The position numbers and the translations under genes are program-made. This document shows positions 1-64,000 of a stretch of 64,000 nt of DNA, one piece after another. Under the pieces are notes generated by a model. That model searched no databases, had not been told where the DNA came from, and saw only the letters and a list, made by a program, of their open reading frames with translations. Position 1 is the first letter of the stretch, and every line of letters starts with the position of its first letter. This stretch comes from Bdellovibrionales bacterium. GTDB lineage: Bacteria; Bdellovibrionota; Bdellovibrionia; Bdellovibrionales; UBA1609. The stretch spans positions 832,001 to 896,000 of the forward strand of contig CBDHDF010000011.1 of NCBI GenBank assembly GCA_965261545.1. The letters are read 5' to 3'.

Positions 1-92
1 GCCATGGATGAGTCTGTGGATAACTGACTCATCTTGGCGGAGTTAGTATGGGGAGGTGAATTGGAAAAAGAAATGTTGATCGACAATAAAAA

Positions 93-1358
93 CTATAATG
101 TACAAAAACGCTTGGGGAAACTTCCAACAATATCCAAATCCCCAGCACACAAGTAAATCATATTCTCAAAACCCTGTAGGTTCTTAAATCCTGAAGCCCG
201 ATTTTTTATGATCTTTAGAAGGCGATTGATTCCCTCAGCCTTGGCATTTGTGACAGGATCTTTAATGAAGGAAAGAATATTTTCTTGGTGCTTCCTGAGC
301 ATCAAGGCAAACTTTTTCATAGAATCAATGCGTGATCTTAAGGCACGAGTGATCCAGGCATTCAGAAAATTCGCAGCATGACCTGGACTCACATAATCCC
401 AGAAATGCTCAAAATTATCTTTAAGCAGCCATGCTCTGAATATTTTATTGTTAGATTTCTCCATGAGGTTAATTTTACGAGTTTGGGCCTTACTACGAGA
501 GGATGAACTGTAGGCTATCAACCAGCGAGTTCCCTTAATAGCCTTTCTGTCCTTCTTGCAGGCATCTCTCCAAATTTCTTTTCTCACCTCATCCACAGCC
601 CTGTTGAGGGATTGAATAATGTGAAATTTGTCCAAAACGAGAGTAGCATTCTTACAATGCTCCTTGATAGAGGAGATGTAGCCTTGAGCCATATCACAAC
701 AAGCCACTCTAATTTTGTCTCGCTGATATTGGCTGAGTTCCTTTGTAAAAAAGGAGTCTATTGTCTCCTTACCCTTACCTTTTCCAATCCAAACGACACA
801 GCCTTTCTTCATGTCGTAAATCAAGGTAATAAACTTCCTTCCCTTAGCATAAGAAATTTCATCGACTCCAATGACCTCCAAACCACGAATTTTGTGACCA
901 TCTCGTTCCCTGTGGATGATTCGATGAATAAGATCAGATAAGGTGGATGTGGGTATCTTGACAAGCTCTGAAACGGCTTTTTGGGTCATCTGCTTGGTCA
1001 GGGTCAGAATTGTTAGTTCCAGACGATAGGTGACTCGACTGAAGTGGTCGGCCCAAGGAATTCTCTCCATAATACGACCATGAGTGGGACACAGAACTTC
1101 CTTCGGAGAATAATGGAAATAAATGGGGGTACCGCACACGACGATATCTCGCCACACTCTTTCTTCTAAGCATCTAAGTATCTTACAGCGGCGTCCACAA
1201 TGAGGACAGCGGCAGCCATTCTTATGGGGTTTAACCCCTAAGTGAAGTTCTTGATTTCGATTTTTAAATTTAACCCAAGTCACTTTTAAGAATGATAATT
1301 TCAACATCTTTATAATAAACTTATTCAAGACCATGGCATCTCCTGTATTATTTTCCAA
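93..1358 (-). CDS. ISL3-family transposase
   Basis: N-terminal CPHC...CPTH zinc finger, IGVDEISY, ACCDM, LDKFH and TNAKAEGIN motifs; left end near 1511 (GGTATATCCG on minus strand); right end lies outside the window. Confidence 0.9.
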   Translation of the reverse strand: MENNTGDAMVLNKFIIKMLKLSFLKVTWVKFKNRNQELHLGVKPHKNGCRCPHCGRRCKILRCLEERVWRDIVVCGTPIYFHYSPKEVLCPTHGRIMERIPWADHFSRVTYRLELTILTLTKQMTQKAVSELVKIPTSTLSDLIHRIIHRERDGHKIRGLEVIGVDEISYAKGRKFITLIYDMKKGCVVWIGKGKGKETIDSFFTKELSQYQRDKIRVACCDMAQGYISSIKEHCKNATLVLDKFHIIQSLNRAVDEVRKEIWRDACKKDRKAIKGTRWLIAYSSSSRSKAQTRKINLMEKSNNKIFRAWLLKDNFEHFWDYVSPGHAANFLNAWITRALRSRIDSMKKFALMLRKHQENILSFIKDPVTNAKAEGINRLLKIIKNRASGFKNLQGFENMIYLCAGDLDIVGSFPKRFCTL

Positions 1359-1510
1359 TAAGTAAATTAAGAGATTAAACCATGGTTTTGTTATGGGTAA
1401 AGTAATGAGGGGGATAAATCATGGAAATTGAATTATTTTCTTGGTTTTTAATGCGGTAATTCTGCAACGTCGAAATTAGGCCCATTTTCTGTTGAGAAAC
1501 TCGGATATAC

Positions 1511-2611
1511 CCAAAAATAAGAATACAGCTCTTGCAATATTCCATTAAGGCTTGTTGAGTGCCACTGCTCCATTTTCATTGTCGATGTAAAATCACGAAA
1601 TGTCGTTTCTATTTCCCAACGACGAGAGTAAAGAGCAACCATATCCTTCTTGTCCAAGGAGCCATGCGGAAGATTAGTGGCCAAAACAGAGAACTCCCCA
1701 GTCTTTGGGTTTTTATACTTATAGAGATGAATGACCACCCCCTCAATAACCATTCGTGAATACCAACCTGGGCCATTAAATAAATTTACAATGGGGATAA
1801 AAGTAGAGCCTCGCTTACAACGCGCAATAAAGAAGTTACTGGCTTGAGCATGGGCCTTAATAATCTCTGTAGATAAATAAAGCCTATCGTAGAGAGTTAT
1901 GCTATTACTCTCAAAACTACCTATCATTTGAATAGCATTGGCGATTTCGTTCAGAGCGGGAGAATAGCAAAGATTCTTTGTCACACCCGATAAAACGTCA
2001 TAAGCATGAGATAGATACATACGTAAGAAATGAGTTTCCATCTCATTTGGGCAAGGGTACCCACAATAACCCTCCTTTAAAAGATCTTTAGAGCGAGGAA
2101 GTGCTAATTGGTCGCCATCTATGGCATAGATATAAAAACCATGAAACGTTTTTCTCAATGGTTCGTAGTCTGTAATCAAAGATTCAAAGATATCTTTGAA
2201 AAATAGGTAAGAAATACTTTGACGTATCTTGCTGAGACTGCTTTTGACTGGCATGAGAAGCAGGTCACCAAAATGAGTCCATACCGTCTTAAGAGCGATT
2301 TGGTAGCCTTCGTAATTTGTTCCGGAAATAAGATAGATAATGGTAAAAAAGAAAATTTGAGGATTAAATTTTCGATTCCTTTTTTGTTTTTCTGGATCGA
2401 CAAGGTGCTCTGACTTGAAGGAAGAATCAAGTTTTGGTAGAATAAAATGGTCATCTGTGACGCGAACTCGTCATTTGGGGGCTTTCGAGATCAATATTGG
2501 ATTGCATGTGACTTACTCCTTGGTTGAGGGTTGGGTGTAAAATAAAACAAGTCTTATTCTTGTCGATTTATCTAATAATTTCAAGAGATTTTTCTTAAGG
2601 AAACGGCATTG
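1511..2611 (-). pseudogene. IS4-family element A, left part; frameshifted transposase truncated by ISL3
   Basis: End CAATGCCGTTTCCTTAAG (minus strand) at 2611; ORFs 2176-2454 and 1448-2254 with YAIDG, LYDRLY and YSRRWEIE motifs; sequence shared with copies at 7550, 34397 and 63286. Confidence 0.85.
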
Positions 2612-3120
2612 TGCAAAAGCTATAGCCACCAAGGTCTGTTCCATATCAAATTACAAGGTTTTGTATCAGGAAGCTCACAAGCTCTTTGAAAATCTCTTTG
2701 AGGCCAGGCAGCTGGGGCGCAGAAAGAGGTTCTACACCCAACTCATCCATGTGGACCTGTTGATCATTGATGATCTTTTTCTTAGAAAGCGCATTCCGCC
2801 AGAGGCTTGCGATGACTTCCAGGAAATCATTCTGGATCGATACTCAGCGAGAAAAAGCACTCTTATTACCTCCAATCGCATTATTGAGGACTGGGGAAAG
2901 TGTTTGGGCGATAATACCGTGGCCTCTGCCATCCTGGATCGCCTTCTCCACTGCAGCCAACTATTAAAATTTGAGGGAAAAAGCTACCGATTGAAGGAAG
3001 CTTCAAACCGACTTGTCAAGATAAAAAATTAAAGGTAGGGTGAGCCCATCTTGTCAGATCGCCCTAAATGGCCTGGTTTGCCCGCCCACAAATGGCCTAG
3101 TTTAACCCGCCCATCGGGGG
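2612..3120 (+). pseudogene. istB: IS21-family element B: 3' fragment of istB plus right end
   Basis: Near-identical to 53158-53660; LLIIDD, TSN and AILDRL motifs; tandem AAATGGCCT..TTT..CCGCCC end repeats. Confidence 0.85.
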
Positions 3121-3510
3121 TAATGAGCTAATTGAGTCCCTAGGCTTTGTTTGAGGCGAACATCTGTCCAATTCACCTTGGATGACCATGGGGCTTGGTA
3201 GGGCCCATGCGACCCCTTTGAGCGGCTGTTAGGGCCTCCGGGACTATCCTTCACATACTTCTTCACAGTGTTCCGACTAACACCCATAGCTCGAGCTATT
3301 TGTCTCGAACTGAGTCCAAGCTCTATGTATTTCTTAATATTGTTGATCATTCTTGCTCCTTTTTTCTTACCTTGTTTGCCCATAGACACCTCCTCGTTAA
3401 TGCGTAGCGCAGAAAGAATATCTATGAAGATCTAAGTGGGTCAATGTTTGGTGAAATTCAGTGGGTCAAACTTCGTGAAATTGGGTGGGTCAAACTAGGT
3501 GAAATTTTGC
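3121..3510 (-). mobile_element. IS21-family element C: left end with 5' fragment of istA
   Basis: Starts TGCAAAATTTCACC on minus strand; three GTGGGTCAA....GTGAAATT repeats at 3435-3510; HTH SSRQIARAMGVSRNTVKKY; second remnant at 14427-14667. Confidence 0.8.
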
Positions 3511-3520
3511 ACTTGTATCT

Positions 3521-3985
3521 ATGCGGATTCATTGTATTCGACAGGAGCAAAAAATAGCAATGATTTTTGGACTTTTAATATTACTTTCTTTGGGATCCTT
3601 TATATCTCTTCTTATTTCCTTATTGGTATTTGGATTTGGTTATTTACTGGCACTCATCCTCCCATTAACTCAGATGCAAGCATCTTCTTTGTTTTTTGCT
3701 TCACTCACACTTTTGGTTCTTACATGTATTTTTATGATGCTCATATCTCAATTTAAAAATCGTTACTTTCACAAGAATCTAGGAGATATTCTTTTTGATA
3801 ATTTGGATGAGGATTTGGAAGATGAAAAGCAAAAAAAAATTGTAACTGAAGATATGTCTGCATCACAGCAGAAAAATGACCAAAGCGAAAAAATTGGAAG
3901 AAATCAATCCTGTCCATGCGGAAGTGGAAAGAAATTTAAATTCTGTTGTTCCCAAAAGTCCACAGTTCTTTCGTTACACAATTAA
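3521..3985 (+). CDS. Membrane protein with C-terminal SEC-C motif; IS passenger gene, copy 1
   Basis: Hydrophobic N-terminal half, acidic linker, KIGRNQSCPCGSGKKFKFCC; followed by IS end AAAAAACCACGAACACCTATG at 4141-4161. Confidence 0.8.
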   Translation: MRIHCIRQEQKIAMIFGLLILLSLGSFISLLISLLVFGFGYLLALILPLTQMQASSLFFASLTLLVLTCIFMMLISQFKNRYFHKNLGDILFDNLDEDLEDEKQKKIVTEDMSASQQKNDQSEKIGRNQSCPCGSGKKFKFCCSQKSTVLSLHN

Positions 3986-4161
3986 GTCTCTTAAAACACA
4001 TGGCTTGTCGTGGATATCAAATGTCAATCTGCGTCCATTTCTCAAAATACCATCTATAAATATTTATAAATCGCCCACTTCCCTCTATGTAAAAAAGGAG
4101 GCTTGAAAAGTATTTCCATTAATTCGGAATTAAAATTAGAAAAAAACCACGAACACCTATG

Positions 4162-5242
4162 AGAATACTCTTTTCTCTAATGGGATCATATTTGAAACAT
4201 TTTTTATCCCACCATCATTTATAACCTCTCGGACTGTGCTTTTTTCTTTACTGTTCATTGGAACTCCACATAGCGTGTTCCACCCCAATTTCTTGACCTC
4301 TCTTAGGTTTTCTCCAGAAGGAATTCCTCTATCATACACAAGAAGACCTGAGCGGAGATTATAGTGAGAGAATTCTTGTACAAGGCCAGATAGGGTTTTG
4401 CTGTCGGCAATATTTCCATCAAATGTCTTGTGGAAAACAGGAACCCCTTCTTTTCTTTCTGAGTTACACATAGACCTACTTGAATAAGCGGTTTATCTTT
4501 TTTTCCTTCTTTGCTATGACCTAGCTTTCCTATTGTGCATTTTTTCCCATATAAATATGTATTAGTAACATCATACACCATTCCTCGCAAAGACAGCTTA
4601 TATTTTCTTTTGGCAACATTAAATACATTCCTCTGAATAGACTCTATCTTACTTTCAGTTAAAGTATCTAGAGATGTTAGCAACCGATATTCTGTTAAAC
4701 CATCTAAATCCAATATATTATTTAAATCTGTTCTCTCAAACCATTCAGGCATATTATTTAGGCTCTGATAGTTTAGACAGTGGGCATATACCATACTTAA
4801 TATTTCATTAGAGTAAGACCCCAACATATTTTGTAGTTCTAATTTTTTAGAAATACTATCTAAAACCAATAATGGTCCATATACTTTCACCTCATTGACT
4901 TGAAGGTCATCAGATGATATCGATATTACCTTTTTTTCATCTACCTCTTTCCCAATGTAACGAATATGTTTCTGTACTACTTTTCCATTAATTCTCTTAC
5001 CTTCTACTTCTGCTAAATATGTTTTTCCATTTTTTTTATTTTTCTGATGTAACTCATATTTCCCCTCTCACTAGTGTTGTGTATAATTTATACACAACAA
5101 AATAAAGGGAGGCAATAGTAATTTATGAGAATTTTCTAAAAAAATAATGATTTTTCAGAAGGAGAAGGGCATGTTATGAAAAAATATAAAGATAGTCTAT
5201 AAATGTTGTGTATAAAAATGGCCACGAATTCAAGTCATGAGG
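4162..5242 (-). pseudogene. IS1634-like transposase remnant, frameshifted and truncated
   Basis: Fragments with VYDVTNTY, GHSKEGKKDKPLI, FDGNIADSKT and LVYDRG motifs; ends approximate. Confidence 0.75.
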
Positions 5243-5272
5243 CCTTCTTTTCTGTCTTATCTGTCTTATTTA

Positions 5273-7417
5273 GTTTCTGTCCAGAAAGGCCCATTTTTTG
5301 TTCTCTGACACTCCCCATTGAGCCTCCCAATGCCTCAATGGGGGAGTGAGAGTTGGAGATTTGCCACACAAACTCTACAGATTAAGGGGAAAAAGGTCTT
5401 TAAGCGACTTGCGCCCTAGTTTTTTCGATTTGAAGACGCACCCCTACCTTTGGAAGATTTTAGCACCTTCGACCTGGTCCATTGCTGTTATTCCTAATGG
5501 ATAAATTTAGGTGACAGTTGATAATTCATGTCTTGCCAAGACAACAAAATTATAGGCACAAACGGCATTCTTTACATACCTCTTAAAACCATCATGCCCT
5601 TTCCAGTAAGCAACTCTCATACCAAAACATCTCTTAAGGAATGAAATAACAGCCTCTATTCCGGCTCTCCAATTGAGAAGATTTTTAAAGACCCAAGCAC
5701 TTTTAACCATCTTTAATATTTTCATTCCTTTTTTTTCTGGGAAGCAAACATCTTTAGCCCCCATCTCTTTGGCCTCTTCAAGATTTTCTTTTGAAGCAAA
5801 CCCACCATCTGCACTTACTTTTACAGGGCAAGCCCCATAGGTTTGTGTCACTGAATTCATAACTTTTAAAAACATATCAGAGTCTGCGGGGTTGCCATCA
5901 GGGATCTGACAATCTAAAATCATGTTGCTTTGCCCTGAGGTCAGAAAGATTTTATGCCCAAACTCGACTTCTCTTTGCCCCTTTACAATAATGTCTGTAT
6001 GCGGTTCAAAGATGGATAGGACCTTTTTTTCAGAGGATACTTTTTTCCCCTCAATAACTCTTTTTTGAGTTTGAAAGATGATTTTTTCCAGGTAGAAGGC
6101 AACATTTTCTAACTGTTTTAGACTCTTTTTCAAAGCATTCATCTTCACACATTTTTGTTCTTTTTTTATCTTTCTGATGGTATCAGGTAATCCTTTGTTC
6201 AATTTGGTAGCGATTTTTAAAAGCTCCTTATAGCAAGGTAGTCTTTCCGCATCATTTTTGGAATTATTAATTTTGTAAAGCAAGGTTTTTGCTCTCTTAA
6301 GATCTTCTCTTGAAATAAGTCGCCAAAAATCTTTCATGACATTTTTACGAACTTTTTTAAATTCTCTTTCTGTAACTCTTATGCAGTCATATAAAAGCGA
6401 TGCATCCGTTGGATGATGAATATTTGATTTCGTCACTGTACTGTCCAATCTCATTTTCTTACACGGCTCAATCTTTTGATCTCTTGCATCTGAAACTAAA
6501 GAGGCGCTAATAATTCCCCAAGTTTCTTCACTTATTTGAACAATCAAGTCCTGTAAGGTGGAGTGAGCGTAATTTTCTTCCAATTCAAGGCCCAGAAAAG
6601 CTCTGGTGGATACTGAATCGACAAGATTAAAGGCTAACGCACGATAGGAAAGACCTCTTATGGATTTAAGAATAGCCACCTTGAGAACTTGCTCCGATGT
6701 CATACCAATATCACCAGAATCTTTCTTTTCTTTAACAAGGTCTTCATGAACCATATGGGCAAACTCTGGATGGCGATCAATGATGTTATTAATTTGCTGC
6801 AATTCTGTACTGAGTTGGTGGTTAGGATATTGGGAAAAGAGTCCCAACTGTGTCTTCTTCAAATGGCGCATAGTCCCCCCTTTGGTGAAAGTTTCTCTTT
6901 AATTTTTATATTAACATACGTTTTTTTGAGGGAAAAAAGTGAGCAAGGATGTCTTTTAAGAAGAAAAAAATCAGAGAGGTTCTCGGAGAACATGGATAAG
7001 AATTCTACCTCATAGAGAGGTTCCCACGCCTCCTAAAACCTACATAAAAAATAAATGAAGAATAAAATATCAAAAATTATTTCTCTGAAAAAACACGTCA
7101 AGTATTTTTTGAAGTTGATGCGCAACGTAATGTTATTTCCCTGAAGGAGGTTTGAAATCACCACGGTGGAAACACAGGTTGATCCAACTCTTCCTCTCAT
7201 ATCAAGTAACCAGTTGATAGCCACATAAGTCACTGAAAGGGAGGGGCTGTGAAAGGTTCGTCAAGAGAGGGGGGGGAACTTATTTTATTTTTCCGTTTTA
7301 TGTAAGTAACTGAATTTACACGGATTATGTTTGATGGACTCCATTTTAAAGCATAAAATCTAAAGGGAAGGCATGTAAATACTTAAAACTACTTAACTTT
7401 CTTCCCTGGACAGGAAC
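5273..7417 (-). mobile_element. ISNCY-type DDE element, copy 1 (intact)
   Basis: Ends GTTTCTGTCCAG / CTGGACAGGAAC; 6-bp TSD TATTTA at 5267-5272 and 7418-7423. Confidence 0.9.
5507..6871 (-). CDS. ISNCY/IS5-like DDE transposase (454 aa)
   Basis: RLDSTV, SIFEPHT, EFGHK, SADGGF and RAGIEAVIS motifs; four copies in the window. Confidence 0.88.
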   Translation of the reverse strand: MRHLKKTQLGLFSQYPNHQLSTELQQINNIIDRHPEFAHMVHEDLVKEKKDSGDIGMTSEQVLKVAILKSIRGLSYRALAFNLVDSVSTRAFLGLELEENYAHSTLQDLIVQISEETWGIISASLVSDARDQKIEPCKKMRLDSTVTKSNIHHPTDASLLYDCIRVTEREFKKVRKNVMKDFWRLISREDLKRAKTLLYKINNSKNDAERLPCYKELLKIATKLNKGLPDTIRKIKKEQKCVKMNALKKSLKQLENVAFYLEKIIFQTQKRVIEGKKVSSEKKVLSIFEPHTDIIVKGQREVEFGHKIFLTSGQSNMILDCQIPDGNPADSDMFLKVMNSVTQTYGACPVKVSADGGFASKENLEEAKEMGAKDVCFPEKKGMKILKMVKSAWVFKNLLNWRAGIEAVISFLKRCFGMRVAYWKGHDGFKRYVKNAVCAYNFVVLARHELSTVT

Positions 7418-7746
7418 TATTTAGAAATTCAATCAGCCCATCCACATGGGGAAAACGGATGACTTGCCCCCTTGACCATCTCAAAATGATGCCTGAATGG
7501 GAGGGAGAACTCACCCCTGGGAGCGAAGAACTTGGCTCCATCTTGATCTCAATGCCGTTTCCTTAAGCCACCACACCCCTCTGCCTCTGCGTTAAGCTAT
7601 TTCTTTTAAAAGAACTCCCAGCCCTTTTGATAGACCTTTCATAGCTTCTTTTGAAGTGCCTCCTCTTCTCCATTGAAATCTTCATCAGCAACTTTATCTG
7701 CTTCCTAAATTTCTGATAGAGCCCCGCAACAAAAAGAGGGATGCTA

Positions 7747-9645
7747 CCTGAAATCCCTAAAAGTTGTAACTAGGTTTAATGTATTGCGTTAACTTTCCTC
7801 TCTTCCTATGGAATTGGCTGCTGTCAACGGTTTGAGAGGTTTAATAGTATTAATATATTTAATATGATTCATAAGAATTTGCTGCGAAAGGTCCTCTTCG
7901 TCCCCATTGGATAGATGAGGCATAGTGGTAGCCACAGCCACCGTCACATTTGAAACAGATAAAAAACATCATTTTGTCTTGGGAAGCCCATCTATTTGGA
8001 AGGCTGAAAAAATATCCTTTTGTTTTTTAGACAGCTCTCCAAGCATCAGATCACCTGTAGCTAATTCATAAAATTTTAATCGGTCCATCATTTTGTAAAT
8101 TTCTATTTTAGACATTTTTTTATATAACTTCTTATCTTTCATAACAGTATCAATATGTGAAATTAAAATTAAAGAGAGAAAATTAATAAAGATGCTTCCC
8201 CTCATATTCATGAGAGAATGAACTCGACTTCTCCTTCCATTAATATCATGCTTGAATGAGAAAAATACTTTCTCAATGATATCTTTGTTTCGATATAAAC
8301 TCAATATATTTGTTTTCTTTAAATCATGACTATTTGTAATTAATATCATAATACCCAGCGTAGAAGATTCTTCATTAATATTTTCTTCATTTAAAGAAAT
8401 CTTAAATGGAGTGCAATCAGAGATATTGAGAAACCTTTTTTTATTTCCTAAAGTTTCTTTCATATAGGAACTAGCTTGTTCTTCTGATTTCAAATCTTTC
8501 TCAAGAAAGAGTTTCATAAAATCAAGCAACTCTTTCATTAACACAGATTCCTCATAAACCCTTCTTTCTTTGTCTAAGAAAATATGAGCCGTACAATCAA
8601 ATCCTCCGATTTTTATTGATTCTTTGCAATGCGAATAAATTTCCTCATTAAAAGTAAAAGAGCATGATGGAGATTTTATTTTCTCATTTAAAGCCACAGC
8701 AAGCTCTCTTGAGAGTTTTGTTCTAAAACTCATGGGTATCAAATACTTCAATTCCTTACGATGCAGTCCCTTAATATTTTCTACACTAGAAAAACCCTTA
8801 TCCATAACTAAACAATCTAAATCTAATTTATAACTTGTTATGATCTCAATAATATTCGATAAAGTTTTGACATCCGGTATACTTCCAGGATAGATTCTGT
8901 ACGCTATAGGCGTATGAGTTTTATTGTCTTCAGATTTCCTACTTATCAGACCTAAGTTTATTTGTTCGAGATTCTCTCCATCTCTGTTGTAACCTTTCTC
9001 TAAAAATTCATTATTCATAGAGTAGGAAGAAAAGGATGTGATGTCAAACATTACCGTACCAGAACCCTTCACTTGATTTATCCATTCGCTAAAGAAAGAT
9101 TCTATCTTTTTTTGATCTCTCCCAAGATCACATAAGAGATTGCTTATTTTTTGTGACGACATAAAATTTTTCTTTGAAACATAAGCTTCTTGACACCACA
9201 TATCGTAAAGATAAAAGGGCTCTCTTTTGATTATTTTAAAAAAAGCTAAATGCAAATAATGTTCGTAATTATCTGGATAAATTTTAGACAATGTTTTTAG
9301 AAGATTTAGTTGTTCGCATATTTTCTCTAAGAAAAATAAGGCTCCCACATTATAGGAGCCTATGGGAATCTTTTTTCTTTTGGTCTTAATTTGACCTGTA
9401 AACTCATCCTTTCTTCCAAGGTAGATGCGTTTTTGCCTGGCCTGCTTTTTTTCCTTGTCCCAAAAGCTTTCAACTTTATAGACATAGGTTTTTCCCTTAT
9501 TTTTTTGCTCAAAAGTGTATGACATCGTTAATATTGTAACTATGCTTTTGAAGAGATGACAATCTCTTAATCAAAGTGAAGGCCTTCTCAGACAATAATC
9601 AGGACTTAAGTCCTACACCTAGTTACAACTTTTAGGGATTTCAGG
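7747..9645 (-). mobile_element. IS1634-family element (intact)
   Basis: Terminal IR CCTGAAATCCCTAAAAGTTGTAACTAGG at both ends; TSD ATGCTA at 7741-7746 and 9646-9651. Confidence 0.92.
7969..9525 (-). CDS. IS1634-family transposase (518 aa)
   Basis: MFDITSFS, GYNRDG, YPGSIPDV, VMDKGF and YRNKDIIEKVF motifs. Confidence 0.9.
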   Translation of the reverse strand: MSYTFEQKNKGKTYVYKVESFWDKEKKQARQKRIYLGRKDEFTGQIKTKRKKIPIGSYNVGALFFLEKICEQLNLLKTLSKIYPDNYEHYLHLAFFKIIKREPFYLYDMWCQEAYVSKKNFMSSQKISNLLCDLGRDQKKIESFFSEWINQVKGSGTVMFDITSFSSYSMNNEFLEKGYNRDGENLEQINLGLISRKSEDNKTHTPIAYRIYPGSIPDVKTLSNIIEIITSYKLDLDCLVMDKGFSSVENIKGLHRKELKYLIPMSFRTKLSRELAVALNEKIKSPSCSFTFNEEIYSHCKESIKIGGFDCTAHIFLDKERRVYEESVLMKELLDFMKLFLEKDLKSEEQASSYMKETLGNKKRFLNISDCTPFKISLNEENINEESSTLGIMILITNSHDLKKTNILSLYRNKDIIEKVFFSFKHDINGRRSRVHSLMNMRGSIFINFLSLILISHIDTVMKDKKLYKKMSKIEIYKMMDRLKFYELATGDLMLGELSKKQKDIFSAFQIDGLPKTK

Positions 9646-10415
9646 ATGCTATCCATTATGAAATCAAGAATCAGTTTAAAGTTAGGTTTTTTGTAGTCAT
9701 TTTTTACCAACTGATTCACACTGTCTTCATCCTCATTTATGCTCATTTGAATCTTTGTATAATTGAAGAGCCAAAAATAAGAATACAGCTCTTGCAATAT
9801 TCCATTAAGGCTTGTTGAGTGCCACTGCTCCATTTTCATTGTCGATGTAAAATCACGAAATGTCGTTTCTATTTCCCAACGACGAGAGTAAAGAGCAACC
9901 ATATCCTTCTTGTCCAAGGAGCCATGCGGAAGATTAGTGGCCAAAACAGAGAACTCCCCAGTCTTTGGGTTTTTATACTTATAGAGATGAATGACCACCC
10001 CCTCAATAACCATTCGTGAATACCAACCTGGGCCATTAAATAAATTTACAATGGGGATAAAAGTAGAGCCTCGCTTACAACGCGCAATAAAGAAGTTACT
10101 GGCTTGAGCATGGGCCTTAATAATCTCTGTAGATAAATAAAGCCTATCGTAGAGAGTTATGCTATTACTCTCAAAACTACCTAGTTTCTGTCCAGAAAGG
10201 CCCATTTTTTGTTCTCTGACACTCCCCATTGAGCCTCCCAATGCCTCAATGGGGAGTGAGAGTGGAGATTTGCCACACAAACTCTACAGATTAAGGGGAA
10301 AAAGGTCTTTAAGCGACTTGCGCCCTAGTTTTTTCGATTTGAAGACGCACCCCTACCTTTGGAAGATTTGAGCACCTTCGACCTGGTCCATTGCTGTTAT
10401 TCCTAATGGATAAAT

Positions 10416-11780
10416 TTAGGTGACAGTTGATAATTCATGTCTTGCCAAGACAACAAAATTATAGGCACAAACGGCATTCTTTACATACCTCTTAAAACCA
10501 TCATGCCCTTTCCAGTAAGCAACTCTCATACCAAAACATCTCTTAAGGAATGAAATAACAGCCTCTATTCCGGCTCTCCAATTGAGAAGATTTTTAAAGA
10601 CCCAAGCACTTTTAACCATCTTTAATATTTTCATTCCTTTTTTTTCTGGGAAGCAAACATCTTTAGCCCCCATCTCTTTGGCCTCTTCAAGATTTTCTTT
10701 TGAAGCAAACCCACCATCTGCACTTACTTTTACAGGGCAAGCCCCATAGGTTTGTGTCACTGAATTCATAACTTTTAAAAACATATCAGACTCTGCGGGG
10801 TTGCCATCAGGGATCTGACAATCTAAAATCATGTTGCTTTGCCCTGAGGTCAGAAAGATTTTATGCCCAAACTCGACTTCTCTTTGCCCCTTTACAATAA
10901 TGTCTGTATGCGGTTCAAAGATGGATAGGACCTTTTTTTCAGAAGATACTTTTTTCCCCTTAATAACTCTTTTTTGAGTTTGAAAGATGATTTTTTCCAG
11001 GTAGAAGGCAACATTTTCTAACTGTTTTAGACTCTTTTTCAAAGCATTCATCTTCACACATTTTTGTTCTTTTTTTATCTTTCTGATGGTATCAGGTAAT
11101 CCTTTGTTCAATTTGGTAGCGATTTTTAAAAGCTCCTTATAGCAAGGTAGTCTTTCCGCATCATTTTTGGAATTATTAATTTTGTAAAGTAAGGTTTTTG
11201 CTCTCTTAAGATCTTCTCTTGAAATAAGTCGCCAAAAATCTTTCATGACATTTTTACGAACTTTTTTAAATTCTCTTTCTGTAACTCTTATGCAGTCATA
11301 TAAAAGCGATGCATCCGTTGGATGATGAATATTTGATTTCGTCACTGTACTGTCCAATCTCATTTTCTTACACGGCTCAATCTTTTGATCTCTTGCATCT
11401 GAAACTAAAGAGGCGCTAATAATTCCCCAAGTTTCTTCACTTATTTGAACAATCAAGTCCTGTAAGGTGGAGTGAGCGTAATTTTCTTCCAATTCAAGGC
11501 CCAGAAAAGCTCTGGTGGATACTGAATCGACAAGATTAAAGGCTAACGCACGATAGGAAAGACCTCTTATGGATTTAAGAATAGCCACCTTGAGAACTTG
11601 CTCCGATGTCATACCAATATCACCAGAATCTTTCTTTTCTTTAACAAGGTCTTCATGAACCATATGGGCAAACTCTGGATGGCGATCAATGATGTTATTA
11701 ATTTGCTGCAATTCTGTACTGAGTTGGTGGTTAGGATATTGGGAAAAGAGTCCCAACTGTGTCTTCTTCAAATGGCGCAT
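10416..11780 (-). CDS. ISNCY/IS5-like DDE transposase, copy 2
   Basis: Nearly identical to 5507-6871. Confidence 0.88.
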   Translation of the reverse strand: MRHLKKTQLGLFSQYPNHQLSTELQQINNIIDRHPEFAHMVHEDLVKEKKDSGDIGMTSEQVLKVAILKSIRGLSYRALAFNLVDSVSTRAFLGLELEENYAHSTLQDLIVQISEETWGIISASLVSDARDQKIEPCKKMRLDSTVTKSNIHHPTDASLLYDCIRVTEREFKKVRKNVMKDFWRLISREDLKRAKTLLYKINNSKNDAERLPCYKELLKIATKLNKGLPDTIRKIKKEQKCVKMNALKKSLKQLENVAFYLEKIIFQTQKRVIKGKKVSSEKKVLSIFEPHTDIIVKGQREVEFGHKIFLTSGQSNMILDCQIPDGNPAESDMFLKVMNSVTQTYGACPVKVSADGGFASKENLEEAKEMGAKDVCFPEKKGMKILKMVKSAWVFKNLLNWRAGIEAVISFLKRCFGMRVAYWKGHDGFKRYVKNAVCAYNFVVLARHELSTVT

Positions 11781-12207
11781 AGTCCCCCCTTTGGTGAAAG
11801 TTTCTCTTTAATTTTTATATTAACATACGTTTTTTTGAGGGAAAAAAGTGAGCAAGGATGTCTTTTAAGAAGAAAAAAATCAGAGAGGTTCTCGGAGAAC
11901 ATGGATAAGAATTCTACCTCATAGAGAGGCTCCCACGCCTCCTAAAACCTACATAAAAAATAAATGAAGAATAAAATATCAAAAATTATTTCTCTGAAAA
12001 AACACGTCAAGTATTTTTTGAAGTTGATGCGCATAGGTGTTCGTGGTTTTTTTCTAATTTTAATTCCGAATTAATGGAAATACTTTTCAAGCCTCCTTTT
12101 TTACATAGAGGGAAGTGGGCGATTTATAAATATTTATAGATGGTATTTTGAGAAATGGACGCAGATTGACATTTGATATCCACGACAAGCCATGTGTTTT
12201 AAGAGAC

Positions 12208-12670
12208 TTAATTGTGTAACGAAAGAACTGTGGACTTTTGGGAACAACAGAATTTAAATTTCTTTCCACTTCCGCATGGACAGGATTGATTTCTTTCAAT
12301 TTTTTCGCTTTGGTCATTTTTCTGCTGTGATGCCGACATATCTTCAGTTACAATTTTTTTTCTTTTCATCTTCCAAATCCTCATCCAAATTATCAAAAAG
12401 AATATCTCCTAGATTCTGGTGAAAGTAACGATTTTTAAATTGAGATATGAGCATCATAAAAATACATGTAAGAACCAAAAGTGTGAGTGAAGCAAAAAAC
12501 AAAGAAGATGCTTGCATCTGAGTTAATGGGAGGATGAGTGCCAGTAAATAACCAAATCCAAATACCAATAAGGAAATAAAAAGAGATATAAAGGATCCCA
12601 AAGAAAGTAATATTAAAAGTCCAAAAATCATTGCTATTTTTTGCTCCTGTCGAATACAATGAATCCGCAT
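12208..12670 (-). pseudogene. SEC-C passenger gene, copy 2, frameshifted in a poly-A run
   Basis: Split into ORFs 12344-12670 and 12208-12396, unlike the intact 154-aa copies. Confidence 0.8.
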
Positions 12671-12775
12671 AGATACAAGTGAGTTATCTACAGACTTAAT
12701 GATTCTCGCGTTAGTATCTTAATAGGTCAAGATTAATTGGAGGAAATTTTTATTTTTTAAACGCAGGGGGCAAAT

Positions 12776-14020
12776 ATGAGCACGGAAGCTCAAACACTTA
12801 AAACGATCAAAAAATGTTTCAAGAAAGTTATTCCTGAAAAGGACTCTCGGGCAACCATTCCACCTCTTGAGTTTATTGTGGCTCTTGTCTTGTCATTCCA
12901 GGGAGACTCTAAGACATATTCAATAGAGGGAATTAGGAGGTTTATGATAAGTCATTTAGGGTTAAGAATTGAAAGACACAGCTTCTGGGAAAGACTCTCT
13001 AGAAAAAGATTAAAAAAGCTTCTGAGTAAACTGGTTGAAATGCTCATGATAAAGCTATCTCATGGAGCTTTTCATGGGAGCAAAGCCATATTATTACAAC
13101 TGGGAGTCTCAGACGTTCTTCTTGTTGACTCAAGCACAATAAGCCTTTGGGATGGAGCATCTGAGAATTTTCCAGGGACAAGAACAAACGCAGGAATTAA
13201 ATGGCACGCTTGTTTCAGTTTATTCAGTGGTATAATGACTTGGTTCGAATTAACTCCGTCTTCCACTAACGATAGGAAGTGCTTTCCTGATATAAAGGAA
13301 CTCGTTGGAAAATTAGTCATCTTTGATTTGGGATATTGGGACTATGGCTTATTGTCATCTATTCATGAAGCTAAAGGATTTTTCTTGTCTAGAGTGAAGT
13401 CAAATGCCTCTATTCTTATTGATGCTGTTGTTGAAGGTTTGCCAGATTACTATGTTGGAAAAGAGTTCTCTGATATTAAACTCAAGAAAAAAAACGATGT
13501 TGTTGAATTTATAGGCAGTGTCTTGTCCAATGGTAAATGGGTAAGTTTGAGAATTGTAGGCTTCTGGAATTCCTCCGAAAAACGCTATCATTGGTATTGC
13601 ACGAATTTAGATGTGGCAGCGGAGTCCATATATCCAATTTATCGTTTACGTTGGCAATGTGAACTTATTTTCAAATCTTGTAAGAATTCTTTGAATGCAA
13701 ATCAGATCACCTCAAACGATCAAAATATCATAGAGAGTCTTCTTCTTGCTTCATTAGCGGCTCACCTCACATCAAGTGTTGTTTTGAGGATAGGAAGAAC
13801 TAAACTCAATAAGGAACAAAATGACTCCACATCGTTTCAAAGAGTTGCTAAGGTTACCGTCTTATTAGCCTCTGATTTTATCAAATATCTCCTAAGCTCA
13901 TCTCAAAAGTATTTAAATATTTTGATAGAGAAGATCAAGATATTCTCCCATGAAATTTATGACACAAACTACCGACGGCGAAAAACATCAATGAATATGG
14001 CTAAAAAGGTCTTGCTATGA
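12776..14020 (+). CDS. IS4-family transposase (414 aa)
   Basis: LLVDSSTI, IFDLGY and YRLRWQCELIFK (YREK) motifs. Confidence 0.9.
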   Translation: MSTEAQTLKTIKKCFKKVIPEKDSRATIPPLEFIVALVLSFQGDSKTYSIEGIRRFMISHLGLRIERHSFWERLSRKRLKKLLSKLVEMLMIKLSHGAFHGSKAILLQLGVSDVLLVDSSTISLWDGASENFPGTRTNAGIKWHACFSLFSGIMTWFELTPSSTNDRKCFPDIKELVGKLVIFDLGYWDYGLLSSIHEAKGFFLSRVKSNASILIDAVVEGLPDYYVGKEFSDIKLKKKNDVVEFIGSVLSNGKWVSLRIVGFWNSSEKRYHWYCTNLDVAAESIYPIYRLRWQCELIFKSCKNSLNANQITSNDQNIIESLLLASLAAHLTSSVVLRIGRTKLNKEQNDSTSFQRVAKVTVLLASDFIKYLLSSSQKYLNILIEKIKIFSHEIYDTNYRRRKTSMNMAKKVLL

Positions 14021-14355
14021 AAGAATAAAAAACCACGAACACCTATGAGTTGATGCGCAACGTAATGTTATTTCCCTGAAGGAGGTTTGAAATCACCACG
14101 GTGGAAACACAGGTTGATCCAACTCTTCCTCTCATATCAAGTAACGCAGTTGATAGCCACATAAGTCACTGAAAGGGAGGGGCTGTGAAAGGTTCGTCAA
14201 GAGAGGGGGAGGGGAACTTATTTTATTTTTCCGTTTTATGTAAGTAACTGAATTTACACGGATTATGTTTGATGGACTCCATTTTAAAGCATAAAATCTA
14301 AAGGGAAGGCATGTAAATACTTAAAACTACTTAACTTTCTTCCCTGGACAGGAAC

Positions 14356-14791
14356 TAGTTATAACTTTGGGGGATTTCAGGTAGGTATATTTTCTTGACA
14401 TACTTTTTCATAGACGAATGGCATTGATCCTTCACATACTTCTTCACAGTGTTCCGACTAACACCCATAGCTCGAGCTATTTGTCTCGAACTGAGTCCAA
14501 ACTCTATGTATTTCTTAATATTATTGATCATTCTTGCTCCTTTTTTCTTACCTTGTTTGCCCTAGACACCTCCTCGTTAATGCGTAGCGCAGAAAGAATA
14601 TCTATGAAGATCTAAGTGGGTCAATGTTTGGTGAAATTCAGTGGGTCAAACCAGGTGAAATTTTGCAGCTTGCGATGACTTCCAGGAAATCATTCTGGAC
14701 CGACCGACTTGTCAAGATAAAAAATTAAAGGTAGGGTGAATCTTGTCAGATCGCCCTAAATGGCCTGGTTTAACCCGCCCATCGGGGGTGA
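14356..14791. mobile_element. Stack of orphan IS ends: IS1634-like, IS4-like, IS21-C left and IS21-B right
   Basis: ATAACTTTGGGGGATTTCAGG at 14361-14381; ACGAATGGCATTG at 14414-14426; matches to 3246-3510 and to parts of 2805-3120. Confidence 0.75.
14709..14737 (+). promoter_or_regulatory. Putative outward sigma70 promoter in IS21-B right end
   Basis: TTGTCA-17 bp-TAGGGT, about 65 bp upstream of the PMM/PGM ORF. Confidence 0.45.
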
Positions 14792-14803
14792 AGAGCAAAG
14801 GCA

Positions 14804-16252
14804 ATGATAGATGAGGTGATTATGAATGATACAGCAATGGATGGTGCGACAATAAATGACGCAACAACAGATGAAATGATGATGGATGAAGTGATTTTCA
14901 GAGAATATGACATACGCGGTATTCCTGGTAAAAATTTTGACAACAAATTTGCTCGAAACCTAGGAAGAGCCATCACCACCTTTGTCGCCCGTGACCAAAA
15001 TGTTGAGACTCCAGGTATTTCCATCTCCTTTGATGCTCGTCACAGCAGCCCCCATTTGGCAAAAGCCATCTCACAGGGGGTTGTGGAGTCCGGAGGGACG
15101 GCTATTCAACTGGGACTTAGCACCACCCCCATGAATTACTACTCCCTTTTCACCTTGGAAAATGTCCACGGTGGAGTGATGATTACGGGAAGTCACAACC
15201 CCAAGGAGTACAACGGCTTCAAAGTATCCTCAGGACAAACCACACTTTTTGGGCAAAATATACAGCTTCTCAAAGAACTTATTCTCCAAAGGGACTTCAT
15301 TTCTGGACAAGGCTCTATTTCACAGCACAATATCTTTGACCACTACGTCGAGCGGTACAAACGGGAGTTTGGCATTTTGAACAATATCCCCTTGGTCTTA
15401 GATTGTGGAAATGGCACTGCGGGCTGTATTGCAAGGCGACTCTATGAAGCCATAGGACTCAAACCCCATATTCTTTTTGAAACTCCAGATGGAGATTTTC
15501 CCAACCACCACCCCGACCCCACCGTGGCTGAAAACCTTGCCGCCCTCCAAGCCAAAGTGAAAGAAACAAACTCACTTATCGGAATTGGCTTTGATGGAGA
15601 CTCTGACCGCATCGGGCTGGTGGATGATACGGGACGTATCATCTGCGGTGATGAATTCATGGCCATTTGCAGCCGAAGTATTCTCAAGGATCACCCTGGC
15701 CAAAAGATCATTGGAGACGTCAAATGCTCCGATGAGCTTTACAATGATATTCAAAAGCAGGGGGGCATCCCCATTATGTGGAAAACAGGACATAGCCTTA
15801 TCAAAGAAAAAATCCGGCGAGAAAAAGCCCCCTTTGGTGGAGAGTTAAGCGGACATATTTTCTTTGCTGACCGCAATTATGGATACGATGATGCTCTCTA
15901 TGCCGGCCTAAGAATTGTGGAGATTCTATCTAAAACAGGCAAAACCATTGGGGAGTTGCTCGAAGGCCTCCCCAAGGTTTACAACACACCTGAAATCAGA
16001 ATTGACACCACAGAAGAGAAAAAACACTCCATTGTTGAGAAACTAAAATCTAAATTTTCAACAAACAGTGACGAGTACTCCATAAACACCATCGACGGTA
16101 TTCGAGTTAGCTTCCACGGCTGTGGGTGGGCTCTCGCTCGAGCATCTCATACACAGCCCGTTCTCGTCTTAAGATTTGAAGCCAACACAGAGGAAAACCT
16201 AAAGAAAATTCAAGAATGCTTTGAAGACACCATCAAGCCTCTTTTAGGATAA
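14804..16252 (+). CDS. Phosphomannomutase/phosphoglucomutase (AlgC/ManB-like)
   Basis: IFREYDIRG, TGSHNP (phosphoserine), FDGDSDR (metal binding) and GELSGH (sugar binding) motifs; true start may be near 14879. Confidence 0.95.
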   Translation: MIDEVIMNDTAMDGATINDATTDEMMMDEVIFREYDIRGIPGKNFDNKFARNLGRAITTFVARDQNVETPGISISFDARHSSPHLAKAISQGVVESGGTAIQLGLSTTPMNYYSLFTLENVHGGVMITGSHNPKEYNGFKVSSGQTTLFGQNIQLLKELILQRDFISGQGSISQHNIFDHYVERYKREFGILNNIPLVLDCGNGTAGCIARRLYEAIGLKPHILFETPDGDFPNHHPDPTVAENLAALQAKVKETNSLIGIGFDGDSDRIGLVDDTGRIICGDEFMAICSRSILKDHPGQKIIGDVKCSDELYNDIQKQGGIPIMWKTGHSLIKEKIRREKAPFGGELSGHIFFADRNYGYDDALYAGLRIVEILSKTGKTIGELLEGLPKVYNTPEIRIDTTEEKKHSIVEKLKSKFSTNSDEYSINTIDGIRVSFHGCGWALARASHTQPVLVLRFEANTEENLKKIQECFEDTIKPLLG

Positions 16253-16294
16253 ATCTCATTTTATGATAAATTTCCTTAGAGGCCAAGAATGGCT

Positions 16295-16636
16295 TTATAG
16301 ACCAAGGATTACTTTATAAGCTCCAGCCAACTGAAAGCTAATGACAAGGGCGTAGATCACAAGAGACTCAATAAGCACAAGACCTAAAATCATAGGAACA
16401 AACATGGCCTTCTGTGCTTGAGGGTTTCTAGCGATCCCATCCATAGCTGCCGCACCGATCTTGCTCTGCCCTAAAGCTCCACCTAAAGCTGCCACTCCAA
16501 TAGCAACACCGGCCCCAATAGCATATTCACCCACTCCCATGGTACTTGCAGTACGAGATGCCTCTTCTGCCCAAGCGGAGGAAGAAAAGAAAAGTGTTAT
16601 AAAACTAAAGAAAGTTGTTTTTGTTGTTTTTCCCAT
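16295..16636 (-). CDS. atpE: F0F1 ATP synthase subunit c with N-terminal leader
   Basis: Gly-rich helix, IARNP loop, LIES ion-binding Glu. Confidence 0.95.
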   Translation of the reverse strand: MGKTTKTTFFSFITLFFSSSAWAEEASRTASTMGVGEYAIGAGVAIGVAALGGALGQSKIGAAAMDGIARNPQAQKAMFVPMILGLVLIESLVIYALVISFQLAGAYKVILGL

Positions 16637-16724
16637 ATGACTCTCCTGTGTTCTTGTCCTATGTTATTTGTATATAAACGAACGATTTAATGAACTGTTT
16701 ACTAAAATAAACTATCTTTGCCTT

Positions 16725-17411
16725 TTAATGATCATGAGATATCGCCAGAGACACATATATCATACTTAACATCGTAAAAACAAAAGCTTGCATAAAGCAG
16801 ACAAATAAGCCCAACATGTAAAAAATAACGGGAACCCCGGTATAGGGAAGTAAATCTAAAAATATCCCCAGCACAGTATGATCCCCTAGCATATTCCCAT
16901 AGAGCCTCAAGCCCAAACTTATAGGTCGAACAATGTGAGAAATCAACTCGATAATGAGCATAAGAGGGGCCAAAAGGACAAGGGGGCCTAAAAATTGCTT
17001 CACATAGGCGAAACCATGCTCTTTGATCCCATAAAAATTGTAAATCACAAATGAAAATAAACCAATGGCAATGGTTGTGTTGATATTCTCAGTGGCTGGC
17101 GTCATCCCCGGAAGAAGCCCCAGAAGATTATTGACAAGTATAAAGAAAAACAATGAGGCAAAGAGAGGAGCAAACCACCGCCCCCTCTTTCCAATCATCA
17201 TATCAGACAGCGAAGCAAGAAACTCCGTGATAAGTTCAAATACACCCTTCAATGAAAAGCGACCGGAAGGTGCTATGGCGGCCTCTCCACGACCTAAAGC
17301 CAGACGAGCCAACACACTAAGCACAGCAATAACCAGGGTTGCCGCAGCCATTGTCGCCACATGCACCATATCGTGCTCAACCCATAATTGCACCCAATTA
17401 AAATGGACCAT
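16725..17411 (-). CDS. atpB: F0F1 ATP synthase subunit a
   Basis: NLLGLLP, RPISLGLRLYGNM and QAFVFTML motifs; start taken as MVHFNW. Confidence 0.95.
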   Translation of the reverse strand: MVHFNWVQLWVEHDMVHVATMAAATLVIAVLSVLARLALGRGEAAIAPSGRFSLKGVFELITEFLASLSDMMIGKRGRWFAPLFASLFFFILVNNLLGLLPGMTPATENINTTIAIGLFSFVIYNFYGIKEHGFAYVKQFLGPLVLLAPLMLIIELISHIVRPISLGLRLYGNMLGDHTVLGIFLDLLPYTGVPVIFYMLGLFVCFMQAFVFTMLSMIYVSLAISHDH

Positions 17412-17760
17412 CTTCACCCTTGCGAAAAAAAACCTCAAACAAAGCCATGGAAAAGAGGGCCGGGATAAAAACACTAATACCCAAAACCAAGGCGAGAGGA
17501 TCTACACTCTGAACCAAAACATAAAGAGTCCAGACCAACAACGCATACTTCAATACAATGACACCAGCAGCTAAGGCAATTGATTTTTTCACAAAAATTC
17601 GACGCCAAGCCCATATAAGAACCAAAATATTTAAAAACATAAGCAAAGATCCACAGTGGTAACCAAAAATATGACTTAGCGCACCATATTGAATAAAAAG
17701 AATCCAGCCAAACATATAAAAAAGAGTATAAGAGATAGAGAAGATAGACAGCATCAACAT
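17398..17760 (-). CDS. atpI: ATP synthase protein I-like membrane protein
   Basis: About 120 aa, hydrophobic, overlaps the atpB start; the longer ORF in the track begins inside the IS256 end. Confidence 0.65.
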   Translation of the reverse strand: MLMLSIFSISYTLFYMFGWILFIQYGALSHIFGYHCGSLLMFLNILVLIWAWRRIFVKKSIALAAGVIVLKYALLVWTLYVLVQSVDPLALVLGISVFIPALFSMALFEVFFRKGEDGPF

Positions 17761-18057
17761 AGCTTTTGGGGACTGTAAAAATAATTGTGTAACTGCAATT
17801 TTTTTCTTAAATCTTAAAGCCACTTATGTGGCTCCACTCCTGGTAAAAAGCACAGTCCCATATTATTCGTCAATGTATAATTGACATTTTTTCCTTCAAG
17901 CGATTTTGTCAGTCACAATGCATTATAAGTTAATGGGGAGGTGGACATCTTCGCTGGTCTATATAATTGGCCTCTTTAGTTACTCTGGACTTTTGATTGT
18001 ATTATGGAGCCGTAATGGGATCATATCAGAACTGGAAAGAACTCAAATAAATAATTA

Positions 18058-20203
18058 GTTCCTGTCCAGGGAAGAAAGTTAAGTAGTTTTAAGTATTTAC
18101 ATGCCTTCCCTTTAGATTTTATGCTTTAAAATGGAGTCCATCAAACATAATCCGTGTAAATTCAGTTACTTACATAAAACGGAAAAATAAAATAAGTTCC
18201 CCCCCCTCTCTTGACGAACCTTTCACAGCCCCTCCCTTTCAGTGACTTATGTGGCTATCAACTGCGTTACTTGATATGAGAGGAAGAGTTGGATCAACCT
18301 GTGTTTCCACCGTGGTGATTTCAAACCTCCTTCAGGGAAATAACATTACGTTGCGCATCAACTTCAAAAAATACTTGACGTGTTTTTTCAGAGAAATAAT
18401 TTTTGATATTTTATTCTTCATTTATTTTTTATGTAGGTTTTAGGAGGCGTGGGAACCTCTCTATGAGGTAGAATTCTTATCCATGTTCTCCGAGAACCTC
18501 TCTGATTTTTTTCTTCTTAAAAGACATCCTTGCTCACTTTTTTCCCTCAAAAAAACGTATGTTAATATAAAAATTAAAGAGAAACTTTCACCAAAGGGGG
18601 GACTATGCGCCATTTGAAGAAGACACAGTTGGGACTCTTTTCCCAATATCCTAACCACCAACTCAGTACAGAATTGCAGCAAATTAATAACATCATTGAT
18701 CGCCATCCAGAGTTTGCCCATATGGTTCATGAAGACCTTGTTAAAGAAAAGAAAGATTCTGGTGATATTGGTATGACATCGGAGCAAGTTCTCAAGGTGG
18801 CTATTCTTAAATCCATAAGAGGTCTTTCCTATCGTGCGTTAGCCTTTAATCTTGTCGATTCAGTATCCACCAGAGCTTTTCTGGGCCTTGAATTGGAAGA
18901 AAATTACGCTCACTCCACCTTACAGGACTTGATTGTTCAAATAAGTGAAGAAACTTGGGGAATTATTAGCGCCTCTTTAGTTTCAGATGCAAGAGATCAA
19001 AAGATTGAGCCGTGTAAGAAAATGAGATTGGACAGTACAGTGACGAAATCAAATATTCATCATCCAACGGATGCATCCCTTTTATATGACTGCATAAGAG
19101 TTACAGAAAGAGAATTTAAAAAAGTTCGTAAAAATGTCATGAAAGATTTTTGGCGACTTATTTCAAGAGAAGATCTTAAGAGAGCAAAAACCTTGCTTTA
19201 CAAAATTAATAATTCCAAAAATGATGCGGAAAGACTACCTTGCTATAAGGAGCTTTTAAAAATCGCTACCAAATTGAACAAAGGATTACCTGATACCATC
19301 AGAAAGATAAAAAAAGAACAAAAATGTGTGAAGATGAATGCTTTGAAAAAGAGTCTAAAACAGTTAGAAAATGTTGCCTTCTACCTGGAAAAAATCATCT
19401 TTCAAACTCAAAAAAGAGTTATTGAGGGGAAAAAAGTATCTTCTGAAAAAAAGGTCCTATCCATCTTTGAACCGCATACAGACATTATTGTAAAGGGGCA
19501 AAGAGAAGTCGAGTTTGGGCATAAAATCTTTTTGACCTCAGGGCAAAGCAACATGATTTTAGATTGTCAGATCCCTGATGGCAACCCCGCAGACTCTGAT
19601 ATGTTTTTAAAAGTTATGAATTCAGTGACACAAACCTATGGGGCTTGCCCTGTAAAAGTAAGTGCAGATGGTGGGTTTGCTTCAAAAGAAAATCTTGAAG
19701 AGGCCAAAGAGATGGGGGCTAAAGATGTTTGCTTCCCAGAAAAAAAAGGAATGAAAATATTAAAGATGGTTAAAAGTGCTTGGGTCTTTAAAAATCTTCT
19801 CAATTGGAGAGCCGGAATAGAGGCTGTTATTTCATTCCTTAAGAGATGTTTTGGTATGAGAGTTGCTTACTGGAAAGGGCATGATGGTTTTAAGAGGTAT
19901 GTAAAGAATGCCGTTTGTGCCTATAATTTTGTTGTCTTGGCAAGACATGAATTATCAACTGTCACCTAAATTTATCCATTAGGAATAACAGCAATGGACC
20001 AGGTCGAAGGTGCTAAAATCTTCCAAAGGTAGGGGTGCGTCTTCAAATCGAAAAAACTAGGGCGCAAGTCGCTTAAAGACCTTTTTCCCCTTAATCTGTA
20101 GAGTTTGTGTGGCAAATCTCCAACTCTCACTCCCCCATTGAGGCATTGGGAGGCTCAATGGGGAGTGTCAGAGAACAAAAAATGGGCCTTTCTGGACAGA
20201 AAC
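18058..20203 (+). mobile_element. ISNCY-type element, copy 3 (intact)
   Basis: Same ends; TSD TAATTA at 18052-18057 and 20204-20209. Confidence 0.92.
18605..19969 (+). CDS. ISNCY/IS5-like DDE transposase, copy 3
   Basis: Same protein as 5507-6871. Confidence 0.88.
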   Translation: MRHLKKTQLGLFSQYPNHQLSTELQQINNIIDRHPEFAHMVHEDLVKEKKDSGDIGMTSEQVLKVAILKSIRGLSYRALAFNLVDSVSTRAFLGLELEENYAHSTLQDLIVQISEETWGIISASLVSDARDQKIEPCKKMRLDSTVTKSNIHHPTDASLLYDCIRVTEREFKKVRKNVMKDFWRLISREDLKRAKTLLYKINNSKNDAERLPCYKELLKIATKLNKGLPDTIRKIKKEQKCVKMNALKKSLKQLENVAFYLEKIIFQTQKRVIEGKKVSSEKKVLSIFEPHTDIIVKGQREVEFGHKIFLTSGQSNMILDCQIPDGNPADSDMFLKVMNSVTQTYGACPVKVSADGGFASKENLEEAKEMGAKDVCFPEKKGMKILKMVKSAWVFKNLLNWRAGIEAVISFLKRCFGMRVAYWKGHDGFKRYVKNAVCAYNFVVLARHELSTVT

Positions 20204-21612
20204 TAATTATCATCTTGGTTGAAAAAAAATCAGCAATGGCTCTCTCAAAAAAATGGAAATTCCAATCTCATCAAAGGGTTCATGTGTTTAGGTTCCCATA
20301 CTATATTACCCCCTTTTTTTTATTTTTTTTAACTTAGGATATTCGAGAAATACCAGAATTGGGATGAAATATGAAAAAAAATGGAAACCCAAATCTGCAC
20401 CAAGAGGGCATGTATTTAGGTTCCCATACTATATTACCTAACCATAGTCTCGGTATTCCAGTACTTCTGTCAACGCCTTAGAGGGGCTTTTAAGCCCCCT
20501 TATAAGGCAGGTGGTGGACCTTATTAAAAAACTTAGTTGTCAAAACGGTCACCGTATTCAATGGCAAACCTGTTCATGGCTGGCTTCCAGTTGTGTAATG
20601 GTCGTGTCCATCGCTTAGAGGCCATTTTTATCGCTAAATATACAACTTTTAAAGCCGACCGATCACTGGGAAATATCTTACGATTTCTGATCGCCTTGCG
20701 GATCACGCTATTTAACGACTCTATGGCGTTTGTGGTATAAAAAATCTTTCTGATTTCATCCGGATAATCGAAAATAGTGATGAGATTGTCCCAATTCCTA
20801 CGCCAAGACTTTTCAATATTAGGATACTTTGAAGACCACTTGGTACAAAATTCCTCAAGGGCCTTTTCAGCTTCTGTCAGAGTCGTAGAGCCATAAATGG
20901 ACTTGAGGTCTTGGGCGACAGCTTTCATATCCTTGGAAGGAACATAGCGAAGGGAATTGCGGACCATATGGACAATGCACAGTTGCACTTTAGACTTGGG
21001 AAAAGCCGCTGAAATGGCTTGAGGAAAACCTGTAAGACCATCTACTGTTAGCTGACAATTAAAATGCCCCACCGTCGCCAATGAAAAGTGGCCACTTTTC
21101 AGAGGAGGACCTATGGTGATTTTTGGCATTGTCAACCGAGACGCATATAATCAATTGATATTACTCATAAAAAGGCTCCGAGCTGATAAGAACTCCTTTT
21201 GGGTTCTTGTCGACCTGGAAAGGGGCTCCGTGTTGGAGAGTCCTTCCATGACAGCCTATTCAGGTTCCATATTTGTCATTTGTAGACTGTTTCTGGATTT
21301 CAATGAGGTTAAATATATAGTCAAGAAAAGCCTGTTTAGGCTGTGCCCATTTTCTAAAGTATTTAAATTCCACAAGATTCCAACATTTGCCTCAATTTTC
21401 ATGGAATTTCTTTCTGAAGACAGGCTTCCCTTAAAGCCGTCGCCAATTAAAATGTCCCACTTTCAATATGGAGGTTGTCGCCAATGAAAAGTGACCAATC
21501 TTCAGGGAGTGTTCAAATACTAGACAATGAAGTCTCTTCTTCTGATATAGATACTAAGCTCACAGAGTCCCTCCCTCTTGCAACTCAAAAGGTTAGCAAT
21601 GAGGAGGATCTT

Positions 21613-23079
21613 ATGATTAGTCAATACACTTTCGGCCGCATTCGTGACCTGAGTCACAGTGGTAAAAATAAGACAGAAATATCTCGTGAATTAGGGATCA
21701 ATCGTAAGACGGTGCGCAAGTACTGTGAGTCCAACACCCCACCGAAGTACAAGGCGAGGTCCAAAAGAACTCGCCCAGATCCCCTTAATGGATATATGGA
21801 TCGGGTGAAGTACTTTTTGAAGTTGAACCCAAGTAACACCGCCCGTGAAATATATGAGCTATTAGTTGAGGAGGGTTATCGTGGGAGTGAGAGAACGGTT
21901 CAGAGAAGAGTTTGTGAGATTCTTGGTTCTCGCCCCAAGGAGCGTTTTTTCAGCCAAAGATATGATCCTGGAGAACAGGCTCAGTTTGATTTTAAGGAGA
22001 AGGTTGCTTTACCATTTGCCGATGGTGTTCAGATCGTTCATCTCCATTTTGGAACATTGCCTTGTAGTGGCACCTGTTGGGTTCGTGCCTACCCCTTTCT
22101 TGTCTATGAGTGTTTCATCGATGGGGTGCATGCTTTTTTTGAAAAGATAGGTGGGATGAGTGCGAACATCCGTATTGATAATTTATCTCCCTGTGTGAAG
22201 AAAGTTCTTAAAGGAAATCAGCGAATTTACACCCAATCTTTTGATCGAGCCATCCAATACTATGGATTTAAGGTTCTTCCCTGCCGCGCAGGGAAGGGCT
22301 CTGACAAGGGAGATGTGGAGCGTGATATTCGAACCTTCAGTTCTCGGATAAAAAATATTGTTAGAAACAAAGGAATTGTTTTTAAAGACTGGGATCATTT
22401 GAATCAGTTTTTAGAGTCTTATATGGATCAGCATCAGAGTGACTCCACCAAATCTCGCTTTGAGGAGGAGGCCAAAGTTCTTAAGCCTTTGCCTCCACGA
22501 GATGAAGATATTCTCTGTAAGGTGAATATTTGTCAAAGTAATGGTTATGGGACTTTGAGAATAGGTAAAACCACATATTCCATACCTGATGAGGTGATCC
22601 AAGCTCCCTGTAAAACCGTACAGGGTCCCTATCATGTCACGATCTATCGTGCAGGAGGGAAGCAAGAAATTGTCGCTCGCCATCAAAGAAAACCTGATGG
22701 GGAGCATAGTCTTCTTCTTGAACATATCCTTCCCTCTTTAGTTCGTAAGCCGCAAGCCATGGTAAGATGGGCTCACCGATCCATTCTTTTTCCAACAAAT
22801 GTGTTTGAAAATTTTTATCAATACCTCAAGCAACAAGATTCAAGCCGTGCCGAGCATGAATATTTAAGAGTTATCAACTTGATTCAGCATGTGAGTTGGC
22901 AGGACTTATCTACAGCCATGGAGCTTCAATTAGAAAGTCGTGAGATTTTCGACTTTAAATCCATAAAAGATTTGCTCTTAGGAAATCCCACCAAAATTAA
23001 TTTGAATGACCAACAAAAACCACTTCAACCTAGATTGTCTCAATATGACAGTCTTGTTCCAAACATAGGAGGTTCTTAA
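21613..23079 (+). CDS. istA: IS21 transposase IstA
   Basis: HTH EISRELGINRKTVRKY, PGEQAQFDF, RIDN and KGDVER motifs; start chosen after RBS GAGGAGG at 21601 (ORF track starts at 21475). Confidence 0.9.
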   Translation: MISQYTFGRIRDLSHSGKNKTEISRELGINRKTVRKYCESNTPPKYKARSKRTRPDPLNGYMDRVKYFLKLNPSNTAREIYELLVEEGYRGSERTVQRRVCEILGSRPKERFFSQRYDPGEQAQFDFKEKVALPFADGVQIVHLHFGTLPCSGTCWVRAYPFLVYECFIDGVHAFFEKIGGMSANIRIDNLSPCVKKVLKGNQRIYTQSFDRAIQYYGFKVLPCRAGKGSDKGDVERDIRTFSSRIKNIVRNKGIVFKDWDHLNQFLESYMDQHQSDSTKSRFEEEAKVLKPLPPRDEDILCKVNICQSNGYGTLRIGKTTYSIPDEVIQAPCKTVQGPYHVTIYRAGGKQEIVARHQRKPDGEHSLLLEHILPSLVRKPQAMVRWAHRSILFPTNVFENFYQYLKQQDSSRAEHEYLRVINLIQHVSWQDLSTAMELQLESREIFDFKSIKDLLLGNPTKINLNDQQKPLQPRLSQYDSLVPNIGGS

Positions 23080-23861
23080 TGAATCACGAAGAACTTATAG
23101 GTTCTCTTAAAAAACTCCGACTTCCAGCGATGGCGGATGAATATGTTGCAACGGCTAGAGTTGCCGAAAAAACAAAAAAGACGTATGAACAGTATTTAGG
23201 TATACTCGTTCAAAATGAGCTTGCTGACAAGCATTCCCAGAGAGTGAAAAGATTGCTTAAGGGGGCCAAGCTTCCTCAACTTAAATCACTCCAAACTTAT
23301 AACTTCCAGAAAAGAACGGGAGTGACAGCTCAGCAAATTAATTGGATGGCAGAGGGAGAGTGGGTCAGAAAAGCCTGTAATGTTGTGTTTTACGGAAGCT
23401 TTGGAATGGGGAAAAGTCATTTGGCCATGTCCCTAGTTCGTTCACTCTGTGAACAAGGCTATCGATGTTTATGGGTCACCACTCATGAACTTATTGAAAC
23501 AATGCGTGAAAGCAAGAAAGAACTCTCATTGAATGCTCTTTTTAAGAAATTAGACCGTTTTGATCTTATTGCTTGTGATGAACTTGGCTATACAGCTTCC
23601 TGCACAGAGGGGGCAGATCTTTTCTTTCAATTCATATCTCAGCGATATGAAAGGAAAAGTCTCATGATCACTACAAACTTAACATACTCTGAATGGGATA
23701 AGGTGTTTCTTAACCCTATTACCACCGCTGCTGCTGTTGATCGAATCATTCACAACTGTGAAACCCTCAACATTGAAGGAAAAGAAAGTTGGAGAACCGA
23801 ATCGGCAAAAGCCAAGTCTAAACAGAGCAAAGAGGAAAGTTCAACCAAAGAAGTTCATTAG
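23079..23861 (+). CDS. istB: IS21 helper ATPase IstB
   Basis: Walker A GSFGMGKS, Walker B LIACDELGY, AAVDRIIH. Confidence 0.93.
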   Translation: MNHEELIGSLKKLRLPAMADEYVATARVAEKTKKTYEQYLGILVQNELADKHSQRVKRLLKGAKLPQLKSLQTYNFQKRTGVTAQQINWMAEGEWVRKACNVVFYGSFGMGKSHLAMSLVRSLCEQGYRCLWVTTHELIETMRESKKELSLNALFKKLDRFDLIACDELGYTASCTEGADLFFQFISQRYERKSLMITTNLTYSEWDKVFLNPITTAAAVDRIIHNCETLNIEGKESWRTESAKAKSKQSKEESSTKEVH

Positions 23862-23888
23862 AGATCCCCACTTTTGGGGAAGGAACTC

Positions 23889-23986
23889 GCCAGTTATCCA
23901 CAAAATTTATCCACAGCAGCACTGCGTTGCTAGACATCGGGGTCACAGCCGCAGTGTCGCCATGGATAAATTTATGGATAACTGGC
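23889..23986. repeat. Long imperfect palindrome containing DnaA-box sequences in the IS21-A right arm
   Basis: TTATCCACA at 23894-23902 and 23907-23915, mirrored by CATGGATAA and TATGGATAA; copies at about 37861-37958 and 44820-44917. Confidence 0.7.
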
Positions 23987-25040
23987 TTTTACCGTACTAT
24001 TTGCTCGTCACTCTCGCGGAGCTTTAGACATTAGCTGCGCCAAGGAATCCTGAAAAATACTCCATTTACCTCTGCCATAGGGCTGAAGGATGCATTTGGG
24101 GTCATGCCAAAAGTGGTGGGCAGAAAATCATTCCTCAGAATCTTGTGGCATAGTCCGAGTTAAATGATGAGCAAAATAAAGACACTTGACTAAACTCTGA
24201 ACGAAGAATAACTAAATCAGTACATCATCAACTGGCCGTTTTTCATTGGCGACGGCTTCTAAAAATGGCCAATTTTAATTGGCGCCTAACAATCTACAGA
24301 AAATATAAATACATCTTTCAACCCTCGATTTTGCAGCTCAGTCAAAACACTCAACCAAAACTTTGAACCCTCATTTTCAGAAATCCATAGGCCCAACAAG
24401 TCTTTCTGACCCTCCTCTGTAATACCAAGAGCTAGGTAAATCGCCTTATTAATAACTCTCTTGTCTTGATGGACCTTCACCACGATACAGTCCAAAAATA
24501 CGATAGGGTAAGTGCTATCCAAGGGGCGGTTCTGCCAAGCCGTAACTTCATCAATAACAGCATCCGTCACGTTGGCTATCACTGAGTGGGATATCTCTGC
24601 ACCATGGTAGAGGTCTTTGATAGCTCCTTGAATATCCCTGGTCGTCATTCCCCTCGCATAGAGGGTCAGGATACTGTCTTCAAAGCCCTCAAGACGAGTC
24701 TTACCCTTGGGAATGACTTGAGGTTCAAAGGAGGCACTTCGGTCACGGGGGACCTGAAGCTCCACCTCGCCTTTCTCTCCCTTTATGGTCTTTCTACTGT
24801 AACCATTGCGAGTGTTGGATTTGCGGGTCTCAGACTTCTCATGCCTCTCATAACCTAGGTGATCGTCCATTTCCGCATTAAGGGCCGTCTCTAAAACAAC
24901 CTTCATCAGTTGACCCGTTATGTCGGATAAATCCTTTTGGGTCTTGACGTTCTTCGCTAGTTCCTTGCCTATTGTCTTGATATCCATTCTGCCTTCTCCT
25001 TTCAGGATGATAGTTCATCCTAATATGATTCGGCAGTTAC

Positions 25041-27585
25041 ACAAAATAGTTTACAGGCTCTTCGGTTAAGGATTTGAACCTCTAACTCCTCGGGGGTGGG
25101 CTAACCCCAAGTTTTTTTCTTTGATCCATGTGATTATCCGTTGGCCATAGCCCCCCTAACCTCTTTACTGGGTCTCCATACTCCGATGGGTTTTCTAGAA
25201 ACTCGGTCGTAATGCCTATTCGGACGTAGCCTTTGTCGGCAGGTCTTCATATTTGTAATGATGCAATTGAGGGTTTTACTAAGCACTACCTTTTGTTGAA
25301 GAAAAAGACTTTCAATATTTCTTGCAATTGTCAGTAAATTGTTTTTAAAGTTTGTCTGCATGGTTTGTTTTTTACTATGGGATTGAGATGTATTAAGACG
25401 GTCTTCCGTGTAGTTGGAAAATAATCTTGTCAGAGTGATAAGTGTGAAGTGTGCAAACAATTCTTGTTTGACTCCCCTTTCACTTTGAGAATGAAACTCT
25501 TCAATGGTCATCAGTTCTTTGGATATTTTGTACAGTTCCTCTATACTCCAGCGTCCATGATAGAGATTGGCCAGATCATCAATGGAATATTTTTTTTGAT
25601 CCATTAAGGTTGTTCCTAGAACAAAAGTAGTTTGTCCAATTTTATATTTGACCAAACGCAAAGCGTAGGCTTTGAAGTCGTCTTGTGGCTTTTTTTTATG
25701 TAGTTCTTTCAGAATTTGCTTGCTAGGAATGACTTGGATCACTGAGTCTTTTTGATCATTATTAATAAATTCATCAAAAACAGTGTTGGCATTTCTCCTT
25801 ATCCTAAACACCGCATGCAGACTTCGCACCTTATGCTCATGAAGCATTTCGTAGGAATAATAGCCACGATCATAAACCACAACATCGTTTTCAAACAATT
25901 TTTTGAAATGAGTTTGTGCAGCCTTTCTCTCATTGTTATGGGCAAAGAGATCAAAATCCACAGGAATCTTCGACTGTAGTTGGTACAGGCAACTGACAAG
26001 ACCTTGAGGGTACCATGCTTTTTCCCATGGTTGCTGATACCCATTATCTACGAGTTGACGTGGTAAATTTATTTTGGATCCATCCACTGCGAAAACCTTA
26101 TGGCCCTTCCATAAGGTACTAGAATTGGATATACCGTCTTGTTTAAGAATTTCATCATGCAAAACTTTAAATATATTTTCATCTACTTTAGCCCGTGCAC
26201 TACACATAGTGGATGCCCGAACTGGTTTAGGTTGAGGGAGTTCAATGTCTAATATGCGACACTGCTCCCAAAGTTCAATCAAAGTTGTATCATAACCTTG
26301 TTTTCCTTTAGAGAAAACAAGTCGGAAGATGAAAAGTATAATCAACAATGTATTCAAGACACGTTGACGCTTTTGCCAGGTTCGGTCGTACTCATCTGCA
26401 ATGATAACCACTGTCTTGATGATGTTTTGCCAAAGATGCACAAAAGAGTCCTCTAGCATAGGCTCAGCCAAGTTCTTATGTGGCTTGATGGTGGGTTTCC
26501 CGACGGGTTTCTTGATAGCGCATTGGGGGCCATTCAATAAGATAGACTGATAATTCTTTGTCAGAGGTTGAACATAAACACCTTTTTGAGTTTTTCCCTT
26601 TACATTTTTGTAGGCACGACTCCCATTTGTTTTGCCCAAATAAAGCCAGTTGGCAGCACGATAGCTCGTGGCATTAAATTTGGTAAGGTCGACAAAAGTC
26701 TCCATGAGTACAGGTTTGAAAGCATGTTTTAACTCCCAGTCTGTGGGAAGTTGGCGAGTTGCCATAGATAAAGCCATCGAAGCAAGATGGCGAACCTTTA
26801 CCCAGGGAAAGATCAAAAATCGACTATTGTTCACCACTAAATTCAAGTGCTTTTTGTAAGCTCGATTTTGCCAACCGATCCATTCATCACGGCAAGGCAA
26901 AGTGGATGTGCCAGCTTCAAATAAAAGACAACCCAATCTTCGCCCACAATTATCTAAGATGAAATAGCGTAAGTGGGGACCAAAGGGACGTCTGTAATTG
27001 AGATAATGATGCCGATCGACAACTTCATTCCATTCCTTAATGGCCTCTTGATCAGTTACGATTTGCAAAGAAAGTGGGGTCAATGAGTCTAGTTTATCGT
27101 TGATGAGAGGCTTTTCATCTGTTCGGTGTGTCCAAGTGATTTTTTTGGAGGGGACACTCCGCTTTGACATGTCTTTTTCTGGCAGGGATAGAATGTCAAG
27201 TTCCTCTAGCGTCTCAAGCATACGAAGGCACGATTGGATGCGATGATCACCTTTGGGAGTTAGCCAACCAAGATGCTCACAAACTGTATAACCCAGTTCA
27301 CGGCGACTTAAAGAAGGAAATAGCGCCACCGTCTTTTGAATGTCGGCAATTTGCTTGCGCGTCAAGCGTCTTCCAAAAAAAGTTGTTGAAGGCAATGTCT
27401 CTATGCGTGGGTCCATTTGAGTCTCTCCCCTTTGGGAATGGTTCAAATATAATGTGACACAACGATGGGGTGGACTCAAGTATTTTTTTTCGGAAAAAGA
27501 AAAAAGATAAAAGCCCCCTTAACTCAGTATGTTAGAGGGAGTCAGAAAAATGTGGAAAAATCTTCTGCAAAAACGAATGCCATTG
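25041..27585 (-). mobile_element. IS4-family element encoding a DUF4338-transposase fusion
   Basis: Left end CAATGGCATTCG at 27585 (minus strand); probable clipped right end TTCGGTTAAG at 25041, abutting IS256. Confidence 0.75.
25134..27416 (-). CDS. DUF4338 (DruA-like) domain fused to IS4 DDE transposase (about 760 aa)
   Basis: N-half HHYL..RRPFG.HLRY, CRDEWIGW, NNSRFLIFPW, LMETFVD, YRAANW; C-half FAVDGS, VYDRGY, YHGRWSIEELYK; no stop between them. Confidence 0.85.
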   Translation of the reverse strand: MDPRIETLPSTTFFGRRLTRKQIADIQKTVALFPSLSRRELGYTVCEHLGWLTPKGDHRIQSCLRMLETLEELDILSLPEKDMSKRSVPSKKITWTHRTDEKPLINDKLDSLTPLSLQIVTDQEAIKEWNEVVDRHHYLNYRRPFGPHLRYFILDNCGRRLGCLLFEAGTSTLPCRDEWIGWQNRAYKKHLNLVVNNSRFLIFPWVKVRHLASMALSMATRQLPTDWELKHAFKPVLMETFVDLTKFNATSYRAANWLYLGKTNGSRAYKNVKGKTQKGVYVQPLTKNYQSILLNGPQCAIKKPVGKPTIKPHKNLAEPMLEDSFVHLWQNIIKTVVIIADEYDRTWQKRQRVLNTLLIILFIFRLVFSKGKQGYDTTLIELWEQCRILDIELPQPKPVRASTMCSARAKVDENIFKVLHDEILKQDGISNSSTLWKGHKVFAVDGSKINLPRQLVDNGYQQPWEKAWYPQGLVSCLYQLQSKIPVDFDLFAHNNERKAAQTHFKKLFENDVVVYDRGYYSYEMLHEHKVRSLHAVFRIRRNANTVFDEFINNDQKDSVIQVIPSKQILKELHKKKPQDDFKAYALRLVKYKIGQTTFVLGTTLMDQKKYSIDDLANLYHGRWSIEELYKISKELMTIEEFHSQSERGVKQELFAHFTLITLTRLFSNYTEDRLNTSQSHSKKQTMQTNFKNNLLTIARNIESLFLQQKVVLSKTLNCIITNMKTCRQRLRPNRHYDRVSRKPIGVWRPSKEVRGAMANG

Positions 27586-29010
27586 TCTATGCGAGGGGAA
27601 TGACGACCAGGGATATTCAAGGAGCTATCAAAGACCTCTACCATGGTGCAGAGATATCCCACTCAGTGATAGCCAACGTGACGGATGCTGTTATTGATGA
27701 AGTTACGGCTTGGCAGAACCGCCCCTTGGATAGCACTTACCCTATCGTATTTTTGGACTGTATCGTGGTGAAGGTCCATCAAGACAAGAGAGTTATTAAT
27801 AAGGCGATTTACCTAGCTCTTGGTATTACAGAGGAGGGTCAGAAAGACTTGTTGGGCCTATGGATTTCTGAAAATGAGGGTTCAAAGTTTTGGTTGAGTG
27901 TTTTGACTGAGCTGCAAAATCGAGGGTTGAAAGACGTATTTATATTTTCTGTAGATGGTCTTACAGGTTTTCCTCAAGCCATTTCAGCGGCTTTTCCCAA
28001 GTCTAAAGTGCAACTGTGCATTGTCCATATGGTCCGCAATTCCCTTCGCTATGTTCCTTCCAAGGATATGAAAGCTGTCGCCCAAGACCTCAAGTCCATT
28101 TATGGCTCTACGACTCTGACAGAAGCTGAAAAGGCCCTTGAGGAATTTTGTACCAAGTGGTCTTCAAAGTATCCGAATATTGAAAAGTCTTGGCGTAGGA
28201 ATTGGGACAATCTCATCACTATTTTCGATTATCCGGATGAAATCAGAAAGATTTTTTATACCACAAACGCCATAGAGTCGTTAAATAGCGTGATCCGCAA
28301 GGCGATCAGAAATCGTAAGATATTTCCCAGTGATCGGTCGGCTTTAAAAGTTGTATATTTAGCGATAAAAATGGCCTCTAAGCGATGGACACGACCATTA
28401 CACAACTGGAAGCCAGCCATGAACAGGTTTGCCATTGAATACGGTGACCGTTTTGACAACTAAGTTTTTTAATAAATAAGGTCCCCTTATAAGGGGGCTT
28501 AAAAGCCCTCTAAGGCGTTGAGAAATGCTGGAATACGAGACTATGGAGGGTAATATAGTATGGGAACCTAAATACATGCCCTCTTGGTGCAGACTTGGGT
28601 TTCCATTTTTTTTCATATTTCATCCCAATGCTGGTATTTCTCGAATATCACAAGTTAAAAAAAATAAAAAAAAGGGGGTAATATAGTATGGGAACCTAAA
28701 CACATGAACCCTTTGATGAGATTGGAATTTCCATTTTTTTGAGAGAGCTATTGCTGATTTTTTTCCAACCAAGATGATAATTATTTATTTGAGTTCTTTC
28801 CAGTTCTGATATGATCCCATTACGGCTCCATCTCCCCATTAAATTATAATGCATTGTGACTGACAAAATCGCTTGAAGGAAAAAATGTCAATTATACATT
28901 GACGAATAATATGGGGCTGTGCTTTTTACCAGGAGTGGAGCCACATAAGTGGCTTTAAGATTTAAGATTTAAGAAAAAAATTGCAGTTACACAATTATTT
29001 TTACAGTCCC
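27586..29010 (+). pseudogene. IS256-family element, copy 2, 5'-truncated
   Basis: Matches copy 1 from YARGMTT to the stop at 28463; right end TTACAGTCCC at 29010. Confidence 0.88.
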
Positions 29011-30074
29011 ATGTTTTTCGCCGTCGGTAGTTTGTGTCATAAATTTCATGGGAGAATATCTTGATCTTCTCTATCAAAATATTTAAATACTTTTGAGATG
29101 AGCTTAGGAGATATTTGATAAAATCAGAGGCTAATAAGACGGTAACCTTAGCAACTCTTTGAAACGATGTGGAGTCATTTTGTTCCTTATTGAGTTTAGT
29201 TCTTCCTATCCTCAAAACAACACTTGATGTGAGGTGAGCCGCTAATGAAGCAAGAAGAAGACTCTCTATGATATTTTGATCGTTTGAGGTGATCTGATTT
29301 GCATTCAAAGAATTCTTACAAGATTTGAAAATAAGTTCACATTGCCAACGTAAACGATAAATTGGATATATGGACTCCGCTGCCACATCTAAATTCGTGC
29401 AATACCAATGATAGCGTTTTTCGGAGGAATTCCAGAAGCCTACAATTCTCAAACTTACCCATTTACCATTGGACAAGACACTGCCTATAAATTCAACAAC
29501 ATCGTTTTTTTTCTTGAGTTTAATATCAGAGAACTCTTTTCCAACATAGTAATCTGGCAAACCTTCAACAACAGCATCAATAAGAATAGAGGCATTTGAC
29601 TTCACTCTAGACAAGAAAAATCCTTTAGCTTCATGAATAGATGACAATAAGCCATAGTCCCAATATCCCAAATCAAAGATGACTAATTTTCCAACGAGTT
29701 CCTTTATATCAGGAAAGCACTTCCTATCGTTAGTGGAAGACGGAGTTAATTCGAACCAAGTCATTATACCACTGAATAAACTGAAACAAGCGTGCCATTT
29801 AATTCCTGCGTTTGTTCTTGTCCCTGGAAAATTCTCAGATGCTCCATCCCAAAGGCTTATTGTGCTTGAGTCAACGTAACATTCATGGGGGCGCCTTGCT
29901 TCCCCACCCACGCCCATGAATCTTATCTAGGCCCCCACTTCTTTGCACGAAGCAACTCGGTGGACAGCTTCGCTGGTCTATATAATTGGCCTCTTTTAGT
30001 TACTCTGGACTTTTGATTGTATTTTTGTCATGTATGATTCCGATACAATAAAGGATAAAGCAATAACATTATTG

Positions 30075-30261
30075 GAAGGTGATAAGATGAGTGGCCGTTG
30101 AATAGATTGGTAATTTTAATTCCGTGAAGTAACATGGTCTTGAGCTTTGGATCGAACCCACGCATGTACCTGCACTCTGAGTGTATGGACGTATAGTAAG
30201 TTGACCTATTTTCGCTTTAGAATTTATGGCAAAATCCCAAGGCTCTAGTTTTATCACCTTC
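30075..30261 (+). ncRNA. Candidate IS110 bridge RNA
   Basis: Enclosed by GAAGGTGATAA/TTATCACCTTC stem; two stem-loops whose internal loops match the target and donor junctions; exact ends unknown. Confidence 0.65.
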
Positions 30262-30289
30262 TTTTTTTCTAACAGAAAGGAGGAGTCAT

Positions 30290-31492
30290 GTGGATATTAT
30301 TTATAGTTCTGTTTGTGGAATAGATGTTCATCAACATATGTTGATGTGTACGATTGTCAAAGTGGAAGACGGTAAGAAGAAGTTTTTCACAAAAGAGTTC
30401 AAGAATTTTCCAAAAAATTTTCCTAGAATGCGCTCTTGGATGAAGCCACATAAGGTTGAGAGAGTTCTTTTTGAGAGCACAGGGATTTATTGGAATTCTT
30501 TATACGATGATTTGACAGAAAAAGGTTATGAAGTAGATGTTATCAATGCCTTTCATGTCAAAAATATTACTGGTAAAAAAACTGACGTGTTGGATAGCCA
30601 GTGGATTGCAGAGCTTGGTGCTTGTGGTCTTCTAAGAGCTAGCTTCATTCCTCCACGTGAGATTCGTTCTATTAGACTTTTGGCTCGTTATCGTACAAAA
30701 ACGATCCGCCAAATATCTTCGGAACAAAATCGTATGTATAAGGTTCTTGAATATTCAGGCATTCGTTTAACCTATGCAATGTCTAAAGCTGACTGCGTAT
30801 CTGGTATGGCCATGATTCGTGCCATAGCTAATGGAGAGAGATCAGTTTCTAAATTGATGTCTCTTGCCAGAGGGTCTTTACGTCAAAAGACCGAAGAATT
30901 TTCTTACGCCCTGTCGGGAAAGATGACGGAAGAAAATCGTTTTGTTCTTCAACGCATTCTTGATCGAATAGATTTTTTGAAAAAAGAATGCTCTCAAATT
31001 GAAGAAGAACTTTTCATTCGTATGAAACCCTATGAAAGGCAGTGGCATCTACTCCAGACTATACCTGGAATTGACGAATTAAGTGCAGCGCTTTTGATTG
31101 CAGAAATAGGAGGCAATGTGAAGTCTTTTAAAAATAAAGGAAATTTTTGCTCCTGGATGGGGATTTGCCCATCCAATAATGAGAGCGCAGGAAAAAAAAA
31201 GTCTTCACGAACGAGGAAAGCGAACACATATGTGAAATCGTTGGTATGTGAGATGGCCAATAGTGCTATTAAGACGAATTCACAATTCAAAGGCAAATAC
31301 CAATCACTTGTTATAAGGCGTGGGCACAAGAGATCAGTGATTGCCGTTGGTCACAAAATGATGGGAGTTGTTTATTCAGTCATAAGTAATGACACCCCCT
31401 ACAAAGACCCTGGAATTGACTATGAAAAGCTCATGGTGAAAAAAAATGCACCAAGGTGGATTAGAGCGTTAAAAAAGTATGATTTCATGTAA
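30290..31492 (+). CDS. IS110-family DEDD recombinase (400 aa)
   Basis: GIDVH, FESTGIYW, KKTDVLDS, TIPGI and ESAGK motifs. Confidence 0.93.
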   Translation: MDIIYSSVCGIDVHQHMLMCTIVKVEDGKKKFFTKEFKNFPKNFPRMRSWMKPHKVERVLFESTGIYWNSLYDDLTEKGYEVDVINAFHVKNITGKKTDVLDSQWIAELGACGLLRASFIPPREIRSIRLLARYRTKTIRQISSEQNRMYKVLEYSGIRLTYAMSKADCVSGMAMIRAIANGERSVSKLMSLARGSLRQKTEEFSYALSGKMTEENRFVLQRILDRIDFLKKECSQIEEELFIRMKPYERQWHLLQTIPGIDELSAALLIAEIGGNVKSFKNKGNFCSWMGICPSNNESAGKKKSSRTRKANTYVKSLVCEMANSAIKTNSQFKGKYQSLVIRRGHKRSVIAVGHKMMGVVYSVISNDTPYKDPGIDYEKLMVKKNAPRWIRALKKYDFM

Positions 31493-31580
31493 TGTAGGAT
31501 GATTTAAAAACTCGGACATTTGAAAAAATTCGAAGAACGGATAGTGGATTCGTGCGTCCAAACTACCCCGGAGATTCATA

Positions 31581-33295
31581 GTAACTATTCAGGGGGTGGG
31601 CGAATTCGAGTCATAAATGAGGGAAGTTTTCCTTGAAATAGCATATTTAGAGCATCTTTAGGTTCTATGCCATTTTTCTGGCAAGTCAGGAGAAAGCTTC
31701 GGTTTCTACAAAATGTCTTGGCTCCCATCAACGAACGAAAGCACCCAGATATTTTCTGCTGAACTTTGGTCATTCTCAGATCATTTTCTGCTATATTATT
31801 CGTAAATGGAACTATGGGGTCCTTCATAAAGAGCAAGGTATCATCTTCAAAGTTTCTCAGTCGATCTAGTAAATTTCTAGATTTGGATTGTTTAACCTTT
31901 CCCTTCTTTTTTTTCTCTGTCCTCTCCATTAATGGAGATTCCTTTTCCCCTTCGAAGAGAATATTTCGATATTTCTCTTTGTAATATTCAATTCGGTCTT
32001 GTGAAAGGCATTGGTTCTGCGTATCGTGCACCTCTTTGTTTATTGTCTCTAAAAGAGACTTCATTTCTTTTGCCCATTTTTGATCATCTTGCTCCCAAGC
32101 TCTTTGAAGCTCCCTTAAATGGTGCGCATTGCAAAGGGCATGAATGCAGGAAGTATATGTATAATAAGGTTTCCAATGGTCATGACAAACAATCCCTGTG
32201 TATTTTGGAAGAATTCCCATGCGATCCATAGCCTCTGCGCCTCTTTTTTCGTCCACCTGATAGAGAACCACAGTATCATTGGACAAGAGGTGAAACCACA
32301 GCCTCTTCCCATTAACATTCACTCCAGTTTCGTCAGCATGAATCAAAGGTGAGTTCAGAAGAGTTTCCTTTGCCCACTCCTCAAAAGCTTCCAGAGCCTC
32401 AAAGGCAGATTTGTTAAAATTGTGTACCGTAGATCCAGCAAGCGATAGACCCCATTGATTAAAGTAACTTGCGACTCGAAGATGAGGGATTAACTGAAAC
32501 TGGGACATATAAACTGAGTGAGCTTTCACAGAAGGGCCATATTGAGTTGGGTTATTGATTCCTTCTGGAAAACCTGCAACCCACTGATTCCCATCTTGGT
32601 CTTCGAGGATTTCTCCTTGATACTCCGTGACATGCACAGAAAGGTCTACCTCAAATACTTGACGCTTTTCAACTCCAGAAGAAATGTAATCACCTGGAGG
32701 AAGTTCCTCTTTATTAATAGAAATGAACTCCACCTTGTCTGGAGTATCCACGGGTTTTAAAGTAGCTCCTTCGTGTCCGGGTTGTCCTCCTGGCTTCTTA
32801 CCAGTTTCTTCCTTAGGTTTCTTTTTAGGGCCATTCGGATCTTGAGAAGGGGCAATACTACTGTTTTGACTATTTAATTTTTTTTGATTTACTAGAATAG
32901 TGATGATTTTGATCAACAACTCAATGGCCACAATAAAAGCGGGAGAAAGGGACTTCTCTTTCTTAAGAAGCTTCCTGATTTTATTTATGGCTGAAGACAC
33001 GTCAATATTTTCTATTTTCATACTTACCTTATGAAAATATTAACATGCCTTTTTTTCATTAAAAAAAATGCACTAGGATTCGTTCTAAGAAGCAAAAGGA
33101 ATGAGAAGTGCCCCCCGCGACCTATGTTTCACAATCTTTCAATACTATGGCTCTCAGAGAGTTTAAGGCATATGCAGGAACATATTCGATAAAGAACAAA
33201 TGAAAGAGGTCGTTTGCTTCAAAAACTTGTCAAGAATTTTTATACTTTTTTTAAAAAAATTGTTCGAATTAATGCAGCACCCCCTGAATAGTTAC
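31581..33295 (-). mobile_element. IS66-family single-ORF element, copy 1 (1715 bp)
   Basis: IR GTAACTATTCAGGGGG; 8-bp TSD GAGTCAAC at 33296-33303 and, displaced by IS110, at 29868-29875. Confidence 0.9.
31585..33021 (-). CDS. tnpC: IS66-family transposase (478 aa)
   Basis: NSSIAPSQD, GGQPGHEG, IHADET, LCNAHHLREL and TNNIAENDLR motifs. Confidence 0.92.
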   Translation of the reverse strand: MKIENIDVSSAINKIRKLLKKEKSLSPAFIVAIELLIKIITILVNQKKLNSQNSSIAPSQDPNGPKKKPKEETGKKPGGQPGHEGATLKPVDTPDKVEFISINKEELPPGDYISSGVEKRQVFEVDLSVHVTEYQGEILEDQDGNQWVAGFPEGINNPTQYGPSVKAHSVYMSQFQLIPHLRVASYFNQWGLSLAGSTVHNFNKSAFEALEAFEEWAKETLLNSPLIHADETGVNVNGKRLWFHLLSNDTVVLYQVDEKRGAEAMDRMGILPKYTGIVCHDHWKPYYTYTSCIHALCNAHHLRELQRAWEQDDQKWAKEMKSLLETINKEVHDTQNQCLSQDRIEYYKEKYRNILFEGEKESPLMERTEKKKKGKVKQSKSRNLLDRLRNFEDDTLLFMKDPIVPFTNNIAENDLRMTKVQQKISGCFRSLMGAKTFCRNRSFLLTCQKNGIEPKDALNMLFQGKLPSFMTRIRPPPE

Positions 33296-33755
33296 GAGTC
33301 AACAAGAAGAACGTCTGAGACTCCCAGTTGTAATAATATGGCTTTGCTCCCATGAAAAGCTCCTGAGATAGCTTTATCATGAGCATTTCAACCAGTTTAC
33401 TCAGAAGCTCTTTTAATCTTTTTCTAGAGAGTCTTTCCCAGAAGCTGTGTCTTTCAATTCTTAATCCTAAATGACTTATCATAAACCTCCTAATTCCCTC
33501 TATTGAATATGTCTTAGAGTCTCCCTGGAATGACAAGACAAGAGCCACAATAAACTCAAGAGGTGGAATGGTTGCCCGAGAGTCCTTTTCAGGAATAACT
33601 TTCTTGAAACATTTTTTGATCGTTTTAAGTGTTTGAGCTTCCGTGCTCATATTTGCCCCCTGCGTTTAAAAAATAAAAATTTCCTCCAATTAATCTTGAC
33701 CTATTAAGATACTAACGCGAGAATCATTAAGTCTGTAGATAACTCACTTGTATCT

Positions 33756-34220
33756 ATGCGGATTCATTGTATTCGACAGGAGCAAAAAATAGCAATGATT
33801 TTTGGACTTTTAATATTACTTTCTTTGGGATCCTTTATATCTCTTCTTATTTCCTTATTGGTATTTGGATTTGGTTATTTACTGGCACTCATCCTCCCAT
33901 TAACTCAGATGCAAGCATCTTCTTTGTTTTTTGCTTCACTCACACTTTTGGTTCTTACATGTATTTTTATGATGCTCATATCTCAATTTAAAAATCGTTA
34001 CTTTCACCAGAATCTAGGAGATATTCTTTTTGATAATTTGGATGAGGATTTGGAAGATGAAAAGCAAAAAAAAATTGTAACTGAAGATATGTCTGCATCA
34101 CAGCAGAAAAATGACCAAAGCGAAAAAATTGGAAGAAATCAATCCTGTCCATGCGGAAGTGGAAAGAAATTTAAATTCTGTTGTTCCCAAAAGTCCACAG
34201 TTCTTTCGTTACACAATTAA
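33756..34220 (+). CDS. SEC-C membrane protein; IS passenger gene, copy 3 (intact)
   Basis: One amino acid different from 3521-3985. Confidence 0.8.
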   Translation: MRIHCIRQEQKIAMIFGLLILLSLGSFISLLISLLVFGFGYLLALILPLTQMQASSLFFASLTLLVLTCIFMMLISQFKNRYFHQNLGDILFDNLDEDLEDEKQKKIVTEDMSASQQKNDQSEKIGRNQSCPCGSGKKFKFCCSQKSTVLSLHN

Positions 34221-34396
34221 GTCTCTTAAAACACATGGCTTGTCGTGGATATCAAATGTCAATCTGCGTCCATTTCTCAAAATACCATCTATAAATATTT
34301 ATAAATCGCCCACTTCCCTCTATGTAAAAAAGGAGGCTTGAAAAGTATTTCCATTAATTCGGAATTAAAATTAGAAAAAAACCACGAACACCTATG

Positions 34397-34738
34397 TGCA
34401 AGAGCTGTATTCTTATTTTTGGCTCTTCAATTATACAAAGATTCAAATGAGCATAAATGAGGATGAAGACAGTGTGAATCAGTTGGTAAAAAATGACTAC
34501 AAAAAACCTAACTTTAAACTGATTCTTGATTTCATAATGGATAGCATCCCCCTTTTTGTTGCGGGGCTCTATCAGAAATTTAGGAAGCAGATAAAGTTGC
34601 TGATGAAGATTTCAATGGAGAAGAGGAGGCACTTCAAAAGAAGCTATGAAAGGTCTATCAAAAGGGCTGGGAGTTCTTTTAAAAGAAATAGCTTAACGCA
34701 GAGGCAGAGGGGTGTGGTGGCTTAAGGAAACGGCATTG
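34397..34738 (+). pseudogene. IS4-family element A, 3' fragment with right end
   Basis: Ends CTTAAGGAAACGGCATTG at 34738. Confidence 0.85.
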
Positions 34739-35130
34739 GGTCCTAAGGTGACCTAGTGTCTCTTGGGTGTACTTAGGCTTTCTACCTCGTTTTGCTATGG
34801 GAAGGGTAAGTTGGCCATTCAGTAGCCTTATGGCATATTTCCGGTTATAACCACAAATAGTACAAAACTCAGTTAAAATAATTTTTTTCTCGCTTTTGGA
34901 CGATTTTTGGTAGCGCTCAAGAATAGCCATTAAATATTGCTTTTTTTGCCGAGTGGCTCATAATTCCCCCTTAATGTGTCGTTTTGGTACAACAACCAGT
35001 CTAGGGTAAGATATTTATGAGTCATTCGGTGATTTCCTAAAAATATCGCACCGAGCAAAGTTACCTTTATTGTGAGTCAATGCGGTTTTAATGTGATGCG
35101 TCTTGGTGTCGTTATTTTTGACCCAATTCG
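34739..35130 (-). pseudogene. N-terminal fragment and left end of an IS481-like/integrase-core transposase element
   Basis: ERYQKSSKSEKKIILTEFCTICGYNRKYAIRLLN; end region repeated inverted at 63154-63285. Confidence 0.6.
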
Positions 35131-35240
35131 CCGATTGAAGGAAACTTCAAACCGACTTGTCAAGATAAAAAATTAAAGGTAGGGTGAGCCCATCTTGTCA
35201 GATCGCCCTAAATGGATGGTTTTGTCCGCCCCTCCGGGTA
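35131..35240 (+). mobile_element. IS21-B right-end remnant with putative outward promoter
   Basis: Matches 53533-53660; TTGTCA at 35157-35162, 17-bp spacer, TAGGGT at 35180-35185. Confidence 0.7.
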
Positions 35241-35257
35241 AACTTAATAGAATTCAT

Positions 35258-35334
35258 GGCGGCTGTAGCTCAGTTGGTAGAGCCCCGGATTGTGATTCCG
35301 GTTGTCGCGGGTTCAAGTCCCGTCAGTCGCCCCA
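35258..35334 (+). tRNA. tRNA-His (GTG)
   Basis: G-1, acceptor GCGGCTG/CAGTCGC, D loop AGTTGGTAG, anticodon GTG at 35292-35294, GTTCAAGT T loop, C73 and encoded CCA. Confidence 0.97.
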
Positions 35335-35685
35335 TATTACTCTAGTCGTCAGAATCACTTTCAAGAAAATCAACCCAAGTCATTGAAATTAAAAACTTAA
35401 TGGTTTCAATCATTTAACCATCCGGCTTCCCCTCAAAATTTCCTGAGTTTTCCCGAAATTTCTTGAAACTGCTACTTTTGGCTTCACGCTTGGCTTCACG
35501 AGTAGCAACCCACTCTTTAGCTCATATCGTAGCACTTCTTCTCCGTTATCCTATTGAATTTCTTAACAAAAATTCATAGCCCCTTGCTTGTGGAAAATGG
35601 CTATTTTGCCGCAAGCCGGTGGTTGATAAACGAGGCTCCAAACAAAAGTCTCAAGGAGGAAAATGTGGGAAGTGAAGAAGTAAAA

Positions 35686-36282
35686 ATGAATGCAGTTACT
35701 TTAAGGAAGTTGCGTGAGATTAGAGGGCTAAGTCGAAAGGAGGCGAGCGTCCTTCTTGGCATAGGGCATAAGGCCATTGAGAAGTTTGAAAATGGCCGAA
35801 CAAACCTAAAGCAAAGCCGGATTGAACAAACTCTCAGGGCCTATGGCTTCACTTATGAGGACTTTTTGTTGTGTCGTGAAGGCAAAAGTGAACAAATCCA
35901 GAAAAGGTTTTGTCACAAAAAAGAAAAGCCTCTTGATTATAAAAGAGGTAGGCGGTTTCGCACAAAAATTATCACCAAAGAGGCACGGGTGTTGAAGGTG
36001 TTGAGAATCCTGAAAAACCTTAGCCAGTATAAAGCCAGTTTTATTTGTGGTTACCACCGAAAAGCTATTGGTCATATTGAAAATGGTCGGGTTGAACTCC
36101 GTAAGGCCAGAATTGCCCACATTGTAGAGTCCTATGGGTTCACAATAGAAGATTTTCATCATTACATGGAGGCCGACATTTTAGTTACAGAAATTCAAGA
36201 CGAGTGCATATCTATTATCAAGAGCTTGTGCGAGAAGAATCTCAAAGCCGTTCACCCCTTACTGCTCAACTTTAAATCGTAA
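35686..36282 (+). CDS. XRE-family regulator with two HTH domains
   Basis: LRKLREIRGLSRKEAS...KFENG and LKVLRILKNLSQYKAS...HIENG; start uncertain. Confidence 0.8.
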   Translation: MNAVTLRKLREIRGLSRKEASVLLGIGHKAIEKFENGRTNLKQSRIEQTLRAYGFTYEDFLLCREGKSEQIQKRFCHKKEKPLDYKRGRRFRTKIITKEARVLKVLRILKNLSQYKASFICGYHRKAIGHIENGRVELRKARIAHIVESYGFTIEDFHHYMEADILVTEIQDECISIIKSLCEKNLKAVHPLLLNFKS

Positions 36283-36327
36283 TTTTTAAAGACGAGCCCA
36301 TTTCTCAGAGAGAAATACCCACTTTAA

Positions 36328-36360
36328 AGAAGAAAGGGGGGCATAGCCCCCCTTTCTTCT
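36328..36360. terminator. Perfect hairpin, likely bidirectional terminator
   Basis: AGAAGAAAGGGGGGC-ATA-GCCCCCCTTTCTTCT between convergent genes. Confidence 0.7.
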
Positions 36361-36565
36361 GTGTTCCGACTACTTTTGACAATATGAGTTATTTCATGGG
36401 TCCAGTGGTCGCTGATGAAAGTGGACCTCAGCATCAAATGAGAGCAGCCTCAACATTTTTTTTGCAGTCCATCGGGAGGGGGACCTTCGTCCCCCTCTCA
36501 GTTATTTTTATGGACCTCCTTAAAAAAAGCACCTTTTGTAAAACCCCTTCCGGGGAGGCTTTTTT

Positions 36566-37045
36566 CTATTCCCTGGATTGATTCATTTCCATGAGAAAGG
36601 AGACGATTTTTAATGTCTCCCCAAAACTGGCTTGAAACCTCACCTTGTACTTTCCATCATAATGCTGTGCAATAGACCCATTCTCGAACTCAACATATTT
36701 TTCTGTTCCCCAAGAGCTGGAATACCTATCTCCCATTTTTCCACCAGAAGCCTGAGCTATGGCCTCCAACTTCTTTCTCTCAAAGACCTCCTTTTCCCTC
36801 ATTCTATTCTCCTCCCTTTTGTGCTCAAAATAGTCATCTCTGTAGGCAGGTAAAAGGCGACGTTTGATATCTTTTGCAATCTTCTCAAGCGGCTTGGTGA
36901 AGGAGCAGCCAATACTATGGTGCCTTCCCGCCCCTCCGGGCCAACTCCACGACTATTGTCTTCCCATTCCAAGAGCATTGAAATGCAAACTCTAAACCAC
37001 TATCATTTCTTAACCTGTCTCCATTGGCTTTGTAGCCCGGAGGGA
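36566..37045 (-). pseudogene. Hypothetical protein remnant
   Basis: The 78-aa ORF extends upstream in frame (SIGCSFTKPLEKIAKDIKRRLLPAY) to an apparent frameshift near 36945; 5' end replaced by a transposase fragment. Confidence 0.4.
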
Positions 37046-37050
37046 AGGTT

Positions 37051-37555
37051 TTGGAGGGTTACCCATATTTGGGTGGAAAATATCTTCTCAGCATTGATGG
37101 AACAGGTGCCTTTAGCTCCTCGACTATTCATTGTGAGAATTGTTGTATAAAGAATCATCGTGATGAGACGAAGACCTACTATCATCAAATGTTAGCAGGA
37201 GTGATTGTTCACCCCGATAAGAAACAGGTATACCTATTGCTCCAGAGCCCATTTCAAACACAGATGGATCGAGCAAAAATGATTGTGAGCGTAATGCAGC
37301 CAAACGACTCCTTGAAGATTTTCGCAGGGAACACCCTCACCTTCCAGTGATTGTTATTGAGGATGGATTGGCTTCCAATGCTCCTCACATCACTCTTCTT
37401 AACGAATTAAAATTAAGTTATATTTTAGGCTGTAAGATGGGGGACCACAAAGTTTTATTTGAGTTTGTAAATGGAGCAGATAGCTTAGGAACAGTTTCTC
37501 ACTTCACCGTGGTAGAGAATGGAGTGACACATGAATTTCGATTCATAAATGATGT
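37051..37555 (+). pseudogene. Internal fragment of a DDE transposase
   Basis: LLSIDGTG..SS..IHCENC, YYHQML and VIEDGL motifs; frameshifted. Confidence 0.7.
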
Positions 37556-38415
37556 TGTTAGGCGCCAATTAAAATTGGCCATTTTTAGAAGCCGTCGCCA
37601 ATGAAAAACGGCCAGTTGATGATGTACTGATTTAGTTATTCTTCGTTCAGAGTTTAGTCAAGTGTCTTTATTTTGCTCATCATTTAACTCGGACTATGCC
37701 ACAAGATTCTGAGGAATGATTTTCTGCCCACCACTTTTGGCATGACCCCAAATGCATCCTTCAGCCCTATGGCAGAGGTAAATGGAGTATTTTTCAGGAT
37801 TCCTTGGCGCAGCTAATGTCTAAAGCTCCGCGAGAGTGACGAGCAAATAGTACGGTAAAAGCCAGTTATCCATAAATTTATCCATGGCGACACTGCGGCT
37901 GTGACCCCGATGTCTAGCAACGCAGTGCTGCTGTGGATAAATTTTGTGGATAACTGGCGAGTTCCTTCCCCAAAAGTGGGGATCTCTAATGAACTTCTTT
38001 GGTTGAACTTTCCTCTTTGCTCTGTTTAGACTTGGCTTTTGCCGATTCGGTTCTCCAACTTTCTTTTCCTTCAATGTTGAGGGTTTCACAGTTGTGAATA
38101 ATTCGATCAACAGCAGCAGCGGTGGTAATAGGGTTAAGAAACACCTTATCCCATTCAGAGTAAGTTAAGTTTGTAGTGATCATGAGACTTTTCCTTTCAT
38201 ATCGCTGAGATATGAATTGAAAGAAAAGATCAGCACCCTCTGTGCAGGAAGCTGTATAGCCAAGTTCATCACAAGCAATAAGATCAAAACGGTCTAATTT
38301 CTTAAAAAGAGCATTCAATGAGAGTTCTTTCTTGCTTTCACGCATTGTTTCAATAAGTTCATGAGTGGTGACCCATAAACATCGATAGCCTTGTTCACAG
38401 AGTGAACGAACTGGG
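37556..38415 (-). pseudogene. istB: IS21-A copy 2: right end and 3' half of istB
   Basis: Reverse match to about 23435-24291; interrupted by the intron 3' end. Confidence 0.88.
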
Positions 38416-39159
38416 ATCGAGTGGAACGGGGGAATTGCACCCCCGAGCCCTCACAGATCCCCGCAGGACATTCTCATGTCACGGGGCTCCTATCCTAACA
38501 ACCTACGGAGGGGCCACTCGCCAATGGACAAACAGTTGTGGCCTTGCACGGGCAAAGCTCTTACACCATTTGTAGGCTCGACGGAAGCTTCCTCTCAAGC
38601 TTTTGAGGGTTCGGCGCGCCCATCTCATGAGTGCTCCGTTGAATCTGTGAAGAACAATGTACATTGCTGAAGGGGAGAACTTACCATAGTAATTGTACCA
38701 CCCTCTAAGAATGGGATTCCACTTCTTGGCAATATCTTCCATGGAGAGATGACTGCTCAAACGCACCTTCTCCTTGCGAATTTTATCATTCATTGCTTTC
38801 TTGGCCTTATTGCTTACGGCAGGAAGGTAATTTATAAAATCCTACCCCCTATAATTCCTTGCTGGCCTCGGCTTAAAGGTGTAACCGAGAAAATCGAAGT
38901 TGACTTTCTCTCCTTTCAACCTGCGTCTTCCTGACATTTGGCAATGAATAATGTGCGTCTTCTTTGGGTGAATTTCCAACCCCACTTCGCAGAGCCTTTC
39001 CTCCAATGCCCGTCTCATTTGGCTGGCTTCCTTCTTTGTGCGGCAGTGAATGACAGCGTCATCTGCGTACCGTACAAATGGGGATTCAGGATGATTCCTG
39101 GCCATCCATATATCGAAGGCATAGTGGAGAAATAGATTACTTAGCAGGGGTGAAGCAAC

Positions 39160-41099
39160 TCCCCGGACACAATAGACAACTTTTCCATTGAAATTTCCAT
39201 AAATATATATAATCATTCACTTTATGCAATTGGTCGTAAATATGCTCGCTATCGTTGGCATCCACCTGAGGATTCTTCCCATTTAGCTTCGAACCATAGT
39301 CAAAGGAATGATAATGGCCCACCAAACAAAACATCAAAATCCATGGACAGCTCAGTTAAAAAGTGTCTATCAAAGCGACCAAGCCACACGGGTTCAACAG
39401 ACATACGAAGTTGTTGTTCCAAAAATAAAGAAACAATTAAAGCAGAAAGTAAAACAACAGAAAATAATGGAGGTTAAAAATGGAAACATCAGTAGCTCTT
39501 TATTGTCGAGTGTCCTCAGATAAACAAGCTCAAGAGGGAACCATTGATTCACAGATTTCTAGTCTTCACGATTTCGCTAAGGAACACAGCTTTTGTGTAG
39601 AGGAGGATCTTATATTTACGGATAATGGTGTGAGTGGTGCCACCCTTGTTCGTCCTGCTTTAGACTCCCTTCGCGACAAAGCTTTTTCTGGGGAGGTTAC
39701 AAAGGTACTTGTGTTATGTCCAGACAGATTAGCTCGTAAATATGCCCATCAATTGATTCTAATTGAAGAATTTCAGAGGCTAGGTGTTGAAATTATTTTT
39801 TCTAATAGAGATATTACAAATTCACCCGAAGATCAGCTTTTGCTACAAATACAAGGAGTCATTTCAGAATATGAAAGAGAAAAAATTATGGAAAGAAGTC
39901 GAAGGGGTAAACTTCAAAAGGCTTCTAAGGGCTTTGTTAGCGTTTTATGTGGAGCTCCCTATGGTTATATATATATTCCGAAAGCAGACTCCGCTGACGC
40001 ACGATATGAGGTCCATCCAGAAGAGTCTAAAGTTGTTAAAGATGTTTTTCAAATGTATTGCCGAAACAAACTAAGTATTGGAGCAATTGCAAAGGAATTA
40101 AATATAAGGGGGGTGCCTACTAAAAAACAACAAGGTATTTGGGAGCGTTCAACTGTTTGGTGTATGCTTAAAAACCCCGCTTATTATGGACAAGCTGCTT
40201 TTAGAAAGACTATCCAGGTAGAAAGGTTGCGTCCAACCAAGTTAGCAAGAGACAATAATTTTTATCCAAAAAATCCTAAATCAAGCTCTTCCGATCGAAA
40301 TAAAAAGGATTGGATATATATTCCCGTTCCATCTATAATTTCTTCAAAAACTTTTCAAGATGCATCCAGTCAATTGGAAACTAACAAAAAACTTTCCCCT
40401 CGGAATAATAAAAAATATGAGTATTTGTTAAGTGGTCTTTTACGATGCAAAGAGTGTGGTTATTCGATCTATGGCAAACCCGCTTCTAATTCAAGGTATA
40501 AGCGTTGTTATTATCGCTGTATGGGACAAGATGGTCATAGATGGCCAGCTAAAGGTAGAGTTTGCTCATCTCATCCCGTAAGAGTTGAAGTTTTAGATGA
40601 CTTAGTTTGGGAACAAACAGTTAAATTACTTGAAAATCCTCAGGCAGTTATAGATGAGTATACAAATAGAATTCATGAGCAAAAAGGCCAACAACAATCA
40701 TTGGAAAAATTAATTGCAAAAAAGGCTCAGGAGATTCGTCAAATAACACATGAAAAGGAACGTCTCTTGGATCTTTATCAAAATGGAACTCTAAATCTAT
40801 CAGAAATAGAGTCACGATTAAAAAAAATAAGAGGCAAAATAAAGCAACTTGAAAATGAAAAGCAATCTTTAGAGTATGAGCAAAGGCAAGAAGGACAACA
40901 ATTACAGCTTGTAGATCAACTCCAAGAATTCCAAAAAAAAGTGAGTGCCAACTTAAAGGTATTGAGTTTTGAGCAAAAAAAGGAGATTGTAAGGCTACTG
41001 GTAAAGGAGGTTGAGGTGAACATTAAGACAAGTGAAATTGTGGTTCGACACGTTGTGCCAACATCCAAAAGTTTGCCATTGTGTCCGGGGAGTCACAAC
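39160..41099 (+). mobile_element. Minimal LSR element 1 (1940 bp)
   Basis: Shared CAACT at both junctions; perfect 16-bp inverted arms ACTCCCCGGACACAAT (39158-39173) and ATTGTGTCCGGGGAGT (41078-41093); removal restores RT codons QGSVASPL. Confidence 0.88.
39308..39523 (+). CDS. Small ORF overlapping the LSR1 start; possible accessory protein
   Basis: Position only. Confidence 0.35.
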   Translation: MIMAHQTKHQNPWTAQLKSVYQSDQATRVQQTYEVVVPKIKKQLKQKVKQQKIMEVKNGNISSSLLSSVLR

Positions 41100-41102
41100 T
41101 GA
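39480..41102 (+). CDS. Large serine recombinase (540 aa as integrated)
   Basis: YCRVSS, RPAL, DRLAR, PYGY, LKNPAY, CKECG...YYRC zinc ribbon and coiled coil; stop codon comes from target DNA. Confidence 0.93.
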   Translation: METSVALYCRVSSDKQAQEGTIDSQISSLHDFAKEHSFCVEEDLIFTDNGVSGATLVRPALDSLRDKAFSGEVTKVLVLCPDRLARKYAHQLILIEEFQRLGVEIIFSNRDITNSPEDQLLLQIQGVISEYEREKIMERSRRGKLQKASKGFVSVLCGAPYGYIYIPKADSADARYEVHPEESKVVKDVFQMYCRNKLSIGAIAKELNIRGVPTKKQQGIWERSTVWCMLKNPAYYGQAAFRKTIQVERLRPTKLARDNNFYPKNPKSSSSDRNKKDWIYIPVPSIISSKTFQDASSQLETNKKLSPRNNKKYEYLLSGLLRCKECGYSIYGKPASNSRYKRCYYRCMGQDGHRWPAKGRVCSSHPVRVEVLDDLVWEQTVKLLENPQAVIDEYTNRIHEQKGQQQSLEKLIAKKAQEIRQITHEKERLLDLYQNGTLNLSEIESRLKKIRGKIKQLENEKQSLEYEQRQEGQQLQLVDQLQEFQKKVSANLKVLSFEQKKEIVRLLVKEVEVNIKTSEIVVRHVVPTSKSLPLCPGSHN

Positions 41103-43305
41103 ACCCTGTGGCGTGCCCTTTGTGCGAGGTTTTTCCTTTCCGTTGTGACTCATGGGAGCTTCCAGCCACCTTTTGATGTATAAAAGAACCCATTTATCTT
41201 GGATGTGAAACTCCACCGCTTTTAAGAGCAAACTCCAGGAAATATTATCGAATAATCCTTTGATGTCAAATTCTAGGACCCATGAATATTTCCAGCATCT
41301 CTCTCGCACCTTTCCCACAGCATCGTGTGCTGACTTATTGGGACGGTATCCGTAAGAGTTTGGATGAAACAAAGGCTCTAGCTTTGGCTCAATAAATCGT
41401 CTGACCACCGTTTGCGCAACTCGGTCTCCCACTGTGGGAATTCCAAGCATTCGCACTCCGCCATCTTTCTTTGGTATGGGCACCGCTTTCACTGCGGGAG
41501 GGAAGTAACTTCCTGAAGCCATTTGATTCCAGATTTTATAGAGATTGTTTCTCAAATCCTGACCAAAATCATCCAAGCTGACTCCATCCACTCCACCAGC
41601 TCCACCGTTGTCCCGTACCTCCAAATAGGCGTACTTCACCATGTTCTTTGCAATGCCCTCAAAGGGCTTTGTTTTAGGTTGTGTAGACTCTATGCTTACC
41701 TCCTTTTTCAGTTTCTGCATCTAACCTACGTTTAGAATGTGCCCCCTTCGCCCTACACCTATTACAGTGTAGCTTTGCTACTACGAGACACTCTGCCCCA
41801 CCATCTGGCATCGGCATTTGAGTCTTGTGGATTACCGCCCACTCGAACTCCTACCTTAACATCCAGAGGATGGTTCCCAAGTTTCCTGAAAGAGCCTAAG
41901 CAAGATTCTTGTCACCTCAGTACCGGAGATCGCCCAACCAGTAAACAGGTTGCCGCTGGGCTTATCGTAGAGTGATACATTCTCTAGTTTCGACCTCAGT
42001 ATTAACTTTTCGATATGTCATCAGTGATTCTTTTGCAATCAACTCTCTTGCTCGTACCTGATGGTTTATACCACCTTTTCCTCACCCCCGATGGGCGGAT
42101 CAAAACCATCCATTTGTGGGCTAACAAAACCATCCATTTAAAAACTTAATATCTGACAAGGCGTATTATAGAATACTTCCTAGAAAACAACCTGGGAGGG
42201 AAGGATGAACGTCTTGAATAAACAAAAACAAGAAGAGATATTAACATTAATTATAGCAGGTCGCTCCTTTCGTGAAATAGCGAAAAGGCTACATGTCAGT
42301 CGATTTACAGTTTCAGAATATGCTAAAGCCCATAGTGTCATTGCGAAAAAAGGGCGCACAGGAGGTGTGGAGCCAAAGTCTCTACCTTTTTCAGGTCCCC
42401 CTGAAGCAGAACCATCATCTTCAGGGTCCCTTGAGGTTTGCTCTGTAGAGTCTTCAAGTGCTTCTGTAATCCAGATCCAAGAGCCCGATGAAGTTTCGGT
42501 TTCCTCTACAGAGGCCAATCAGCGGACACTCCTTGGGGAATCAGGCCTAACACCAGTAGAATCTCATTCAGCACCCCCTGTGGAGCCATGCTCAACTTCT
42601 TTGGCCGTGTCTGATTTGGTTAGCATGGGCCCCAGTGTTTGCCAAAAGCCCCCATCTCCAACCACCACCATGGTGGAAACGAATTTAGCTGCTCCTACAG
42701 AAACTGGATCCACCGACTGTGTAGCTCATTTAATCGAACGAGACAAGCCAGTTCCACCCTCACCTATGGATACAAAGCAGGCTTTTGCCAATGAAAAGCC
42801 ACCTACTCTTTCTTCTTCGGAATTAGGTTTTGTTGTCCCCATGGAAGTAACAAAACCCTTTGAGACAGCACCACCTGAATTGAAAAAGTCTCTTACTGAC
42901 CAGGCTTCCCCAAAGCACCCTCAACGATCTTCCTACCATCAGTCGGCTTGTGAGCCCCACAGGGTTTGGATTGAAAATCAGGCTTTGGATTTAGAGCGCA
43001 ATCGAATGGCCATCTACCAAGATTTGGTGGAGAAATTTGGTTTTTCTCACTCCTAACACAGCGTGAAAAAATTTGTAAGGAAGCTGAAGAAGAGTACCCC
43101 CAAACGCTATGATCGCTTGGATTTTCCCCCGGAGAGGAAGCCCAAGTGGATTATGGCCAAGGGGCTCTGACTATTCACCCCCGGACAGGCAAATATAGGC
43201 GGCCTCGCCTTTTTGTGATGACCCTCAAGTACTCTCGTGCCTCTTTTCGCAAGGTTGTTTGGAAGTCCAGCCAAGAGACGTGGAGCAGACTCCATGAGGA
43301 GGCTT

Positions 43306-43899
43306 CCTGAAATCCCTAAAAGTTGTAACTAGGTTTAATGTATTGCGTTAACTCTCTTTTCCTATGGAATTGGCTACTATCAACGGTTTGAGAGGTTTAA
43401 TAGTATTAATATATTTAATATGACTCATAAAAATCTTCTTCGAAAGGTCCTTCGTTCCCATTGGATCGACAATATAAATTAGGCATAGTGGTAGCCTGCT
43501 TCTCTTCCTTGTCCCAAAAGCTTTTAACTTTATAGAGATAGGTTTTTCTTCAGTAACCCTCTCCAAAATTAGTTTCAGCTCCTATAGCCTGTTTCATGTG
43601 TTCTTGGGAAAGATATATCGCAGATTTTTCCTCTATTTGAAACAATTTTGAGAGATATTTCTTTCATTAAGATTATTATAAGAGTACACAGTTTAAAATA
43701 GCAGTGCCAAGTTTCAAAACGAATCTCGGCAAGAACTACTGGTTTTTTCCTTATTTTTTTGCTCAAAAGTGTATGACATCGTTAATATTGTAACTATGCT
43801 TTTGAAGAGATGAAAATCTCTTAATCAAAGTGAAGGCCTTCTCAGACAATAATCAGGACTTAAGTCCTATACCTAGTTACAACTTTTAGGGATTTCAGG
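43306..43899 (-). mobile_element. Non-autonomous (MITE-like) derivative of the IS1634 element
   Basis: Same IRs as 7747-9645 around a scrambled interior; TSD GAGGCTT at 43299-43305 and 43900-43906. Confidence 0.88.
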
Positions 43900-46608
43900 G
43901 AGGCTTTTCATTATTTTTTGGGCTGCCCCTCAATATGTCGTCTTAGACAATCTCAAGGAAGGTGTTATTAAGCCAGATATCTATGAGCCAACGCTGAACG
44001 CCGTTTATGGCGCTGTACTGACTCACTACGGGGTCGTTGCTGACCCGGCAAGAGTTCGTGATCCTGATAGGAAAGGAACCGTTGAGCACGCCATTCACCA
44101 CACCCAAGACACAGCACTGAAGGGTCGTTCATTTAAAACCATTGAGGAGCAAAATGAGTGGCTCATGCACTGGGAGCACACTTGGGCTCGCCCTCGAGTC
44201 CATGGTTTGCACCAAGCGGGTCGTTTCTGAGATGTTTGAAGAAGAGAGCCCCTTTCTCAAAAAGCTCCCCCAAAAGAAATTTGATTTTTTTAAACAAGAG
44301 ATACGAACAGTTGCAGACGATGGGCTCATTCAAGTTGGAAACAGTTACTATTGCGCCTACCCTTCTGATCTAAAGAGCCAAGTCATTGTGCGTATTTATG
44401 ATAAAGACATAGAGATTATGGACCCTGCCACGATGAGTGTGATCCGCCGCCACCAAAAAGCCACTCTCCCGGGGAGTCTCTCTTTGCTAGACAAAGATCG
44501 TGTTTATAATCCATTGTTAGGCGCCAATTAAAATTGGCCATTTTTAGAAGCCGTCGCCAATGAAAAACGGCCAGTTGATGATGTACTGATTTAGTTATTC
44601 TTCGTTCAGAGTTTAGTCAAGTGTCTTTATTTTGCTCATCATTTAACTCGGACTATGCCACAAGATTCTGAGGAATGATTTTCTGCCCACCACTTTTGGC
44701 ATGACCCCAAATGCATCCTTCAGCCCTATGGCAGAGGTAAATGGAGTATTTTTCAGGATTCCTTGGCGCAGCTAATGTCTAAAGCTCCGCGAGAGTGACG
44801 AGCAAATAGTACGGTAAAAGCCAGTTATCCATAAATTTATCCATGGCGACACTGCGGCTGTGACCCCGATGTCTAGCAACGCAGTGCTGCTGTGGATAAA
44901 TTTTGTGGATAACTGGCGAGTTCCTTCCCCAAAAGTGGGGATCTCTAATGAACTTCTTTGGTTGAACTTTCCTCTTTGCTCTGTTTAGACTTGGCTTTTG
45001 CCGATTCGGTTCTCCAACTTTCTTTTCCTTCAATGTTGAGGGTTTCACAGTTGTGAATAATTCGATCAACAGCAGCAGCGGTGGTAATAGGGTTAAGAAA
45101 CACCTTATCCCATTCAGAGTAAGTTAAGTTTGTAGTGATCATGAGACTTTTCCTTTCATATCGCTGAGATATGAATTGAAAGAAAAGATCTGCCCCCTCT
45201 GTGCAGGAAGCTGTATAGCCAAGTTCATCACAAGCAATAAGATCAAAACGGTCTAATTTCTTAAAAAGAGCATTCAATGAGAGTTCTTTCTTGCTTTCAC
45301 GCATTGTTTCAATAAGTTCATGAGTGGTGACCCATAAACATCGATAGCCTTGTTCACAGAGTGAACGAACTAGGGACATGGCCAAATGACTTTTCCCCAT
45401 TCCAAAGCTTCCGTAAAACACAACATTACAGGCTTTTCTGACCCACTCTCCCTCTGCCATCCAATTAATTTGCTGAGCTGTCACTCCCGTTCTTTTCTGG
45501 AAGTTATAAGTTTGGAGTGATTTAAGTTGAGGAAGCTTGGCCCCCTTAAGCAATCTTTTCACTCTCTGGGAATGCTTGTCAGCAAGCTCATTTTGAACGA
45601 GTATACCTAAATAGTTCCTGTCCAGGGAAGAAAGTTAAGTAGTTTTAAGTATTTACATGCCTTCCCTTTAGATTTTATGCTTTAAAATGGAGTCCATCAA
45701 ACATAATCCGTGTAAATTCAGTTACTTACATAAAACGGAAAAATAAAATAAGTTCCCCCCCCCTCTCTTGACGAACCTTTCACAGCCCCTCCCTTTCAGT
45801 GACTTATGTGGCTATCAACTGGTTACTTGATATGAGAGGAAGAGTTGGATCAACCTGTGTTTCCACCGTGGTGATTTCAAACCTCCTTCAGGGAAATAAC
45901 ATTACGTTGCGCATCAACTTCAAAAAATACTTGACGTGTTTTTTCAGAGAAATAATTTTTGATATTTTATTCTTCATTTATTTTTTATGTAGGTTTTAGG
46001 AGGCGTGGGAACCTCTCTATGAGGTAGAATTCTTATCCATGTTCTCCGAGAACCTCTCTGATTTTTTTCTTCTTAAAAGACATCCTTGCTCACTTTTTTC
46101 CCTCAAAAAAACGTATGTTAATATAAAAATTAAAGAGAAACTTTCACCAAAGGGGGGACTATGCGCCATTTGAAGAAGACACAGTTGGGACTCTTTTCCC
46201 AATATCCTAACCACCAACTCAGTACAGAATTGCAGCAAATTAATAACATCATTGATCGCCATCCAGAGTTTGCCCATATGGTTCATGAAGACCTTGTTAA
46301 AGAAAAGAAAGATTCTGGTGATATTGGTATGACATCGGAGCAAGTTCTCAAGGTGGCTATTCTTAAATCCATAAGAGGTCTTTCCTATCGTGCGTTAGCC
46401 TTTAATCTTGTCGATTCAGTATCCACCAGAGCTTTTCTGGGCCTTGAATTGGAAGAAAATTACGCTCACTCCACCTTACAGGACTTGATTGTTCAAATAA
46501 GTGAAGAAACTTGGGGAATTATTAGCGCCTCTTTAGTTTCAGATGCAAGAGATCAAAAGATTGAGCCGTGTAAGAAAATGAGATTGGACAGTACAGTGAC
46601 GAAATCAA

Positions 46609-46971
46609 ACGAGTCCATTACTTAATACCCCCGTCAACGACAGAGGTTTTAGAGAGCTAAGGGTCACGGACCCCTCCCATCCCCTTTATAGGAAGTCATT
46701 CAAGGTGATTTCCATACCTAAAAATCAGAAAAAATCTACTTTTGCTTTTGTTCAATACAAGAACCACATGACGCTACGCATACCATTGGCTTCTACCAAT
46801 CTGAACCCCAATCTCTACGATAGGCAGGCCCCAAGCAAACTTGGTATAGTTGCAATTCAGGAGCTAATTTCACTGACTCAACAACTGGAAGAGCAACTAT
46901 GTCAATTACACCAAAAGATGTCTGGCCAAGACTGCCAAAAGAAATTCAAAAGCAAGTCATCAAAGACTTAA
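46609..46971 (+). CDS. Accessory ORF whose start is displaced in the integrated state (VTDPSHPL motif, recalled as DUF5372/Y4bD-like)
   Basis: Frame open from the left junction; in-frame ATG and purine-rich RBS lie at the right end (49041-49056). Confidence 0.6.
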   Translation, partial: TSPLLNTPVNDRGFRELRVTDPSHPLYRKSFKVISIPKNQKKSTFAFVQYKNHMTLRIPLASTNLNPNLYDRQAPSKLGIVAIQELISLTQQLEEQLCQLHQKMSGQDCQKKFKSKSSKT

Positions 46972-47135
46972 CTTTAGCCATTGAGGAGATTATATATGAA
47001 AACATCGGAATTGATTACACCTATTCACTTAAAGAGAAAAGCCATAATATACATCAGACAGTCGACCCCTCAGCAAGCCATCAAAAACAAAGAAAGTCTC
47101 GACCTTCAATACTCACTCAGGCAAAGAGCTACTGA
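46899..47135 (+). CDS. Small ORF overlapping the LSR2 start; possible accessory protein
   Basis: Coupled position between the upstream ORF and the LSR. Confidence 0.4.
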   Translation: MSITPKDVWPRLPKEIQKQVIKDLTLAIEEIIYENIGIDYTYSLKEKSHNIHQTVDPSASHQKQRKSRPSILTQAKSY

Positions 47136-49041
47136 ATTAGGTTGGCAAGAAGATAGTATTGAAATTGTCGATGATGATTTGGGGATCACAGGAAGTAGTA
47201 TACAGTTTAGAGAAGGCTTCAAGAATATCCTTGCAGAAGTGACCTTGGAAAAAATTGGTATTATTCTATCGTACGATGTCACTCGTCTATCTAGAAACTG
47301 TACGGACTGGTACCAATTACTTGATCTGTGTGCTTTTAAGAATTGCCTCATTGCTGATAGAGAGTCTATTTATAACCCTTCTAATGTTAATGGAAGAATG
47401 TTACTCGGGTTTAAAGGTCAACTCTCAGAAATGGAATTATTTACGATACGCAATAGATTAACAGCAGGTCTTCTCAACAAAGCCAAGCGAGGAGATTTAG
47501 CTCTTAAATTACCAGTTGGTTTTATTCGAACAGAACAAGGTAAAGTGCTAAAAGATCCAAATAAAGATTTACAAGATCGCATAAATTTAGTATTTACTAT
47601 ATTCTTAAAACTGAAATCAGCCGGTAAGGTGTCGCGATTTTTTAACGATAACAACCTCTTACTTCCAAGAGTTGATTTTGTAAAAAGTATTCATTGGAAA
47701 AAAACATCCAAGGCAGCCATACTTTCTATTTTGAAGAATCCAGCTTATAGCGGAACTTTTGTATATGGCAAAGCTGAATACCGTAGAAAAGACTTAGCTG
47801 GAAAACTTAAGCGTACAAAGCTTCCACTTAATGAATGGAAAATTGTTGTGAAAGATAAATATCCTAAATATATCGATTGGAATACATTCTTAAAGATACA
47901 AGAAATTCTAAAAGACAACTACACTGAATATACTCGTAATAAAACAAGAGGCATACCTCGCCCTGGTAAGGCCCTCTTACATGGGATAGTCTATTGTGGA
48001 GAATGTGGCCACAAAATGTCAGTGCAGTATAAAACAGCAACTCGATACTTATGCAACTATCTACGCCAACAACATCGGGAACCTACTTGCCAATTCATTC
48101 CTACAGATCCAATCGATGATTATGTAGTAAACGCTTTTTTTAAGGTTCTTTCCCCTGTCGAGCTAGACTTGTATGCCAAGGCTTTAGAAAATAAGTCAAA
48201 AATTGACCAAGAGGTTTACAAATCACACATTCAGCAAATTCAGCGTTTAAGGTATGAAGCTCAACTGGTAGAAAAGAGGTATCGCAAAGTAGACCCTGAG
48301 AATAGACTTGTTGCAGATGAATTAGAAACACAATGGGAAGAGGCTTTAGTAATACTTAAAAAAGCCGAAGATCACCTAGAGAGGGTTAAGAATGAACAGC
48401 GTATTCCAACTGTGATCTCTCAAAAAATGAAAAGAGAATTTTCAGATTTGAATCAAAAACTACCTTCGCTATGGGAGGATAAGATATTGACCAAAGACAT
48501 GAAAAAGAAAATTCTTAGAACATTGGTTGAAAAGGTTGTCATTCACAGAAAGAAAAGAGATATGGTTGCACTGAGAATTGTTTGGATTGGAGGAGATACA
48601 ACAGAAGCTAGCATTCCAATCAAAGTTGGATCTTTTGATGAACTGTCATCTTCTGAAACGATAAAGAAAATAATTGCGCATCAGGTCAAGCTTGGGGTGT
48701 CTGATGAAGATATTGCCAAACTATTGACCCAAAAAGGATTCAGATCACCAATGGATACCACTTTTCTCAGAAATACTGTGAAGTCCTATAGACTAAACAA
48801 TAAAATCTATCGGAATCGAAAGCACTCTTTTCCGACCAAAGTCGAGGGAAGCCTCACAACATCTCAAATTGCAGCACTTATTGATGTTAAAGTTCATTGG
48901 ATTTATCACCATATTAAACAAGGGAGGATCATTGTCAAAAAACACGAGAAAACAAAGGCTTATCTCTTTCCAGATAAGAAAAAAACCATATCTGACTTTA
49001 AAAAACTTAAGTCCGGATCAATTAAAAAGCTACGTTACTAA
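46996..49041 (+). CDS. Large serine recombinase (about 681 aa) with C-terminal HTH-like extension
   Basis: YIRQST, DDDLG, VTRLSRN, LPVGF, ILKNPAY and CGECG...YLC motifs; RBS GAGGAG at 46983. Confidence 0.92.
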   Translation: MKTSELITPIHLKRKAIIYIRQSTPQQAIKNKESLDLQYSLRQRATELGWQEDSIEIVDDDLGITGSSIQFREGFKNILAEVTLEKIGIILSYDVTRLSRNCTDWYQLLDLCAFKNCLIADRESIYNPSNVNGRMLLGFKGQLSEMELFTIRNRLTAGLLNKAKRGDLALKLPVGFIRTEQGKVLKDPNKDLQDRINLVFTIFLKLKSAGKVSRFFNDNNLLLPRVDFVKSIHWKKTSKAAILSILKNPAYSGTFVYGKAEYRRKDLAGKLKRTKLPLNEWKIVVKDKYPKYIDWNTFLKIQEILKDNYTEYTRNKTRGIPRPGKALLHGIVYCGECGHKMSVQYKTATRYLCNYLRQQHREPTCQFIPTDPIDDYVVNAFFKVLSPVELDLYAKALENKSKIDQEVYKSHIQQIQRLRYEAQLVEKRYRKVDPENRLVADELETQWEEALVILKKAEDHLERVKNEQRIPTVISQKMKREFSDLNQKLPSLWEDKILTKDMKKKILRTLVEKVVIHRKKRDMVALRIVWIGGDTTEASIPIKVGSFDELSSSETIKKIIAHQVKLGVSDEDIAKLLTQKGFRSPMDTTFLRNTVKSYRLNNKIYRNRKHSFPTKVEGSLTTSQIAALIDVKVHWIYHHIKQGRIIVKKHEKTKAYLFPDKKKTISDFKKLKSGSIKKLRY

Positions 49042-50335
49042 GGGGGTATCAACATGAGTGATCAAATATTCATCATCCAACGGATGCATCGCTTTTATAT
49101 GACTGCATAAGAGTTACAGAAAGAGAATTTAAAAAAGTTCGTAAAAATGTCATGAAAGATTTTTGGCGACTTATTTCAAGAGAAGATCTTAAGAGAGCAA
49201 AAACCTTGCTTTACAAAATTAATAATTCCAAAAATGATGCGGAAAGACTACCTTGCTATAAGGAGCTTTTAAAAATCGCTACCAAATTGAACAAAGGATT
49301 ACCTGATACCATCAGAAAGATAAAAAAAGAACAAAAATGTGTGAAGATGAATGCTTTGAAAAAGAGTCTAAAACAGTTAGAAAATGTTGCCTTCTACCTG
49401 GAAAAAATCATCTTTCAAACTCAAAAAAGAGTTATTGAGGGGAAAAAAGTATCTTCTGAAAAAAAGGTCCTATCCATCTTTGAACCGCATACAGACATTA
49501 TTGTAAAGGGGCAAAGAGAAGTCGAGTTTGGGCATAAAATCTTTCTGACCTCAGGGCAAAGCAACATGATTTTAGATTGTCAGATCCCTGATGGCAACCC
49601 CGCAGACTCTGATATGTTTTTAAAAGTTATGAATTCAGTGACACAAACCTATGGGGCTTGCCCTGTAAAAGTAAGTGCAGATGGTGGGTTTGCTTCAAAA
49701 GAAAATCTTGAAGAGGCCAAAGAGATGGGGGCTAAAGATGTTTGCTTCCCAGAAAAAAAAGGAATGAAAATATTAAAGATGGTTAAAAGTGCTTGGGTCT
49801 TTAAAAATCTTCTCAATTGGAGAGCCGGAATAGAGGCTGTTATTTCATTCCTTAAGAGATGTTTTGGTATGAGAGTTGCTTACTGGAAAGGGCATGATGG
49901 TTTTAAGAGGTATGTAAAGAATGCCGTTTGTGCCTATAATTTTGTTGTCTTGGCAAGACATGAATTATCAACTGTCACCTAAATTTATCCATTAGGAATA
50001 ACAGCAATGGACCAGGTCGAAGGTGCTAAAATCTTCCAAAGGTAGGGGTGCGTCTTCAAATCGAAAAAACTAGGGCGCAAGTCGCTTAAAGACCTTTTTC
50101 CCCTTAATCTGTAGAGTTTGTGTGGCAAATCTCCAACTCTCACTCCCCCATTGAGGCATTGGGAGGCTCAATGGGGAGTGTCAGAGAACAAAAAATGGGC
50201 CTTTCTGGACAGAAACTAAATACTGTTCATACGTCTTTTTTGTTTTTTCGGCAACTCTAGCCGTTGCAACATATTCATCCGCCATCGCTGGAAGTCGGAG
50301 TTTTTTAAGAGAACCTATAAGTTCTTCGTGATTCA

Positions 50336-51802
50336 TTAAGAACCTCCTATGTTTGGAACAAGACTGTCATATTGAGACAATCTAGGTTGAAGTGGTTTTT
50401 GTTGGTCATTCAAATTAATTTTGGTGGGATTGCCTAAGAGCAAATCTTTTATGGATTTAAAGTCGAAAATCTCACGACTTTCTAATTGAAGCTCCATGGC
50501 TGTAGATAAGTCCTGCCAACTCACATGCTGAATCAAGTTGATAACTCTTAAATATTCATGCTCGGCACGGCTTGAATCTTGTTGCTTGAGGTATTGATAA
50601 AAATTTTCAAACACATTTGTTGGAAAAAGAATGGATCGGTGAGCCCATCTTACCATGGCTTGCGGCTTACGAACTAAAGAAGGAAGGATATGTTCAAGAA
50701 GAAGACTATGCTCCCCATCAGGTTTTCTTTGATGGCGAGCGACAATCTCTTGCTTCCCTCCTGCACGATAGATCGTGACATGATAGGGACCCTGTACGGT
50801 TTTACAGGGAGCTTGGATCACCTCATCAGGTATGGAATATGTGGTTTTACCTATTCTCAAAGTCCCATAACCATTACTTTGACAAATATTCACCTTACAG
50901 AGAATATCTTCATCTCGTGGAGGCAAAGGCTTAAGAACTTTGGCCTCCTCCTCAAAGCGAGATTTGGTGGAGTCACTCTGATGCTGATCCATATAAGACT
51001 CTAAAAACTGATTCAAATGATCCCAGTCTTTAAAAACAATTCCTTTGTTTCTAACAATATTTTTTATCCGAGAACTGAAGGTTCGAATATCACGCTCCAC
51101 ATCTCCCTTGTCAGAGCCCTTCCCTGCGCGGCAGGGAAGAACCTTAAATCCATAGTATTGGATGGCTCGATCAAAAGATTGGGTGTAAATTCGCTGATTT
51201 CCTTTAAGAACTTTCTTCACACAGGGAGATAAATTATCAATACGGATGTTCGCACTCATCCCACCTATCTTTTCAAAAAAAGCATGCACCCCATCGATGA
51301 AACACTCATAGACAAGAAAGGGGTAGGCACGAACCCAACAGGTGCCACTACAAGGCAATGTTCCAAAATGGAGATGAACGATCTGAACACCATCGGCAAA
51401 TGGTAAAGCAACCTTCTCCTTAAAATCAAACTGAGCCTGTTCTCCAGGATCATATCTTTGGCTGAAAAAACGCTCCTTGGGGCGAGAACCAAGAATCTCA
51501 CAAACTCTTCTCTGAACCGTTCTCTCACTCCCACGATAACCCTCCTCAACTAATAGCTCATATATTTCACGGGCGGTGTTACTTGGGTTCAACTTCAAAA
51601 AGTACTTCACCCGATCCATATATCCATTAAGGGGATCTGGGCGAGTTCTTTTGGACCTCGCCTTGTACTTCGGTGGGGTGTTGGACTCACAGTACTTGCG
51701 CACCGTCTTACGATTGATCCCTAATTCACGAGATATTTCTGTCTTATTTTTACCACTGTGACTCAGGTCACGAATGCGGCCGAAAGTGTATTGACTAATC
51801 AT
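50336..51802 (-). CDS. istA: IS21-A IstA (intact)
   Basis: Same protein as 21613-23079. Confidence 0.9.
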   Translation of the reverse strand: MISQYTFGRIRDLSHSGKNKTEISRELGINRKTVRKYCESNTPPKYKARSKRTRPDPLNGYMDRVKYFLKLNPSNTAREIYELLVEEGYRGSERTVQRRVCEILGSRPKERFFSQRYDPGEQAQFDFKEKVALPFADGVQIVHLHFGTLPCSGTCWVRAYPFLVYECFIDGVHAFFEKIGGMSANIRIDNLSPCVKKVLKGNQRIYTQSFDRAIQYYGFKVLPCRAGKGSDKGDVERDIRTFSSRIKNIVRNKGIVFKDWDHLNQFLESYMDQHQSDSTKSRFEEEAKVLKPLPPRDEDILCKVNICQSNGYGTLRIGKTTYSIPDEVIQAPCKTVQGPYHVTIYRAGGKQEIVARHQRKPDGEHSLLLEHILPSLVRKPQAMVRWAHRSILFPTNVFENFYQYLKQQDSSRAEHEYLRVINLIQHVSWQDLSTAMELQLESREIFDFKSIKDLLLGNPTKINLNDQQKPLQPRLSQYDSLVPNIGGS

Positions 51803-52807
51803 AAGATCCTCCTCATTGCTAACCTTTTGAGTTGCAAGAGGGAGGGACTCTGTGAGCTTAGTATCTATATCAGAAGAAGAGACTTCATTGTCTAGTATTT
51901 GAACACTCCCTGAAGATTGGTCACTTTTCATTGGCGACAACCTCCATATTGAAAGTGGGACATTTTAATTGGCGACGGCTTTAAGGGAAGCCTGTCTTCA
52001 GAAAGAAATTCCATGAAAATTGAGGCAAATGTTGGAATCTTGTGGAATTTAAATACTTTAGAAAATGGGCACAGCCTAAACAGGCTTTTCTTGACTATAT
52101 ATTTAACCTCATTGAAATCCAGAAACAGTCTACAAATGAGAAATATGGAACCTGAATAGGCTGTCATGGAAGGACTCTCCAACACGGAGCCCCTTTCCAG
52201 GTCGACAAGAACCCAAAAGGAGTTCTTATCAGCTCGGAGCCTTTTTATGAGTAATATCAATTGATTATATGCGTCTCGGTTGACAATGCCAAAAATCACC
52301 ATAGGTCCTCCTCTGAAAAGTGGCCACTTTTCATTGGCGACGGTGGGGCATTTTAATTGTCAGCTAACATCCATCTCGCCATGTAGAAAATATTTTAGCT
52401 GATGCGGGTCAGATTGGCCCTCAAACAAAAGCTTTTTGTCAGTCATTACTCAGGGTGGATGAGAGAGTTGGAAACAGGCAGATGCGTGGGGTGGTGTCCT
52501 TGGCTAAAAAATATCACTCTGATCTTATTGAAAAAGCAGCCATTCAGGCTGTGAGCAGAGGGGTCTTATCTCTTAGGGTCTTTAAAAGGCTTGTTGAGGA
52601 ACTACAGCCCCCTGTGGATGAGAAAAAGATGGAATCCCACCTCACCCAAGACCACGACATCATTCGACCACCATCCGAGTATGCCATCTACTGGGATTTA
52701 CATGCCAACAACGAAATCCACCACTCACCCTTACACCCTCATCCTAGCACCAACCTTACTTAATCCACCCCCCCCAACCCCTCTTCTAGAGGAAAGGAGC
52801 AATCACA

Positions 52808-53578
52808 ATGCCAATGTCACCTACAGAAATACAAGAGACTCTCAAAAGCCTTAAGCTTATAGGCATGTTTGAAACATTTGAGGCTCGAAGTTACCAACAC
52901 ACACAGAACCAACAAAACTTCCAAGAGACCTTCTCATTGCTCTTACAGGATGAAAAGGATTTCAAGAAAAGCAAAAAATGTGAGAGACTCCTCAAAGCAT
53001 CCAAGCTCACGGAAGAGTCCACCCTCACCGGCTTTGATTGGAATTTTAACCCAAAAATACCCAAGCCAATGATCTTGGAATTAATGAACTTGAAGTTCAT
53101 CAAGCAGGGGGAGGGAGCCTTGCTTATTGGCTCCCCTGGAACTGGAAAAAGCCACATTGCAAAAGCTATAGCCACCAAGGTCTGTTCCATATCAAATTAC
53201 AAGGTTTTGTATCAGGAAGCTCACAAGCTTTTTGAAAATCTCTTTGAGGCCAGGCAGCTGGGGCGCAGAAAGAGGTTCTACACCCAACTCATCCATGTGG
53301 ACCTATTGATCATTGATGATCTTTTTCTTAGAAAGCGCATCCCACCAGAGGCTTGTGATGACTTCCAGGAAATCATTCTGGATCGATACTCAGCGAGAAA
53401 AAGCACTCTTATTACCTCCAATCGCATTATTGAGGACTGGGGAAAGTGTTTGGGCGATAATACCGTGGCCTCTGCCATCCTGGATCGCCTTCTCCACTGC
53501 AGCCAACTATTAAAATTTGAGGGAAAAAGCTACCGATTGAAGGAAGCTTCAAACCGACTTGTCAAGATAAAAAATTAA
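52808..53578 (+). CDS. istB: IS21-B IstB ATPase
   Basis: GSPGTGKS, LLIIDD and AILDRL motifs. Confidence 0.92.
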   Translation: MPMSPTEIQETLKSLKLIGMFETFEARSYQHTQNQQNFQETFSLLLQDEKDFKKSKKCERLLKASKLTEESTLTGFDWNFNPKIPKPMILELMNLKFIKQGEGALLIGSPGTGKSHIAKAIATKVCSISNYKVLYQEAHKLFENLFEARQLGRRKRFYTQLIHVDLLIIDDLFLRKRIPPEACDDFQEIILDRYSARKSTLITSNRIIEDWGKCLGDNTVASAILDRLLHCSQLLKFEGKSYRLKEASNRLVKIKN

Positions 53579-53740
53579 ATGTAGGGTGAGCCCATCTTGT
53601 CAGATCACCCTAAATGGATGGTTTTGTTAGCCCACAAATGGATGGTTTTGTCCGCCCCGGGTAGGGCATAAGTGATAATTTTCGTCACTTTCTCATTTTG
53701 AACAGCATCAATTAAAGGTGACACTATGGAATATTTTTTT

Positions 53741-53759
53741 TGAATGAGTTACGATTCAG
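53741..53759 (+). repeat. 19-bp direct repeat, copy 1 (TGAATGAGTTACGATTCAG)
   Basis: Identical copy at 56990-57008. Confidence 0.85.
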
Positions 53760-53828
53760 AAGAGATTTTTTAAAGAATAATTGGCAGTTAGAATATTTTT
53801 AATATGTGGAGGAGTTAAAATATTATGA

Positions 53829-55199
53829 GTGTTCTTAATGAATAGAAAAGAAGAAATAGAATATAAAGAAATAAGAGAATTGATTGATGAAATCATTAAC
53901 AAATGCAGATATAAAAAGCCTATATTTAGAGGAATAAGTAAAATACAGGAATCAGATAGGGAAATTAGCTCTCCTTTATTTAGGAAATTTAATAAAAATA
54001 AAGAAGTGAAGGGTAAATCTCTTACACTTTTATATGCAGAAAGAGATATTATAGAAAATGCAAGAATTTACTTCCCTTCAAATACAAGTGATGTGGAAAT
54101 TTTAACTGAGTTACGTCACTATGGCGCCGATGTGAATCTTATTGATTTTAGTCGTAGCTTATATGTTTCTTTATTTTTTATTTGTAATAAAAATTATAAA
54201 GAAGACGGCCAACTTATAATATTGGAAACTGATGGCCTAAAGATTCGCAAAGAAATTAAATATCCAGAGAATAGTCTCGAATTAAAATTTAAAAAAAGTA
54301 ATAAAGAAGATAGCGTCGAACAAGAGGTCAATTCAAAATATAAAAACAACCCTCAGATTATAGAACCTACACAAATATTTTCTAGCAAGAATAGAGTGAT
54401 ATCTCAATCAAGTATATTTGTTTATTGCTATAAAGGATATTTAGACAAAAAAAGTTGTATTAAAGAAATAATAAAAAAAGAATATAAAAAAGATATTTTA
54501 GATTATATAGAAAAATATCACAATATTTCCCTTAAAACTATTTACAACGATGTAATAGGTTTTATCAAAAGTAATAATGATAATGGCAACTATATACTCG
54601 CCCACAATCATTATACTCACGGAGAATATCTTTATAAGAAATTTAATAGAGAAGGAGATAAAGTAAAAGATGAAGTAAAATCTATTAACGAAATTATCAA
54701 TCAATATGACGAGGCAATTAATCTAAATCCTTACTATGTAGAAGCTTACGCAAGTCGTTCCTTGATGAAATTTATAATAATTCAAGATAAGGGTGCCCTT
54801 GAGGATATTAATAGATCTATTGAATTAGATTCTAATAATTCAATCCATTATTTGCAAAGAGGGTATATTAGATTAAAAAATAAGGATTTTGAAAATGCGA
54901 TGATTGATGTTGAAAAGTCTATTCAATTGGACCCCAGTAATAATCTATCTTACTGTCTCCGAGGTGAAATAAGGTTGGAACAAAAATTGTATGAAAAGGC
55001 TATTGATGATTTCAATACAAGTATTGAATTTCAAGAGCCTGTAAACTATATAGCTCATTATTCCCGAGGTCGGGCTTATTATTATTTAAGGCATTTTGAA
55101 AAAGCTCGTGATGACTTTAAAAAAGCTCTTACACTCAATCCACCTAAAGAAGGTAGAGAGATGTGTGAGAAATATATAAGTTGTATAAATAAATTGTAA
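53829..55199 (+). CDS. FRG-domain protein with C-terminal TPR repeats
   Basis: IFRG, LRHYGA...LIDFS..LYVSLFF and RVISQSS motifs; about five TPR units; last ~9 codons replaced by IS66; very AT-rich. Confidence 0.82.
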   Translation: MFLMNRKEEIEYKEIRELIDEIINKCRYKKPIFRGISKIQESDREISSPLFRKFNKNKEVKGKSLTLLYAERDIIENARIYFPSNTSDVEILTELRHYGADVNLIDFSRSLYVSLFFICNKNYKEDGQLIILETDGLKIRKEIKYPENSLELKFKKSNKEDSVEQEVNSKYKNNPQIIEPTQIFSSKNRVISQSSIFVYCYKGYLDKKSCIKEIIKKEYKKDILDYIEKYHNISLKTIYNDVIGFIKSNNDNGNYILAHNHYTHGEYLYKKFNREGDKVKDEVKSINEIINQYDEAINLNPYYVEAYASRSLMKFIIIQDKGALEDINRSIELDSNNSIHYLQRGYIRLKNKDFENAMIDVEKSIQLDPSNNLSYCLRGEIRLEQKLYEKAIDDFNTSIEFQEPVNYIAHYSRGRAYYYLRHFEKARDDFKKALTLNPPKEGREMCEKYISCINKL

Positions 55200-56910
55200 C
55201 TATTCAGGGGGTGCTGCATTAATTCGAACAATTTTTTTAAAAAAAGTATAAAAATTCTTGACAAGTTTTTGAAGCAAACGACCTCTTTCATTTGTTCTTT
55301 ATCGAATATGTTCCTGCATATGGCTTAAACTCTCTGAGAGCCATAGTATTGAAAGATTGTGAAACATAGGTCGCGGGGGGCACTTCTCATTCCTTTTGCT
55401 TCTTAGAACGAATCCTAGTGCATTTTTTTTAATGAAAAAAAGGCATGTTAATATTTTCATAAGGTAAGTATGAAAATAGAAAATATTGACGTGTCTTCAG
55501 CCATAAATAAAATCAGGAAGCTTCTTAAGAAAGAGAAGTCCCTTTCTCCCGCTTTTATTGTGGCCATTGAGTTGTTGATCAAAATCATCACTATTCTAGT
55601 AAATCAAAAAAAATTAAATAGTCAAAACAGTAGTATTGCCCCTTCTCAAGATCCGAATGGCCCTAAAAAGAAACCTAAGGAAGAAACTGGTAAGAAGCCA
55701 GGAGGACAACCCGGACACGAAGGAGCTACTTTAAAACCCGTGGATACTCCAGACAAGGTGGAGTTCATTTCTATTAATAAAGAGGAACTTCCTCCAGGTG
55801 ATTACATTTCTTCTGGAGTTGAAAAGCGTCAAGTATTTGAGGTAGACCTTTCTGTGCATGTCACGGAGTATCAAGGAGAAATCCTCGAAGACCAAGATGG
55901 GAATCAGTGGGTTGCAGGTTTTCCAGAAGGAATCAATAACCCAACTCAATATGGCCCTTCTGTGAAAGCTCACTCAGTTTATATGTCCCAGTTTCAGTTA
56001 ATCCCTCATCTTCGAGTCGCAAGTTACTTTAATCAATGGGGTCTATCGCTTGCTGGATCTACGGTACACAATTTTAACAAATCTGCCTTTGAGGCTCTGG
56101 AAGCTTTTGAGGAGTGGGCAAAGGAAACTCTTCTGAACTCACCTTTGATTCATGCTGACGAAACTGGAGTGAATGTTAATGGGAAGAGGCTGTGGTTTCA
56201 CCTCTTGTCCAATGATACTGTGGTTCTCTATCAGGTGGACGAAAAAAGAGGCGCAGAGGCTATGGATCGCATGGGAATTCTTCCAAAATACACAGGGATT
56301 GTTTGTCATGACCATTGGAAACCTTATTATACATATACTTCCTGCATTCATGCCCTTTGCAATGCGCACCATTTAAGGGAGCTTCAAAGAGCTTGGGAGC
56401 AAGATGATCAAAAATGGGCAAAAGAAATGAAGTCTCTTTTAGAGACAATAAACAAAGAGGTGCACGATACGCAGAACCAATGCCTTTCACAAGACCGAAT
56501 TGAATATTACAAAGAGAAATATCGAAATATTCTCTTCGAAGGGGAAAAGGAATCTCCATTAATGGAGAGGACAGAGAAAAAAAAGAAGGGAAAGGTTAAA
56601 CAATCCAAATCTAGAAATTTACTAGATCGACTGAGAAACTTTGAAGATGATACCTTGCTATTTATGAAGGACCCCATAGTTCCATTTACGAATAATATAG
56701 CAGAAAATGATCTGAGAATGACCAAAGTTCAGCAGAAAATATCTGGGTGCTTTCGTTCGTTGATGGGAGCCAAGACATTTTGTAGAAACCGAAGCTTTCT
56801 CCTGACTTGCCAGAAAAATGGCATAGAACCTAAAGATGCTCTAAATATGCTATTTCAAGGAAAACTTCCCTCATTTATGACTCGAATTCGCCCACCCCCT
56901 GAATAGTTAC
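55196..56910 (+). mobile_element. IS66-family element, copy 2 (intact)
   Basis: IR GTAACTATTCAGGGGG; TSD AATAAATT at 55188-55195 and 56911-56918. Confidence 0.93.
55470..56906 (+). CDS. tnpC: IS66-family transposase
   Basis: Same protein as 31585-33021. Confidence 0.92.
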   Translation: MKIENIDVSSAINKIRKLLKKEKSLSPAFIVAIELLIKIITILVNQKKLNSQNSSIAPSQDPNGPKKKPKEETGKKPGGQPGHEGATLKPVDTPDKVEFISINKEELPPGDYISSGVEKRQVFEVDLSVHVTEYQGEILEDQDGNQWVAGFPEGINNPTQYGPSVKAHSVYMSQFQLIPHLRVASYFNQWGLSLAGSTVHNFNKSAFEALEAFEEWAKETLLNSPLIHADETGVNVNGKRLWFHLLSNDTVVLYQVDEKRGAEAMDRMGILPKYTGIVCHDHWKPYYTYTSCIHALCNAHHLRELQRAWEQDDQKWAKEMKSLLETINKEVHDTQNQCLSQDRIEYYKEKYRNILFEGEKESPLMERTEKKKKGKVKQSKSRNLLDRLRNFEDDTLLFMKDPIVPFTNNIAENDLRMTKVQQKISGCFRSLMGAKTFCRNRSFLLTCQKNGIEPKDALNMLFQGKLPSFMTRIRPPPE

Positions 56911-56989
56911 AATAAATTTATAAAAAAGAACGATAAGAAGCTGTAGTCCGACGTCTCTTTTCAAGGAAAATTGTTTCTGAATATGAGCC

Positions 56990-57008
56990 TGAATGAGTTA
57001 CGATTCAG
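56990..57008 (+). repeat. 19-bp direct repeat, copy 2
   Basis: Identical to 53741-53759. Confidence 0.85.
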
Positions 57009-57192
57009 TAGGTGGGTCTTCTTTTTTAGAGAATCTAAGATCTCTAGAATTTGCTGTCATGAAGAAATTTGCTTTCGGTTCAAATTTCCAAGGCTCCCAT
57101 TTTTCATGTCGCTTATCTTTATAAATATTTTTGGACATTTTTTTAAAAATTTGAAAATTACGCTCTTCTCTTGCTTCAATATCTGAACTCAT
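56998..57192 (-). CDS. Small hypothetical protein directly downstream of the deaminase
   Basis: ATG 3 nt after the deaminase stop, preceded by AAGGAG; no recognised motif. Confidence 0.35.
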   Translation of the reverse strand: MSSDIEAREERNFQIFKKMSKNIYKDKRHEKWEPWKFEPKANFFMTANSRDLRFSKKEDPPTES

Positions 57193-57195
57193 TTT

Positions 57196-58683
57196 CTACT
57201 CCTTAGTAGGAAATAATTTTCTTGATAGTAAATGCTCTTGCTCAATGATTGATCCTAGGTTTAGTCTTATTCGAGGTAGAGCAGATTTTCTACCAAAATT
57301 AAAATCTATGACTCGACCATTATCACTTCTCAAGATTTCATCTCCAGAGCTTAAAGTCAAAGAAAATAGATCAAAGAATCTCCGCGGACCAACTCCTGTG
57401 AATGGTTCAAAGTGTAGCTTGTTTTTCTCATTCTTATCTTCTGAAATAGCATCATCATGCAATTTTTTAGCCAAACTTTTAGGGTAAGGCTCTACATAAA
57501 CGACTCTCTTAATTCCTGCTGAAATTATATGCTTCGCACAGTTGTGGCATGGGTAAGTTGTTGTAAATAATGACAACCCTTTGCTCTGTATTCCCAACCG
57601 GTTCATCAACAAAAGTGCAGCCATTTCAGCGTGAACAGCACGCCCATATTCTGTTATGCCTTTGAATTCGCTGTCATCAATTTCTCTTTTTATGATATCC
57701 TTAACTTCTTTAATTTTATTGCCCGCTATTTCTTTAAGCTCGCTGTCTGATGAGACCCCTTTAATTATTTCTTCTACGATCTCCTCTCTCCTTTTTTTAT
57801 TTGAATCATATCCTCTAGCGTAATCTCTTTGGTCCATCCCTGTAAGATAATCATCTGACCAATATTGGCCACCACCAAACTTTGGAGCGTCATTTGCTCC
57901 TTGGGCAACAATTTCCCCCTCTGAAGTAACAATGACTGCCCCCACTTGTCGAGACAAATCAGCAGATCTTAACGAGGCTGCGTACGCATGAAACATGGCA
58001 TACTCATCTTTATTAGGTGTGTGATATGGATGGCCAAATATTAAATCTATAAATCTAGATAGTTCTCTATCTAACCTAGTTTTATTATCAATTGGAATAA
58101 ATACATCAGACTTATGAAATGAATCACTCACCTTTTGTCCATATTTTTTTATGTTATCTTGCTCTAATTTTAGTAATTTCTTTGCATTATTTTCAGCAAT
58201 ACCTTCTTCCTTGTTAAGGTAATTTAGCCTCTCAGGTATATCACTATACAATCCTATTAAGAAGAAACTACTCCCATAGAGAGAGCGTATTTTTTCAATT
58301 TCTTTGTAGTGCTTAAATCCATTTATAAGGAACGCAGTTTTTTTGTTTCTCTCAGATTTGTCTTCCCTTAAAGAGTAGATACTAGAAATCGCTACTTCAG
58401 CTAAATAATCAGGCTTATTTTCATTTCTTAACTTATCTCCCATTTTGATTAATTCTTTCTTTCTCTCAAAAGGGGTCTCTGGAATTTTACCTTTGTCTTC
58501 TTTATACTTGTCCTCTAAAAACTTACTTATTTTAATGGGCTCAAGAATATAATTGTAATCTTTCAATATATTCTCTAGGGAATTTGTGAATTTTTTTACA
58601 TCACAACCCATTGGTGCAATGAGGCCCAAGTATATGTCGTTGTCATCGTCGTTGTTTTCTTTACTTCTCATCTTGTTGCTCAT
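57196..58683 (-). CDS. Anti-phage-type dCTP deaminase (kinase-like domain plus deaminase; AvcD-like)
   Basis: N-terminal LGLIAPMG and ..GDKLR; SADLSRQVGAVI, HAE, PCHNC and YVEPYPKS motifs. Confidence 0.88.
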   Translation of the reverse strand: MSNKMRSKENNDDDNDIYLGLIAPMGCDVKKFTNSLENILKDYNYILEPIKISKFLEDKYKEDKGKIPETPFERKKELIKMGDKLRNENKPDYLAEVAISSIYSLREDKSERNKKTAFLINGFKHYKEIEKIRSLYGSSFFLIGLYSDIPERLNYLNKEEGIAENNAKKLLKLEQDNIKKYGQKVSDSFHKSDVFIPIDNKTRLDRELSRFIDLIFGHPYHTPNKDEYAMFHAYAASLRSADLSRQVGAVIVTSEGEIVAQGANDAPKFGGGQYWSDDYLTGMDQRDYARGYDSNKKRREEIVEEIIKGVSSDSELKEIAGNKIKEVKDIIKREIDDSEFKGITEYGRAVHAEMAALLLMNRLGIQSKGLSLFTTTYPCHNCAKHIISAGIKRVVYVEPYPKSLAKKLHDDAISEDKNEKNKLHFEPFTGVGPRRFFDLFSLTLSSGDEILRSDNGRVIDFNFGRKSALPRIRLNLGSIIEQEHLLSRKLFPTKE

Positions 58684-59029
58684 AGATCATAATTTATTAA
58701 ATATATGCAAGGCCATTGCTGGGGAAAAGAACTGATGGGTACAAAGGTACAATAAGAAATAATTATAGTCAAACGGTCGAGTGGCCTGGCGCAGGGCAAT
58801 AACTCAGGTCTGCTCGCTTGTTTATTGATTTTATTGATGATCGACACAACGTCTTGAGTGAACCAAGTATCAGCCTGTTCTGGAAAATTTCTCTAATATT
58901 TCTCTTCCCTCCTGTAGGAGACTTGCCTAACAAGAAAGTGGTTGATATAGTTGTAAGCAAATGACTGTCAGACAGAAGATGACAGGGACCAGTGTATGAG
59001 TCATAAGTAATAGTGTTTGTGGCTCTGGT

Positions 59030-59232
59030 ATGTTCTTTGAAAATTTAATATGGATGACGACAGAAGAAGCGGCTCGGTATTTGCGTAAAAGTGCCAATGC
59101 TTTAAGAATCATGGTTTATAAAAGATTCTTAAGGTTAGAAAATTTCGTCGAAGACTCTGCTTTTTAAGAGGAATGAACTGGATGCCTTGATTGAAACCTC
59201 ACTTATTAAAGGAGGTTATTGTTATGGCAGTT
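59030..59232 (+). pseudogene. Excisionase-like HTH gene, frameshifted
   Basis: WMTTEEAARYLRKSANALRIMVYK continues in shifted frames to FKRNELDALIE just before the integrase. Confidence 0.6.
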
Positions 59233-60390
59233 AGTACATACAAGGAAAATGGTAGAGAATTTTATTGTGTTTATGTTCAAGCAAAAGGAAAAGAGGATAA
59301 AAATTTGAGACTTCAACGTAAGAGAAAGAAAATTGTTTCTTTTCGGGAGGCTCAAAAACTTGAAAAAGCTCTTTTCAAAGAAGTTATCGAGCAGATTGCA
59401 AAGATTGAAGGTCGCGGGTTGACTTGGCGAGAGATTATCGACAGATGGGAGATTAAAGCCCGTCGAGGGGATCTCGGAGACAAGTATCAAAACAATTACT
59501 TGATTCAAACTCATGTGAATCGGTTGAACGAATACACAAAGATTTGGCTTCAACGCAGAGCTTCTGATTTGACCAAAGGTGATGGAAGGCAGGTTTTAAA
59601 TGCTGCCAAAGCTGATGGTGTAACAGGAAGTTCTTTGAAGAAAATCAAAACTTCAGTGAATGTTGTTTTTAACTGGGGAATCGAAGAGAAGTATATTGTT
59701 GGTACATCTTCAACCCCAGTTGAGGGTCTTTGTGTTTCAGACAAAGTGGAGAAGGTTCCTCAAATTTTAACTCTTGAGGATATTCGGACTTTGCTTGGAA
59801 GGGCGTGCAAACTTGACCACCCTTGGTATCCCATCTGGGCATTTGCTTTTTTAACTGGTATGAGAAGTGGCGAGCTTAAAGCCCTACAGTGGAAGGATAT
59901 AGACCTTGAGAAGCGTATAATAACGGTTTCCAAGTCCTATAGCCCCCATTTAAAGGGTATTAAAGGCACAAAGGCTGGGTACTGGAGAAATGTTCCCATT
60001 TCACCGGAACTTGAAGGGATTATTTCCGGCTTAAAAGAAGGCCAGAAACTAACACCTAAAGACTTTGTGTTACCTCGTCACTACACTTGGACAAATGGGC
60101 AAGCTGGGGAGGTTCTCAGAGGCTTTTTGAAAGAGCAGGGGATAGACAAGGATATTGTTTTTCACACGCTCAGAGCTTGCTTTGCGACTCATATGCTAGC
60201 TCAGGGGGCCAATCAAGCCACTGTTATGAAAATCGGTGGATGGAAAGATATAAAGACTTTCCAGATTTATGTTCGATTGGCTGGTGTTGAGGTCCATGGG
60301 GCAACAGATATTTTAAGTGTCTTGCCTAAGATTCGACCTGTCACAACTGATAAAGTTGTGAGTTTAAGTGACCATGCGAGGAGAGCCTAA
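59224..60390 (+). CDS. Tyrosine recombinase/integrase
   Basis: TGMRSGEL, FHTLRACFAT and terminal Tyr in TFQIY; RBS GGAGG at 59211. Confidence 0.92.
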   Translation: MAVSTYKENGREFYCVYVQAKGKEDKNLRLQRKRKKIVSFREAQKLEKALFKEVIEQIAKIEGRGLTWREIIDRWEIKARRGDLGDKYQNNYLIQTHVNRLNEYTKIWLQRRASDLTKGDGRQVLNAAKADGVTGSSLKKIKTSVNVVFNWGIEEKYIVGTSSTPVEGLCVSDKVEKVPQILTLEDIRTLLGRACKLDHPWYPIWAFAFLTGMRSGELKALQWKDIDLEKRIITVSKSYSPHLKGIKGTKAGYWRNVPISPELEGIISGLKEGQKLTPKDFVLPRHYTWTNGQAGEVLRGFLKEQGIDKDIVFHTLRACFATHMLAQGANQATVMKIGGWKDIKTFQIYVRLAGVEVHGATDILSVLPKIRPVTTDKVVSLSDHARRA

Positions 60391-60542
60391 CCAGGCTTTC
60401 TCCACAAAAGAATTATTTTTTTGAATATTTCCTGAAATGTTTCTTCTGACTTCTAAAGTAATCCATATAGGAATCTCCATGTGAGGTGTGTTTCTGAGTA
60501 TTTCCTGAAAACGCTTTTCAGAGCTTCCAATTAGAGGGCCGG

Positions 60543-60785
60543 TTGTTAAAATCACTGAAGGTTTCCAATTCACCCCAGAAGGAATCAAAAAGGAGGAACA
60601 AGAAAACCCTCAGTCATGATGAAATTAGTCAAATGAAGGTTATTCTTCAGCCCGTACCTTTGAATGAAGCAAAGAATTACAATCGACTCATAAGGCTTTG
60701 TCAGCTTATTTATCCTCACCGAGGGTCTTTAGAGTCAGACTGTAGGAAAAAGGAAAAAGACACTAAAAAAAATAATTTTATGTGA
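60543..60785 (+). CDS. Small hypothetical ORF upstream of LSR3
   Basis: Position only. Confidence 0.3.
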   Translation: MLKSLKVSNSPQKESKRRNKKTLSHDEISQMKVILQPVPLNEAKNYNRLIRLCQLIYPHRGSLESDCRKKEKDTKKNNFM

Positions 60786-60891
60786 GTGATGACGGAAAAT
60801 AACTGGACTTTTAAGTTGAAAATGACTAAAGTTAAAACACTAAAACATAGCTGCTCATTATTGATGGAAGCTGGAAAGGGAACGATAGAGT

Positions 60892-62700
60892 ATGAGAAAA
60901 GTAGCGCTTTATTGTCGAGTGAGTACCGATGAGCAGGCAAAGAATAAGGAAGGGTCTATCACTTCTCAAGTTCAGCGACTTCAAATGAAAGTCAATGAGA
61001 AAAACTCCTATGAGAATGGTCAATGGGGAAAAGTGGTGGGTATCTATAAAGATGAAGCTTATTCCGGGAAGAATACAGACCGCCCTGAATTTCAACGCAT
61101 GTTGACCGATGTAAAAACACAGCGAGTGAATACCATCCTTATTACGGAGTTGTCTCGATTGAGTCGCTCAGTCACCGATTTTTTAAGTTTCATTGAAGAG
61201 CTTGAAGACCATGGTTGTGACTTTATTTGCCCTCAATATGATTTTGATACCACAAGTCCCGCAGGTAAAGTCTTTATGACTATCATTATGGCCCTCGCCC
61301 AGTTTGAGCGAGAATTGACTGCCGAAAGAATTAGAAATAACTTTCACGCCCGTGCCTTACGGGGGTTGTCCAATGGGGGAGTGCCTTTTTTGGGCTATGA
61401 TAGAGACCCTACTCAGTCAGGACAACTTTTGGTGAATACCCATGAAGGGGTGATTGTAAAGAAAATATTTGACTTATACTTAGAGGGTAAGAGTCTTTCA
61501 GAATCGGCAAAATATCTCAATGAGGAAAACATTAAAAATAAGTCATGGATAAGCAAAGATGGAAAAGCCTGCGGAGGGCAGCCTTTTCGTGCCACTTCGG
61601 TTTTGCGAACACTGACCAACTATGCCTATATTGGAAAGCGAGAAGTAAACAAGAGAAACAAAAAATTAGTCTCGGAATCTCTCAAGACTGAAGAACAATA
61701 TACTCTTGTTGATTCCAGTTGGAAGGCCATTATAGACCCTGAAACTTTTCAAAAGGCCCAAACAAAGCTTAATATCAATAAGAAAGTTAAGAAGCCCATG
61801 AACTTTGATTTTTGCTATTCAGGCATCATGGTATGCGACGAGTGCGGAGCGCCTCTTTCTGGTAAGACGGGGACAGGTAGAAATAGAATCTATTTCTACT
61901 ACGGGCACAATAGAAAGACATCCTGTAAGGTTCAAAGATATGATGCTGAGGCTCTAGAAAAGGTTCTTCGTAGACAGCTTTTCACCCTTATCAACAATGA
62001 AGCCATGGGCAAGCAATTCATTCAAGCTTTGTCTGAACAGGTTCAAGGCTCTTCCAAAATCTCGGAGGCTCTCCTCAAAAAGACCCAGGAGGATATTGGA
62101 AAACGCCACTCTGAAAATGAGAGACTTATCAATCTTATGGCCGATCATGCAGAAGCCCAAGGGCTAGATGCCCTGCTGGGCCGTATCAAGAAAAATGAGG
62201 CCGAGATACTTGAGTTGAAAGCTCAACTGTCAAAACTTGAGGAACAGCGCATCATAGAAGCGGCGCAACCCACCATCGACCCACAGTTTATTCTCTCTGG
62301 CATCAAAAAGTTTCGCGAAGATGGGTTTCGCAAAGCTAAGGTTTCCAAGAAAAGAGCTATTGTGCAAGATGTTATCAAGACGATTCATGTCCATCCCGAT
62401 AATGTGATTCGCATTGATTTTTGGACCAGTGAGAGTCAGTCTAGCGTTGCTGTAAAGGATGCATTTCAATCAGGAGTTGTTCTCCCTTTTCAGCCCCTAG
62501 GTAGGCCACTTGAGGCATCTTTTCGTGAGAATGCCTCTCGTGAGGATAGGTTTTCCGATATAAAAAGAGCTGCAAATTTAGGTGTCTATATTCTCCCACA
62601 AGGGAGAATGACGCCCAAAAGCAGCCTCGGCGGCAGTTTCGGGCCTTCTCTGGCCCACGGTTCGTCCAGCGTTGTAACTGGTGGAGGTGGTGGGAATTGA
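60892..62700 (+). CDS. Large serine recombinase (602 aa) reading into the tmRNA 3' end
   Basis: YCRVST, DRPEF, LSRLSRS, LAQFERE and CDECG motifs; stop codon lies within the tmRNA complement. Confidence 0.92.
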   Translation: MRKVALYCRVSTDEQAKNKEGSITSQVQRLQMKVNEKNSYENGQWGKVVGIYKDEAYSGKNTDRPEFQRMLTDVKTQRVNTILITELSRLSRSVTDFLSFIEELEDHGCDFICPQYDFDTTSPAGKVFMTIIMALAQFERELTAERIRNNFHARALRGLSNGGVPFLGYDRDPTQSGQLLVNTHEGVIVKKIFDLYLEGKSLSESAKYLNEENIKNKSWISKDGKACGGQPFRATSVLRTLTNYAYIGKREVNKRNKKLVSESLKTEEQYTLVDSSWKAIIDPETFQKAQTKLNINKKVKKPMNFDFCYSGIMVCDECGAPLSGKTGTGRNRIYFYYGHNRKTSCKVQRYDAEALEKVLRRQLFTLINNEAMGKQFIQALSEQVQGSSKISEALLKKTQEDIGKRHSENERLINLMADHAEAQGLDALLGRIKKNEAEILELKAQLSKLEEQRIIEAAQPTIDPQFILSGIKKFREDGFRKAKVSKKRAIVQDVIKTIHVHPDNVIRIDFWTSESQSSVAVKDAFQSGVVLPFQPLGRPLEASFRENASREDRFSDIKRAANLGVYILPQGRMTPKSSLGGSFGPSLAHGSSSVVTGGGGGN

Positions 62701-63034
62701 ACCCACGTCCATAAGTCTTTCACATTAAGGCAAAGCTACATGCTTAGTCTATGTTTTATAGGTGACCTATAGACCTCCACAGACAAAGTGCTATAAGTCC
62801 CTCCTCCAGTGATTTAAGTTGCAATTCCTGGAGAAACCAACTTGCGACCGAGGTAGTTTGAGTGACATCTCTCCACACCCACTACCTTAGTGCGAAGAGA
62901 CGTAGCTGAACCGATTAGGCAGCTAGTGCATAGTTGCTATTATCAACTATAGTTTTACCCGTTTTGAAGAGGACCTCGGGTGCCTCTGCATGCTCCTTAA
63001 GCTTCAATACCCATGTCGAATCCATGTCACCCCC
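62679..63034 (-). ncRNA. ssrA: tmRNA
   Basis: 5' GGGGGTGACATGGATTCGAC; 3' GGTTCAATTCCCACCACCTCCACCA; G3.U acceptor pair; tag frame DNSNYALAA-stop. Confidence 0.96.
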
Positions 63035-63285
63035 ATAAAACAAGTCAAAAAAATAATGTCATGTTTTATGTACAACGATATTGATTCCACCCTAAAGATA
63101 ACATAAGCACTTTTATCGTACAACTATAAATACCTGAAATTCCCCAAAGTTATCGAATTGGGTCAAAAATAACGACACCAAGACGCATCACATTAAAATG
63201 CATTGACTCACAATAAAGGTAACTTTGCTCGGTGCGATATTTTTAGGAAATCACCGAATGACTCATAAATATCTTACCCTAGACT

Positions 63286-64000
63286 CAATGCCGTTTCCTT
63301 AAGCCACCACACCCCTCTGCCTCTGCGTTAAGTAAGCTATTTCTTTTAAAAGAACTCCCAGCCCTTTTGATAGACCTTTCATAGCTTCTTTTGAAGTGCC
63401 TCCTCTTCTCCATTGAAATCTTCATCAGCAACTTTATCTGCTTCCTAAATTTCTGATAGAGCCCCGCAACAAAAAGGGGGATGCTATCCATTATGAAATC
63501 AAGAATCAGTTTAAAGTTAGGTTTTTTGTAGTCATTTTTTACCAACTGATTCACACTGTCTTCATCCTCATTTATGCTCATTTGAATCTTTGTATAATTG
63601 AAGAGCCAAAAATAAGAATACAGCTCTTGCAATATTCCATTAAGGCTTGTTGAGTGCCACTGCTCCATTTTCATTGTCGATGTAAAATCACGAAATGTCG
63701 TTTCTATTTCCCAACGACGAGAGTAAAGAGCAACCATATCCTTCTTGTCCAAGGAGCCATGCGGAAGATTAGTGGCCAAAACAGAGAACTCCCCAGTCTT
63801 TGGGTTTTTATACTTATAGAGATGAATGACCACCCCCTCAATAACCATTTGTGAATACCAACCTGGGCCATTAAATAAATTTACGATGGGGATAAAAGTA
63901 GAGCCTCGCTTACAACGCGCAATAAAGAAGTTACTGGCTTGAGCATGGGCCTTAATAATCTCTGTAGATAAATAAAGCCTATCGTAGAGAGTTATGCTAT
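63286..64000 (-). mobile_element. IS4-family element A, right part (continues beyond the window)
   Basis: End CAATGCCGTTTCCTTAAG at 63286; YSRRWEIE motif. Confidence 0.87.

Follow-up and report, generated by a model that had tools for sequence, protein, structure and literature searches.

The donor DNA of the IS110-family element in the analysed window (a stretch of 64,000 nt of Bdellovibrionales DNA) is best explained as a single-stranded, folded minus strand that the bridge RNA would read with both arms of its donor loop. We assign this reading, which is built on comparative sequence analysis, a probability of about 0.6, and the same value applies to the explanation as a whole, in which the element would be an active family member with a recombinase and an upstream bridge RNA. 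It is carried by covariation of one donor-loop arm with a site further inside the left end, on the strand that the other arm also matches. Coordinates are listed in Table 1.

Table 1. Features of the IS110-family element and its IS66 host (positions in the window)
Feature	Position	Strand	Remarks
8-bp target duplication of IS66 host, left copy	29868..29875	+	GAGTCAAC, identical to 33296-33303
IS110-family element	29876..31585	+	both copies of common GTAAC included; repeat unit 1705 bp
AA core, left copy (crossover)	29878..29879	+	from off-target junctions and relatives
Junction-proximal left end, 7 nt	29880..29886	+	first two bases match target-loop handshake; rest not guide-matched
Left-end hairpin	29887..29905	.	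GGGG 29887-29890 / CCCC 29902-29905
Distal donor-guide site	29906..29913	-	minus strand complements donor loop 5' arm; 26 nt inside left end
Left subterminal inverted repeat	29916..29923	+	36 nt in from core; 8/8 complementary to 31572-31579
Candidate bridge RNA	30075..30261	+	predicted; between arms of 11-bp closing stem
Target loop 5' arm	30099..30105	+	7/7 complement of IS66 repeat plus strand (31585-31591)
Target loop 3' arm GTAA (two target bases and core) and handshake CA	30129..30134	+	
Donor loop 5' arm	30156..30163	+	same-sense copy of 29906-29913
Inner stem-loop of donor loop	30165..30191	+	consensus fold
Donor loop 3' arm	30193..30199	+	same-sense copy of right end's last 7 nt (31578-31584)
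400-aa DEDD bridge recombinase	30290..31492	+	D12, E62, D99, D102; S299
Right subterminal inverted repeat	31572..31579	+	3 nt before core
IS66-family host	31581..33295	-	single 478-aa transposase 31585-33021; 18-bp inverted repeats
AA core, right copy	31583..31584	+	from off-target junctions
8-bp target duplication of IS66 host, right copy	33296..33303	+	GAGTCAAC, identical to 29868-29875

The element, its host and insertion sites

Terminal inverted repeats and an 8-bp duplication are hallmarks of IS66 elements. Both are present in the host, together with a DDE transposase matching NF033517 above cut-off, which bears out the initial annotation of this element as IS66. The repeats span 18 bp (31581-31598/33278-33295), the interval 31581-33295 contains one ORF and no accessory genes, and the empty site without the insertion is present in contigs of three public runs.

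The recombinase combines the DEDD RuvC-like domain with Transposase_20 and its catalytic serine (PF01548 and PF02371), as characteristic of the IS110 family, and scores 245 bits against NF033542 (cut-off 140). Its best fold matches are IS621 and ISCro4, at a sequence identity of about 20%. Non-coding segments of 414 nt and 93 nt lie upstream and downstream of the gene, respectively. Relatives at 65-80% exist, and the branch of ~400-aa IS110 recombinases extends through many bacterial phyla. No close relative (E ≤ 1e-90) was found in 383 genomes of the order or in 400 sampled from the phylum, nor was one found in a single-protein metagenome scan.

The genome harbours 26 near-full-length copies with at least 99.5% identity. 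All strings quoted in the initial annotation were recovered at their coordinates, and its expectation that other copies share the insertion site proved correct: of 37 right junctions, IS66 ends account for 15, tandem arrangements for 10 and other places for 12. Two GTAA motifs initially counted as IS66 ends were dropped because their flanks are identical in all copies. Perfect target sites are occupied in 16 of 36 cases, compared with 37 of 25,461 GTAA sites; occupied sites outside IS66 include one perfect site and one 6/7 site. The element was described as a parasite of IS66 ends, and this is right insofar as its target loop is programmed for the IS66 repeat, but the sequence is targeted and not IS66 as such, since non-IS66 sites are occupied as well. 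Among the elements examined, aiming at IS66 ends is particular to this one, and taken alone it adds no more than another example of known behaviour.

Insertion had been placed after GTAAC; the IS66-end site holds, while the exact boundary does not. The crossover is AA inside this motif. GTAA is constant and the fifth base variable in right junctions (n = 37), and in left junctions TAAC is constant, but T replaces G in 2 of 22 distinct flanks. The common core is thus TAA at most, and two relatives, one with G-A ahead of the core at the right end and one with C, narrow it to AA. Insertion occurs at this short core shared by target and donor, with no separate target duplication (37 right and 22 distinct left junctions). 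Tandem copies represent joined ends; the join is visible in them and does not imply a circle. Six mini-elements retain just the end parts, i.e. the left-end hairpin, the distal site and the subterminal repeats.

Bridge RNA and target loop

The candidate bridge RNA is delimited by a stem (30075-30085/30251-30261) which is, as annotated, a perfect 11-bp helix. A consensus fold of a 21-sequence alignment, combined with covariation, supports the proposed RNA and its two loops, for target and donor; such a two-loop non-coding RNA, its arms covarying with their sites, is another feature of the IS110 family. No Rfam match was obtained at E ≤ 1, and no sense-strand sigma-70 consensus was found at a tandem junction. 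Chance rates come from 20,000 dinucleotide shuffles of the sequence that the closing stem encloses. TGAATAG appeared in 2.3%, GTAAC in 14% and ATAGTAA in 1.5% of them, and the three motifs in this order in none (0/20,000).

Programming of the first loop against the IS66 repeat, proposed for TGAATAG (30099-30105), agrees with the 7/7 match, with the site occupancy given above and with the unpaired state of this arm in the consensus fold (21 sequences). In relatives the covariation of the arm is weak, the best two of three registers giving 41/112 vs 33.9 and 38/112 vs 28.9. The 3' arm covaries with the left flank (83/140 vs 54.9 permuted), and the target-loop handshake with its counterpart (38/40 vs 25.0 permuted). 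The motif GTAAC assigned to this loop was correct for GTAA, as target and core, whereas its final C is not target and belongs to the handshake; because the core is AA, the segment is read as GTAA followed by CA, which matches the first two bases of the element. In general, three of the four guide arms were annotated correctly or nearly so, the exception being the 5' arm of the donor loop.

The donor loop matches a distal left-end site

For that arm, the initial annotation followed the canonical arrangement, which has the donor 5' arm paired to the plus strand beside the crossover and corresponds to IS621 with the strands exchanged. Eight of ten bases at 30158-30167 indeed match the left-end complement in this element, but a match of this quality arises in 11% of shuffles and is therefore not above chance. 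The segment is also not wholly a loop arm, its last three bases (30165-30167) being part of a stem conserved in 21 sequences (30165:30191 is kept in 21/21, 30166:30190 and 30167:30189 in 20/21 each). Covariation in the proposed register is at the permuted level (69/180 vs 72), and no covariation of the junction-proximal left end with the donor loop was detected in 10 registers (20 elements) or in 6 registers of the held-out set. The canonical junction-proximal model is accordingly largely refuted, and we consider it highly improbable.

The match of the donor 5' arm resides further inside the left end and on the other strand than annotated. The segment 30156-30163 is an 8/8 same-sense copy of 29906-29913, a result seen in 0.06% of shuffles. 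Across 40 elements, the arm and the distal site agree at 99 of 160 comparisons of four variable positions (66.2±4.8 permuted), with slid registers giving 55 and 65, and the same test in 21 more distant elements gave 55/84 vs 32.0±3.9. Tree-independent pairs are 9 for, 1 against and 9 ties (p 0.011). The conserved C-run was left out of scoring in the discovery set, and held-out loci were parsed without it; there, the same-sense match reaches 246/301 against 218.5 for the best match anywhere, while the complement gives 222 vs 221.8. In a fixed register the held-out values are 144/204 vs 93.7±6.0, and 62/90 vs 42.2 after strict dereplication. Nine held-out ends have a longer spacer, and looping out one DNA base lifts their match from 38 to 60 of 63, while the same operation lowers it from 134 to 107 of 175 in the other 25. 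These results concern the 47 of 161 discovery sequences and 43 of 159 held-out loci that could be parsed. A motif-free version of the test and a motif-free inverted-repeat scan were too noisy, and of 48 viral loci the discovery regular expression parsed none.

The donor 3' arm had been identified correctly as ATAGTAA (30193-30199), with full agreement with the right end in 17 elements (85/85 vs 63.0 permuted). The donor-loop handshake shows no covariation (13/34 vs 10.7), and the consensus fold resolves the outer half of the loop poorly, the 5' arm having a mean unpaired probability of 0.58.

A same-sense match might also be a relic of an old duplication or inversion, or reflect RNA-RNA pairing with a common partner, in either case without a role in DNA recognition. 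The conserved C-run does form part of the match in the discovery set; it was, however, excluded from scoring and is absent from many held-out sites, and the match persists at 31-48% protein identity. Two specific versions were rejected. A canonical donor would result if the 31 nt separating the core from the distal site were inverted, but no inverted variant was found in the genome or among 30 loci of a multi-copy relative (34 normal ends); likewise, a complementary partner shared by the distal site and the donor arm is not in excess in the non-coding region of the element (216 vs 219.7). We find such explanations scarcely credible.

Proposed folding of the ends and strand assignment

The four outer pairs of the left-end hairpin are Watson-Crick in 127 of 160 comparisons (65.0 permuted; slid controls 44 and 49), and tree pairs are 15 for, 0 against and 4 ties. 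Subterminal repeats are 8 bp long in the element, and across 17 elements they comprise 6-10 contiguous outer matches with additional inner pairs. At outer positions, the right-end repeat covaries with the distal left repeat (81/102 vs 49.3 permuted), in contrast to the proximal left site (31/96 vs 30.2 permuted). The end layout is a clade-wide feature. The hairpin, the repeat pairing and the donor match place both donor-guide sites on the minus strand, and if this strand folds back, the two sites would face each other in the 14-nt register of IS621.

Mismatches give further clues to the strand. In 14 of 17 repeat stems a plus-strand C.A mismatch corresponds to a minus-strand G.T wobble, and among non-Watson-Crick hairpin pairs, 8 are compatible with the minus strand and two with the plus strand. 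The 14 wobble cases largely trace back to a single inherited change, and a further 24 mismatches agree with neither strand. On naked DNA of the element, the fold between proximal and distal repeats is calculated at -7.8 kcal/mol and the model fold at -2.9, and stability of junction folds relative to shuffles is inconsistent (z from +0.9 to -4.5 in 17 junctions).

According to the folded-donor reading, the target loop would open double-stranded GT-AA-CTATTCA, for which the site preference is observed; of the two arms of this loop, the 5' one would presumably pair with the plus strand and the 3' one with the minus strand. Such pairing would direct landing mostly into either end of a resident IS66 and regenerate a full IS66 repeat on the right. 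Both donor-loop arms would pair with the minus strand, at the sites indicated by covariation, one arm at the final 7 nt of the right end and the other at the distal site, 26 nt into the left end. Once one minus strand holds both ends in joined form, one duplex may arise from the subterminal repeats and the other from the left-end hairpin. Between them a 14-nt bubble would remain and, on paper, each of its sides bears one of the guide sites, in the register of IS621; in this geometry, the distal site would take the place of the absent complementary strand. If IS621 and CazIS110-1 are a guide, the element would be copied out and inserted as a minus-strand circle, and the handshake CA would pull strand exchange forward. 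Two published observations, in the consulted parts of the reports, count in favour of this model: in IS621 the first cut falls on the strand that pairs with the 3' arms (PMC11208158), and single-strand excision is reported for IS621 and CazIS110-1 (10.1101/2025.10.25.684509, 10.64898/2026.08.31.748434).

Points against a folded donor are the fold preference of naked DNA and the inconsistent stability of junction folds, the ISPpu9 palindrome mutants and the CazIS110-1 preference described below, the share of loci that parsed, the largely common origin of the wobble cases, the lack of covariation in the donor-loop handshake, the weak covariation of the target 5' arm and the poor resolution of the outer donor loop.

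Identical RNA-DNA pairings could be formed on double-stranded DNA without a free single-stranded circle, if the recombinase, perhaps by means of its longer variable region, pushes the hairpin out into a cruciform or makes the left end loop on a supercoiled circle. This alternative accounts equally well for all covariation results, protein binding is another reason for inverted repeats to be conserved, naked DNA forms the model fold weakly, and CazIS110-1 at one junction inserted double-stranded donors better than single-stranded ones, as far as the consulted parts of that work describe. Nevertheless, about 50 bp of duplex must open, and the wobble pattern weakly favours pairing within the minus strand, making this alternative unlikely.

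The distal pairing might instead act at the integrated left end, in excision, direct strand transfer or an off state, with a hairpin between the proximal and distal repeats exposing the site as a bulge. Consistent with this, the proximal-distal fold has the minimum energy in the element and five relatives, the proximal TCAT is conserved, and donor-arm-only excision is reported in the consulted parts of the IS621 literature. On the other hand, the covariation of the right end with the distal site at outer repeat positions is relevant only when the ends meet. In addition, mutants of the ISPpu9 left-end palindrome still formed circles by end-point PCR, according to the parts consulted (PMC12288879), so that the hairpin is not strictly needed for excision in ISPpu9. 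We regard an action at the integrated end as quite improbable.

Relation to IS66 mobility and implications

Travel with IS66 by way of the IS110 left end, as initially suggested, is unproven; TCAT and the G-run of this end are parts of the clade-wide layout. Palindromic 45-51-bp pieces with 8-bp duplications were not accepted as proof of IS66 moving the left end because a simpler route exists, in which the same product results from deletion between 9-bp direct repeats of two inverted IS110 copies capping one IS66. Two such doubly capped IS66 elements are present in the genome. Nearly precise excision of Tn10 is a comparable deletion.

We give even odds to a more general proposal: in the ~400-aa IS110 branch of many bacterial phyla, the bridge RNA would bind one self-folded donor strand, in which an internal segment of the left end stands in for the complementary strand. 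Terminal left-end bases would thereby be free to drift, here into a lookalike of the IS66 end, so that IS66 can carry the element.

If true, a fold-back donor would reconcile, for a large branch of the family, preprint evidence that IS110 elements leave as single-stranded circles with a standard donor loop that requires both strands. It would make exact and cheap predictions, namely compensatory changes and strand choice, and would account for the unexplained left-end palindrome of ISPpu9. Pipelines scanning just 25 nt around the core, as described in the consulted parts of one report (10.64898/2026.10.21.760802), may then mis-call donor guides. For engineering, it would offer programmable recombinases accepting single-stranded donors, with minimal ends of about 50 nt on the left and 12-16 nt on the right.

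Comparison with known systems

Literature searches found neither fold-back donor pairing nor IS110 targeting of IS66 ends. The following comparisons refer to the parts of the cited works that were consulted. With IS621 and ISCro4 (IS622), the element shares a recombinase with DEDD and catalytic serine, an upstream two-loop RNA, a 2-nt core, a 4-nt right target guide followed by a 2-nt handshake, and the 14-nt register (PMC11208160, PMC11208158, 10.1101/2025.05.14.653916). It differs in its AA core, in the reversed guide order with respect to the gene, in long subterminal repeats, in protein length (400 vs 328 aa), and in a donor loop with both arms matching the same strand, one of them at a distal site. 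Elements of the IS621/ISEc21 type likewise have the long non-coding region upstream of the gene (414 nt here), but in them the bottom-strand guide precedes the top-strand one (PMC11187229), subterminal repeats are absent or 2-3 bp, compared with 8 bp, and donor guides pair with opposite strands at the junction, from which the element departs by covariation.

The IS1111 group (e.g. ISEc11) resembles the element in having the top-strand-complementary guide first and subterminal repeats with a 3-nt right extension (PMC11187229). These repeats are usually 11-13 bp in IS1111, while those of the element, also present and covarying, are 8 bp. Extensions are 7 bp left and 3 bp right in IS1111, in contrast to 36 nt with a hairpin on the left and 3 nt plus core on the right, and the non-coding region is downstream of a 330-350-aa transposase, instead of upstream of one with 400 aa (PMC11187229). 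Terminal repeats of another transposon family are also the target of IS4321/IS5075. ISEc21, an IS110-type element with an upstream RNA, is aimed at another IS family through the IS3 transposase gene (PMC11187229); in ISEc21 the guide order is opposite and a coding region is targeted instead of a terminal repeat.

The ends, which alone were compared, of ISPpu9 from Pseudomonas putida can be read in the same layout: its published 43-bp A box and 16-bp B box can be divided into a core, a 7-nt stretch, a hairpin, a 14-nt stretch and an inverted repeat of 6 bp that pairs with the B box (PMC12288879). A MITE-like derivative and tandem copies are shared features, while the core of ISPpu9 is AG and REP sequences are its target. 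Its authors noted the palindrome, and the parts of their report consulted do not propose guide pairing or a fold (PMC12288879). ISPpu9 was not found in a pattern scan of viral contigs.

CazIS110-1 and copy-out IS621 are similar in single-strand excision, and their half-match off-target and tandem insertions resemble the 10 tandem and 12 off-target junctions observed here. In these systems, however, donor guides are described as pairing with opposite junction strands, and host conversion of the IS621 circle to double-stranded DNA is proposed to precede insertion (10.1101/2025.10.25.684509, 10.64898/2026.08.31.748434).

In systems described so far the donor is read on a normal double helix, and here apparently on a folded single strand. 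Folding of one specific strand into a substrate is known for integron attC sites and IS200/IS605 ends. Those folds are read by proteins, tyrosine or HUH enzymes, and no RNA guide is known to pair into them, whereas the fold of the element is proposed to be read by RNA.

Locus, recombinase and copies of the IS110 element

The 400-aa recombinase scores above the cut-off of the NCBIfam model of RNA-guided IS110 transposases and retains D12, E62, D99, D102 and S299, while the best matches of its predicted structure are IS621 and ISCro4. The IS66 element splits an IS4-type transposase gene (28955-29875 and 33296-33650), so that three elements are nested. The genome contains 26 near-full-length copies of the IS110 element with identity of at least 99.5%, so its movement is recent.

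A run of nine A (31192-31200) lies directly past the catalytic serine codon. In many genome copies and in some 65-80% identical relatives the frame shifts at this run, giving ~314-aa products; as a public contig carries an intact run, both sequencing error and slippage are possible sources. Compared with relatives, the element has ~120 nt of additional sequence in its left non-coding region, and a 65-bp piece in it (29959-30023) is common to another multi-copy repeat with 50 matches. Elsewhere in the window, a 781-aa ORF (25134-27479) combines DruA (PF14236) and DDE_Tnp_1 domains and lies between two incomplete, inverted copies of a different transposase gene.

Features of the IS110 element and of related sequences. 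Plain positions refer to the window, those with G000 to contigs of the source genome.
Feature	Position	Remark
IS110 element	29876-31585	in downstream inverted repeat of the IS66 element
Left-end hairpin	29887-29905	
Distal site	29906-29913	ACCCACGC
Candidate bridge RNA	30075-30261	
Target 5' arm	30099-30105	
Target 3' arm and handshake	30129-30134	
Donor 5' arm	30156-30163	ACCCACGC
Donor 3' arm	30193-30199	
Recombinase ORF	30290-31492	400 aa; both IS110 domains present
IS66 host element	31581-33295	one gene; 8-bp duplication on both sides
Left-end palindromes	G000 C2:618569-618619, C6:99928-99978, C10 from 204619	repeated set at C2:345-384 kb
Mini-elements	near G000 C2:233.6 kb, C2:289.2 kb, C3:20.9 kb, C6:3.6 kb, C10:576.5 kb, C11:725.9 kb	

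Target choice

The initial annotation regarded the element as programmed against the IS66 repeat, and a census of other genomic copies agrees with this. The census covers 37 right junctions. IS66 repeats account for 15 of them (seven upstream ends, six downstream and two interrupted), an upper limit on independent IS66-end events because in some cases an already occupied end may have been copied along with its IS66. Another 10 abut the left end of a further copy and 12 lie elsewhere; by our own reading, six of these 12 fall within copies of the element itself, and two represent a single, duplicated site. Occupancy reaches 16/36 for GTAACTATTCA sites, 1/50 for sites matching at six of seven positions and 37/25,461 for GTAA, and none of the 13 sister ends with one change bears a full copy. 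Since the occupied sites include a perfect one that does not belong to IS66, target choice follows sequence. Left flanks have T at -1 (22/22) and G at -2 (20/22) and nothing else in common; the core is AA.

Covariation of the candidate bridge RNA

Relatives' loci were taken from genomes (79), metagenomes (79) and viral collections (49), with identities of 24-48%. The two-loop layout aligns well across the closest 21, and their consensus fold leaves both arms of the target loop unpaired; the single-sequence fold has modest stability (z -1.72). For covariation, the RNA of each element was scored against its own DNA and compared with permuted partners. Three mis-parsed arms were hand-corrected for the target loop and handshake, and L045 (the same element as L041), L031 (no left end) and L030 (no RNA anchor) were dropped where data were lacking.

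The target 3' arm gave 83/140 matches with the left flank (54.9 permuted), and the donor 3' arm 85/85 with the right end (63.0 permuted). The two RNA bases after the target 3' arm matched the first two bases of the element at 38/40 positions (25.0 permuted), a type of match termed "handshake" in PMC11208158. With this element removed, the target 5' arm covaries weakly (41/112 vs 33.9; 38/112 vs 28.9; 35/112 vs 32.7). Targets are also relaxed in two multi-copy relatives (L187-L216 in genome G041; L219-L246, mostly in G044), where the site barely exceeds CTAA. In one of them CTAA ends all 28 left flanks and GCTAA ends 16, as predicted from its own target 3' arm, with an A-rich right side; one of the two has 44 matches in a 4-Mb genome. 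Because the relatives are weak or relaxed in this respect, a tight, IS66-aimed target 5' arm sets this element apart from the others examined.

The donor 5' arm and the distal site

The initial annotation had paired the donor 5' arm with the left end at the junction. That 8/10 match arises in 11% of shuffles, enters a conserved stem and lacks covariation, which speaks strongly against the junction-proximal partner. The RNA has ACCCACGC at the position mirroring the target 5' arm, and all eight bases recur 26 nt inside the left end, as happens in 0.06% of shuffles.

The discovery parse recovered 47/161 sequences, 43 of them with an RNA anchor, and scoring was limited to four positions outside both anchors. 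The donor 5' arm matched the distal site in 99/160 comparisons (66.2 ± 4.8 permuted; 40 elements), and in smaller sets in 88/140 (57.6; 35 elements) and 55/84 (32.0; 21 elements). Nineteen pairs on non-overlapping protein-tree paths gave nine for, one against and nine ties. The held-out test used 159 previously unparsed loci, 148 with sufficient upstream DNA, and a parser demanding a hairpin and repeat motif, though not a C-run, recovered 43 ends. The best match anywhere gave 246/301 (218.5 permuted); the complement and hairpin controls stayed at background level. An RNA anchor blind to the element's own end, devised after that result was known, yielded 144/204 (93.7) for 34 ends, and 105/144 (63.3) and 62/90 (42.2) under stricter dereplication. 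Nine longer-spacer held-out ends, five with a nearly identical arm and probably kin, matched near-perfectly (60/63) with one DNA base looped out. More than half of all loci stayed unparsed and may be truncated or of other build. Taken from these sequence comparisons, pairing of the donor 5' arm with the distal site has a probability of about 0.9.

The right end (31564-31572) contains TACCCCGGA, the commonest donor 5' arm in the closest relatives and not that of this element; two self-insertions adjoin it.

Geometry of the ends

A hairpin of variable sequence separates the first 7 nt from the distal site, and it covaries strongly (127/160 vs 65.0 permuted; slid controls 44 and 49; protein-tree pairs 15 for, none against, four ties). 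Immediately past the distal site follows a segment that repeats the right end in inverted orientation. At its outer positions, the right end covaries with the distal site, whereas the junction-proximal site shows no such covariation. Both donor arms have plus-strand sequence, so both would pair with the minus strand. Once the ends are joined, this strand could fold back so that the repeat forms one flanking duplex and the hairpin the other, around a bubble of 7 nt, TT core and 5 nt opposite 7, 2 and 5 nt of the distal segment. Mismatch types in the end stems lean towards the minus strand.

Six non-autonomous mini-elements of ~110 bp, composed of left end, AT-rich spacer and right end, retain the same end parts, and their repeat carries a paired change relative to the full element. 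IS66-type ends harbour three of them, of which two belong to a single locus that was duplicated. Several mini-elements begin with CC after the core, and an RNA-region remnant (G000 C11:69171-69247) has CC at the handshake position; together they may represent a paired change inside the genome.

We infer the bridge RNA, circle and activity of the element from sequence, and somewhat favour a single-stranded, folded minus strand as the donor. A cruciform extruded by protein would agree with the sequence data equally. In naked DNA of this element, a different hairpin is favoured over the model fold by 5 kcal/mol. By our reading of 16 distinct junctions, the distal repeat pairs with the right end in nine and with proximal bases in six, while in one the right end pairs with proximal bases. 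Furthermore, an ISPpu9 palindrome mutant still formed circles, and its authors suggest a role of the palindrome in efficiency or integration (PMC12288879).

Resemblance of the left end to IS66 ends

The left end matches GTAAC-N6-GGGGG, common to IS66-type ends in the genome. Here GT derives from the target and AA from the core, TCAT occurs throughout the clade, and the 5' arm of the hairpin supplies the G-run; GGGG at the hairpin start occurs in just one other of 40 elements. The resemblance is suggestive of mimicry, whose evolution would be eased by the relaxed demand of the clade on the first 7 nt. Left-end palindromes of 45-51 bp, located between 8-bp duplications, may be either miniatures moved by IS66 or collapse scars of IS66 capped by two inverted copies. 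Two hybrid ends (G000 C2:284802 and C2:856129) join the first 16 bases of the left end to an IS66-type-end interior, as if a copy had been lost by slippage between G-runs, and no partner end was found within 6 kb of them. Because slippage explains both, palindromic scars and hybrid ends are no proof that IS66 uses the IS110 left end.

Comparison with known systems

IS4321/IS5075 are reportedly aimed at other mobile elements. Bridge RNAs are already known, as is the aiming of ISEc21 at another mobile element (PMC11187229), and tandem and half-match insertion has been described (10.64898/2026.08.14.744561). PMC13626964 describes excision with canonical pairing. In the text passages of the literature covered, we did not find a donor guide pairing with a distal site on the same strand.

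Guide order is the same as in IS1111 (PMC11187229), and the RNA is nonetheless upstream here. By our reading, the published ends of ISPpu9 agree with this end layout (PMC12288879), and its A and B boxes (supplement Table S2) form a mutual 6-bp inverted repeat spaced as in this clade. ISPpu10 is reported to need a hairpin in its target, not in the donor (10.64898/2026.03.19.712850). In IS621, the strand paired by the 3' arms is cut first (PMC11208158), and a strand so paired is reported to exit as a single-stranded circle (10.1101/2025.10.25.684509, 10.64898/2026.08.31.748434); it corresponds to the minus strand of the IS110 element. The 14-nt donor register of IS621 equals the proposed fold-back bubble, with the site of each arm on the same side as in IS621.

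Follow-up and report, generated by a model that had tools for sequence, protein, structure and literature searches.

The window, a 64,000-nucleotide stretch of one contig from a Bdellovibrionales bacterium, contains a minus-strand group II intron RT gene that is interrupted at its GTPQG motif by a mobile element. The element has only two genes between its arms, orfA and a large serine recombinase (LSR), and no repressor, phage, cargo or conjugation genes lie within it. Its features, together with those of the host intron, are as follows:

38416..38491 (-), group II intron domain V/VI RNA (Rfam RF00029, 43.6 bits, gathering 40)
38503-38793 (-), maturase X domain, after the C-terminal RT half and in another frame (GIIM match)
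38842..39156 (-), C-terminal half of the RT gene (ASPLLSN...YADD; RVT_1 positions 125-205)
39157..41096 (+), whole element, 1,940 bp with one copy of the 2-bp core counted, delimited by an empty allele in the same genome
39157..39184 (+), left att arm (P' half-site), doubling as tail codons 1-8 and forming an inverted repeat with 41067-41093
39160..39258 (+), codons 1-33 of a putative conserved circle-only tail, indicated by selection in one frame, a motif and a docking model
39259..39477 (+), rest of the open tail frame: variable linker, then a -1 shadow of orfA, then TAA
39314..39523 (+), orfA, 69 aa (alternative ATG at 39308), overlapping the LSR start; candidate directionality factor
39480..41102 (+), LSR, 540 aa in the integrated copy, its stop coming from target DNA
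41067..41096 (+), right att arm (P half-site) with the 2-bp core at 41095-41096; the recombinase's last own residues, PLCPGS
41097..41720 (-), N-terminal half of the RT gene, terminating GTPQG-S (RVT_1 positions 1-123; its match to TIGR04416 is under the cut-off, this being a half)

The recombinase is a large serine recombinase with catalytic, Recombinase, zinc-ribbon and coiled-coil parts. It matches PF00239 (Resolvase) at 110.9 bits against a cut-off of 23.3, exceeds the cut-offs of PF07508 (Recombinase) and PF13408 (Zn ribbon), and carries a Y-x-R-V-S catalytic motif whose Y8 and S12 are invariant in 47 sequences. Its structural model (mean pLDDT 75.5) has a coiled coil in helices 387-434 and 440-488 and terminal strands at 508-514 and 519-524, and Foldseek matches this model to solved serine integrases (best E 4e-19, identity 15-19%). 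The initial annotation had proposed that the LSR lacks a stop of its own, and it does: the ORF ends CAC AAC TGA, and the same TGA is present in the empty allele of the intron at C11:345427, as target DNA.

The arms form an inverted repeat, perfect over 16 bp and matching at 24/27 positions over a longer stretch, and the att layout across the family is a 15-bp arm, a 2-bp core and a 15-bp arm, an arrangement for recombination at a 2-bp core between inverted half-sites. The perfect palindrome first described at the joined ends is real, whereas the crossover is the 2-bp core and not the shared 5-nt CAACT, a five-base overlap that is partly coincidence. The left and right cores are identical in 32/49 loci and different in 17/49; in the window copy the left core (39155-39156) reads GC and the right one AC, the latter also being the sequence of the empty allele. 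Because the window's two cores differ, the spacer of its circle may vary at two bases, which alters one residue and leaves the frame unchanged. In 49/49 loci the first base of the core-containing junction codon is A, C or G, so a variable core cannot create a stop.

Copies, relatives and targets

The genome that contains the window holds seven uninterrupted, two interrupted and two partial copies of the element, in two variants that are 97% alike. Another intron RT gene carries the left end of the second variant in six of its copies and has no insertion in four more; one end pair is located in a non-intron gene. Related proteins made up 3,850 of the 7,999 scored; among the 120 matches listed, most end, by eye, in PL[CR]x[GR]S and then continue into unrelated tails. 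We checked 84 loci for the left end (80 metagenomic, two from other genomes and the two own variants) and recognised it in 63, which gave 50 distinct sequences. The 21 loci left out comprise 13 with about 315 bases or fewer upstream and eight divergent ones, three of which (L103, L107 and L111 (21-residue form)) show the tail on inspection. Insertion is at the GTPQG / SPLL motif in 45/63 loci, in both orientations; a 46th match, in L082, was dropped as spurious. Some of the relatives on plasmids (36-42% identity; 11 of 47 records fetched) are inserted in genes annotated as intron RT or maturase. A clear repeat and a duplicated core were found in plasmid loci L188, L192, L193, L194 and L196; in L190 no repeat could be clearly made out, and L198 seems to be frameshifted close to the LSR end. 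With strict E-value limits, searches of 100 genomes from the family and 300 from the phylum did not find the element. Present in multiple copies, it is one of a wide family inserting into group II intron RTs; by interrupting an RT motif that is nearly universal, this family inactivates group II introns and acts as a hyperparasite.

We searched several collections for a natural circle or dimer junction, or for a protein joining the LSR to its tail, and found none in the own genome, the loci or the 120 homologues listed. A search for longer proteins (7,997 scored) returned five matches, all fusions to target ORFs, and a search of 1.84 billion representatives returned 36 matches and no LSR fusion, in a set whose 50% clustering could hide a fused form. 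A pattern search of viral contigs gave three matches and no junction. Across viral contigs and loci together, 10 of 12 pattern matches were inspected and consisted of eight left ends beside a target half-site and two unrelated sequences; the other two are minus-strand matches in L061 and L108. Contigs from four runs of one sample, an assembly type that drops rare forms, contained no circle junction, only the empty-site joint: contigs from 3/4 runs skip 1,940 bases, as expected from the genome's empty copy of the intron.

The reading frame across the joined ends

When the two ends are joined, the LSR frame continues through 39160-39474 for 105 open codons to a TAA at 39475-39477, and the LSR ATG follows two bases on; these values, and the 1,940-bp circle, reproduce the initial measurements. 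So long an open frame is improbable by chance (7.8e-4 from local composition), and 105 open codons were reached in 120/200,000 mononucleotide and 129/50,000 dinucleotide shuffles. Tail residues 7-16 make an amphipathic beta-strand, followed by the segment H-x-x-Y-x-x-G-R-x-[YF]-A-x-Y-x-W. Codons 9-33 lie past the 27-bp repeat and upstream of orfA, and there all pairs of the 50 distinct left ends give pS 0.70 and pN 0.29; third positions vary at 0.56 versus 0.35 and 0.24 at the other two, a pattern as extreme in 0/100,000 permutations. Codons 9-32 are stop-free in 50/50 left ends, whereas each of the other five frames has a stop in 24-49 of the 50; a stop at codon 33 is present in one left end, and in another, L112, the motif lacks its second half. 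For 25 independent pairs chosen from the recombinase tree, pN/pS in the tail frame is 0.35 (Fisher p 5e-21), compared with 0.21, 0.27 and 0.23 in three regions of the LSR and 0.61-1.52 in the other frames, where 0.61 belongs to the antisense frame sharing third positions. The conserved residues G25, R26, S9, L16 and A29 are written with four to six synonymous codons. In 9/11 of the plasmid loci fetched the frame stays in register and a motif resembling N-x-x-x-[ND]-F-x-F-x-x-x-[ILV] persists; distant relatives have a related strand motif within the first 20 residues of tails that range from 29 to more than 110 residues, and two planctomycete loci share a different short tail. At the level of sequence, then, the recombinase gene lacks its own stop, crosses the junction in frame and enters a tail whose first ~33 residues are evidently selected as protein. 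The tail is very probably a real, functional part of the circle enzyme. The earlier proposal that integration switches the recombinase isoform is supported by this conservation of the read-through frame as protein across the family.

Could the open frame instead be neutral, having arisen by chance or as a side effect of orfA or of a signal in the DNA or RNA? We give this very little credence, since the synonymous excess is confined to one frame in a stretch upstream of orfA and past the repeat, the RNA fold is not unusual (z 0.48) and promoter-like matches are at chance level (2 vs 1.1 +/- 1.0). His19 is CAT in 49/49, which hints at some DNA-level constraint, and a neutral origin does hold for the amino-acid sequence of the tail's second half; for codons 9-33, judged by their substitution pattern, it is largely refuted.

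A free peptide, translated from codon 5 (ATA, ATT or ATG) or by read-in from the target gene, could act in trans irrespective of excision. Some relatives do have ATG at codon 5, called small proteins starting MDTFS account for 4/36 matches, and the complex described below was modelled as two chains. Nevertheless, codon 5 is ATA in 41, ATT in 7 and ATG in only 2 of the 50 left ends, which leaves no conserved start codon, and its identity is set by symmetry with the right arm. The 14 bases upstream of it contain no ribosome-binding site, and distant relatives have K, V or G-type residues at this position. The RT frame never equals the tail frame (0/22 sense insertions); since insertion orientation also varies, target genes are not a regular source of tail translation. 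Across the loci examined the tail frame stays in register with the end of the LSR, and the sole frame always in register with the tail is that of the recombinase, across the joined ends. Tail-bearing proteins in the databases are either short calls or products of an unrelated upstream frame that happens to run into the tail. We consider a free peptide of this kind quite improbable. The tail has no Pfam, NCBIfam or Atlas match. Its identity with a ribbon-helix-helix protein annotated in distant relatives was considered and rejected, as that protein is a separate gene inside those elements.

The rest of the open frame has another explanation. The initial annotation saw a single-gene element in which no candidate directionality factor was recognised and the whole 105-residue tail was the functional unit, and these views have to be revised. 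The ORF at 39314-39523 is a conserved second gene, orfA, found by motif in 48/50 left ends and by eye in the other two, with invariant M/W/Y/R among 28 aligned members. OrfA has no Pfam, NCBIfam or confident Atlas match, its single-chain model reaches a pTM of 0.29, and its profile and that of the tail are not detectably alike (probability 0.9%); by position and conservation it is a candidate recombination directionality factor (RDF). Tail lengths in the 50 left ends range from 32 to 106 residues, with 27/50 at 102 or more and 23/50 stopping before 100 codons. In the overlap of tail and orfA (26 codons, 18 pairs), pN/pS is 0.37 in the orfA frame and 1.45 in the tail frame, so selection acts on the orfA frame, and the second half of the tail is its shadow. 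The overlapping ORF, raised from the start as a possible source of the open frame, thus accounts for the second-half sequence and not for codons 1-33, which lie upstream of it. The tail frame is nevertheless open across orfA in 29/46 left ends versus 3.9 expected from synonymous orfA recoding, a comparison in which kin are not independent. The tail stop falls within -4 to +3 of a recombinase start codon in 30/50 left ends, with an ATGA/GTGA overlap in 22. In one large clade, this pattern suggests, translation is coupled round the circle; the early stops in 23 of the tails mean that coupling to the LSR start is not universal, and it would be dispensable in other clades.

A modelled site for the tail and the direction of recombination

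We folded LSR residues 300-540 and tail residues 1-35 as two chains. The complex scores 0.62, compared with 0.01 for the best of three controls, and the score mark is reached by 116/157 solved complexes and 2/215 mismatched pairs, counts that are rough for our own alignments. Model runs share at least 67% of contacts, and the partner pLDDT is at least 54. In the model, tail residues 11-16 lie antiparallel to LSR strand 518-524 (pairs 524-11, 521-13 and 519-15/16), as expected for a chain continuing from the LSR C-terminus, and the tail also contacts helices 367-394, which lead into the coiled coil. The model supports, rather than demonstrates, binding of the tail to the C-terminal sheet of the LSR beside the coiled-coil base, with predicted docking on strand 518-524 and helices 367-394; its score may partly reflect likeness to solved integrase-RDF complexes. 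According to the available text of PMC12286644, verified RDFs are predicted to sit at the junction of the second DNA-binding domain (DBD2) and the coiled coil, where most extend the DBD2 sheet by a beta-strand; additional strands at the C-terminus might obstruct this site. The coincidence of the modelled tail position with this RDF site leads us to infer that the tail could be a plug.

The mechanism that we propose is a cut-out/paste-in cycle of a two-gene element moved by its LSR, with attP inside the last LSR codons. In the integrated state the LSR would end in a random target-coded tail, without its last beta-strand. On an excised circle or head-to-tail dimer, translation would cross the junction and add a strand-and-helix piece of ~33 residues, which would fold back onto the last strand of DBD2 beside the base of the coiled coil. 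The tailed circle enzyme would then plug its own directionality-factor surface, be unable to bind OrfA and only integrate, and the tail-less integrated enzyme would excise together with OrfA. The frame that runs on to the LSR start would couple translation around the circle and might also shade the start of orfA. We lean towards this reading, in which the circle enzyme plugs its RDF site and integrates while the tail-less enzyme binds OrfA and excises. Whether the same holds family-wide, with intron-parasitic elements setting the direction of recombination by gene assembly and excision adding an RDF-site plug, seems to us an even question.

The main rival is a switch of activity or stability, as in phage Mx8, where integration lowers integrase activity. 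The tail would complete the DNA-binding domain, so that the circle form is fully active and stable and the integrated form weak; low activity would limit excision, and OrfA would be a regulator or an ordinary RDF for either form. The same selection and docking data fit this reading, and the tail-less LSR model is poorly defined over its last 20 residues (pLDDT 63 and 46 for the two final blocks). The change that integration makes to the Mx8 integrase C-terminus is a documented parallel (PMC4383910, available text). However, integrated copies must excise with the tail-less enzyme, and the element has spread to several targets in the genome; the docking site takes in the coiled-coil base, which governs direction. 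We regard an activity or stability switch as possible, though rather unlikely, next to the direction switch.

The docking model cannot separate a blocker from a mimic. In another reading the tail is a built-in RDF mimic: the circle-made enzyme would favour excision and mobilise other copies. Strand addition at the DBD2-coiled-coil junction is the predicted action of RDFs, and RDFs fused to the C-terminus make the enzyme excisive (PMC12286644, available text). An excisive circle enzyme would, however, block the circle's own re-insertion, and a separate conserved small gene, orfA, is already there; we consider a mimic improbable.

Relation to known integrases

Tyrosine integrase genes that cross attP are described for Mx8 and SSV (PMC4383910, available text). 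Mx8 IntP and the SSV-type integrases resemble the LSR here in having attP within the integrase gene and a C-terminus that integration changes or removes, but they are viral tyrosine recombinases with tRNA targets, as opposed to a serine recombinase of a 1.9-kb non-viral element inserting into intron RT genes. The piece lost here is a short strand modelled onto the directionality surface, and the tail acquired on integration is random, since both the target and the direction of insertion differ between copies. The element works like the Mx8/SSV type without being a member.

In mycobacteriophage integration-dependent immunity, the gene crossed is a repressor and the circle-form tail a degradation tag. 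That system, cited initially as the precedent, likewise has attP inside a gene whose C-terminus is changed, but here attP lies in the recombinase and the tail looks structural, so that the Mx8 integrase is the closer parallel. The SPbeta, phiC31, Bxb1 and A118/LI integrases use one isoform for both directions. They share with the LSR their domain order, catalytic serine motif, 2-bp core and inverted arms, and their RDF systems share with it a small neighbouring gene, here the RDF candidate; the difference is that two isoforms exist here, set by the state of the element. Tn4451/Tn4453 (TnpX) and Tn5397 (TndX) transpose by an LSR via a circle, with a 2-bp core and several targets, and are controlled by a promoter formed at the junction. 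The present element would likewise move by its LSR through a circle, with a 2-bp core and several targets, but its junction is coding and it lacks cargo and conjugation genes. DUF4368 occurs in 63% of the TndX clade (PMC10083194, available text) and is absent from the four Pfam families found on the LSR at E 0.1; with only two genes between its arms as well, the element does not match the TnpX/TndX type. The best NCBIfam matches are SCCmec CcrA/B/C, at 147 and 106 bits far under the cut-off of 900. Extra C-terminal strands of the SCCmec Ccr proteins could block the RDF site (PMC12286644, available text); those strands are permanent, whereas the tail here is conditional on excision.

The available text of PMC10083194 and PMC12884075 contains no mention of intron RT targets or circle-only tails, and PMC9203015 deals, in its available text, with phage WO. 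We found no description of the family or the tail in the open literature searched, supplements aside; some members may be among the LSRs tabulated for PMC10083194. The choice of direction by serine recombinases is under active study, and PMC12286644, in its available text, leaves open whether C-terminal strands block the RDF site; the family provides a natural pair of isoforms, one with such a strand and one lacking it, on which RDF-site blocking could be tested directly. Recombinases mined from integrated copies carry the wrong C-terminus, a random target-coded tail, in their annotation, so genome-engineering screens of the family would assay an incomplete enzyme. These target-coded tails range from 2 to 151 aa across 49 loci, and the six right ends translated in the own genome give 2, 2, 2, 33, 6 and at least 66 residues.

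Codon use and annotation of the tail

At His19 of the tail, the frame through which the recombinase of the LSR element would read on the excised circle, the codon (window 39214-39216) is CAT in all 49 of the 49 left ends that have histidine there, and this CAT coincides with a weak -10-like match. Together, the constant codon and the match suggest a DNA signal that overlaps the tail. In database proteins P0121-P0125 and P0126-P0160, the tail is annotated as the C-terminal end of target ORFs to which gene callers have fused it by chance, among them two transposases and one intron RT; such fusions in gene calls could mislead family searches.

Target halves and target choice

GTPQGG-motif DNA resembles the element's own right arm (left junctions of L047, L098, L099, L110, L113, and L200), and this likeness may explain target choice. 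Two copies in the source genome, C7:146913-151829 and C10:793053-794992, have swapped flanks: one intron target is divided between them, as is one non-intron gene, and the intron target has one additional base, an arrangement reflecting either inter-copy recombination or misassembly. Mismatched or head-to-head intron halves also occur in several metagenomic loci (L045, L060, L068, L074, and L090).

Other elements in the window

37820-38345 and 44779-45562, -, 3' part of an ATPase gene, presumably IstB-like, present as two identical copies
46705-49041, +, second large serine recombinase, 686 aa long and with an HTH-like match at its C-terminus; unrelated to that of the LSR element

The group II intron borders, at its 3' end, on the first ATPase-gene copy, so the LSR element, the intron, and the IS seem to lie one inside another. 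In the stretch 38793-38842 (-), which separates the C-terminal RT half from the maturase domain, the intron ORF shifts to another frame, and this intron copy is therefore damaged additionally, apart from the LSR element insertion. The 686-aa recombinase, which has its own stop codon and is preceded by two small ORFs, sits as an insertion in a transposase-like gene, whose halves lie on either side at 46161-46625 and 49152-49982.

Distant relatives

L188:400-654, L189:322-651, L195:318-665, and L197:318-665, third gene (HTH + ribbon-helix-helix protein), flanked by the tail frame and the small gene orfA

These four plasmid loci have a short tail of about 30 residues. On viral contigs L115-L117 (37% identity), prophage-like recombinases lie at contig ends; no left arm was found near them, they are preceded by an orfA-like ORF, and their C-terminal motif is similar.

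Follow-up and report, generated by a model that had tools for sequence, protein, structure and literature searches.

Attachment sites located within a gene and promoters formed at the junction of an excised circle are both already known. In mycobacteriophage BPs, attP lies inside the repressor gene 33, providing integration-dependent immunity (PMC4557955). The SSV-type "suicidal" integrases of archaea are encoded by a gene that stays intact only as long as the element is free and that integration interrupts (PMC8371274). Circle-junction promoters, namely Pcirc in ICEclc (PMC5812530) and P3'end in ICEKp1 (PMC13023037), raise integrase expression.

Judging from its sequence, the element described here is a new variant of such att-split genes, in which a start codon is joined to its reading frame across attP. 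It occupies positions 46604-49066 of a 64,000-nucleotide stretch of a Bdellovibrionales bacterium genome (hereafter the window), is about 2.5 kb long, the size of an insertion sequence (IS), and comprises ORF1, a short ORF2 and a gene for a 681-amino acid (aa) large serine recombinase (LSR). TnpX of Tn4451/Tn4453, also a large serine recombinase, reportedly belongs to another circle-junction promoter system.

The element resembles BPs in that attP is located inside a non-integrase gene and recombination alters which protein is made. In the phage, however, a C-terminal degradation tag is lost on integration and the prophage protein becomes active, whereas here the start of ORF1 is removed and its protein would exist only on the circle; our element is moreover IS-sized, with att at codons 4-5 and a predicted beta-barrel rather than a helical repressor fold. 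With the SSV-type integrases it shares a gene that is whole only when free and split by integration, but there the tyrosine integrase itself is split, whereas here the serine LSR stays whole and it is an accessory gene whose start signal and first four codons are cut off. As with Pcirc, P3'end and TnpX, the joined ends would switch on expression upon excision; those systems act on transcription, whereas in this element the joint links a translation start to a frame, which would give a new protein. Large serine integrases that work with directionality factors (RDFs) have the same domain order, a symmetric attP of ~56 bp with a central dinucleotide, and small accessory proteins. The RDF genes described in that context are intact when integrated and drive excision (PMC12286644), in contrast to ORF1, which in the integrated state has no SD-led start before its conserved motif and does not share this trait of an intact gene. 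Literature searches, with subscription journals and ISfinder outside their scope, brought up no paper that describes this family or the supply of a start codon across attP.

The features of the locus, in window coordinates, are the following.

46161..46603, + strand: 5' half of the ISNCY transposase gene that the element interrupts, with the left arm of attB at its end; intact copies stand at 44-46 empty sites
46604..46609, no strand: attL core, with the crossover dinucleotide AA at 46608-46609, the centre of the arm symmetry
46610..46637, no strand: P' arm of attP, containing the inverted-repeat motif (46622-46631); doubles as ORF1 codons
46609..46971, + strand: ORF1 body, 120 codons, DUF5372-like, with no start of its own before the conserved motif
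46705..46707, + strand: internal GTG with a weak SD; would yield an 88-aa product from which the first strand is missing, as are the invariant D..HPL residues
46899..47135, + strand: ORF2, 78 aa, with its first ~33 residues conserved and a variable tail overlapping the LSR gene; carries the SD of the LSR
46996..49041, + strand: LSR, 681 aa, with resolvase, recombinase and zinc-ribbon domains, a long helical hairpin and an extra C-terminal helical/HTH-like region
49037..49064, no strand: P arm of attP, with the SD-like run at 49041-49046, the inverted-repeat motif at 49043-49052, the ATG at 49054-49056 and the first ORF1 codons
49061..49066, no strand: attR core, with the crossover dinucleotide AA at 49065-49066
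49054..49110, + strand: 18-aa peptide of the integrated state, read from the ATG in a frame that differs from that of the host transposase
49067..49982, + strand: 3' half of the interrupted ISNCY transposase gene, identified by family assignment and the restored frame

The element is inserted inside an ISNCY transposase gene and is bounded by a 6-bp direct repeat, the core, at 46604-46609 and 49061-49066; its removal in silico rebuilds an ISNCY transposase of 454 aa. No reading frame was needed to fix the ends, since 44 exact empty sites are present in the element's own genome (46 with a shorter anchor) and the empty-site joint is found in Logan contigs of all four runs examined, from one sample. 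Filled and empty sites coexist in both the genome and the Logan contigs. The genome carries eight full-length copies and three broken ones, and SNP patterns in filled versus empty IS copies are mixed and do not settle whether the eight are separate insertions. The LSR starts at ATG 46996, its stop ends at 49041, and a Pfam search recovered PF00239, PF07508 and PF13408, in this order and all above cut-off. This domain order and a symmetric att site with a matching central dinucleotide (AA at both ends of the element; matching centres in 84 of the 89 loci with both arms) are features of large serine recombinases. The predicted structure adds a long helical hairpin and a further C-terminal region. 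DUF4368, present in 63% of the multi-targeting LSR clade described by Durrant et al. (PMC10083194), is a point of difference, as no DUF4368 was found among the Pfam matches of the window LSR at E up to 1.

An earlier note, made from the window's sequence, had described the first ORF as open from the left junction without an ATG ahead of a conserved motif. This is what the sequence contains: from 46609 onwards, 120 codons run without interruption to a stop at 46971, and no ATG precedes the motif V-T-D-x-x-H-P-L. Downstream of the LSR stop (49041), a G-rich SD-like run is followed by an ATG at 49054. The note's central claim was that this ATG reads in frame into ORF1 once the ends are joined through the core, and recomputing it from the sequence gave the same result, with a 124-aa ORF on the joined ends and only 18 aa in the integrated state. 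The att cut falls at ORF1 codons 4-5, and integration removes the start. The proposed ribosome-binding site is more equivocal: the G-rich run is there, but the attP arms form an inverted repeat centred on AA (49043-49052 versus 46622-46631) and the run, at 49041-49046, is also part of this repeat, which the note does not mention. Its conservation alone is thus no proof of a ribosome-binding site, and conservation of the SD and ATG had to be separated from recombinase binding.

Single-protein searches with ORF1 or the LSR were too narrow to gather relatives, which were instead collected with an alignment of 32 LSR relatives. We examined 164 loci (80 from genomes, 80 from metagenomes, three plasmid loci and the window), and the LSR is complete in 141 of them. 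A right arm was recognised in 117, a left arm in 104 and both in 89, and dropping five loci with unequal central dinucleotides left 84 loci with 63 distinct attP sites. Arms were located by the repeat motif, and not by the ATG or the frame; the motif was derived from the same loci, and loci without a recognised arm were excluded. An ATG stands at -11 to -9 in 63/63 distinct rebuilt attP sites, while the mirrored position on the other arm is an ATG in only 3/63, showing that arm symmetry does not demand it. In all 60 attP sites with the V-T-D-x-x-H-P-L motif, the ATG is in frame and open to the motif, and the other two frames contain stops in 39 and 60 of them. When left arms are taken alone, 92 of 92 distinct arms are in frame (three loci lacked the arm), with spacings of 53-83 nt that change in steps of three, the frame being kept through indels. 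The in-frame ATG that the earlier note proposed to look for among relatives is conserved.

These relatives are diverse, as the 54 aligned LSRs share 47-95% identity (median 60%; 18 clusters at 70%), the hosts span many phyla and the split layout also occurs in Microvirga. An element on pNGR234a of Sinorhizobium fredii NGR234 (NC_000914.2) combines a DUF5372 gene and a recombinase gene in the same order, with the same split start and an ATG 11 nt before the crossover. It differs in an LSR of 33% identity, a length of ~3.3 kb, two more ORFs and a transposase target, and its annotation does not mention the split; its LSR stop and ATG overlap, and the exact position of its left crossover is ambiguous among in-frame choices. 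Its two genes are presumably those known as y4bA/y4bD. Altogether, the comparison of sequences confirms that the split layout of ORF1 is real, far beyond chance. The LSR may nevertheless bind its two arms unequally, so that invariance of the ATG alone is no proof that it is used as a start.

We further investigated whether the ORF1 body evolves as a protein, using dN/dS over 19 disjoint pairs of relatives. The ratio is 0.11 for residues 15-32, which lie upstream of GTG 46705, 0.28 for the linker and 0.19 for the barrel, against 0.12 for the LSR, and synonymous change in these three parts of ORF1 is similar to, or as high as, that of the LSR. The att arm and the ORF2 overlap give higher ratios, 0.70 and 0.85, and their synonymous change is lower, a pattern that DNA in dual use should show. 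Purifying selection upstream of GTG 46705 means that an internal start there, which the earlier note had named as a result that would speak against its reading, does not explain the gene. In 50 of 60 elements the stretch ahead of the motif is devoid of in-frame ATG, GTG and TTG codons, and in 0/60 does it contain an SD-led internal start. A host ATG is in frame upstream in 6/60 integrated copies, and an SD-led start lies within 20 codons from the motif in 5/60, including the window, where the product from GTG 46705 would lose invariant residues. The ATG, the frame maintained through indels, the lack of SD-led early starts and the selection upstream of the GTG all support the idea of a circle-specific gene put forward in that note, and ORF1 is very probably gated by circularisation, that is, made only from the excised circle.

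The strength of the SD does not distinguish the two arms, which speaks against a separately selected SD on the P arm: the mean duplex energy of anti-SD pairing is -8.3 on the P arm and -8.9 on the mirror, with stronger pairing on the P arm in 25/63, although position -20 is A in 39/63 P arms and G in 63/63 mirrors. A promoter-site scan, which covered the integrated sequence only, gave 8 sites versus 9.0 expected by chance, and no conserved sigma-70 promoter was found upstream of ORF2, with 6 scattered sites in 63.

Joined ends were searched for in several collections. None were found in the element's own genome, in 163 loci or in 50 genomes, the last searched with a pattern that matches 45 of the 63 rebuilt sites. 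The circle joint was likewise not found in the Logan contigs of the four runs from one sample, a type of assembly that drops rare forms. Three scans of viral contigs gave no true match, the single match being a chance one in a phage gene, with no LSR there. At the protein level, gene callers assign mixed starts among 150 representatives of 859 profile matches; one of the 150 passed a junction-start test and two more looked alike by eye. The public protein P0152 has an N-terminus like that of the junction protein rebuilt for locus L020 and is encoded on a 2,600-bp Logan contig, while elements of the L020 and L102 types measure 2,567 and 2,569 bp; the N-termini of P0137 and P0247 are similar by eye and failed the junction-start pattern. 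P0152 thus hints at the existence of joined ends in DNA form.

The label "DUF5372-like" that the earlier note gave to ORF1 stands for the relatives, 38 of 58 aligned ORF1 bodies matching DUF5372 (PF17342) at E up to 0.1 (best 1.4e-05), and for pNGR234a. The window ORF1 itself has no match to PF17342 in Pfam, and its nearest Atlas clusters are DUF5372 at 0.92-0.93. No NCBIfam family was found for it, it was not found in the 30 related genomes searched, and a literature search with subscription journals outside its scope found nothing linking DUF5372 or y4bA with a recombinase. The model of ORF1 (mean pLDDT 76, pTM 0.47) predicts a four-stranded barrel, with pLDDT 82-96 over residues 21-70, and one long helix, and five residues are invariant. 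The predicted fold is an SH3/KOW-like barrel plus helix, the best fold matches, all weak (Z at most 5.0), being SH3/KOW-like. A sequence search of solved structures gave no relative of ORF1 (best E 0.18), and Foldseek with the model gave no match at E up to 0.001. ORF2 begins with a conserved stretch of 33 residues in 53 aligned elements, with an amphipathic-helix pattern, and this small, helical protein is likely a candidate excision cofactor.

The order of genes around the junction is close-packed. The LSR stop precedes the crossover in 60/60 elements; from this stop to the ATG downstream, the distance is 9-13 nt in 33 elements and 35-104 nt in 7, and in the other 20 the stop and the ATG overlap. 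At the other side, the ORF1 stop falls within -3 to +4 nt of the LSR ATG in 34/60 and, in the window, 24 nt upstream of the LSR start. Judging from this spacing, the genes would form a closed chain on the circle.

These arrangements suggest the following course of events. The DUF5372-like gene contains attP, the right arm carrying its start codon and the left arm its body. In the integrated state, ORF2 and the LSR would be made from their own starts while the right-end ATG reads a short out-of-frame peptide. The LSR would excise a 2,457-bp circle, on which its stop comes to lie just before, or overlaps, the ORF1 start, making ORF1 the next cistron; ribosomes translating ORF1 would pass over the beginning of ORF2 and terminate close to, or right at, the start of the LSR gene. 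The ORF1 protein may then bind the LSR or ORF2 so that attP x attB recombination is favoured. Insertion splits ORF1 again, which would shut the switch off. We put at about even the chance that ORF1 is such a post-excision switch, made only on the circle and turning the LSR towards re-integration; a pro-integration role of ORF1, taken by itself, we hold at slightly under even. Re-integration is the preferred reading because the product cannot exist before excision, is lost on insertion and parallels the junction promoters that raise integrase. A more speculative extension, which we advance tentatively, is that the circle would be a closed loop of coupled cistrons in which excision is sensed by translation, that DUF5372 would be the first integration-promoting directionality factor (an anti-RDF), acting only after excision, and that these elements may be widespread, undescribed IS-sized parasites of group II introns and transposases.

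Among 80 distinct empty sites, 62 rebuild a D-I-x-x-x-F-D motif, which we take from the motif and the flanking translation to be that of group II intron reverse transcriptases (RTs). Insertion is antisense in 60 of them (centre AA) and sense in two (centre TT), and the other 18 targets are different or imperfect, including the ISNCY site of the window. Target arms share a degenerate DNA pattern, readable perhaps by the LSR alone. The main text of Durrant et al. does not mention reverse transcriptase or group II targets, and its supplementary LSR tables may list members (PMC10083194).

Of the competing explanations, the one that survives best, though we consider it unlikely, is that ORF1 is circle-gated but acts as an excision-type directionality factor, which would keep the circle free and, acting in trans, induce sister copies to excise, with bursts of movement as the outcome. 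RDFs are described as binding the coiled coil and/or DBD2 (PMC12286644) and as sharing no common fold (PMC11795197), ORF1 is small and always located beside an LSR with a long helical hairpin, and its element has eight full copies in this genome. However, a factor without a start when integrated cannot trigger the first excision, a protein that blocked integration on the circle would, unless short-lived, bring the life cycle to a halt, and ORF2, with its own start, is a candidate for that role. We find it somewhat less probable still that ORF1 is a circle-specific target-finding or transcription-linked factor, whose barrel would attach to RNA polymerase, to RNA or to target DNA and guide the circle towards genes of introns and transposases. 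Its best fold matches do include the KOW domains of Spt5 and NusG (Z 4.5-4.9), and some members use genes other than the dominant RT motif, here the ISNCY transposase; yet a Z under 5 reflects a common small barrel and shows no function, and the LSR alone could read the pattern of the target arms. It is improbable that the protein has little role and that only the act of translating ORF1 matters, translational coupling setting the output of ORF2 and the LSR on the circle: the overlap of ORF1 with the ORF2 start and its frequent ending at the LSR start would suit such coupling, but the five invariant residues, the confident barrel and dN/dS of 0.11-0.19 point to a working protein. That an internal or non-standard start yields ORF1 from integrated copies, the in-frame ATG being a by-product of att-site conservation, we regard as very improbable, for while a few elements have a start such as GTG 46705 with its weak SD shortly after the motif begins and the SD forms part of the att repeat, the codons upstream of the GTG are under selection, most elements have no in-frame start before the motif and none an SD-led one, and every left arm keeps the frame to the far-end ATG.

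The preferred reading, a re-integration switch made on the circle, would provide DUF5372 with a true N-terminus and a testable context; the starts that gene callers assign to these proteins are arbitrary because the real start is located at the other end of the element. It would also describe a state sensor built on a start codon rather than a promoter, within a minimal three-gene system suited to direct tests of directionality control. The LSRs themselves are compact and appear aimed at one conserved intron RT motif, with changes of the central dinucleotide flipping orientation.

Att-split frames may be a recurring design, as a second, unrelated LSR element of the window also gains a tail on its circle. 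The earlier note had pointed to this pair, and the observation holds in the sequence: the second LSR lies at 39480-41102, with a 5-bp core at 39156 and 41096, and would reach 645 aa on the circle versus 540 when integrated, the gain being a C-terminal tail. Homology between ORF1 and this circle-only tail was not detected (hhalign probability 0.4%), and profile comparisons of the two gave no match in the genome or in the upstream regions of relatives of the second LSR. Since the tail is not detectably related to ORF1, the two elements would be, on present evidence, analogous designs. Removing the second element restores an RT frame.

Most relatives of the main element's large serine recombinase (LSR) have inserted at one and the same point, a motif in group II intron reverse transcriptase (RT) genes (att sites of loci L004-L163). 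Antisense insertions at this motif carry the crossover dinucleotide AA and sense insertions carry TT; judging from these att sequences, an element whose central dinucleotide changes appears to insert at the same RT site in the opposite orientation. Three loci have other centers (L017, L142 and L143; GA, AT), and their hosts are non-RT reading frames. At L017, the frame restored on removal of the element presumably resembles a transposase.

The main element itself (window 46604-49066) lies in an ISNCY transposase gene. In the attB arm, a T>G variant at window 46584 was found at four of nine filled left junctions, versus two of 46 empty sites, an excess that could reflect either a better target or shared descent. 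The same genome holds another full copy of the element (G000 C11 191227-193689), with ISNCY on its left flank and a different right flank. Sequence common to the ISNCY copies reaches far 5' of the transposase (45756-46160) and terminates at a C-run whose length varies between copies. IS density is very high across the window (1-64000), which holds 454-aa ISNCY ORFs at 5507, 10416 and 18605 along with IS21, IS4, IS256, IS66, IS110, IS1634 and ISL3 families.

At L015, L020, L080 and L138, a long spacer with hairpins separates the LSR stop from the ATG of the DUF5372-like gene; these predicted structures could possibly regulate the start at the circle junction.

A second LSR element (39156-41102) is hosted by a group II intron RT gene. 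Joining its ends extends the recombinase from 540 aa when integrated to 645 aa on the circle, in a frame that stops 2 nt upstream of the recombinase's own start. In its relatives, the recombinase frame likewise passes the right end, without a fixed stop.

Elsewhere in the window, a third LSR, 602 aa long, shares the interval 57196-62700 with a tyrosine recombinase-like gene and with an anti-phage dCTP deaminase whose match to NF041025 exceeds the cut-off, and an AT-rich gene at 53829-55199 encodes an FRG domain with TPR repeats.
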